Positions 1 through 45,088 of a DNA stretch of 45,088 bases are shown here, piece after piece. The notes beneath the pieces were generated by a model, which was not told the origin of the DNA, did not search any database, and saw only the letters and a list, made by a program, of their open reading frames with translations. The position numbers and the translations under genes were made by a program. Where the stretch lies: NCBI RefSeq assembly GCF_001194135.2, contig NC_068982.1, positions 103,284,520 to 103,329,607 on the forward strand, read 5' to 3'. The stretch's first letter is position 1, and each line of letters starts with the position of its first letter. The stretch comes from Octopus bimaculoides. Its lineage: Eukaryota.

Positions 1-42
<42 letters not shown>
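1..42. repeat. (TA)n microsatellite
   Basis: Perfect TA dinucleotide run at the window start. Confidence 0.99.
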
Positions 43-46
<4 letters not shown>

Positions 47-66
47 ATTTAGGAACCAATGATATA

Positions 67-272
67 AGGTGAGCTGGCAGAATCATTAGCATGCAGGACA
101 AAATGCTGAGCAATATTCTGTACATCTTTTATGTCCTAAGTTCAAATACCACTGTAGTCAACATGACCTTTCATCCTTTCAGGGTCAATAAAATAGGTAC
201 TAGTTGAGTACCAGGGTCAATGATCACCTTCTCTAAAATTTCAGGCTTTGAGCCTATAGTAGAAAGCATAAT
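67..272 (+). mobile_element. tRNA-derived SINE, family B (CpG-decayed copy)
   Basis: A-box-like TGGCAGAATC, B-box-like AAGTTCAAAT, body CCTTTCATCCTTTCAGGGTCAATAAA, tail GCCTATAGTAGAAAG. More than 10 homologous copies in this window. Confidence 0.85.
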
Positions 273-1010
273 TCGTAAATGTTGAAGTGGTTTAGATGGG
301 TCAAAAGAATATCTTGTTACAAGACCTTTTGCTTCAACAATTCATGTACAAAGTATAGATGCATGAAAAGAAAATAATCTCATTTATCCAACATAAATGA
401 ATAAATGAATGCCAAAACTATTAAGTATATGTGTAGGTGTATGAATGCATATGTGCATGCTTCTGAACAGGTGAACATGTCATGTGGAAACTGTTACACC
501 TAATTCTTCCACCTTTCTGAATGTATCACATATACACTAATTTATTTTTGCAAGCCTTATCTATTCTTTGCATTCTCATGCATCATTATTATTGTCCTGT
601 TTCTAGTCATGCATGACATTTCCTCACTCTCAACTTACAGGCAACACTATAGCCCAGTTTGTTTAGTTTGTGTCACACTAAATATACAATAATCTAAATA
701 AAAAAATTTTTTCTTACAAATTTTTAAGTATATAAAGAAGAATATAATAGACAGGTAATAGAGGTGGGAGTATTAGCATGGGGATGTATGTGTGTCTTTG
801 TGTCACTGCAGTTAATCAGTAGGTGGAGTGAGGTTCAGCTATGAATATGGCATATAATCAATGGTAAAACAAGTTTGATATGTAGTTACTAAAGTAGTTA
901 TTATTGTTGCAGTAGTTGTTTATTGTCAAATCAATTCTGATTGAGCAAACCTAATACTATTTAAAAATATCCAAATTGTAATGATAATAGAATTTCGAAC
1001 TGAAAATCTG

Positions 1011-2520
1011 TCAATGTTGAAGCACCCCAGGGCAAACAATAATCATGGTGTAATTTTGTGTCGGTGTCGAAATGAATACATTGTTGCTGCTTCCAACTTG
1101 CAAGCAAGCCACATAGAGCTGGCTGTGGGACAAGCATGTAGTAGAGAGATCAAGTCCAACAATCTTGAGGGATTGACCCTGAGATTTGTTAACTGAAATA
1201 CCAAAACTTAGTTTGACTGGAAACTGAAGCATCTTAAATTCAAATGGAATATTAGTAGGTTTGAGATGAATTTTTGGAATAAAGACATTTTCTCCTTTGT
1301 GACTACCTATTATGATTGTTGCTTGTAGGACATGGTGCTTCATGGAAGTAACAATTAAGTGACTTCCATTACACAGGTGAGATGGGTCAAGATTCCGAAA
1401 TAACATAATGGAAGCACCTAGTTTTAGTGCCAAGTTATGTGGTGGCATTCCAGTAGGTTTAAGTGTGTTCAGAGATTCAACAAGGTATTGAACAACCTGA
1501 TCTTGATCAACTGTTGTCAATTGATCAAAAAGCCATTTCTGATGTATCTGTTAACTTTTGAAGAAGTTCATGATTGAGTTTATCAACCATTTCATTAGTT
1601 GGAGCCAGTATAGCTCTTTCACACAGCCAGTTTACATCAGTATAATTGACAGATAAATTAGAAAATACTTTATCCATAAGATCCCTAAGAGAAAGTATCA
1701 TATGATTGCATGTAATTTCATGTAGTTGAAGTCTTGAGTTGAATGTTAATATCCCATTACCAATCTTAAGAAGCTCGTATGATCACCTTGTAGAAGTACT
1801 CTCATGTTGCTTGTAAGATGAAGTTTTTTCAAATGTCTGCAATGGTACGATTTTTGTAAGCATGCATTGACCTCATCAGCATTTGACCCTTTGGGAATAA
1901 CTGGCAACTCTTGATGAAAATCTCCTGCAAGAAGAACTGTTACTTCTCCCATGAGCATGCTATTGTTTTTTTTATGTCTTGGAGGGTACAGTCAAGTACC
2001 TCTAGAGCTCCATGATGTGACATAGTGCACTCATCCCAAACAATGAGGCAAGTTTGTTGGAGAACTGTTGCCATTGCAGAGTTTTGGGAAATGTTGCACA
2101 TCTGAGATTCTTTATTGCAAGGTTCAGAGGGAGCTTGAGCATGGAATGAGCAGTTTTCTCCCACTGAGGAGGGTAGCTGCAATACCAGAAGATGCAACAC
2201 TGGAAGAAGGACTGCAGGTGAAAGTAGCAAAAAGATCTGATTTTCCGTACGTCTCGATATATGTTATAGCATCTTGTATTCATTTGTACATATAACAAGG
2301 ACCATCTGTGAATGTAATGGGAGGATTAAAAGTTGCCCCATGTTTTGAATATCACTATCTGTCCTCAGAGCATCTAGGAAATGAACATAATTTTTAGCCC
2401 CTAACTTTTTGGATTGTTTCAAATGTAGAGGAGATGCTTACTCTCAACTTTAGCATACATATCAACCAGATATTGCCGAAATAGATCACGATACATGTGT
2501 AATTGATTTGATTGTTCTGG
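1011..2520 (-). mobile_element. Helitron Rep/PIF1-helicase remnant (frameshifts, stops, large internal deletion)
   Basis: Minus-strand translations: LFRQYLVDMYAKVES, then QDAITYIETYGKSDLFATFTCSP (Rep N-terminal region and motif 1), then VASSGIAATLL..TAHS, IVWDECTM, LLAGDFHQELPVI, RAILAPTN, MPPHNLALKLGASIMLFRNL, FPVKLSFGISVNKSQGQSL, HSQLYVA (PIF1 helicase motifs). Confidence 0.95.
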
Positions 2521-3283
2521 TCTCTTTAGATGTGTGAGTGTGTGTGTGTGTGTGTGCATGTGTGTGCATGTGCATGTGTGTGTGTGTGTCATCACAAAAA
2601 TGTATGTATATTCACACACATATATACTCACACACATATACTTCTCAGTCATTGGCCTAAAATGTGTAATGAATGCGCAAACACACACACACACTCATGT
2701 AGAAAATGTCATGTTGTCATTGTGGTATAAAATGTTGTTTGCAATAGCTGACTTATAGAAAGATCATAATGTTAAATTTTTGTAATGCAAATATATAAAT
2801 GAAAATAAAGTTTATTTGGTAGCCGAAAGATTAATCTTTTGATACCCCATATGTCACATACATATACTAATATATGTTTTTAATACATATACTAAGACAG
2901 ACGCAGAGAAACATACATTCACGCACACCTCAGGTGTATCTCTGTCCCTCTGTATGTCTCTCTCTCTCTTTAGATATATGTGTGTGTGTGTGTGTGTGTG
3001 TGTCAGTCGTCACAAAAATGTATGTATACATCGTCAAACTCACACACATATACTTCTTAGTCATCAGCTTAAAGTATGTAATGAATGCACAAACACACAC
3101 ATTCAGAGACACATACAAAACTCATATAGAAAATGTGATATTGTCAATGTGGTATAAAATGTTGTTCACGATAGTTGACTAAAAGAAAGATTATAATGTT
3201 AAATTTTTGTAATACAAATATGTAAATGAAAATAAAGCTTATTTGGTAACTAAAAGATTACAGAACCTTTTGATACCCCATAT
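2521..3283. repeat. Diverged ~330-bp direct duplication (about 2521-2851 and 2964-3283), each unit with (TG)n/(CA)n tracts
   Basis: Shared blocks TCTCTTTAGAT, TCACAAAAATGTATGTATA, TGTGGTATAAAATGTTGTT, ATAATGTTAAATTTTTGTAAT, TTTTGATACCCCATAT in the same order. Confidence 0.9.
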
Positions 3284-3360
3284 TTCAAAATCGGCAACTA
3301 AGTTTTCGAATGCATAAGGAACATATGCACACACACACACACAAATTCTGCTTCATATTC

Positions 3361-3570
3361 TTTTATTCTTTTACTTGTTTCAGTCATTTGACTGCAGCCA
3401 TGCTAGAGCCCCACCTTTAGTCGAACAAATCGACCCCAGGACTTATTCTTTGTAAGCCTAGTACTTATTCTATTGGTCTCTTTTGCTGAACTGCTAAGTT
3501 ATGGTGAGATAAGCACACCATCATCAGTTGTCAAGTGATGGTAAGGAGACAAATACAAACACAAAAATGC
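3361..3570 (-). mobile_element. tRNA-derived SINE family A, 3' half
   Basis: Reverse complement ends GCATGGCTGCAGTCAAATGACTGAAACAAGTAAAAGAATA; homologous to 11715-11930 and 38928-39100. Confidence 0.85.
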
Positions 3571-4049
3571 ATACATATGAATAAATATATAATCACTGCC
3601 AGCCGGTGTAGCACAAATTTTCAAATCAGACATGAACTTGGTACTCAAGATTTACAGACCTATCAAACCTAACAACTGAGCTAATTGTTTAGCAATTTAG
3701 ATTATGTTAATTTCTGCATTGCCATAATTGAGTGTAATTATTTTTAGGTCATCTACTATGACATATCTCAAGCCGCCTGACCAATAGAAACTATTATATT
3801 TCAATTAGGATACAAATTCTTGAAGAATGTTAATTAGTTTATCAATGTTTTATGCGCAATGACTTTAGAGGGTTTGAAGTTATCTGTTTGTTTCTAATCT
3901 CACAGAGATTAAACATGTATGATTTACTACTACAAGTATCACCACCACTACCACTAGTACTACTGCTATGAGGATGCTGTATGACCAAATGGTTAACTCT
4001 TTTATTATCATATTTTTGTTGAAAAACACTGCCATTACGTCAATTTTTC

Positions 4050-4258
4050 AGGCAGTGAGCTGGTTAAATCATTAACATGCTGGACAAAATACCAAGCAGC
4101 ATTTTGTCTGCCTTTACATTCTAATTCAAACGTCACTGAGGTTGACTTTGCTTTTCATCCTTTCAGGGCCAATGAAATAAGTACCAGTTGAACATTGAGG
4201 TCAACTAGCCCCTACCTGATAAAATATCAGGCCTTGTGCCTATAGTAAAAAGGATTAT
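4050..4258 (+). mobile_element. SINE family B
   Basis: GTTGACTTTGCTTTTCATCCTTTCAGGG...AAGTACCAGTTG...CAGGCCTTGTGCCTATAGTA, collinear with 67-272. Confidence 0.85.
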
Positions 4259-4376
4259 GTCAATTAAGTTTGAAAATAAGGAAGAGTTTAGTAAAATAGC
4301 ATCATGATTAGCTGGTGTTGGGAATGTAAATCACAATGAAATTTTGATTGAAGGTTTTAATTTAGATCACTTAAAT

Positions 4377-5378
4377 CAGGGGTTGCCAAACTTTTTCAAC
4401 CATTGACCACCCCCTTTAGCCACTTCTTCTTCCGCACCAACCACCCTCCTCATTTAAAATATCTTAATACCCTACCCTACTGTACCATAATGATGGCAAT
4501 TAATATGTTAGCTAAAATATATATGTACGACAAATTAAGAAATTCTATTGAAGATGACACACTTTTTTACGTTTAAAACTACGTGTACCAGTATACAGTA
4601 TTAAACTTTCAATTTTTATGAAACTGTTTTCATGGTTAGAAAATGTGAAAAGCACATCATATTACTGGAATATCTTTTATTGAAACTGACAACATCAATG
4701 TGAGGGATGAGCATGGTGATCCTGAATCTAGGCATTGATATCAGGCTGAATGTTGGTCATTTTCAGTCTCAAATCACTTCGTTCCTCCAGGTTCAGGCAA
4801 TTTCTCTGTTTGCTGAGGATTGCATTTGCACGGCTGAAGCCAGTTTCCACCATGTAAGAGCTGAGAAATGCCACAAGGAATGGCTCAGCTGCTGATCTCA
4901 AAAAAGTTTTCATCACAATATTGAAACTGAAATCAGACAGTTCACTGATAGAGAGACAACCATAGCATAAAGGACAGCATAGCATTCAAGTGATCAACAT
5001 TCCTGCTTCACAAATCCAACACCTACAATGACTTACTAACAAAAACATTTATGAGATATATATTTAATATCTTATCTCTCCTAGCAGGCCTAGTCATTTC
5101 CATAAGCAAACACTTGACAGTCCGCATCCCCTCAATCACGCCTCTCAATCTTCAATTACAATACAGATTACAACATCAGGTCTCAAACGTTAGCAACAGC
5201 AGACTTCTCGCTGCAGTAAAAATTTATCATGCTTTCCTACATTTCATGGCGCTAAGTATTTCAAGCAGTTCATCTGGGTGAGCTGGTTTTTTGGAGACCA
5301 ACCCCTTGGCTATCATTGACCCCTGTAATTCCTCGCCAAACTCTAGGGAGTTCCTCGGACCCCCTTTGGTGACCCCTG
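4377..5378 (-). mobile_element. hAT (Charlie/Buster-like) internal-deletion derivative retaining the transposase C-terminus
   Basis: TIRs CAGGGGTTGCCAAA (4377) and TTTGGTGACCCCTG (ends 5378). 8-bp flanks ACTTAAAT/CTTTAAAT (6/8 match). Minus strand 4695-4890 encodes FLVAFLSSYMVETGFSRANAILSKQRNCLNLEERSDLRLKMTNIQPDINA*IQDHHAHPSH*, a typical hAT dimerisation-region C-terminus. Confidence 0.85.
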
Positions 5379-5439
5379 CTTTAAATCATGAAATTGGTAC
5401 CATAGAACCAGGGGCAGTTTTGGGCAGGTTGTTATCAAA

Positions 5440-5600
5440 TGAGTTAAGAAGTTTACTTCATAACCATGAAGTTCCAGGTTAGATTCTACTTGGTGGCATC
5501 TTGAGCAAGTTTCTTTTACTCTGGCTTCAGCTAGACTCAAGTTTTGGGTAGAAGAAAATTGAGTGGAATCCATTTGAATGGATTGATCCTGTAATTTAAG
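5440..5600 (+). mobile_element. SINE family A, decayed 5' part
   Basis: AACCATGAAGTTCCAGGTTAGATTC...GGCATCTTGAGCAAGT matches the reverse complement of the head at 39180-39278. Confidence 0.6.
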
Positions 5601-6204
5601 GTCTGGATTTGTCATGTGTCACATTGATCCTGCTTGAGTATTACCTTCAGAACATATGCGTCTGTAGAATGACCAACCACTTATCTGTTAATTCAATGTG
5701 CAAAAAGTACAGTTGGTTGAACAATGAAAATAATCAAAAATGATGAAGATCCATTTATTGTTGTTAGTTGTAATAGTGCAATGCAATAACAAGAGTTAGA
5801 ACGCTGGACTAAATACATAGAGGTGTTTACAAAATAAATCACTGAAGGGAAATTACTCAGCAACACCAACCATTAAGTTGCGTTAACATATTTTAATACA
5901 GCGAGCATAGAAAATAGTTAATAATGATTATCATGCATAAGCAGATAGTGTCACCATCATCATTTAGCATCCACTTCTCCAAGCTTGCATGGGTCAGCTG
6001 GAATTTAACGAAGTGGATTTTCTACAGTCAGATATCCTTCCGGTTATAATATTATTTAATGCTAAACTGCTCACTTACATAACTAAAGGAGTTTTATTCA
6101 ACTTTGAAAGATTATAGTATTAACATATCCTTATTATGTTCATGCTTCCTTTTGATCATCTTATTAAATCTCTGTCACTGTATTTCATATTGCCAGTGAG
6201 ATAA

Positions 6205-6825
6205 GCTAGAGATAGCTTCCGTTATCTAGGTGACCAAGCCATTAGTGGAAGTGGATCCTCTGAGAGCATAGCTGTGAGAATAAGAATAGGCTGGGAAAAG
6301 TTCAGAGAGCCCCTACCATTGCTGGCAACAAAAGGCCTCTCTCTCAGGGTGAAAGGCAGATTGTATGATGCCTGTGTGCAAACAGCTATGCTACATGACA
6401 GTGAAACATGGGCTATGACAGCCAAGGACAGCTGTGTAAAGAAGTGCCGATCTCTAACTGTGGAGGGAACTTATGGTAGAGGTAGACCCAGGAAGACATG
6501 GGACAAGGTGGTGAAGCATGATCTTCGAACTTTGGGCCTCACAGAGGCAATGACTAGTGACCGAGACCTTTGGTGATATTCTGTGCTTGAGAAGATTTGA
6601 CAAGCCAGGTGAAGTAGAAACCTTTGACATTATATTGTGCTTGAGAAGAAGACCTATCAAGCCAAGTAAAATCATAGTTGTAGCAACTACTGATGTCACG
6701 CAAATGGCACCCATGCTGGTGGCACACAAAAGCACCCATTACACTCTCAGAGTGGTTGCTGTTGGGAAGGGCATCCAGCATAGAAACCATGCCAAATCAG
6801 CCTGGAGTCTGGTGCAGCCTTCCAG
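6205..6825 (+). mobile_element. RTE-clade LINE 3' fragment (ORF C-terminus plus 3' UTR)
   Basis: DSFRYLGD..RIRIGWEKFREPLPLLATKGLSLRVKGRLYDACVQTAMLHDSETW...GRGRPRKTWDKVVKHDL; 3' UTR AAGGGCATCCAGCATAGAAACCATGCCAAA shared with 23440-23480. Confidence 0.92.
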
Positions 6826-6905
6826 CACTTGCTCAATGTGCCATGCAGCAGGAATGAACCCAGACAAATGTGGTTGGGAAATAAGCTTCTTACCACACAG
6901 TCACA
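6826..6905 (-). mobile_element. SINE family A head fragment
   Basis: CACTTGCTCAATGTGCCATGCAG...GTGGTTGGGAAATAAGCTTCTTACCACACAG. Confidence 0.75.
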
Positions 6906-7209
6906 TATATTGTCAAGAAATATATTACTGGTTATGGCATATAGGCCTGGCCGGAATATTACTGTTCATTTTAAGCTGACTATTGCACTTGGCAATATTG
7001 ATCACACACACACACATAATGAATTTGTGAGCAATAGTGTCATTAGTTATAGGTTTCCAATGAACCGATCAATGGTCCATTACATTTGGTGATGTCTGTA
7101 CAATTCAGGATAAATATCAGAAAGTATTTTTTGTTCAATGCACTGATTTATTGACAATTTGTTACTGATGTGTATATCATTTATTGATATACACACATAT
7201 GGATACAAT

Positions 7210-7365
7210 GAGCTTCTACATAATTTTTAACTACCAAATTCCACTCAAAAGGCATTGGTAAGTACAAGACTATGGTATGAGGCACTTTTCCATGTCACTT
7301 TATACTGAGGCTGAGCCCAGAACAACACAGTTGCAAAACAAACTTCTTAACCACACAGCTATGCT
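7210..7365 (-). mobile_element. SINE family A 5' half, decayed
   Basis: CCAAATTCCACTCAAAAGGCATTGG...AACTTCTTAACCACACAGC. Confidence 0.7.
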
Positions 7366-7592
7366 TTCACCTAGGTATTTACTTTATTGGCAATCAAGAT
7401 GTCATACTAAACTTGATTCTCAAAATAATTTACTTTATTCATTATATAAGGAGAGCATAAATGACCAAATTAATAGCGTACGAACAACCAACCAAAAAGT
7501 TAGTAATTTGTATCTTGTCGCAGCCATTGCCATGACACTTAGCATTTAACAGCAGAGTTCGTTTATCTCATAGTAAATACAGCAAAGTAATA

Positions 7593-8670
7593 TATTGGGT
7601 CACCCCATAAATAATGCAGTTTTCTTATACTTCCTTTTATTTTTCAAAATTAAGATAAACAAAGTTATTTTTAAATCTAAAATATACTCTCCTTCATTTT
7701 CTACAATGTTCTTCCATCTATCTGGTAGACTTGCAAGGCCCCTCTTCCAAAATTCATTTGTCGGTGATGAAAAATACTCCTCCAGTACTGTTCTGACCTT
7801 GTCTACAGAATTCATATTTTTTCTGTCCAAATGATTCTGAAGACTGCAGAATAAATGATAATCAAATGGGGCAATGTCTGGCAAATATGGTGGGTGGGGT
7901 ATCATTTCCCATTTAAACTGCTCCAGCCTTTGGAATGTCATCCTTGCTGTATGTAGTCAAGCATTATCCTGATGGAAGAACACCTTTCATCTTGAAAGCA
8001 AATATGGTCGTTTTTCTTCTAGCGCTGACTTAGGCCATTCAAGCTGCTTGCAGTAGATCTCCTTTGTTATCATTTGGTTTGGGTTTAAAAGTTCAAAGTG
8101 GACTTAACCTTTCATATCCCATCAAACAAATAACAACACCTTATGTGCTTGAATACCTTCTTTAGCTTGGGGTGCCTGTGTTTCTCCTTTTCCCTACCCA
8201 CTGTCTTTGGCACTTGACATTTTTATAGAGAACTCATTTCTTGTCACCAGTCTCTATTCAGCCCAAGAAAGGTTCATTCGTGAGACGTGACAGCAAAGAA
8301 GAGCATACATTCACTCACTGTGTGCGATTAGACTTGGAAAGCTTGTGACTTTCTGATGACACACAGGTGTTGATGAAAGGGTGAATAATCAAATCCAAGC
8401 TTCTCTGCTAGTTCCTCAACAGTTACAATGGGATTTTGTTCCACCAGGGTTTACAGGACATCCTTGTTGAGTGCTACAGATCTTCCAGGACAAGGCTCAT
8501 CTTCTAGGCTGTAGTTTCCAGCTCGGAATTTCTGGAACCATTGTTGACACTGGTTTACACTTATTGTCCAGTCCCCATATACTGCATATATTCCTTGCAC
8601 TTTCTGTTGTTGCTTTATTGATCTCATAACGCAAAATATGCCAAATATGCTCCTTAATGATAACTAAATT
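7593..8670 (-). mobile_element. mariner (D,D34D) transposon remnant
   Basis: Minus strand: WFQKFRAGNYSLEDEP..GR, IETGDKK*VLYKN, FHQDNA, HPPYLPDIAPFDYHLFCSLQNHL, LPDRWKNIVENEGEYILD. TA plus TIR-like TATTGGGTCACCCCATAAATAATGC at 7591-7617. Opposite TIR not found. Confidence 0.93.
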
Positions 8671-9050
8671 CTTTGTTATATCTAAAATTAATTGAAAGAA
8701 ACACAGCAGCTCAACAGAAATATGGTAACAAAAGGGTTAAAAACCAGTCTATTTGATTGTATGGACTATTTAAAATAATTTATCTCCAATTTATTTTTTC
8801 TCTTATAATGGATTGAATCCTAACATTAAAAGAAACAGTGTTTATATGTATAGAAATGTGTGTGTGTGTGAGAGAGAGAGAGCTTTCTGCAGTGTATTAT
8901 GTTAAGGTTGAAACTTTATTTCTAAATAAACACAAGGAATATTGGTGTGACACAACTCTCCTCCAGACTAACATTATATCAACACTCCTATATCAACCAT
9001 GTAACCTGCTCTAAACATGTTAAAGTTTATGCAAATAAAATATACAAATA

Positions 9051-9395
9051 TTAGCTGAGTAGCCTGTTGTTATCAAGTTATTTTCACAATAAAATGCTTG
9101 TATTGCAATTATTTTTTTCCATACCAGACCATGTCTTTCCTGATGGATAGGTCTCTCAATCAGGATATATTTCTGCATTATTTTGTTTTTCCACTTGGTG
9201 CATAGATATAAAGATTTTTCTTGCTTCACACTTTTGAACATTCATTGTTAAGGTGACCATGGGTGAAACAGGGCTCTTCAGGGTGTAAACCGACAACCAA
9301 AAATGTTTGCCCTTGTGATTTGTTGATGGTCATGGTAAAACTAAGACTCACTGGAAATTGAAGTCGTTTGAAATGAAATGGGACAATGTCTCTTG
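9051..9395 (-). mobile_element. Helitron 3' fragment (helicase C-terminus and probable terminus)
   Basis: VPFHFKRLQFPVSLSFTMTINKSQGQTF...CFTHGHL..CSKV*SKKNLYIYAPSGKTKN; degenerate terminal sequence ACAACAGGCTACTCAGCTAA on the minus strand at 9051-9070. Confidence 0.85.
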
Positions 9396-9579
9396 AGTCT
9401 GTGTGATAGAGGCTTTTGTGCACTTTCCATCTAATCAACGCATCCTATGCTCAGGTCTCTTCTGTGTACATGTAATGGAGGCCCATGTTTGCATATCATC
9501 AAGTCTATTCCTTCTCTGTTCTGATATCACCTGAGCTCACCACTGATGCTTTGCAGAGGTCTTTCAACTGTCACCCTGA

Positions 9580-9775
9580 TTTAGGTACAAAGCCAACAGT
9601 TTCAAGCGATGCACTCAGTCAATACTGGTGACCAGTACTTCATTTTATCAAATCCAAAAGGATGAAAGGCAAAATTGACTGTATTAGCATTTGAACTCAG
9701 AATGTAAAGTGCCAGAACAAATATCCAATGCATTTTTACCAACACTCTAGAAATTCTGCCAGTTCACAGCCTTGA
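9580..9775 (-). mobile_element. SINE family B
   Basis: AAGGATGAAAGGCAAAATTGAC...ATTTGAACTCAGAATGTAAAG...AATTCTGCCAGTTC. Confidence 0.8.
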
Positions 9776-10014
9776 GCCTTAATATAATGACTACAGCAAA
9801 ATATTCATAATTTTACAGGTAGTAAGCAGTTTGTTTTTTAACATAAGTTAGAGGAGGAAGGGTAACTCCCATAACTTTTAACAGGGTTTTAATGATACGA
9901 GGGAAGAAGTTATCCTCATAATGGAGGCTTGATTCAAATGTTTGCAACAGGGTGGCTTCTACTAAAGGTATTTCAAAGGTCAAATGGTGGTATTAAACTA
10001 GGTAACAGATTAAG

Positions 10015-10150
10015 TCTATCTGTCAATCAAACTTCACTCACAAACTTGTAGTTGATTCAAAGCTATAGTAGAAAATACTTGCCCAATGTGCTATACAGTG
10101 TGATTGAACCTGAAGCCACATAGCAATAAAGCAAACTACTGAGCCATGCC
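10015..10150 (-). mobile_element. SINE family A 5' half, decayed
   Basis: GCTATAGTAGAAAATACTTGCCCAATGTGC...ATTGAACCTGAAGCCACAT. Confidence 0.7.
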
Positions 10151-11129
10151 TATATCCATCTTAGTCTGACAACCTTTTATCAATAAAGTTAGAAAGTATA
10201 ATCAAGCAAATTATATTATGAAACTAATGAAATAATTCTTTTTTTTTTTTTATTAAATAATGTGAGTCATAGAATGTCATGAGTAAACAACTTGACAGAA
10301 TACATAGGTAAATGAATAAATAAAAGAATAACTTGAGAACTGCTAAATGTTGATTTATTTTGACTAGTTACAAATACCAATTTTTGTAGGGGAAGGTATA
10401 GTTGACTTAGTAAATGTTACAGGTTATTATTTTGTTGACTCAGTGGTCAGGGGAATGAAAGACAAAGTCAATCTCAGTAGAATTTAAATTCAATAGAAAA
10501 AGAAATACATGCAATCCATTGAATGTATAATGTGGATTTATGTGGGACAAAAAAAAAAGGCTTTAGATGATCATTTCATAGTAAAGTAATGTTATTATAC
10601 TCAACATAAGTAAGCAAAAAAAAAAACAAAAAAAACCTGATTCAATTAAAATTACAAACTTAGTCATGAGACTAGTTATTTCATAATTTTTAATTCTGAA
10701 GAGGAAAAAAAGCAGAAATGGCAAGAGGACAAACCTGAAATTTTAATTAATTCTTTCAAATATTGGTACAACATTGATAATTTTAAGAGGAGGGAGTTAG
10801 TCGATTACAGTGACCTCAGTGCTTGACTGAGATTTATTAATAGCGAAAATTATAAAAGCAATGCCACTAAGTATTTTGTTTGATGTGCTAATGATTCTGC
10901 CAGCTTAACGCCTTGAAAATTCTAATTAAAATACATTAAAGAGTGAGTTTGATTTTTAGCAGTACAGTAACAATTCTGCACATGTTTTGGTCTTATTAAG
11001 TCTCATCAGTGAAGAATAACTTAACCATAACTGCTAGATCTTAGAATGACTAAAAAAAAATTGTGTGTGTGTGTGTGTGTGAATTAGCTGATGAATGCAG
11101 GATAAATGATCAGAAGTAATGAGCCTTCT

Positions 11130-11300
11130 TAATATTAGTTTCAAACTTTTGCACAAGTGCAGCAATTTTACGGAAGGGGCTAAGTTGATTACATTGATCC
11201 CAGTGTTCAGCTGGTACTTATTTTATTGACCTCAAAAGGATGAAAGGCAAAGTCAACTTCTGCAGAATTTGAACTCAGAACATGAAGACAAACAAAGTGC
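11130..11300 (-). mobile_element. SINE family B
   Basis: CTGGTACTTATTTTATTGACCTCAAAAGGATGAAAGGCAAAGTCAAC...AATTTGAACTCAGAAC. Confidence 0.85.
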
Positions 11301-11714
11301 TATTAAGAAACTGTCCTTTACAAATCAGACATGATCTTGCAGTACAAGCCCATCCATCTCACACCAGTGTACAAGAGGTGAGAACATTAAAATGAGTGAT
11401 GATAATAATAATTTTATAAGTAGTCAGATGCTCACAACTTGTTTTCAATTATTTCAGAAAAAATATGAGTGTCATAACTTCTTCTTTCAATTCCAATATG
11501 AAATAAGAAAAAAAATTTTTTTGCTCTAATTGTAGATTGAGAAATTGATTTCATAATAACATTTCTAAAATATTACGGAGATGTACTTGCATAGCAAGTG
11601 ATTTGATCTGCGGTCGTGTGCTGAAACAAAAACAATCGCAGTGTGGAAGGTGTTTATAAGCCATTTAAAAACACACAAAAAACCGTTAGATTCACTTCAA
11701 CATTTTTTTTACCT

Positions 11715-11930
11715 TTTACTCGATTTAGTCATAGGACTGTGGTCATGCTGGGGCATCATCCTGAAGGTTTTAGGCAAACAAACTGACCCCAGTACTTATT
11801 TCTAAAGTCAGTAACTAATTCTTTCGGTCTCTCTTTTGCCAAATTGCTAAGTTACAAGGATGTAAACAAACCAGCACAGGTTGTCAAGCGATGGGAGAGG
11901 AACAAACATAAACACTGACACACACACAAA
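11715..11930 (-). mobile_element. SINE family A, 3' half (left flank of the U6 insertion)
   Basis: Collinear with 3361-3570: GGTCATGCTGGGGC...GACCCCAGTACTTATT...GGTTGTCAAGCGATG...ACAAAC, ending in (CA)n. Confidence 0.85.
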
Positions 11931-11932
11931 TT

Positions 11933-11944
11933 GCGGTACATATT

Positions 11945-11977
<33 letters not shown>

Positions 11978-12026
11978 GGCCCCTGCGCAAGGATGACACG
12001 CAAATTCGTGAAGCGTTCCATATTTT
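11933..12026 (+). pseudogene. U6: U6 snRNA copy, 5'-truncated retropseudogene
   Basis: 11938-12026 matches vertebrate U6 nt 18-106 as I recall it at 88/89 (ACAGAGA box 11961-11967, AGC triad, ISL, terminal TATTTT). Only the 3' arm of the 5' stem-loop (GCGGTAC) is present. Upstream sequence is SINE body, with no PSE/TATA. Confidence 0.95.
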
Positions 12027-12079
12027 CAAATCACGGTGGTGCACCAGCATGACCGCAGCCACTTGGCTGAAACACATAA

Positions 12080-12087
<8 letters not shown>
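12027..12087 (+). mobile_element. LINE/SINE-type 3' tail fused to U6
   Basis: GGTGGTGCACCAGCATGACCGCAGCCACTTGGCTGAAACACATAAATAAA aligns with the family-A SINE 3' end GGTGGGGCTCTAGCATGGCTGCAGTCAAATGACTGAAACAAGTAAAAGAA; followed by (TA)n. Confidence 0.8.
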
Positions 12088-12118
<31 letters not shown>

Positions 12119-12346
12119 TGAGAAAGTTGGTATGTGAAAGCACGTGGTTGGATGTATAAAAGATAATAAGAGTGAAAAAACTACAGAAGGCTTGTGTTAC
12201 TTGGTTAAAGTATATATCTAAATTATGTCAGAAAAATGTTAGAAAAATGTTAGAAAAAAGTTATAAAATCTTTTTGGTATATAAACATTGTATATATATA
12301 TTACCCCGTCTCCATGTTTTGTCGTAAGGTCGCATTAGGTTCACCA

Positions 12347-12500
12347 CGGGCTTCCACACAGTTTCCATTCATCAAATTCACTAACAAGGCATTGGTCAGC
12401 CTGGGGCTATAATAGAAGACACTTGCCTAAGGTACTGCAATGAAACTGAACTCGAAACCAAGTGGTTGCAAAGCGAGCTTCTTTACCACACAGCCATGGG
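12347..12500 (-). mobile_element. SINE family A, 5' half (right of the U6 insertion)
   Basis: ACGGGCTTCC...GCTATAATAGAAGACACTTGCCTAAGG...GTGGTTGCAAAGCGAGCTTCTTTACCACACAGCCA; tRNA-like head on the minus strand. Confidence 0.85.
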
Positions 12501-13120
12501 CACTTCTTACATATGCATGATTCGCACTTACTTTGATACCCTCATTATTACATAGCATAATGAATGACTCTGAATTCAATCCAAACCAAATCATTTTGTG
12601 TTTTAAATTTATTTGGTTATTGTTCTTTAGCCCTGAATTAAGCATTGCAGACCTATAATCAAAGATATTCTAGCGGTGACCACCCTTATAAATCTAAGCC
12701 GACATTGTCCAATGTGTTTCCTTTTTCGGATGTGATTTGAGGGAGATTTGGCTGCTATTTCTAACAGATCGAAAGTATAACAGCTCTTTCGTTGGCTCAT
12801 ACCTGTAAGGTATTTCAAGATGGATATCAACAGGAATAAAATCTGAATAAAAAATACAAAAGAAGTTAATAATCCAATAAATACCGAATACTTTTATAAT
12901 AATTCTTTTTAAAAATATAGAAATATTTGAAACACCATAAAAACTGACAAATTCGTATTGGTGTGGGACGTTAGCCGACTAATAACTAAAAATTCATAGC
13001 GTGTTGAAATGACAGTATTAAAGATATTGATATTTTTTTCAACTATCTGTCTCACCTGTTAATACGGTTTTGGAAAAAGATATTTTCATTTTCCTTTTAT
13101 ATATATATATATATATATAT

Positions 13121-13187
13121 NNNNNNNNNNNNNNNNNNNNNNNNNNNNNNNNNNNNNNNNNNNNNNNNNNNNNNNNNNNNNNNNNNN
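13121..13187. other. Assembly gap (N) flanked by (TA)n
   Basis: N run. Confidence 0.99.
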
Positions 13188-13900
13188 TATTATTTTGGAA
13201 ATTATGTACGTTCTAACTTCATTTATGACAATTTTTAAAAAAATCTATCCCATACTTTAGATACTTGAAATATATAAGTAGGCATAATGATTTTGTGTTT
13301 CATGATTAAATATTGAAACTAATTATATAATTGCATAAACAATTACATGGTACGCAAATTACGCTTCAAATATTTCTTGCAATTAGACATACCGCTTTTT
13401 AGCTTAGAAGACATTTACTTTCATGTGTAATATTTTTCTAATTATAATTTGTTTTTATCTGATATTCAAAATATTTGGTCAAGGTCACTGACATGTTAAG
13501 AAGAATTGCAGTATTGCATATGTCCGAAGGGAAAAAGTAATCGATATAAAGAGAAAGTTTTAGAAATTATGTAGTAATTTTTGACGTAGGGGTGAAGTCT
13601 TAGACTTACAGAAAGAGAGGTGATAAGGAAATCGTGAAGTTTATGCCCTTGAAACATATCAACATTGATAAATTTGGTTTAGTTAAGGAAGTTAGTCGAG
13701 AAAGTCTACTTATAGATTTCGTAGTTGTCAAATTTATAACAGCAGCGCAATTGCGACATATTCCAGATTCCTTGAACAGGTGCCAATAAGTAGAGTTTCT
13801 AAGTATGAATTTCTAAATTACTGATATTTTCATTTCTTACCGTGATACATACATACATATGTATTATACACACACATATATATTATATATTACATATATG

Positions 13901-13945
<45 letters not shown>

Positions 13946-14674
13946 NNNNNNNNNNNNNNNNNNNNNNNNNNNNNNNNNNNNNNNNNNNNNNNNNNNNNNN
14001 NNNNNNNNNNNNNNNNNNNNNNNNNNNNNNNNNNNNNNNNNNNNNNNNNNNNNNNNNNNNNNNNNNNNNNNNNNNNNNNNNNNNNNNNNNNNNNNNNNNN
14101 NNNNNNNNNNNNNNNNNNNNNNNNNNNNNNNNNNNNNNNNNNNNNNNNNNNNNNNNNNNNNNNNNNNNNNNNNNNNNNNNNNNNNNNNNNNNNNNNNNNN
14201 NNNNNNNNNNNNNNNNNNNNNNNNNNNNNNNNNNNNNNNNNNNNNNNNNNNNNNNNNNNNNNNNNNNNNNNNNNNNNNNNNNNNNNNNNNNNNNNNNNNN
14301 NNNNNNNNNNNNNNNNNNNNNNNNNNNNNNNNNNNNNNNNNNNNNNNNNNNNNNNNNNNNNNNNNNNNNNNNNNNNNNNNNNNNNNNNNNNNNNNNNNNN
14401 NNNNNNNNNNNNNNNNNNNNNNNNNNNNNNNNNNNNNNNNNNNNNNNNNNNNNNNNNNNNNNNNNNNNNNNNNNNNNNNNNNNNNNNNNNNNNNNNNNNN
14501 NNNNNNNNNNNNNNNNNNNNNNNNNNNNNNNNNNNNNNNNNNNNNNNNNNNNNNNNNNNNNNNNNNNNNNNNNNNNNNNNNNNNNNNNNNNNNNNNNNNN
14601 NNNNNNNNNNNNNNNNNNNNNNNNNNNNNNNNNNNNNNNNNNNNNNNNNNNNNNNNNNNNNNNNNNNNNNNNNN
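13946..14674. other. Assembly gap (N) flanked by (TA)n on both sides
   Basis: N run. Confidence 0.99.
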
Positions 14675-14714
<40 letters not shown>

Positions 14715-16469
14715 CAAAATGGGACAAGAAGGCAAAACATCCGGACAGTTTGGTGATACAAAAAAACATCCAGATAGACGATACAAAGAAAACAAGGACG
14801 GCTCATTCGAAGTTTTCTTTCCTCGGTCGAGTACCAGATTATATATATAGATATCTTAAATTCACCCTTAATTTATATGGACTCGCCTAAACTGAAAAAA
14901 TCAGTCACGTGTTTTTTAAGAAAATATACTAACAAACGATATTTCTAATAATAGGCAGACACATTCGTGTTTTAAATACTTGATGAAATACGTCATCTAA
15001 TTATATAACGATATAAACAATTTCATTAACTTAAAAAAGCAACCCCTATTTGTTATTAAATACATATTTATTAATTAGACTGTCTTGTGTTTTAAAGAAG
15101 CCGTTAGTAATTTTTTTGTTATTAATTATTACTAATTGATTCTCTAAATATTTTGAAGTTACATAGTGCCTCTAATAAATTATACATTTACCATATGATT
15201 GTGATCAAATGTTTCACCACGTTAAATATTACCATATTTACTGAATAGCATGTCTTCAGTGATTTAACCGAAGTTTCACCTGTTACTGATAGATGTTTAT
15301 CATCTACTTAAAATCACTTAATAAAATCACCTCTTACATAACGGGTTTTACTTCCGATAGTGTCTACATATTTTTCGTCGACCAACTACAGAAAATCCAT
15401 TATTTTAATTTTAATCTTAATCTTTGTTTTAATCCCAGACCTTGTCATTATTATCGTAAATGTTTAGAGTCGATTTAGAAATAAACACCTATTTAAACGT
15501 ATATACAATACCAATATAAATATATCACATTTTTGTAATATAATTTTATGAATGTGCGAAAAATATTTCGTAAATAATCTCTATAAAATGTAATTGCGAA
15601 ACAAACGGAAAACCTGACCGTTTGGGCCTTAAGTTTTTTACATCAATTTTAAACCGGTGGAATACACTTTTGAAATACTGACAAATTGTTGGCATAACAT
15701 TTATAGAAATACGGTTTCGTACATTATATAAAATCATTTAAAATTTTCGGTGTTCACAAATTTTGTTATGAAAAGCTTTATTTCTTAATCATTTGAATGT
15801 GAGTCTGCTTTTTTTAAAGTCGTTTTGGAAGAAAACTGCACCATGTAGTGTAATTACTTATTTTCGAAGCACTCTATCGACAAAAGAGAAATGAAACTGA
15901 GTCACTGACTCAGCTAAGACCCATATTGGTTATCTGAAAGAAAAAGAAAAAAACTTACACCACTTAGGGTTTGCAAGGTCACCTAGATACGAATCACATG
16001 TTACTGAGCGAAAACCGGTGTTTTCGACTTAACGAGTCGTTATTCCTAATACAAATGATTTCTTTTGACTAAGCGTACACATACATTAAAAACAATGCCT
16101 CTCATTTACGGAGATGTGAAAACAGAATGCTGTGGCATTCATGCTTTTCACAATTTCACCGAGATCTACTGCTTCCTCTATGGTGTTGTCCATCGTTGTT
16201 ATTATAACACTATGTACCTCTGTTAGAAACTGATTTTGATGCTTAAAAAGTTGTGCAATACCACAAATTACATAATTACATGAAGTAATCGTTAAAGCGA
16301 TATTTGGTTACTACCCTTTTGTTCCACCAGGGTGAACTTTTACCTTTTTTGAGGTCGATAAAATAAAATACCAGTCAGGTACTTGGGATCAATTTAATAT
16401 TCCTATTAAGCAACCAAGATGTGAATGGAATTATAATAAAAGGTGCAAACATAATTTGTAATTAAGAAA

Positions 16470-16790
16470 TTTGCTTCATGGAAATATAGTTTGGGGTTCA
16501 GCCTCTCTACATAGCACCTTGATCAACTGTCTTCTAATATAGCATTTCGTCGACCAAAGGCAGTGAGTAGACTTGATACATAAAAACTGCCGATCGCATA
16601 CATCATACATATATACATACATCTATGTATGTATATATATGATTGTTTGTGCATGTGCGTGTCTGTGGTTGTTAATATATTTGTGCTTTTCCAAAGATTG
16701 TCTGCTGATTGTGTTCCTTCAAAGACGTGTGAAGGAAAAGATCTCTTACGTCAAAAACGAGTAAGAGTTAGTGACAGGAGTGGTTTAAAG
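16470..16790 (+). mobile_element. SINE family A-related copy with a different 3' part
   Basis: GGGGTTCAGCC...GCACCTTGATCAACTGTCTTCTAATATAGC...GACCAAAGGCAGTGAGTAGACTTG matches the family-A head and core; the tail diverges. Confidence 0.6.
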
Positions 16791-16875
16791 CTACACTATC
16801 ACCAGTAGTTTATTTTTATTTGGAAATCTTGAGATGTGAAATTTTAAAAAATGGCAGTTATACTTATAAGAAATA

Positions 16876-17095
16876 GATGATGATGACGATGATATCATTT
16901 CATGTCAGCTTTCTATGCTAGCATGAGTTGGATGGGTTGTCACACCCCTAGTCACTTTCCATTGGGAGTTACTGCTTCCAAAGTCTAGACAACCATTCAT
17001 GTCATATGGGTTGGTTTCTAGAATTGGGTGTCCTTAATACCAACCACTTTATGGTGTAATGGGTGCATTTATTCATGATATAAACACTAGAGACG
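16876..17095 (-). mobile_element. RTE LINE 3' end
   Basis: (GAT)n then TTTCTATGCTAGCATGAGTTGGATGGGTTG, reverse complement of the RTE terminus at 18918-18987. Confidence 0.75.
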
Positions 17096-18172
17096 TTGAA
17101 TAGTCCTCAACGAGAGAAAATTAGAAGGATCTCATAACTATTCTTTCTCTCCTCATACAGAAAACCATGTAACAGTATGAACTGTGGAAGGATCAATGAT
17201 AACAGAAATGAACAACTGAAAAGGGAAAAGCAATGACATTAGGAAGAAACACATGTGTATACATATTTTCTATGTTTCCTAAAATTTCACAGTCTTAAGA
17301 TTTATGACTTCGGATGGTACTGCTAGTGATTATGAGGTTTTAAACTAATAGTTCTCAAACTGGCATATGTGAACCCACAGAAGTATGCATATGAAATTAT
17401 TGGGGTATTCCGATGAAATTGTTGGGGTAGGCAAGGTTTGTGGAATCAACTATATGCAACTCATGTCAAAAAAAAAAAAAAATGTGCAGAGTGTCTTTTA
17501 TTGTTCCCATTCGTTTATTGTTGTGAATAGGGGCTTTTTGCAGTTTTTATAATGAAAAACAAATTTTGTTCAAGACTATCAATTGAGAATAATTTGTGTG
17601 CCACTGAAATTGTGCTGAGAATTGAATTACAAAATGACAAGGCACTTTATCCATGGTACAAGCAGTTCTGCCATTCACTGTCCTAATAATATCATGTTTC
17701 TAATTTAGGCCAGTACTTTTTTAAGAGGAGAGTGGGATGTTAGTAGACTTTATCAAGCCAAAGTAATCCTTCTTATTGAGGATATAAACTTTGAATTAAA
17801 TTAAATTGGTTTCTTAAAATTGGCACAGGATTAAAAATTTTGGGTGAGTGAACAAACAATTATATCCCATTATTTTGCAGGTACTATATTTTATCCTCCT
17901 TCAAAGAAAGAAAGGCAAAGTTGACAACAGGATATGAACTTGTTAAGTTAATAAATAACACATGTTTATTGTTTGGTCTATGACGTCTGTATACTATATT
18001 ATCTATATATAGTATGCTAGTGCTACAAGACATGATGAAGAGACATACCCAAAGAAAAAGTTTGACGAACCCTGGTTTAAACAAGTAGACATAATTAAGT
18101 ATATAACTGTACTGAATCTATACTTTATACATACACACACACACACACACACATACATACATAAATACATAC

Positions 18173-18209
<37 letters not shown>

Positions 18210-18917
18210 NNNNNNNNNNNNNNNNNNNNNNNNNNNNNNNNNNNNNNNNNNNNNNNNNNNNNNNNNNNNNNNNNNNNNNNNNNNNNNNNNNNNNNNNNNN
18301 NNNNNNNNNNNNNNNNNNNNNNNNNNNNNNNNNNNNNNNNNNNNNNNNNNNNNNNNNNNNNNNNNNNNNNNNNNNNNNNNNNNNNNNNNNNNNNNNNNNN
18401 NNNNNNNNNNNNNNNNNNNNNNNNNNNNNNNNNNNNNNNNNNNNNNNNNNNNNNNNNNNNNNNNNNNNNNNNNNNNNNNNNNNNNNNNNNNNNNNNNNNN
18501 NNNNNNNNNNNNNNNNNNNNNNNNNNNNNNNNNNNNNNNNNNNNNNNNNNNNNNNNNNNNNNNNNNNNNNNNNNNNNNNNNNNNNNNNNNNNNNNNNNNN
18601 NNNNNNNNNNNNNNNNNNNNNNNNNNNNNNNNNNNNNNNNNNNNNNNNNNNNNNNNNNNNNNNNNNNNNNNNNNNNNNNNNNNNNNNNNNNNNNNNNNNN
18701 NNNNNNNNNNNNNNNNNNNNNNNNNNNNNNNNNNNNNNNNNNNNNNNNNNNNNNNNNNNNNNNNNNNNNNNNNNNNNNNNNNNNNNNNNNNNNNNNNNNN
18801 NNNNNNNNNNNNNNNNNNNNNNNNNNNNNNNNNNNNNNNNNNNNNNNNNNNNNNNNNNNNNNNNNNNNNNNNNNNNNNNNNNNNNNNNNNNNNNNNNNNN
18901 NNNNNNNNNNNNNNNNN
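18210..18917. other. Assembly gap (N), preceded by (CA)n(TACA)n(TA)n
   Basis: N run. Confidence 0.99.
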
Positions 18918-18987
18918 GTTTCACCAGTCCTCAGTCAAATCGTCCAACCCATGCTAGCATGGAAAGCAGACGTTAAACGATGATGAT
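18918..18987 (+). mobile_element. RTE LINE extreme 3' end
   Basis: GTCAAATCGTCCAACCCATGCTAGCATGGAAAGCAGACGTTAAACGATGATGAT, reverse complement of 33341-33400. Confidence 0.85.
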
Positions 18988-19220
18988 ATATATATATATA
19001 TATATATGTAATACAAATAATAAATGAATATATGCATATATATGTACATGTATGTACATACTTACATCTACCTCTATATATAGATGCATATCTGGGTACA
19101 GGACATTGCAAACAAAGCGTAGACAAAATGATAAACGAGTACAGAAAACACACAGACCACATAGGGAACATCTCCTTCATCAGCTGCCCCCATTCCAACA
19201 CAGGCGTTTCGAAGATATAT

Positions 19221-19805
19221 ATACATACATATATGGGTACAAGACATCACCAATGGTGCATATAACATAAAATATGCAAACAAATGAGGGGAAAATGAGT
19301 GAAATACATAAACAACAAGAAAAAAATGGAAATCAGGATGAGTAAACACAGAGAGAGGAGCCTTCATCAGTTGTCGGCTGTCTATCCTCTCCTCATTTCA
19401 AGTATTCAACAACAATATCAGTCTTTAGAGACAGTTGCTCCCATAAATTCTAAAATAGAATTTAGGATTTATGGAGGGTCAAATTTGGGAACAAAAAAAA
19501 AAAATGACAGTGGAAACATACAAGGAAACCAAATGAAAAAAAAACATGGAGAGTCATTAGACCAGAACAAGAGGAAAATAGTGAACGCTAAAGCGAAAAA
19601 ATAGAAGAGAGAGAGATAAGCACGCCTGTGCAGGAAAAGAAAGATGAACAATGGTCACATGTGAGCAATGAGAGAGAGAGAGAGCTGAAGAGTCATTTCT
19701 CTGCGTTTACTTGTCCTGTTTTCCATTTTTTTCTTGTTGTTTATGTATTTCATGTTATTTGCACTGTTGGTGATGTCCTGTACTCATATATGCATGTATA
19801 TATAT
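19221..19805. repeat. Inverted copies of an unclassified interspersed repeat (19221-19355 and 19698-19805)
   Basis: TGAAATACATAAACAACAAGAAAAAAATGGAAA on + versus TTTCCATTTTTTTCTTGTTGTTTATGTATTTCA; GGGTACAAGACATCACCAA versus TTGGTGATGTCCTGTACTC. Confidence 0.8.
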
Positions 19806-19840
<35 letters not shown>

Positions 19841-20475
19841 TATTATTGTTAAAGAGGACAACAAATATTAAGGCAAGACAAACATTTCAAGTCATATACA
19901 ATATTATTATTGGAAAAAATTCAAAGTCTTACAGCTGTTTCTGGGATATTCCGTCATCAGAGACAAATAGGGAAAAAAATAGGGAAACAACAGGGAAAAT
20001 GAGAATAGTATATATTGAGATGACAACATAGAGGAAGGGAGTAAAAGAATAAGAAGATGGAAAGAAAGAAGAAAATAGAAGCATAAAAAGTTCATAGTTC
20101 AACTTTCTGAAGTTATAGAAACAAGAGCATGAGTCCTTAGGTGCAATCCTGTGTAGATCCATGAGCATAACTCCTTAGGTGCAATCCTGCATAGATTCAT
20201 GTGGGTTAAAATTCTGATATAGTAGACATCTCGAGAAAAAAGACGTGAACATATCAACGTTCAATAACAGAATGGTAGAAGGGGTGGCTATTAAGTGGTA
20301 AAAGTAAAGAAAAGAAAAGAAATAGAAAGAGAGGTAGATAGACTGAGGGGAGGAGATTTTAAGGATTGGTTATCCGCTGCATTGGAAATCTACAATGGCT
20401 CCATAACTACCGACTTGGCTATATATATATTATATTATTCATTAGTTAATTGAACGCAACACATCCATTTCCAAG

Positions 20476-20613
<138 letters not shown>

Positions 20614-20944
20614 TGCATCCAACATTTTTGTGGCAACCTCTTCTGCACTATGTCTGAAACAGCTGTAAGGGTATTATATGCATAAATTTTTTGTTTCTTC
20701 TCTTTCAATTACAAGGTTTTACCTGTGAGTCTACCTGTTTATATCACAACTATTATGAACCTAACATAGTGGAACTTTCACTGATCTTCTGTAATTGATA
20801 CTCCTTTATGGATTTGTTTTTTCTCTAAGTGTTGTTAATATGTCATAATCTGACCCAATATCTGATTTACCTGTCTATCCTTTTGTTCTGTTATACATAC
20901 ATTTATGTGTGTGTGTGCGTGTGTGTAGGTGTAGTGGGAATGGA

Positions 20945-21789
20945 GAGTCTTGAAGATGACCCAATGTCTGGATGACCTGCAACTGCCACTACTAAGGAAA
21001 ACATTGACAACATATAGTGATGGAGGACAGGTAACAGACTATAAATCAGTCAATGCTATTTAGTATATCCCATGTGAGAGTTTAGAATATTCTGCAACAT
21101 GAACTTAACATGACACAGGTTTCCGCTTGGTGGGTGCCATGGCTTCTGACACTTGATCATAAGCACTCCAGGCTGATCACATCACGGAAGAATCTGACAT
21201 TGTTTGAGGCAAATCTAGCTTTTTTCTTTGAATGTTTCTTAACCCAGGATAAATGTTGGGTTTATCACTTTGAGCTACAGACAAAGAGACAATCCATGCA
21301 GTAGAAACATACCTCCTCACCTGCTCTAAAGAAGGTCATGGTCATTTAATCTGCAGCGAAGGTGCTGGCTTCAGGTTTTTATGATACAAAAGGCACAGTG
21401 TTTATTGAATATCTTCAAAAGGGCCACACAATCAATGGCGAGTACTGTACCAACTTGCTGGGGCAGTTACAAAAGCTATCAAGATCAAATGAAAGGAGTC
21501 TTGTTTCATCAGAACAATGCTCCAGCACATAAGCCCTTGGATTAAATGGTTGCTGTGCGTGACTGTGGTTTCCCAATTTTCCTGATTTGGCCCAATTTGA
21601 CTATGATTTGTTCACCAACATGAAAAACACCTGGCTGGGAACCAGTATCACTGAGATAATGATGTCATATCTGCTGTTGATGACTTTTTTGACCAACAGA
21701 ATGAAAGCTTCTTCACCAATGGGATTCAAGCACTGCAACACCAATGAAAGAAGTGCGTGGACCGCAAAGGGGACTATACTGAAAAATAA
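20945..21789 (+). mobile_element. mariner transposase remnant (second subfamily)
   Basis: ESLEDDPMSG*P, AWWVPWLLT, FLTQDKCWVYHFELQTKRQSMQ, EYLQKGHTINGEY, VLFHQNNAPAH, PDLAQFDYDLF, KCVDRKGDYTEK*. Many frameshifts; no TIRs seen. Confidence 0.92.
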
Positions 21790-22303
21790 ACCTCATTTGG
21801 TCACATTCCAAAGATGGAATATACGAGAATTTATTATTAATCATGACAATTGTTTTGACACATTATATAGATAATAATAATAAGCAGAAAATAGGTACGG
21901 CAATCAAAGACCTATAGGACATAAACACATTTCAGTAAAATGCTGAAATAATTACATAGTCAATAAATGCCTATTTATTGCAGGACACTGATGAAATGAA
22001 GATAAGATAGCATAACTCTTATGCAATTATTTTGACATTTTGCTGAAACACATGTGTGTCCTATAAAGCAATGAATCCCATGCTTATTTTCTAGTTGTTA
22101 TTATTATCATTTCTATTATTTGGTTCATATTCCAAACACTAGCCTATCCTGAGGTTGATTCTCCACATTATACTACACTGGATACTGGAGTGAAATGTGG
22201 AACCCACTATTGAGGTTGATCTTTGACTATGTGTTGCACTTTACTGTGCCTTTTTATATGTGTGTGTGTGTGTGTGCGCATATACACTTGGGAAAGTTTA
22301 TAC

Positions 22304-22780
22304 NNNNNNNNNNNNNNNNNNNNNNNNNNNNNNNNNNNNNNNNNNNNNNNNNNNNNNNNNNNNNNNNNNNNNNNNNNNNNNNNNNNNNNNNNNNNNNNNN
22401 NNNNNNNNNNNNNNNNNNNNNNNNNNNNNNNNNNNNNNNNNNNNNNNNNNNNNNNNNNNNNNNNNNNNNNNNNNNNNNNNNNNNNNNNNNNNNNNNNNNN
22501 NNNNNNNNNNNNNNNNNNNNNNNNNNNNNNNNNNNNNNNNNNNNNNNNNNNNNNNNNNNNNNNNNNNNNNNNNNNNNNNNNNNNNNNNNNNNNNNNNNNN
22601 NNNNNNNNNNNNNNNNNNNNNNNNNNNNNNNNNNNNNNNNNNNNNNNNNNNNNNNNNNNNNNNNNNNNNNNNNNNNNNNNNNNNNNNNNNNNNNNNNNNN
22701 NNNNNNNNNNNNNNNNNNNNNNNNNNNNNNNNNNNNNNNNNNNNNNNNNNNNNNNNNNNNNNNNNNNNNNNNNNNNNNNT
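22304..22780. other. Assembly gap (N)
   Basis: N run. Confidence 0.99.
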
Positions 22781-22809
22781 ATATATATGTATATATATAT
22801 ATATATGTA

Positions 22810-23010
22810 TGTAGGGGAGAATTCACGAAAAAAACAACACACGAAGACAGGTGGTGTAAACAACAAATAGATGTATTAGTTTAACGCTCAGGAATAGAGA
22901 AAGTCTTTGACATTTCGAGCTACGCTCTTCAACTGAAAGGAACATAAAGAAATAAGGAGAGAAACAAGGAGAAAAAAATATAAATGTAGTGGTCAGCAAT
23001 CTATCATGGT
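22810..23010 (-). mobile_element. Probable Penelope-like element pLTR fragment
   Basis: Contains a minimal hammerhead-like motif on the minus strand, a hallmark of PLE pLTRs. No RT or GIY-YIG coding sequence is present, so the family call is inferred. Confidence 0.5.
22905..22939 (-). ncRNA. Degenerate minimal type-I hammerhead ribozyme motif
   Basis: Minus strand CUUU-CAGUUGA-A-GAGC(GUA)GCUC-GAAA-U-GUC-AAAG: stem I CUUU/AAAG, stem II GAGC/GCUC, GAAA box, GUC triplet. Core deviates from CUGANGA at two positions. Confidence 0.5.
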
Positions 23011-23041
23011 GAAAAATATATATGTATGTATATGTTTATAA

Positions 23042-23540
23042 ATGAAATGTTTTAAGAGGAAAATTAGGTGTAAGAAGCATCAGATGTTGTATGCAAGAGA
23101 GATGACTGTGCTGGTATGGCTATGTGGTGTGTATGGAGGACAGCTGCTTAAAAAAATGCCGATCTCTAATTGTGGAAAGAGTAGACCCAGGAAGATGTGG
23201 AACGAAGTGGTGAGAAAGGATCTTCAGAAGCTGGGCTTCACTGAGGAAATGACAAGGGAGTTGTAGTGATTTGCTGTACTGGAGAAGACACATCAAGCTA
23301 AATAAAATAGTGGCCATTCCTACATATAGACATGTCCTTTGCAGGTGCTGGTACCATGTAAAATACACTCATGTCAGTGTTATGTAAATGCACCTGTACC
23401 AGTGGCACATATGAAGCACCCGGCACATTCTGTAAAGTGGTTGAGGGCATCCAGCTGTAGAAACCATGCCAAAACAGACAATTCTCCAGTTAGCCATCTC
23501 CTGTCAAACCACCCAACACATATCATGATGATAATGATGA
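23042..23540 (+). mobile_element. RTE LINE 3' fragment
   Basis: EMTVLVWLCGV...GKSRPRKMWNEVVRKDLQKLGFTEEMT; 3' UTR GGGCATCCAGCTGTAGAAACCATGCCAAA; (GAT)n-like end. Confidence 0.88.
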
Positions 23541-23832
23541 TCTGTATATATATTTATTAATTCATAAAAGAATATAAGGATAAAAAATCATGATTTTTAT
23601 CAAGTAGTCAGCATGCTCTGTGTATTGTGTTGATAAAAGAAAAAAGTTTATTTTTTGCTTTAATCCAGAAATTAGAACCAATTCACAATTAATGTGTGGT
23701 CTTTTTAATTTTCTCTCACTAGCCCGCTTTCAGCCATGTGTATATTTAGCTGGAGTTTTTGAAGGTATTGGCACTTCAAGCATGCTGGAGACAGGTCGTT
23801 TTCACACTATCTCCCTTGATATAATTAAATAA

Positions 23833-23836
<4 letters not shown>

Positions 23837-23898
<62 letters not shown>
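23837..23898. repeat. (TA)n microsatellite
   Basis: Direct reading. Confidence 0.99.
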
Positions 23899-23902
<4 letters not shown>

Positions 23903-24541
23903 AATGCTTGTTCTTGTGTATAGTTATATATAAAACAGTAAAACATTAACCTTTTTCTTCCTATATTTCTATTGAAATACAGTACTTCATTTCAACTAAT
24001 TTTGAAAAATAATGAAGTATGTTGTAAAACAGTTCAAATGCTTTTGATCTGTGTCAGCATAATATAATAAAGTATTCCCCTGAAAAATCATTGCGGATCT
24101 GTACCTAACATCCACTGCAGCAGATGCAAATATCCACAATAATAAAACATGTAGGGAACAAGTGATATAAATTGCACCTTATGTTTATATTTTTTCTTAT
24201 ATTTGCTTTGAATACCATAACTGGTAATACTACTAAGCACAGTAGTAGCTACACCACTTTGCTTAAAGTGAGCTGGATGATGATACTCTACACAGAGCTC
24301 TTTGATTTGGTTCTGTTTGATCAAATATACTAGCTTGGTGCTCTTAAATTGGATTAAGTGTACTATCCAAGAGTTCAGACCATAGAGAACTAGAACAAAT
24401 ACATGCGGCATCTTTTCCAATTCTGCCAATCACTCTAGATCTTAAATTTGATACAGTATACTGTCTTTAAGTAGAATGAAGAACTATAACATGATTATAA
24501 ACTTGCATTACATTGGCAAACTTTTGGATCATGCACTAGCC

Positions 24542-24553
24542 TATTATTATTAA

Positions 24554-24595
<42 letters not shown>
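24542..24595. repeat. (TAT)n microsatellite
   Basis: Direct reading. Confidence 0.98.
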
Positions 24596-24596
<1 letters not shown>

Positions 24597-24859
24597 CTGC
24601 ATTTCATTTTATGATTAGTTTTCTGATTTTTATATTTTGAACAACAGAATCTGTAAAAAAAAAATTTTGGCCAAAACGTATTTCATGATATTTTCTTCAG
24701 CAAAAAAACTTTTCAAAATCTATCGTTTTGTCTGAACTGTTTTGTAACAATTCAAAATGGCTACCTAATGAATGGCAATATTAAACGAACGTTGTTATGT
24801 AGTTTTAACGACAGAATTGTATTATAGCCTAATGACAAGCTGCGTATGTGTGTGTGTGT

Positions 24860-25012
24860 GTTCATTTCGTCTGTCTTTACATTCTGATTTCAAATTCCGC
24901 CGAGGTCGATAAATTAAGTACTAGTTGCGTACTGGAGATCGATCTAATCGACTGACCCCTCCCCACAAATTTCAGGCCTTGTGCTTAGCGTAGAAAAGAT
25001 TATTATTATTAA
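24860..25012 (+). mobile_element. SINE family B (CpG-retaining)
   Basis: TTCAAATTCCGCCGAGGTCGATAAATTAAGTACTAGTTGCG...TTTCAGGCCTTGTGCTTAGCGTAGAAAAG(ATT)n. Confidence 0.88.
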
Positions 25013-25069
25013 TAATCGGCTGAAGTGATAGAGTGACTCAAGGGGGGGGGGAGAGCTTCGTGCATTGAC

Positions 25070-25225
25070 ACTTGTTAGACACAAAGCCTGAAATTCTGCA
25101 AGGTGAGGGTAGGTCGATTACATCAACCTCAGTGCTCAACTGGTACTTATTTTATCGACCCCGAAAAAATGAAAGGCAAAGTCGACTTCGACGGAATTTG
25201 AACTCAGTACATAAAGCCGGATCAC
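25070..25225 (-). mobile_element. SINE family B (CpG-retaining), tail-to-tail with the previous copy
   Basis: CTGGTACTTATTTTATCGACCCCGAAAAAATGAAAGGCAAAGTCGACTTCGACGGAATTTGAACTCAG. Confidence 0.88.
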
Positions 25226-26486
25226 GATTATTATCTTTTTTTTTTTTTTACAGGAAAAGAGCATTATTTTATTAAACATTATTTTCTTTTCATAATTTTC
25301 TTTTATACATCGATTGTTGCATATTCAAAAGCATACTTAATTACATAAATATTCCACATTAAAATGTATATCCTAAACAGAAGAAAATGTAATCATGAAC
25401 GAAGAAAGAAAAGAAAAGAAAAAAATCTCCACACTAAGTGCACGCGCACTATAAGGATCAACGAGATTTATTGAACACACTCGCGGTATTACCGTGGACG
25501 ATGTAAGGTTAACGCATTGGAACAGACAAGCATTCTAACTGGTATTAATAATTAAAGAATATATTCAGTATATATAATACTCATGTTTCGGGTTATATTT
25601 TCCTGTTTGTATCATCAAACTGACGGTGTTATTAGAGATATTCTAATGGTAAAAAAAAAGACAATGTCTACAATATGCGTTTGTCTAACTCTCTAAAAAT
25701 CATTCATTGTCGAGAATGGGTGTTACTCTGTCTCCCTAAATGCCATTGCCTAATAAGCAGTCGTAAATCCTCAAACCTCAATCAGCTTTTGATTAAAAAA
25801 AATTCTTCGTAGTTGCAAAAGGCTTGTTCTATAGTAAATACAAAAAAAATCAACATTTACACACAAAAAAAAAAGCTTATTTTGATTATGAAGAAATGAC
25901 ATTTTCCTATTATCAAATCCTGAACATAAACCGATTTGACTTGAAACGAAAATGTTTGTAGAGTTGCTGGAAGTTTATCTTATCGTGCAGTACCCACCGA
26001 ATTGTTTTTTTTTCTTCAGTATGTAGTAAATATAATCAACTTCAGATGGAAAGTATACATTTGCGAATGTATGGCGGGCTTTGAACACATAAGTGTAGGC
26101 TCAAAATTAAATAGATAACTTACCCACCCCCTTAGGACATAACTTATAGGACTACGAGAGATTTATGATCCCTAATTTCTATCTCGAAAACGACTGGTAG
26201 AAATAACAGCAAAATCCCTATAAATCGCATCAAGCCGTCTAAACGAAGGACATAGATAACGAGCCTTAGACATGTCGGATAAAAGACGAAGTGGTTAGAC
26301 TTGGCAGAATCAAGAAAAACACAAAAAAAAACCACATGGAAACGTAATAGATTTAATATTTTTTGTTTCATTGTTTTATTTAAAGAAGGAAACGTAATTT
26401 TTTCGCATACGAATGCCATTATGTAAATTGTATTGTCACCGTATCTAAGTCATGTATTCAAAATATCTGTTTAATGTTTGAAAAAT

Positions 26487-27539
26487 CTAAAAGAACAATC
26501 TTTTTCCCGAATCACAAGAGTCAATCGTGGTCAGTGCTTATTCCCGGTGCTCATAATATTAAACGGATGGCAAGCATTGCTTTGTATAGGATTCTTGTCT
26601 ACCACCGCTAGATTTTTTTCTGTGAAGAAGGCGGGTTTGAACTCATCAATTCTACAGAGAAATACCTATTGTTGTAACCCATTTAAGTATACTGAAAAAA
26701 TTCAAGTGTCATGACCTCGGGTGATGCATTTGCGGTAACATGATCCTAATCTTTGATCTAGTTTATTTTCTCTGCTACACGAACAAATTAACTTCAAAAT
26801 TTCCCCTCTAATAAAGAAACTCGAGTCTCATGCCTATACAGAATAGAAGGTAGTTGTAAAGCCCAGACCAAGCCTGATCGACGGATTCGTGTAAGATGAA
26901 GGCAAAAATAGTTACAAAAAGGTTAAAGAACATCGTTACATTTCATGTACATATCAAATAATGAAATAATTAATTTGCCGTAAATTATTGTATGAGTAGT
27001 TATAAATATATACGGAAATTTTACGGCAAACTATTATTTGTTTAATTATTTCATTATTTGACATGTATATGAAATGTAACGATTTTCTCTAACCCGTATT
27101 ATGCCTTTTTGTAACATTATTTTTGCCTTCGTCCAACACTATCTGCTTGATCAGGGGTTTACAACTGCTTACAGGCATGAGACTCGAGTTTCTTTATTAG
27201 AGGGGGAAATGTGAAGTTAATTTGTTCATGTAGCAAAGTAAAGGAATTAGATCGAAGAGTTGTTTCACTTAACTTTTAATAGTAGTCTACTTAAATAGGT
27301 TACTACAAGAGGTATTTCTCTGCCGCAAGCAGTGATAACATTGTACAATTGATGAGTAATTCGTTAGTTTATGTACTAAGTTCAAACCCGCCACCTTCGT
27401 AGAAAAAAAAACATCTATTGGTGATAGACCAGAATCCTGTACAAAGCAATACTTGCCATCCATGTAATATTATGAGCACCGGGAATAAGCACTGACCACT
27501 ATTGACTCTTGTGATTCGAGAAAAAGATTGTTCTTTTAG
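26487..27539. repeat. ~1.05-kb imperfect palindrome (foldback structure) centred near 27002
   Basis: Nested inverted blocks: CTAAAAGAACAATCTTTTTCCCGAATCACAAGAG/CTCTTGTGATTCGAGAAAAAGATTGTTCTTTTAG; TAATAAAGAAACTCGAGTCTCATGCCT/AGGCATGAGACTCGAGTTTCTTTATTA; TCAAATAATGAAATAATTAA/TTAATTATTTCATTATTTGA; TTTGCCGTAAA (26974-26984)/TTTACGGCAAA (27020-27030). Confidence 0.92.
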
Positions 27540-27563
27540 CAATGGAAACTGGTTTCAATCTGA

Positions 27564-27642
27564 TAAAGTAATGAATCAAATATCTATAATTGGTTAACAC
27601 AATGTAACTTCACCAATTATAGATATTCAGTTCATTACTTTA
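27564..27642. repeat. 79-nt hairpin with 31-nt arms and 17-nt loop
   Basis: TAAAGTAATGAATCAAATATCTATAATTGGT ... ACCAATTATAGATATTCAGTTCATTACTTTA: 28 Watson-Crick pairs, one G-U and two mismatches on the + strand. Confidence 0.9.
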
Positions 27643-28512
27643 AATGAATTAAAATTCGAAATTCTTCTTATCAAACCCCAGCTTAATTGTAAACACAATA
27701 TTTTGACAGACAGGTAACCGTCGAAGGGTTAAAATAATTTCTCGATGATAATTCAGAACTCGATTCCAGTTTCTGTTTGGAAATATTCTGTATCTCTTAT
27801 GTCCCTGAAAAATGCAAGAATATCATTATATTCCATTCTCTTTTCCTTAAATTATTTACCCAAGCCAGGAAAAACATCTGGGTTGTCATTTCATGGATGA
27901 TGGGAAAAGGCGCGATAGACTCTCACTTCGCTCTTGGGCTTGAGGCAGATGCCTAGTATGGGACACCACTTCGCTTCGTCTTGTAATGGAGGTGGGCGTC
28001 ACTGCAGTCATAAATGAGCGAAAGAAAGTACTCAAATACTATAATCTGTCGATAGAACTCATAGCTTTTTAAACAATGGTGGATTTGGAGGAGGTTTTTT
28101 TTCTTTTTTTTTTGACATTGTTTTAGTGTCCGCCTCATTGAAACATCAAATGATGTCCGGAATGTGTCTGGATGTACCAGCATCTCAACGTGGCGATTAC
28201 CTGCAGTTAGTTATACTGCCAGTTTTCCCTGGCGTAATGTGCAATGAATTCGAGTGTGCATGCTTCTATTTTGATCATTTATGGAGATCCTTTTTCTTTC
28301 TTTAGTTTCAGGATAATATTCATTTAATCACTTGGATCCCATTTACTTAGAACTCTTTCAGAATAAATTAAATAAATAATATTTTATATATTGTGAAAGA
28401 TAAAATGTTTAACATTTTATTTTATTTGTCTTGTTAGTGTCAAATATATAAGTTTGCCTCGTCGCTTATTCCGATTGTTTACAAAATAAACCTCTCCGAA
28501 ACCTCGTGGTTG

Positions 28513-28523
28513 ATTGGCGCGAA
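28513..28523 (-). promoter_or_regulatory. Overlapping CCAAT box and E2F-like site
   Basis: Plus ATTGGCGCGAA = minus TTCGCGCCAAT, about 580 bp upstream of the RNASEH2A ATG in a CpG-retaining region. Confidence 0.45.
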
Positions 28524-29023
28524 CATTAAGCCGGCGCACAATCAGCTGTCTACTATTTAGTTTGATCCTACGGTTCAAATTGATATAATTGAAATAAAAA
28601 AAAGAAAAGATTTTTAAAAATCTGTTCTTGATACAAGAGGGTACTTTGAACTGATATAGCTACAGAAATGCAACAGTATATTCTTCGATCTAGAAAGTAT
28701 TTTAACTACAAGCTATGCTGATAGTTGAAATAAAAACAATATTATGAATATAGCCTGACGTAACTGGTCGATAAAAATCGTTGCGTTGGCATTAACTCCG
28801 TGCAGCTGTGCAGTTCTTATTGATATATTGAGTTGTTTTATCGTTAAAATAATATGTAATCATCAGGAGTTTGAAAAAACAGATTTAGAAATAAAATTAG
28901 TTATTTGAATTTGCTTGGATGCATTATTTTCATGTCTTTATTTAAATCCATACAAGCACAGAATTTTTTTTGTAGACAAGTTTTAAGTTTACACCGCTCT
29001 AATTTCCTCAGTTGCAATTTTCA

Positions 29024-29038
29024 GGCGGGAAATTGAAA
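29024..29038 (+). promoter_or_regulatory. Canonical E2F site with adjacent CHR-like element
   Basis: GGCGGGAAA (reverse complement TTTCCCGCC) at 29024-29032 followed by TTGAAA, ending 70 bp before the ATG of an S-phase gene. Confidence 0.6.
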
Positions 29039-29101
29039 AGAAAAAGTGATATTAAAACTTTAAGAATTAATTCGTCATAAGGTATTAACATACACGCAGC
29101 A

Positions 29102-29228
29102 ATGGATCACTCTGGATTTAGAAAAAACAATCAAAAGAACTTTGTAATTAGCTCTAAAGTACCTGATGTAACGAAAGAAAAACCGTGTTGGCTTGGAATA
29201 GATGAAGCTGGGAGAGGCCCGGTTCTAG
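29102..29228 (+). CDS. RNASEH2A: Ribonuclease H2 subunit A, coding exon 1 (42 codons + 1 nt)
   Basis: [43 protein letters not shown] with the RNase HII/H2A motif G(I/V)[10 protein letters not shown] (D34,E35). N-terminal extension is eukaryotic-type. Start context GCAATGG; phase-1 donor G|GTATGT at 29229. Confidence 0.95.
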
Positions 29229-29508
29229 GTATGTCAGCACAACAGTTGTTTGATGTCATTCTTATTAACGTTTTCTTCGTCTTATTTGGTCATAGTTCTG
29301 TTGGAACATATATGTGTTGTGATTTAGATACTCTTTATAATATTTAGAAATTTTCTCCGTAAATTATGTGATTAAATTTTTCGTTGTATATAAATCGAAT
29401 TGAGCATTGATTTATAAATTGGAGCCCTCTCCCCCCGTTTTTACAAACTGGATAGGGGAAAAGATAAATCAATTGGTTAGACTTTTATGTATTAACGGCA
29501 TTTACTTT

Positions 29509-29774
29509 GTTACTACAAGAGGTATTTCTCTGCTGCAAGCAGTGATAACATTGTCCAATTGATGAGTAATTCGTTAGTTTATGTGCTAAGTTCAAGCTCG
29601 CCACCTTCCTAGAAAAAAATATCTATTGGCCGTAATCAGAATCCTGTACAAAGCAATACTTGCCATCCATGTAATATTATGAGCACCGGGAATAAGCACT
29701 GACCACTATTGACTCTTGTGATTCGAGAAAAAGATTGTTCTTTTAGCAATGGAAACTGGTTTCAATCTGATAAA
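29509..29774 (+). repeat. Direct copy of 27299-27567 (right arm of the foldback plus 28 bp) inside RNASEH2A intron 1
   Basis: GTTACTACAAGAGGTATTTCTCTG ... CAATGGAAACTGGTTTCAATCTGATAAA in both; offset about 2207 bp. Confidence 0.95.
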
Positions 29775-30904
29775 ATTTACTTTGGAAAAGTCAATAAATA
29801 ACGCATTTGTCTGGAATAAAAAGGCGAAGTAAAAACAATGTTGAAACTACAGTACGTAATGCACAAAAAACAAACAAACAAACAAAACTGTTGAAATGCA
29901 TTTTCTAACTGCGAATAGATTTTCACTTAATTGCAAGTATCTGCAGTTTTTCACTCTTATTTTAATGGGTTGAAGTAAATAAGCAGAAACAGTATTTAAA
30001 TATTTAAAAACAAATATATAAAATTCTTGAATACTAAGTCGCATATCCTCAATTTTTGTAAAGGTTGACCATAAAAACATGTACCTGATAAAATGAAAAT
30101 TTAATTTTAATAGCGGGTGTGCGAGCGTCGTTTTGGAAAACCAAACAAGTCACTCTATCTTAGGATACTTTATGCATGGAGAACATGTAGTCAAATAGGA
30201 TAATGTAGTGAGTTGAAAAATTTTGTTAAAATTATACTACGAGAAAAATAGAGAAATAATGGCTGGGGTAGTTGAGGCTGGGAACGCAGATAACCAGTTA
30301 TGCCTACTGCATAAAAAGTTAATAAGAAAGTATATTTTGGCATAGTTGATGTAGTAAACTAAGAATTATAAACTTTCACTCTTAGCGACAAGAACACTTA
30401 TTATCTGATTGATTCTGGTCAAAACAAGTAAGGGAGACAGGCATAACTACAGGGACATCCCGGTATATGAATTAGGCTGCTGTTGGAAGTGAGTCTTATC
30501 TTTAGCAATGTGGTGACAGTTCTAAGCCCTGTCAGCAAAGTATAATCAATCAGTTTTAATGATTAATTCTTATCAAGAAAGACAAGGGAACAACTACAAA
30601 ATTCATCTTAAAAACTGAATGAAGTCCTGCTGGATGTAACAAATCTGATATCTGGTAAGTGTGGTGATAAATTCTGGACATGTTTCATCTAATCAGAGCT
30701 TCCTTCAACAAAGCATAATTTAACCAGTACTTGGCAGTTCCTGGACGACTGAGAGAATAAAGATTTTAAGTGATTAAACATTCACTGAATAGGCAATCTG
30801 AAATAATGACTGGGGGAAATTTTCCATGGATGTTTTCTGTATTAAGAACATATAGTTGGATTGGTGTAAGTAAGTACTATCTTCAGTTCTAGGACTCTTT
30901 GGGC

Positions 30905-31100
30905 TAGTTACCATGGTATATAAGTGACCAAGATCTCAGCATTTCCTCTGAATAGGACCCCAGTCCATTACAAGGTTATTTATTTACAGCTGAGTGGACT
31001 GGAGTAATGTGAAATGAAGTGTTTTGCTCAAGAACACAATACTCCCCAATTCAGGAAGCAAAACCATGTTCTTGTGATTGTGAGTGTAGCACCCTAACCA
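30905..31100 (-). mobile_element. tRNA-derived SINE family C (CORE-like central domain)
   Basis: Minus strand TGTGTTCTTGAGCAAAACACTTCATTTCACATTACTCCAGTCCACTCAGCTG; homologous to 37513-37640. Confidence 0.7.
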
Positions 31101-31199
31101 CAAACCACATGCCTTCACTTGGGTGTTAACATACATAATTAATTTGGCACAGTAACATTAGCTAACTGTTTCAAAGATAATTCATGACTAATTTGTTAG

Positions 31200-33960
31200 C
31201 TTGCTGTCTTATTAGCTGTTGATGTGGTATTATAGTTTAGAGAAGAGTAGGCATTGCCACTCTGATTTGTCTTTGATATCCTGCATAGAAATGAAGTTTT
31301 GAATGATGCTTACAACCCAATGCTTTAAGTAACTCCTCACAAAAATGAAATTGATATCAAATTTATGTCTGGTAAATATTCTCTTTGAGTGAAGAAAAAT
31401 GTCTTAATTTTTTTCTCTGAATCCTCAGAGTTGACTACATTTTCTAATTTGAAAACAGCAGTAGATATTTTGGTCCATAATTTTGTTTTTTCAGCAATTT
31501 GTTGCAATGATTTGAACTAGCTAAAGAATATACTTTACTGCACTATTTGTATAAGCACATCAGCACCACCACTCAGGGCTGTTTCCTGTCCCCTAAACTA
31601 CTGGCAAGACACAGCTTTTTGACATCCTTAGGACTGCATCCAGGAAAACACTGGTGATTTCAATTACTCAGAGATTGATTGGGAATCCTTTCACTGGCTG
31701 CAAAGCACAAATGATTTTCTTGACATAGTACTGGATTCATACAGGTCTCAAGCAGTCACCTCCACCACAAGAGGTAACATCACTTTGGATCTGTTCACCA
31801 TTGCTCCTGAAGCTGTTATCAGCATAACTGTCAGAAAACTTTTAGGCAACTCTGACTGCACTATGATCATTGCCAATCAGTCTCTTGTGGGTAGAAAGAA
31901 ATCCACCATCCCTCTAGACTGCTTGCTTTTATAGGAAGCCTTAATGTACTGAATTACGCACCCAAACTGCTTGCATTTCATGATTCTAGAGATATCAGCA
32001 CACCCTTAATTTAATCTGAGTCGTATGCAGAATATCTACTGCTTAAACACATTAGAGACCCCAAACATGCAATATGGGAGATCGCAGCAGTCCATCTTGA
32101 CAGGAAAGAATAAAGGATGCTGAACATGAATTCAGATTACACAGAACAAGATAATAGAAGGTGCAACAGAGTGTCCAACCATATTAAGCAGGTGACTAAA
32201 AAAGGCAATACTTGAACAACATATAGCAATCTATCCAGATAATAAAGTGTTTTGGAAATGTGTGCATTCAGAAGAGAGGCCTCATTCTCTAGTTGGCCCT
32301 TTTTGTAATCCCCACACAGGTCAGATTAATGGTCCCAAAGAATGTGCAGAACTTATTGGCTGAATGTTATGCTGGCATTTTTATTGTTTAAAATTCAAAT
32401 TCCAAAACATTTGTTGCATTTACTCCTGCAATACTGCACAAATGTATGCACAACTATGCCTCCCCTGGTTTTGATGGGCACTTCCTGCTAACTAGCTTTC
32501 ACTACTTTTCAACTTCACTTTCATAGCTGTGTTACCCTGGAACAGTGGAAAATTACCAGTATTATTTATCCCCCTGTTCTAAAACTGAGCACAAATCACC
32601 TGTTAAGTACCATCCAGTCAGTCTCACAATCTATATTGCCAAGTTAATGGAGTCCTGTATTCGGATGACTCTTGAATCTCTGGAACTCTCATAACCTTAT
32701 TCATCCCTCATTGAATTTATCTCCAACTTCATCTGCTGCAGCCAACTCAACAAATTTCTTGAAAACATCACCTGAATAATAGTTGGCAGCTCATGGATGG
32801 ATGTTATCTGTCTCCACTTCACCAAAACCTTATTGGGAAATTTTCTGCAGTGGGTAAGGAAGGCCAATCTTTATAACTGGTCGAAATCCTTCGTTCTAGG
32901 TTGAAAAGAGGTAGTCATTATACTAGGACGACATTCTACAGCTTTTGTGATGACATACGGTTTCCTCACAGAGTCCTGTCTCTGTTGCCTGTTATTTGTT
33001 GCATACATTAATCAAATAGATGCTGATTTGAAACATGTTACTGTGTTAAAATATGCAGATAATATTAAGCTGTACCTTGCAGCAACAAGAACAAATCTTT
33101 CCTGCTGTCTTACCTGGACACAGTGCAGCAATGAATTACTGACTGGCATCTCAAGTTCGCTGTAGTGTATAGTGCCCCACTATAGATTTTTGGAGGAAAA
33201 TCCTAGAATCTACTTACTCCCTCTACAATGCCAATCTTAAACAGTCTGCTGGTGAACATGACCTAGGCATTATTATCATTAATAATCTGTGTTGGACAAA
33301 CCACGTTTCTAAAATTGAGTGACTCATCAGCTGCCTATTTATCATCATCATCATTGTTGTCGTTTAACGTCCACTTTCCATGCTGGCATGGGTTGGATGG
33401 TTTGACTGAGGACTGGCAAACCAGAAGTGGGTGCTTTTTATGTGCCACTGGCATGAGGACCAGTCAGGCGATACTGGCATTAACCACACTTGAATGGTGC
33501 TTTTTATGTGCCACTGGCACGGGAGCCAGTCAAGCGGTACTGGCATCGGCCACGACAATGACTTCACTTGACTCAACAGGTCTTCGCAAGCACAGTTTAT
33601 TGCCCACTGATTGAAAGGTGCTCTTAAATGGGCTGGTTATGTTGCACTGGCATATTTAAAGCTATATATTTATATATGGATATGGTACGTCCACATTTAG
33701 AATTTGCATCTCCACTCTGGAATCCTGACCTTGTGCAGAGTATTGGTCTATTTGAAGCTGTGCAACCAGATGAATACTCTCTGTCAGTCACTTAAAATAT
33801 CTTGAATGTATTGCTTCTCTGTGCATTGATGTCCTAATGTTTGACATTAGCTGCTGACTTGGTAGAAGGCTATAAGATTATTCACCATCTTTCTGACAAC
33901 TTTGGCCATCTTTTTGAATTCAGTATCTCTATACTTATGGACATGCTTATAAAATCCCCA
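31200..33960 (+). mobile_element. CR1-clade LINE ORF2 remnant (endonuclease plus RT), heavily decayed
   Basis: QAVTSTTRGNITLDLF, LGNSD (APE endonuclease); HPVSLTIYIAKLMES, MDVICLHF, LLFVAYIN..KYADNIKLY (YADD region), DLGIIIINNLCWTNHVSKI, MVRPHLEFASPLWNP, DLVEGYKII. 5' boundary uncertain. Confidence 0.88.
33341..33652 (-). mobile_element. RTE 3' UTR fragment inserted antisense into the CR1 remnant
   Basis: (ATC)n-TTTAACGTCCACTTTCCATGCTGGCATGGGTTGGATGGTTTGAC; CR1 protein similarity resumes right after 33652. Confidence 0.88.
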
Positions 33961-34332
33961 AATCTCAGTACCCATGACTTTTGGAAATGTTTTTTTCTTG
34001 CTCAGAATTGTTGAAGCATGGAATAAACTACCTGTGTCAGTATTTAGCTGTCAGGACACAGCATCCATCTAAAATTCCATGCTTCCTTAAATTTGCTGGC
34101 TCTCCCCTTGACGTGCCTATGCAACCCTTTCGTCTTGTTGGCTCTTTTGCTATTCACTTTTCTGTCTTTTAGTACTTTGTTCTGTATTCAGTACATGTAC
34201 TTCTGGCTTTCATTGTTGTCTTTCTTTGCTTGACTTATATGTTTACCTTCTCTCTTCTCTTTTAACCTTTTCCTACAGTTTGTAGTGCACATGAGCACAG
34301 TATACAATAAGCTCATTATTATTATTATGGTT

Positions 34333-34552
34333 AAGGTGGTGACCTGGCAGAATTGTCAGCATGCTGGACGAAATGCTTAGCAGTATTTCGCCTGTTGCTA
34401 TATCTGAGTTCAAATTCCATTGAGGTCAGCTTTGCCTTTCATCCTTTCGGGGTTGATAAATTAAATACCATTTGAGTACTGGGGTTGATGTAATCAACTA
34501 TCTCCCTCCCCCAAATTTCAGGCCTTGTGCCTATAATAGAAATGATTATTAT
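34333..34552 (+). mobile_element. SINE family B, full length
   Basis: AAGGTGGTGACCTGGCAGAATT (A box) ... GAGTTCAAATTCC (B box) ... GCCTTGTGCCTATAATAGAAATG(ATT)n. Confidence 0.9.
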
Positions 34553-34758
34553 TATGATTTAACACCACCACCACCACCATCTGTTCTAGCTCTTTGCAGT
34601 CTAATAGCTACAGTTGCATGACACTGGTGCCAATCAATATTGGCCAAAGTCAGTAGCCTTTGTCTTGAATAAACCTCAGTGTCATAGAAAGGACTGATTT
34701 GCATGCATGAGCAACTTGTCTTCTGGATTTTTTCACTTTGCCCAGGTTTGCATATTTA

Positions 34759-35582
34759 CAGTGTTTGGGCTAAATTTGATAGTTTGCATGAAAGAAAAAG
34801 AAAACAATATTTCATCCAAAAATCAAAGTATTTTTAAAAAATCAAAAAATATCAAGTACATCATGGCTGAGAATTGACAGTTTACCCAGATTAGCTACTC
34901 TTGGCCTTGGTGTTGCAGGCAGAGCAGTTGGTGTGTTTCTCAACTGTACCCCACACATAGTATTCTACAGGAATAAAATTGGGGGAATTAACAGACCAGA
35001 AATTGGGGCTGGTGAAGTCATAGAAATTCTCTATCAACCACTTCTGACTCTTTCTGGTGGTCTGGCAAGGAGCTGAATCCTGCTGCCACACATATGACTG
35101 TCCAGCAGCAACTGTCTCCAGTTAGGTTTTGATCACAATCTCCAGCAGCTTCACATAGCTATCTAACTTGAGCTTTAAGGCTCTGTTCAAAGATGTGGAG
35201 TGGCATGATGCCACCCACACTGGAGACACACCCAAAAACCATCACAGTTTGGGCAAACTTGGTTTTCATATGTGGGGCAAGCCACCTGCTGTTCAAGGTG
35301 TTGTGCAACTGGTCCTGGTAGACGTTATTTCCATCTGTGAAGAACCATATCATCCTCAGCTCATCTGGATGCTTCAACTTGTTCAGGAGCTTTTTTACTT
35401 TCATAAAGCAGATCTCTTCCAAAATTCAGATGGCTTCCAGTTCTCTATGTCAGCTAACTTTTTCTCAACTATAATTTTCATCTTTATGCTCTCCAATGCC
35501 TTTGATGGTTGACCAATACATCAAGCTGTTCCTGAGAAAAAGGAGACATAAAAAAAATCTCAGACTTAACCCAAACACCCTG
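34759..35582 (-). mobile_element. maT-like (DD37 spacing) Tc1/mariner element, internally deleted
   Basis: TA-flanked TIRs CAG(--)TGTTTGGGCTAA (34759) and TTAACCCAAACACCCTG (ends 35582). Transposase pieces WFFTDG, VMVFGCVSSVGGIMPLHIF, WQQDSAP...FWSVNSPNFIPVEYYVWG with 37 residues between the 2nd and 3rd acidic positions. Confidence 0.88.
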
Positions 35583-37279
35583 TATATGCAGATGCATGGT
35601 TAGTCTTGAAGTTCCCTAAGAAGACATCTGTAAATAATGTGTGAAAAAATACCCCCCCCCCCATGAACTGTTGTGCATTTGATCTAATATTTTTGATATG
35701 CTCTCTTGTGTCTTAATCTAGTGGAAAGCAGGAAAACTAGGTGATCATTTATGACCTTTTTGTGTTGTTGAAGCCATGAGAGTGGTAAAAAAAAATATTT
35801 GATCAAAGTTGGAGCAATGTATTCTGTGAGTGTGTATAGCAAGTGCTGTGTTTAGTTTTCTGTTTTTGTTATAGTTAGTCTTTGAAACAATTACAAAGGA
35901 ATTCAAGATTGGGTGCTCATGAGAATCCATGTGTGCCAATGATCTGCTTCCTACAGCAAAATCACTGAAGCTCATCATCTATAGTATTTTATGTCCACTT
36001 TTCCATGCTGGCATGGGTTGGATAGTTTCTCTGAGGTTGTGTTTTACAGCTGAATGCCCTTCCTGTCACAAACCCTTTCAGTTGATTCTTATGAAACAGG
36101 AATGTGGTGTACCTACTCTAAAACAGGGATACACATGGTAAAGTCAGTGAAGCTAATGTAGAAGAAACTTGGAAATGGCAAGAAAGAATTTGAGTCAAGG
36201 AAATATGAACAAGACTAAATATTTATTAAAAATAGGCCAACTTATGCTAGCATGGAAAAACAGACATTAAATGAGTAAAAAAAAGCCATATTTTGCAGCA
36301 GAGTTTTTGTATGTTCTTAAATATATCTCCCACCAGACATACATTATATTTATGTGCAGAGATCTTGAAGGCAATTTTCTGTGAAGGTATGATAACCTAG
36401 TTCAGGGCCATCTTCACAGCATTATAGGTCCCCAAGCAATGTATTGCACTGGGATTCTTGCATTCACAATCACAGTATACATAGATTAGCATCAGGTTCC
36501 GTAATCTTACAAGATCCCCAGTGTGTGTCTTATACTGACATAGATGCATTTAACAACATAAAAACAATCACTTTCTGTAAGTGTATCTCACCTTCCATGT
36601 TTTACACTAAATGCACTCTCTTCTCCAGAATGCAGCCCTTTAGAACAATCTGCCAAATTTTTTCCTATTTACAGATATTCAAACAGAACATACCCTGCCA
36701 ATTTAACATTACCTGTTTGAGAGGACATGTAAAGACCATAAGAATTGCTTTTATTTTGCGTAATTTTCTATAAACACTAAACTTCACCGTCTTAGATGAC
36801 CTTTCATAGCAATTGCACATTTATAACAATGAACACTTAATCTCAGTGATTGGGCTTCTTCAGAACAAAAAAATATTGATGCTCTGATCACTTTCTGACT
36901 TTTTACAAGGCACATATACACCCAGCATTAAGTTAGGAAGTCATGTAGCTGAGATGGTGTAGCTATTACACAAGCACACACAAATATTCTAGGTTATGAG
37001 CCCAAATGCATCTCAGTGAAAGACAAACTTTCACTGAAAACATGCTACAAACCCTACCCTCACTAATATGTTGTGAATTGGTGTTTGTTTTACTTAATTT
37101 GACTATTTCTAATTATTGTCTCTGGAGAGTGATATTGAAATTCTAACAGATTATATGTTTCCTTGTTTTGAAAATTTTCAGTCTTTTCCAAAGGTACTTT
37201 TCAAAGATATTTCAACAGTTGTTTTTTTCTATATAAACCTGTGCTTCTGTAATGAATTCTAGAACTGAGCTAATGCTGT

Positions 37280-37367
37280 ATGCAAAGAGTGTGAGGTTAT
37301 CCATCTTGGCATTGAGCAAAACAATGCAAAGAGTGTGAAGTTATCCGTCTTGGTATTGAGCAAAACA
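37280..37367. repeat. 44-bp tandem duplication (3 mismatches)
   Basis: ATGCAAAGAGTGTGA(G/A)GTTATCC(A/G)TCTTGG(C/T)ATTGAGCAAAACA x2. Confidence 0.92.
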
Positions 37368-37512
37368 AGGTTAATTTTTATCCTGATTTATTTTACTTCA
37401 GTATATTCAATGCAATAGGTTTCATTTCTAGTATTAGCAATGCTGCTATTGTATAGCATTTTGTTGGTGATGATTCTTACCTATTCCTTGGTCCTTGTTT
37501 CATTGAAGGTAT

Positions 37513-37780
37513 TTGGCCTAGTGAGTAGAGTGTTTGGCTCATGATAATAAGATTGTGGGTTCTATTCCTGGATCAGGCAACATATTGTGTCATTGAGCAA
37601 GGCATTTCATTTCATATTGCTCCAATCTACTCAGCTGAAGTGTGCTAGTGCAACCCTCTCTCCCTTCAGCTGTCACATCCCTGATGTTCTGTTGGGTCAA
37701 AAGTGAGAGGGCTCAGAGGGTATGTATCTATGTTCATACACTAGACACCGAAAGTGAGAGTATGCTACCTGCTACCAAGT
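37513..37780 (+). mobile_element. SINE family C
   Basis: TGGCCTAGTGAG (A box) ... GGTTCTATTCC (B box) ... CATTGAGCAAGGCATTTCATTTC...CTACTCAGCTG. Confidence 0.75.
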
Positions 37781-37836
37781 CATACTTTTTTTATAAGTGA
37801 AGGCTTTGGCGTTTGGTTTTTGGCTCATTCACACTC

Positions 37837-38057
37837 TTAACCCTTTAGCATTCAGTTTACTCTATCAAATGTAATGCTTATTTATTCTCATTGCTTTAAA
37901 TTTATCATTCATTATCTTGTAGCTTCAAGATTTTAATGATGTGATTGTTTATTTGAAGAATATCATTGTAGGTAGGGTACATGTGAGAAGCCAGATCTGG
38001 TCTGACCAAGTAGAATATTTGGGCTGGATATGGCCAGGTTAAATGCTAAATGTATAA
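37837..38057. mobile_element. piggyBac-like MITE, decayed
   Basis: TTAA-CCCTTTAGCATT at left; degenerate inverse AATGCTAAATGTA-TAA at right. Confidence 0.5.
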
Positions 38058-38159
38058 AGACACTTGATCTTAGTGTAATGTCTTTAATACATTCCTTACT
38101 TTTACATTCTCAGAAGGGTGTTGCCTGATGGAAAGTGATGTTGCCCAGCATATATTTTC

Positions 38160-38363
38160 ATTAGCAATGCTGCTATTCTTGTATAGCATTTTGTTGATGA
38201 TTCTTACCTATTCCTTGGCCCTTGTTTCATTGAAGATATTTGGTCTAGTGAGTAGAGTGTTTGGCTCATGATGATAAGATTGTGGGTTCTATTCCTGGAC
38301 CAGGCAACATATTGTGTCATTGAGCAAGGCATTTCATTCCATATTGCTCCAATCTACTCAGCT
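38160..38363 (+). repeat. 204-bp direct duplicate of 37433-37636 (unique flank plus SINE C head)
   Basis: ATTAGCAATGCTGCTATT ... GCTCCAATCTACTCAGCT in both, with a few substitutions and small indels. Confidence 0.93.
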
Positions 38364-38584
38364 ACTATCTTTTATTTTATCTTTAACCATTTAAGTGAAT
38401 TTGTTGGTATTGCTGTAGTTGTTAATACATTTTCTCTTCTTGGTAAAACTTTGTATTGGATGACAATAAGTTTCTCCTTCAATGTAGCACTTGTTATAAG
38501 TTGCATTGGTAGTACACTTACACACACATGTTATTGTAAGTGGTTCAAACCATTGTGGTTCTGATGCATTATTCTTACATCTTT

Positions 38585-38830
38585 CTTTTATTGGATGCCC
38601 TTCCTAATACCAACCACTCCGAGAGAGTAGTGGGTGCTTTTTACTTGCCACCTGCACGGGAGCCAGTTAGACGGCACTGGCATCGACCACGCTTGAATGG
38701 TGCCTTTTATGTGTCATGGACATGGGTCCCAGTCAGGTAACACTGGCATCAGTCATGCTTGAATGAATGATGTTTTTTACGTGCCAGTCAGGCAGCACTG
38801 GCATCAGCCATGCTTGAATGGTGCTCTTTA
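38585..38830 (-). mobile_element. RTE 3' UTR fragment with internal tandem subrepeats
   Basis: TTGGATGCCCTTCCTAATACCAACCACTCC followed by about three units of GAATGGTGC...GCCAGTCAGG..GCACTGGCATC..CCA(C/T)GCTT. Confidence 0.82.
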
Positions 38831-38879
38831 TGTGTCACCTTGCTATCATAGTTGGAGAGAGAAAGATGATGGAGATGTA

Positions 38880-38924
<45 letters not shown>

Positions 38925-38927
38925 CTT

Positions 38928-39278
38928 TTATTTCAATTATTAGCCTGCAGCCATGCTGGGGCACAGCCTTAAACTTTTAGTCAAATGAATCAACCTCAGT
39001 ATTTATTTTTTAAACCTGGTACTTATTCTACCAGTCTCTTTTACAGGTACTCAAACACACCAAAATTGGTTGTCAAGTGGTGGTGGTGGGACAAACATGC
39101 ATAGATATATATATACATGACAGGCTCCTTTCAGTTTCTGTCTTACCAAATCCACTCACAGCGCTTTGGTTGCATGAGACTATAGTAGAAGATACTTGTT
39201 CAAGGTGCCACATAGTGGGACTGAACCTAAAACCATGCGGTTGGGAAGCAAGCTTCTTACCTCACAACCATGCCTGCA
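38928..39278 (-). mobile_element. SINE family A, full length
   Basis: Minus strand head GGTTGTGAGGTAAGAAGCTTGCTTCCCAACCGCATGG..GGTTCAGTCCCAC, core GGCACCTTGAACAAGT, microsatellite linker, tail CCCCAGCATGGCTGCAGGCTAAT. Confidence 0.9.
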
Positions 39279-39464
39279 CCTTGACTTTCCATGATTTTTT
39301 GAGTTTTAATCCAAAATGGAGACGTATACCAATGTTCCATGTGATAGAGTTGATAATTGTTGAGGGACTTCTCTTAACATGAAACCAATGGTAGCCTTAA
39401 TACACAAATAAAAAATCTTTATCCACTCATTGTTTAATATTTATGTGTATATGTATAAATATAT

Positions 39465-39688
39465 CTATCTTTCCATCCTCTCCACCAACTATTTCTGGGA
39501 GGTTCTTGGGTGGTACCTCTATAGAGCCCTAGTAGAAGCAACTGTCACTACACTTTGGTTGAATTCTTAAGCATGACCATCTGAGACTATGGATATTACC
39601 TAACTATTTCGTTCTTAGTTCTATCCCTTAATCTTTTGCTGGTTACCTTGGCTTGAAGAATCTGTCTTGCAACTCTTTCCTGGGGCTA
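39465..39688 (-). mobile_element. RTE/Expander-like LINE C-terminal fragment
   Basis: PQERVARQILQAKVTSKRLRDRTK, resembling the RTE C-terminal PxERxPKQxL..GRRPxGRP region. Confidence 0.6.
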
Positions 39689-40039
39689 TAATAGAAGACA
39701 CTTACCTAAGGTGCTGTGCAGTAGGACAGAAACCAGAGGTACATGATTGGGAAGCAAGCTTCTCAACCACACAGTTATAATTGTGCCCGTAGTCATCCCT
39801 GTGCCATGTGTAAAGCTCATGATTTTCAGGTCTGATGGGATCAGTCTTTAAAGGTAAAACATTCTCACAAACCTACAAATATGAATGGTTAATAAGTACC
39901 TCGATACAGTTGGTCATTGTGATGTGATAGTTTATTGGAGATAGTAGATAACTTTCCGCGTGTGTGTATATGCAAGAGTTAACGAATGGAGTCCATAAGA
40001 TCCGGGCGACATATGCTTCATAGCGAGCGGAACCTCAGA

Positions 40040-40420
40040 AGTCTTTATGTTCTGAGTTCAAATTCCGCCGAGGTCGACTTTGCCTTTCATCCTTTCAGGG
40101 TCGAGAAATTAAGTACCAGTTACGCACTGGAGTCCATGTAATCGACTTAATCCCTTTGCCTGTCATTGTTTGTCCCCTCTATGTTTAGCTCCTTGTTGGC
40201 AATAAAGAAATAAGAATCGTTAGCGTGTCGGACAGAATGCTTCGCAACATTTTTCCGAGTTATTACGTTCTTGTGTTTAAATTCCGCCGAGATAGACTCT
40301 GCCTTTCATCCTTTCGGGGTCGATAACATAAATATTAGTCGACCCCTGGAGTCGCTGTCATCATTGACTAACACCCTCCCACTAAAAGATTGCTGGCCTT
40401 GCGCCAAAATTTGGAACCAT
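40040..40420 (+). mobile_element. Two adjacent SINE family B copies (CpG-retaining)
   Basis: TTCTGAGTTCAAATTCCGCCGAGGTCGACTTTGCCTTTCATCC at about 40050 and TTTAAATTCCGCCGAGATAGACTCTGCCTTTCATCCTTTCGGGGTCGATAA at about 40276. Confidence 0.88.
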
Positions 40421-40763
40421 TTATTATATATAGGATATGTTCTCTAAGTTAACAATAAAAATCTGTAAGAAATTGATTTATGAAGGAAAAAGAAAACAAT
40501 CCCTGTAAACAAAGATATATAATTAAAATGGTAGAAAGGGTATTTTATCTTGTATTTTGTTGTAATCCTTACCTTCTGCGTTTAGTTTTTGTTAAGATTG
40601 ACTTTGCTTTTCCTCTTTCCTCAGTTGATAAAATAAGTTCCCGTCAAGCACTGGGATGTGGTGATCGATTTAATATAATCGACATCTAAATACCAATTGA
40701 TAGAGTTCTGATGGTTTCCAGTGATGAACTGTTCCTATGCATGGTATCTATTATACTCTAGAT

Positions 40764-41044
40764 CAGGGGTTTTCAAACTGTGGTCCGCGGACCACAGGGG
40801 ATCCGTGGACAGCAAATACTTTTTATGGGCAATTTGATTTTATATATGGTTTTTAATCGAAATCTTTTAATTGACAATAAACCTATTTGTTAAATACTGT
40901 TAAATAAATAAATGTAAAAATATGTTATTTTAAGCAAATATTTATGTATAAATTTCATAAGTGTTTATAAGGGTAAAGCCTGAAATATAAGGTAAAGCCT
41001 GAAATATAAAGGGGTCCGCAGGTCAAAAAGTTTGAAAACCCCTG
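40764..41044. mobile_element. hAT (Charlie-type) MITE, 281 bp, young
   Basis: Perfect 16-bp TIRs CAGGGGTTTTCAAACT/AGTTTGAAAACCCCTG; perfect 8-bp TSD CTCTAGAT (40756-40763 and 41045-41052); internal 19-bp tandem GGTAAAGCCTGAAATATAA x2. Confidence 0.97.
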
Positions 41045-41533
41045 CTCTAGATGAATCGAGTCAAAGAAAGTTAAGTGCTTTAGCCACAACCACAATACAG
41101 CATTAATAACAGGATATTAGACGTTTACCATTTAATTAGTAGGATGTTTACACCAGTTTAAAACTGATAATGCACGTAACATCATACGTAGTGAAACGAA
41201 AACCTGTAGAAACTCTTCCGAAAACCAGGATGCTGAAACTGAAACAAAATTACCACGAAACAATAAATGATATGTCGTGGTTGTACGAAAAGGTTCTAGT
41301 GCTTCTTCCTGAAAAATATTCCCCCCCCCCAATCTAGTTTTTAAAAGGAGTTATTCAACTTTTATGTACACATTCAGAATAGCTTTCATTTCATTTTCTG
41401 CTGTATTGTAGCTACATAACATTACACTTAAATTTCAGTATATCATATAATAAAAACAGAAACTTTAAGTGGAAAAATAATATGTACATGTAAATTAATT
41501 TTTTAGGGTTTTTTTAATACGCATATCAGTAGA

Positions 41534-41598
41534 GGGTTTTGTTTACATCTAATCGGCTAACCCTAACCCTAACAGGCCGTTAGATGTAAACAAAACCC
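41534..41598. repeat. 65-bp hairpin with telomeric (TAACCC)n in the loop
   Basis: Perfect 19-bp arms GGGTTTTGTTTACATCTAA/TTAGATGTAAACAAAACCC, inner CGGC/GCCG, loop TAACCCTAACCCTAACAG. Confidence 0.93.
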
Positions 41599-42842
41599 AT
41601 GTGCCTTTACCTGACGTTTCTTCACATCAAATCGAAACAGCCCAGTAGAATGACATGTCAATTTAAACTATAATCTACTTTTATTGTTTTGGACAGTAAT
41701 CGTTGAGCAGCCCTTGCTTTTACGCCTTTTAGTACTTACTTTTTCGTGTAATCTGATTAATATTTGTGATTAGAATCGGATATTCAGAAGAAAGTCATTA
41801 GTTATATTGATAGAATTGCTTTTAGTATTTTCAGAATTTGCTAATACTTCACCTTTACACATATCTCTTGTAACGTTTGATAAAGCATTATGTACTGTTT
41901 ATCATACCTAAGAAATATCTTTGTGGAAACTTTCTTTGCATCCCTACAATACAGTAACGTTCACCTTTCAAACTCTAGAAGCTAGATAGAAACCTTGTGG
42001 CCGTTCGACATGCTAGAAATAACAACCGGATCTCCTTCAGCTCATCCTAATCATTTTACAAAAGAAGCGACGTACATTTAGTGATATAATTCTGAATATT
42101 CAATACTTTAAACAGAGAGAGGATGTTCCCAGCTCGAATGCCTTCGATCATAGGTCTGCCTAATTAGGTCTTACCATGTGCTAAACAATAACTCTCCCGT
42201 TCCTCATCAACAGCATGACTCATCTTCACTGTTTTGTTGACATGATAAATCTATCTTACTTAGTTGACAATGCATTTCATTTTCAGACATGGAAGAATAC
42301 AGAAAAAATTACCAAAACAAAACAAAACAAGAAACCCCATTCAACTACGAATGCATTAAGAGTTGTAACTTAATATCTTTTAAAGTCAAACCATGACCCG
42401 ATTTTTTAAAAAATTCAAAACATTTTCTTAGATAATGTTTAAATGTGCCTATCTTCATCTCGGATACCTTATTTTAAAAGAGTTTATGCAGCTATTATTT
42501 CGTGCTAATCTTAGATTGGAGAACTATAATCATTTATATTATGGATATTAATGCAAAATTTTATGAAATTGGTATTTTCATAGATGGTTCCCTATTGAAA
42601 TGTTAATCATTCGAACTAGGCAGACAATATTTAAAAAGGGAACTTGATAAACACTTACTCTCAGAAAGTAAAATGTTCTTAAGGTAAATTTTGACTTAAT
42701 TTAAATGATAGTCTACAATATCTATAATAATATTGAAAATGTTATGTAGATACGGATTCTATGTGGCACATTTGGTCGAAAACTTAAAGTATTCCGCTAC
42801 AAAATCACTATTGTCAGAGGAAAAGGGATTTCTGGTTTCAGA

Positions 42843-43213
42843 TGCTAGGTTGTTGTTCAGTTCCAGGCCAGTCATATGACCTTTGTAGGTTTTTGTATAT
42901 CCAAGGTGACATTGTCCAGCCTGTTTCCCATAATTTGAAGGTAATTTGACTGCCATTTTTAGCAAACGAGCTACTACTAAGCCGTTCCCTCAGAGTTCAT
43001 TTGAATTTGAAACCTATTTTTTCTTTATTAATGAGTTTATTCCTTAACCGAAGTTTTAAATGCTAGGTTGCTGTTCAGTTCCAGGTTAGTCTTCTGACCA
43101 TTCCATCTTTTTGTATGCTTAAGGTGGCATTGCTCAATGTCTCCCATTTGCCAAACCAATTGGATATGATTTGAAGGTGATTTGACTGCTGTTTCTAGCA
43201 GATAAGCTACTAC
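42843..43213 (+). repeat. Two diverged direct copies (about 42843-42978 and 43061-43213) of an interspersed repeat
   Basis: TGCTAGGTTG.TGTTCAGTTCCAGG ... TTTGAAGGT.ATTTGACTGC..TTT.TAGCA...GCTACTAC; related sequence at about 12700-12775 and, inverted, at about 42010-42045. Confidence 0.8.
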
Positions 43214-43848
43214 CTAGTTCTTCGCTCGTTGGTTCAGCTGCTAAGTTTAACATCTAGGCCATACAAATATGTTTAAATTTATACAAGACATTGTTCTCGG
43301 CGTCGGTAGCCATTTTGTTTTTTCGCTGTTATCTGTAACACTGGCATCTCAGATATATACGTGCTTCAGCGGTACATATGCCTAATAAAGTTTTAATGTC
43401 AATTCTCATTCCCCCGAATGAAAAGTTTCTAAAGTAAAATATTGTAAATTTTGTTAATTACAAAAGTGGGAAAAATAAAGGTAAAAAGAGAGAGGGAGAA
43501 ATTTGACAAGAGTTAACTGTAATTTTTATTAGCACAAGTTATAAAAAAAAATGCGTTTGTCATTTAAAGTATATTATATGACATATGTTAAACAGATTCA
43601 AGTAGATTAATAAATTGTTTATTAAAGCCAAATGTAGAAACATCACGTGTTTTCAAAAAAAAAACAACCCCACACTAACCACTCCATGGAATGTTAAATT
43701 ACAAGTTGAATATATTTCAGTAAATTAATTTAGAACTAGCATATATTAATATAGATATTAAACAATTTATTTAGCATTAGACTCAGTAACTGAAGAAACG
43801 AAATATTAATGGGAATTTTACTTGTTCTTAAAGAGGCTAAGTTAATTT

Positions 43849-44040
43849 AAGGCGGCATGCTGGCAGAATCGTTATCACGACCAGCAAAATGCTTAGCAGT
43901 ATTTCACCCGTCTTTGTCCCGAGTTCAAGTTCCGCAGAGGTCGACTTTGAAGTACCAATTCAGCACTGCGGTCGATGTAATCGACTTACCCCCACTCCTT
44001 AACTTGCTGGTATTGTGCCAAAATCTGAAACCAATATTTT
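43849..44040 (+). mobile_element. SINE family B (CpG-retaining)
   Basis: AAGGCGGCATGCTGGCAGAATCGTT...GAGTTCAAGTTCCGCAGAGGTCGAC. Confidence 0.88.
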
Positions 44041-44309
44041 TGGTTAACTAAATTCGTCTTTTTTCTCAGTAAAATTTACCACATTCGCTTCTATTTTGTT
44101 ATTTTTATTGTCATGCATAAATTGTTCCTTATTTTCTATAAAGTTCATTTGGAATTCGCTTTCTTTAATAAGGTGTTGATTTTTAATACGAAATATTCTT
44201 AAACCGTTATTATAAATTTACATGACATAAATTAAGATGTTATTTCTGGGAGGTTTATTTCGAAAACTTTTTCTACTTGTCATTACAAAGTGGAAATGTT
44301 CGTTTCAAA

Positions 44310-44490
44310 CTTTGGCACAAGGCCAGTAAGCTCGAGGATGGGTGGGGGCTAAGTCGATTATATCGACTCCAGTGTTCAACTGGTACTTATTTTATCGAGC
44401 TCGAAAGTATGAAGGAAAAGTCGGCCTCGGCGGAATTTCAACTCAGAATATGAAGACGGACGCTAACGATTCCGCCTGCTTGCTGCCCCC
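44310..44490 (-). mobile_element. SINE family B (CpG-retaining)
   Basis: CTGGTACTTATTTTATCGAG...AAAGTCGGCCTCGGCGGAATTTCAACTCAG...GCTAACGATTCCGCCTGCTTGCTGCC. Confidence 0.88.
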
Positions 44491-45088
44491 CAAAGTGGAA
44501 ATACTGACACTATTCGACAATACCTAAGTGCACATGTCGAATAGCGCCTTCTTGTATGCAACTAAAATACAAGGCCTTGTATTTTTTTTTCTCACCCCAA
44601 ATTTCCTCCTGTTTTCAACAATAGAGATTTCTATAAAAAAAAAAAACTTTAACAATTTTGAATTACCGCGTAGAATAAAATTTTCCGAAGACAAAACATA
44701 AGAAAAAAGAAAATTTTGATTCGACGTTTAAAAATTCTGTGTTTCAGAATTTCAATGCCAGTTGTTTACAATAGTTTTCCACTTTGAATTTGTGATCATA
44801 AACCGAAAGAATACCCCGTATACATCAAGGTATATTTGTAGAAAATTTCACGAAAAAATATTAATTTTCCTGGAAGTTCAGAAGAATTTAAGTGGACTCT
44901 GTTGGAATTTCCGAAAATTGTCCCCCACCCCCATTCCAAAACACTTTCGGATTCTACATAGTAAATACTATATGCATAGAAAATTTCATTAAAAAATATT
45001 CATTTTTCTGAAAGTTATGACCTCCCACAGTCTGGGGGGTAAAACCCTGTAGTTATGCCTTAAGATTACTTTGAAAAGCTATTTGTTT

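What the first reader, a model, noticed from the sequence alone, without database searches (positions are those of the whole stretch)
11933..12087. U6 snRNA fused to a non-L1 LINE/SINE 3' tail: candidate U6 chimeric retrogene or U6-headed SINE-like family
Seen: a near-perfect U6 (88/89 nt versus vertebrate nt 18-106) lacking the 5' arm of its cap stem-loop ends in TATTTT and continues after a 7-nt linker into GGTGGTGCACCAGCATGACCGCAGCCACTTGGCTGAAACACATAAATAAA, homologous to the 3' end of the local family-A SINEs, then (TA)n. Established: mammalian U6/L1 chimeras have this architecture, with U6 joined at its U-tract to a retrotransposon 3' end by template switching or RNA ligation; crocodilian SINEU elements use U1/U2 heads; non-L1 LINEs recognise their own 3' tails. 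Inference: a tail-dependent LINE has retrotransposed a U6-tail chimera in a cephalopod-like genome. I know of no description of this in molluscs but cannot confirm novelty. U6 has an external Pol III promoter, so a multi-copy family would need another source of transcription.
Basis: partly seen in the sequence, partly recalled or inferred. Interest (0 to 1): 0.85.

Follow-up and report, generated by a model that had tools for sequence, protein, structure and literature searches.

The report
U6 pseudogene fused to retroposon tail
A 5'-shortened copy of the U6 spliceosomal RNA is joined at its U-tract to the structured 3' tail of an octopus SINE/LINE family and sits inside an older SINE; it is most likely a one-off by-product of LINE reverse transcription, a kind already catalogued in platypus, lizard and opossum, so it is real but ordinary apart from the host phylum.

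Summary
Window 11933-12026 (+) is U6 nt ~13-106 (Rfam 101.8 bits). It has 1 mismatch to a genuine invertebrate U6 gene and 3 to an Octopus sinensis U6 gene. It lacks the 5' arm and loop of the cap stem and any upstream promoter. After four Ts and 8 nt (not 7) comes a ~50-nt tail (12035-12084) homologous to the 3' end of the local tRNA-SINE family. The tail folds into two hairpins that covary across 11 octopus tails.

New context: the unit lies antisense inside an older SINE (11699-12500, 6-bp TSD), exactly at the (CA)n|(TA)n boundary of its central microsatellite. The trailing (TA)n is therefore probably host sequence.

Best reading (about 0.72): a dead chimeric retropseudogene made when a tail-specific LINE started on a SINE/LINE tail and then continued on U6 RNA, by template switch or prior RNA ligation.

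This architecture is published for L2/Mon-1 (platypus), L2/RTE/AnolisSINE2 (lizard) and RTE (opossum) (Doucet 2015). It is therefore a new member of a known kind, possibly the first noted in a mollusc.

A multi-copy U6-headed family could not be tested, because no cephalopod genome was searchable. TSDs are uninformative.

The parts
11693..11698 (.). Left copy of the host SINE's putative 6-bp target-site duplication (CACTTC on +, GAAGTG on -)
   Evidence: The same hexamer abuts the other end of the host SINE at 12501-12506. It is short, so only moderately significant.
11699..11932 (-). 3' half of the older host tRNA-derived SINE: tail, body and the (TG)n part of its central microsatellite, seen as (CA)n on +
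   Evidence: Comparator SINE positions 188-354 map to 11909-11724. The region is 71% identical to the O. sinensis copy L003:10880-11250 up to 11928. The tail core is at 11737-11757.
11933..12026 (+). U6 snRNA-derived segment, nt ~13-106, ending in ATATTTT; the 5' arm and loop of the cap stem are missing and there is no upstream TATA/PSE
   Evidence: Rfam RF00026 at 101.8 bits. Alignments to genuine U6 genes show 93/94 identity to L001 and 91/94 to O. sinensis L003. The upstream sequence is host SINE.
12027..12034 (+). 8-nt junction CAAATCAC; either the 5'-most part of the donor tail or untemplated nucleotides
   Evidence: It matches the standard SINE at this position at 4/8. It matches CAAATGAC of the tail-only fragment L003:5190 at 7/8 only if a 3-nt indel is allowed. 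The origin is ambiguous.
12035..12084 (+). SINE/LINE-type 3' tail with hairpin 1 at 12034-12055 and hairpin 2 (CAGCC-ACTT-GGCTG) at 12056-12069, followed by GAAACACATAAATAAA
   Evidence: BLAST to SINE tails. Fold of -20.6 kcal/mol, z = -4.7. Across 11 tails, 85% of cells are paired against 17-41% in slid controls, and 4 pairs show compensatory change.
12085..12116 (.). (TA)n; most likely the (TA)n part of the host SINE's central microsatellite, possibly extended at insertion
   Evidence: TRF reports 12076-12116. Sense SINE copies carry (TA)n(TG)n at their centre (L003 copy; window 39100-39120).
12117..12346 (.). Unassigned 230-bp block that also interrupts the host SINE; probably a separate insertion or rearrangement
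   Evidence: It has no other match in the window. 12167-12210 is 95% identical to O. bimaculoides L002:20152-20194. An 11-bp tandem repeat lies at 12225-12268.
12347..12500 (-). 5' tRNA-related head of the same host SINE
   Evidence: Comparator SINE positions 14-166 map to 12498-12346 at 72% identity. Putative TSD copy at 12501-12506.

Best explanation
This is a single, dead-on-arrival chimeric retropseudogene.

Inferred mechanism: a LINE that recognises a specific structured 3' tail (a 'stringent' LINE) nicked TA-rich DNA in the central microsatellite of an old SINE. It began target-primed reverse transcription on the 3' tail of a SINE or LINE RNA. After ~50-58 nt it continued on U6 snRNA from its 3' U-tract. 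That continuation came either from a template switch or because U6 had already been ligated to a fragment of the tail RNA.

cDNA synthesis, or 5' end-joining, stopped within the very stable 5' stem-loop of U6. This left a copy that starts at nt ~13.

The product has no promoter, no cap stem and no function. The tail is the module that gave it access to the reverse transcriptase.

Shown: the U6 identity and its limits, the direct same-strand junction at the U-tract, the tail homology and conserved two-hairpin structure, the nesting inside an older SINE, and the absence of a promoter and 5' stem.

Inferred: the RNA-level origin, the enzyme involved and the order of events.
For: U6 identity and 5' truncation.

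The copy has T4 where the genuine genes have T5-T6 terminators. This fits an RNA-derived rather than DNA-derived copy.

Upstream of the U6 segment is host SINE, with no TATA at -30, unlike the genuine genes L001 and L003.

The tail is homologous to SINE 3' ends. It keeps both hairpins intact (z = -4.7), and both hairpins still form in the context of the whole chimera.

The hairpins covary across 11 octopus tails: 85% of cells paired, 4 compensatory pairs, 1/500 shuffles. The CAGCC...GGCTG stem variant also occurs in an O. vulgaris transcript.

Nesting: the two halves of one SINE, with breakpoints at comparator positions 166/188 and a 6-bp TSD, flank the unit. The host half is only ~71% identical to a younger copy, whereas the U6 part is 97-99% identical to genes. 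The insertion is therefore much younger than its host.

Chance adjacency is unlikely. There are 11 tails and 1 other tail-only fragment in 126.8 kb of octopus DNA. The chance that a tail starts within 10 nt after a given U6 end on the same strand is about 4e-5 to 4e-4.

The same anatomy is documented for stringent LINEs: 5'-truncated U6, a short LINE/SINE tail, a simple-repeat end and tiny or no TSD (PMC4476161 section 10).
Against: No convincing TSD brackets the unit. Only AAAT-type repeats occur, in low-complexity DNA.

The partner LINE that carries this tail was not found in the 127 kb available.

A further 230 bp of unexplained sequence (12117-12346) interrupts the host SINE beside the unit, so the locus history is more complex than one clean insertion.

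The scaffold has N gaps and microsatellites nearby, and no reads were available to verify the join.

A tail-only fragment exists elsewhere (L003:5190), so heavily 5'-truncated tail insertions do occur independently.
Confidence: 0.72

Rival explanations
1. Two independent events adjacent by chance. A U6 retropseudogene came first, and later a heavily 5'-truncated SINE/LINE tail fragment landed 0-8 nt after its U-tract on the same strand (or the reverse order).
For: Tail-only fragments do exist in octopus DNA and lie in TA-rich sequence (L003:5190-5245). No TSD ties U6 and tail together. The host microsatellite has evidently taken more than one insertion (block 12117-12346).
Against: The estimated chance of such adjacency and orientation is 4e-5 to 4e-4 (from the counts). 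A lone U6 copy without poly(A) or a tail has no known route of retroposition by tail-specific LINEs (PMC4476161). No TSD for a tail-only insertion is present either. Both parts look young and intact.
Confidence: 0.1
2. It is a member of an amplifying U6-headed SINE-like family. One founder chimera was transcribed from a flanking promoter or master locus and then copied many times by the tail-specific LINE.
For: The tail is structurally intact and would be recognisable by the LINE. SINEU shows that snRNA-headed SINEs without internal promoters can amplify (PMC4494074). A fixed start at U6 nt ~13 could be a family-specific 5' end.
Against: Only one copy occurs in the 45 kb window and none in 82 kb of O. 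bimaculoides and O. sinensis DNA; the only other U6 there is a genuine gene. U6 has an external promoter and the 5' end is missing here. ORF-based searches for the junction found nothing, although they did recover mammalian U6/L1 chimeras. All of these negatives are weak, because the searchable collections hold almost no cephalopod DNA (controls).
Confidence: 0.07
3. It is an assembly artefact. The scaffold joins a U6-containing read path to a SINE tail, or mis-joins at the flanking microsatellites.
For: The window is a gapped short-read style scaffold, with N runs at about 13.9-14.7, 18.1-18.9 and 22.3-22.8 kb flanked by (TA)n. The unit is bracketed by (CA)n and (TA)n. Both U6 and the SINE are multi-copy.
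Against: The U6-to-tail junction (12020-12040) is complex, non-repetitive sequence. The 8-nt linker belongs to neither the genuine U6 flanks nor the standard SINE, so it must come from real reads. The chimera's tail is a distinct variant and not the abundant consensus. The architecture matches a known biological product.
Confidence: 0.05
4. It is a functional or variant U6 gene, or a U6 gene fragment created by a U6-targeting Dada DNA transposon.
For: The U6 body is very well conserved. Dada-U6 transposons occur in molluscs (PMC8869645).
Against: There is no 5' stem-loop and no TATA/PSE, and the upstream sequence is SINE. The Dada-U6 target CTTGCGCAG, which is CTGCGCAAG on the U6 strand, is uninterrupted in the copy.
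Confidence: 0.01

Closest known systems
U6-L2 and U6-Mon-1 chimeras of platypus; U6-L2, U6-RTE and U6-AnolisSINE2 chimeras of Anolis; U6-RTE/RTESINE1 of opossum (Doucet et al. 2015, PMC4476161)
   Same: U6 is fused at its 3' end to a short 3' piece of a tail-specific (stringent) LINE or of its partner SINE. U6 is usually 5'-truncated. There is no poly(A). The element ends in a simple repeat. TSDs are very short or undetectable. The explanation given is template switching during LINE reverse transcription.
   Different: The host is a cephalopod mollusc rather than a vertebrate. The partner LINE and its clade are unidentified here. This is a single example rather than a genome-wide set. It is nested in the microsatellite of another SINE.
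U6/L1 chimeric retrogenes of placental mammals (Buzdin 2002; Garcia-Perez 2007; Moldovan 2019, PMC6789731)
   Same: U6 is joined at its U-tract to the 3' end of a retrotransposon RNA in the same orientation. The copy lacks a promoter. Possible routes are template switching or RtcB ligation to the 2',3'-cyclic phosphate of U6.
   Different: L1 chimeras carry full-length U6, end in poly(A) and have 7-20 bp TSDs. L1 is a 'relaxed' LINE. Here the 3' module is a structured, non-poly(A) tail and U6 lacks its first ~12 nt.
SINEU (U1/U2-headed SINEs of crocodilians; Kojima 2015, PMC4494074)
   Same: An snRNA-derived 5' part is joined to a retroposon 3' part, and there is no internal Pol III promoter.
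   Different: SINEU are demonstrated multi-copy families with subfamilies and master copies, and they use U1/U2. Here there is one copy, from U6, with no evidence of amplification.
Octopus tRNA-derived SINE family with central (TA)n(TG)n and tail ...GGTGCTCCAGCATGGCCGCAGTCAAATGACTGAAACAAGTAAAAGA (copies in the window and in O. bimaculoides and O. sinensis loci)
   Same: It shares the terminal ~50 nt, with the two-hairpin structure, at 75-83% identity.
   Different: The chimera has no tRNA-related head or SINE body. Its tail is a variant (CAGCC/GGCTG stem, ...CATAAATAAA end) and not the common consensus.

Membership tests
U6 spliceosomal RNA (RF00026), as sequence | Covariance-model score above Rfam's gathering threshold | tested here: met
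   101.8 bits against a threshold of 44.
Functional U6 gene | Complete 5' stem-loop (cap stem) | tested here: not met
   The 5' arm and loop are absent and Rfam marks the stem pairs as non-standard. The genuine genes L001 and L003 have the stem.
Functional U6 gene | External promoter (TATA at about -30, PSE) and T5-6 terminator | tested here: not met
   The upstream sequence is host SINE with no TATA at -30, and there are only four Ts. The genuine genes have TATA and T5-T6.
U6/LINE (or SINE) chimeric retropseudogene | U6 joined at its 3' U-tract, on the same strand, to the 3'-terminal segment of a LINE/SINE | tested here: met
   Junction at 12026/12027, and tail homology from 12035 to the element's end.
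U6/LINE (or SINE) chimeric retropseudogene | Target-site duplication bracketing the whole chimera | tested here: inconclusive
   Only AAAT-type 4-mers occur, in low-complexity flanks. Published stringent-LINE chimeras have TSDs of 1-9 bp or none.
U6/LINE (or SINE) chimeric retropseudogene | Both parts arrived in one event (empty orthologous site, or equal age) | not testable with these tools
   No cephalopod genome was searchable. Indirect support only: both parts are near-intact while the host SINE is ~29% diverged from a younger copy.
U6/LINE (or SINE) chimeric retropseudogene | An autonomous LINE in the genome shares the tail | not testable with these tools
   No LINE with this tail was found in the window or in loci L002-L005. 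Collection scans found no cephalopod DNA.
Stringent-type LINE/SINE 3' tail | Conserved stem-loop(s) near the 3' end followed by short repeats | tested here: met
   Two hairpins: 85% of cells paired against 17-41% in slid controls, and 4 pairs with compensatory changes across 11 tails. SINE ends carry (GTAAAAGA)n-like repeats. Caveat: the structure was derived from one of the aligned sequences.
U6-headed SINE family (SINEU-like) | Many copies with the same junction in different flanks | not testable with these tools
   One copy in 45 kb and none in 82 kb of other octopus DNA. DNA scans were uninformative because the controls also failed.
U6-headed SINE family (SINEU-like) | A source of transcription (internal promoter or a master copy with a 5' extension) | tested here: not met
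   There is no U6 promoter and the 5' end is truncated; the unit is embedded antisense in a SINE.
Dada-U6 transposon-associated U6 fragment | Interruption of U6 at the target CTTGCGCAG | tested here: not met
   CTGCGCAAG is intact at 11984-11992. The target is as given in PMC8869645.

The most novel reading that the evidence does not exclude
The locus is one copy of a U6-headed, tail-mobilised retroposon family in octopods: a U6 counterpart of crocodilian SINEU. It would start at U6 nt ~13 and be propagated from a master copy transcribed by a flanking promoter. That would make it the first U6-derived SINE-like family and the first snRNA-headed one in an invertebrate.
Probability: 0.06. Interest if true: 0.65.

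Novelty: new member of a known kind. Interest (0 to 1): 0.28.

Why it matters
If the reading is right, the preference of LINE reverse transcription for U6 snRNA as a second template extends beyond vertebrates to a protostome. That includes tail-specific (stringent) LINEs and their SINE partners. It supports the view of Doucet et al. that this is a general property of non-LTR retrotransposition, or of U6's cyclic-phosphate 3' end.

It also gives a small, datable marker of recent LINE activity in an octopus genome.

It has no functional consequence at this locus, which is a dead copy inside repeat DNA.

The held literature contained no description of U6 chimeras in molluscs or other invertebrates. 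That library is incomplete, so 'first in molluscs' is unconfirmed.

Tried and rejected
1. Exact look-up of the two mechanical ORFs that span the junction (11881-12117 + and 11847-12143 -) in public assemblies returned nothing on record.

2. Protein-space searches with the translated U6+tail found 716 and then 78 U6-overlapping ORFs, none with this tail. The method does recover mammalian U6/L1 chimeras (P0122, P0124). However, cephalopod DNA was evidently not ORF-called in that collection, so the negative is weak.

3. DNA pattern scans for any U6-end-to-tail junction in metagenome, viral and prokaryote-genome collections gave 0 hits. Control scans for the abundant SINE tail alone also gave 0. 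These collections hold no cephalopod DNA, so the negatives say nothing.

4. TSD search around the unit found only chance-level low-complexity repeats. A 9/10 match, ATAAACAYTG at 11908 and 12281, is at about the chance expectation of ~0.5.

5. Rfam at a permissive threshold over 11650-12550 found no known LINE 3' element such as UnaL2.

6. Dada-U6 transposon involvement was rejected because the target site inside U6 is intact.

7. The idea that the 8-nt linker is templated by the donor tail is suggestive only. There is a 7/8 match to L003:5190 but the register is ambiguous.

8. The supplements of the octopus LINE paper were searched for the tail and for U6 junctions. A tail variant with the same CAGCC/GGCTG stem was found, but no U6 junction and no LINE carrying the tail.

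9. The RTE-like fragment at 6274-6576 has a different 3' region and is not the partner.

Full report
**1. What is in the sequence**

Rfam's U6 model matches window 11922-12027 (+) at 101.8 bits (threshold 44). It is the only Rfam family found in the 45 kb window, and the pairs of the 5' stem are flagged as non-standard.

To obtain proper references I fetched two genuine U6 genes.
- L001:1511-1617 comes from an ENA contig. It has a TATA box upstream, scores 116.3 bits, and has a U5 gene nearby.
- L003:7535-7640 (-) comes from Octopus sinensis. It has a TATA box, a T6 terminator, a 5' stem GTATTGC-TTCG-GCAATAC, and scores 116.7 bits.

Against these, the window copy is homologous from 11933 (GCGGTAC...) to 12026 (...CCATATTTT). 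That is 94 nt, corresponding to U6 nt ~13-106. It has one mismatch to L001 and three to the O. sinensis gene, two of them in the 3' arm of the 5' stem.

The 5' arm and the UUCG loop are missing. There are four Ts where the genes have five or six. What lies upstream is not a promoter but part of a SINE.

Then comes GGTGGTGCACCAGCATGACCGCAGCCACTTGGCTGAAACACATAAATAAA (12035-12084), followed by (TA)n to 12116.

**2. The tail is a real SINE/LINE-type 3' module**

- Within the window the tail matches the 3' ends of three SINE copies. The best is 75% over 52 nt, E 1.5e-6. The 21-nt core is found 4 times, against 0 in 100 shuffles.
- The PIF1-like ORF at 1011-1520 has its closest named relatives in O. 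sinensis and O. bimaculoides. I therefore fetched four 20-kb stretches of those genomes through their annotated proteins.
- The same SINE family is there, with seven more tails. The chimera's tail is 82.6% identical over 46 nt to a young O. sinensis copy.
- The tail folds into two hairpins at -20.6 kcal/mol, z = -4.7. Both still form when the whole U6+tail RNA is folded.
- Across 11 tails, 85% of cells in this structure are standard pairs, against 17-41% when partners are slid. Four pairs show changes on both sides, and only 1 of 500 shuffles reaches the observed covariation. One caveat applies: the structure was derived from one member of the alignment.
- The chimera's CAGCC...GGCTG version of hairpin 2 (the common SINE has CAGTC...GACTG) also occurs in an O. 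vulgaris transcript sequence. It is therefore a lineage variant and not random decay.
- A structured tail followed by short repeats is the hallmark of 'stringent' LINE/SINE pairs. That statement rests on established knowledge (Kajikawa and Okada 2002, as cited in PMC4476161).

**3.

The unit sits inside an older SINE of the same family on the opposite strand.
- Using the intact copy at 38925-39285 as a ruler, positions 14-166 map to 12498-12346 and positions 188-354 map to 11909-11724.
- About 410 bp therefore replace the ~20-bp centre of the element.
- A 6-bp direct repeat (CACTTC) abuts both outer ends, at 11693-11698 and 12501-12506. This supports one original insertion.
- In sense orientation the family has (TA)n(TG)n at its centre. 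On the + strand of the window this reads (CA)n then (TA)n, and the U6 unit lies exactly between them. The (TA)n after the tail is thus most simply host sequence.
- The host half is ~71% identical to a young copy, while the U6 part is 97-99% identical to genes. The U6 unit is therefore a much later arrival.
- Next to it, 12117-12346 is a further unassigned block. It contains a 44-nt piece that is 95% identical to an O. bimaculoides repeat, and an 11-bp tandem repeat.

**4. How it most likely arose**

The anatomy is that of a retroposed chimera primed on the tail:
- an RNA-type U6 copy with T4 and no promoter;
- a direct same-strand fusion at the U-tract;
- the terminal ~50-58 nt of a structured retroposon tail;
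- 5' truncation;
- insertion into TA-rich DNA.

Either the reverse transcriptase switched template from the tail RNA to U6, or U6 had already been ligated to a tail fragment. These are the two routes documented for U6/L1 (PMC4476161; PMC6789731), and they cannot be told apart here. The stop at nt ~13 lies inside a very stable UUCG-capped stem, which is a plausible place for cDNA synthesis or end-joining to end (inference).

Chance juxtaposition is unlikely. With 11 tails and one other tail-only fragment in 126.8 kb, the chance that a tail starts within 10 nt after a given U6 end on the same strand is roughly 4e-5 to 4e-4.

**5. Weak points**

- No informative TSD brackets the unit.
- The partner LINE was not found.
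- The locus has taken more than one hit.
- The scaffold is gapped and I could not check reads.
- The origin of the 8-nt linker is ambiguous.

**6. Copy number**

- The DNA collections available contain no cephalopod sequence. Scans for the junction gave nothing, but so did control scans for the abundant SINE tail.
- Two mechanical ORFs span the junction. Exact look-ups found nothing.
- Homology searches returned hundreds of U6-overlapping ORFs, including mammalian U6/L1 chimeras, but none with this tail.
- In the 82 kb of octopus DNA fetched, the only U6 is a genuine gene.
- A U6-headed family is therefore neither supported nor excluded. I rate it unlikely because the copy lacks a promoter and its 5' end.

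**7. Comparison with what is known**

The closer precedent is Doucet et al. 2015 (PMC4476161, section 10).
- In platypus, 40 U6 chimeras with L2 or its SINE Mon-1 were found. Nearly all have a 5'-truncated U6 upstream of a short L2 piece, with TSDs of 1-9 bp.
- In Anolis there are chimeras with L1, L2, RTE and AnolisSINE2.
- In opossum there are 5'-truncated U6 copies with RTE and RTESINE1.
- In turkey there is one with CR1.
- The authors conclude that template switching to U6 is general to non-LTR retrotransposons.

The present locus matches that description feature for feature.

Searches of the held literature found no report of such chimeras in molluscs or other invertebrates. Active octopus LINEs reported so far are of the RTE clade (PMC9115989). 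Dada-U6 transposons, which occur in molluscs, are excluded because their target inside U6 is intact.

**8. Verdict**

This is a new member of a known kind, of modest interest (0.28).

Noticed in passing
window 11699-12500 (-), flanks 11693-11698 and 12501-12506: An old tRNA-derived SINE whose central (TA)n(TG)n microsatellite has accumulated ~410 bp of foreign DNA in at least two pieces. A 6-bp direct repeat, CACTTC, flanks the whole element. SINE-internal microsatellites may be insertion hot spots.
   Followed up: partly
window 12117-12346: An unassigned 230-bp block beside the U6 unit. 12167-12210 is 95% identical to O. bimaculoides L002:20152-20194, which lies next to an assembly gap. 12225-12268 is an 11-bp tandem repeat (ATGTTAGAAAA x4). 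The repeat family was not identified.
   Followed up: partly
window about 13.9-14.7 kb, 18.1-18.9 kb, 22.3-22.8 kb: Runs of N (assembly gaps), each flanked by (TA)n/(CA)n microsatellites. The window comes from a gapped scaffold, which a database entry gives as 72.29 Mb long. The O. bimaculoides locus L002 shows the same style of gaps.
   Followed up: no
window 11950-12030 (+): A 27-aa 'protein' (P0136, KIGTIQRRLAWPLRKDDTQIREAFHIF) is on record as encoded here. It is simply U6 translated, so it is a spurious gene call. Hundreds of similar U6-derived 'proteins' exist in the protein collection (716 hits).
   Followed up: partly
window 1011-1520 (-): An ORF with a Pif1 2B domain (Pfam 6.5e-16), Helitron/PIF1-helicase-like. 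Its closest named relatives are in Octopus sinensis and O. bimaculoides (64-71% identity), which places the window in an octopod.
   Followed up: partly
window 6274-6900 (+) and 7600-7941 (-): An ORF ending ...GRGRPRKTWDKVVKHDL resembles, from memory, the C-terminus of an RTE-type LINE ORF. It is followed by a second, different SINE/LINE-tail-like repeat. The other ORF has a mariner-transposase-like motif (HPPYLPDIAPFDYHLF). Neither reached a Pfam hit.
   Followed up: no
L003 7130-7640 (O. sinensis): A genuine U6 gene (7535-7640, minus strand) has a SINE of the same family inserted tail-to-tail only ~24 nt beyond its terminator. This shows that U6 genes and these SINEs can also be neighbours at the DNA level, here in the opposite relative orientation to the chimera.
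   Followed up: partly
L003 5186-5250 (O. sinensis): A tail-only fragment (~60 nt) of the SINE/LINE tail is embedded in TA-rich microsatellite DNA. It has a variant second hairpin and an ...AAATAAAT end like the chimera's. It may be a 5'-truncated copy of the unidentified partner LINE.
   Followed up: partly
L001 833-952 (-) and 1511-1617 (+) (ENA ERZ25072740 contig): A U5 and a U6 snRNA gene lie ~560 bp apart on a eukaryotic contig in a metagenome assembly. This U6 has the GCGGTAC 3' arm seen in the window copy. The organism is unknown.
   Followed up: no
proteins P0122, P0124: ORFs from ENA assemblies read through U6 directly into mammalian L1 ORF2-like sequence. These are U6/L1 chimeras captured as 'proteins', and they served as a positive control for the ORF-based search trick.
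   Followed up: no
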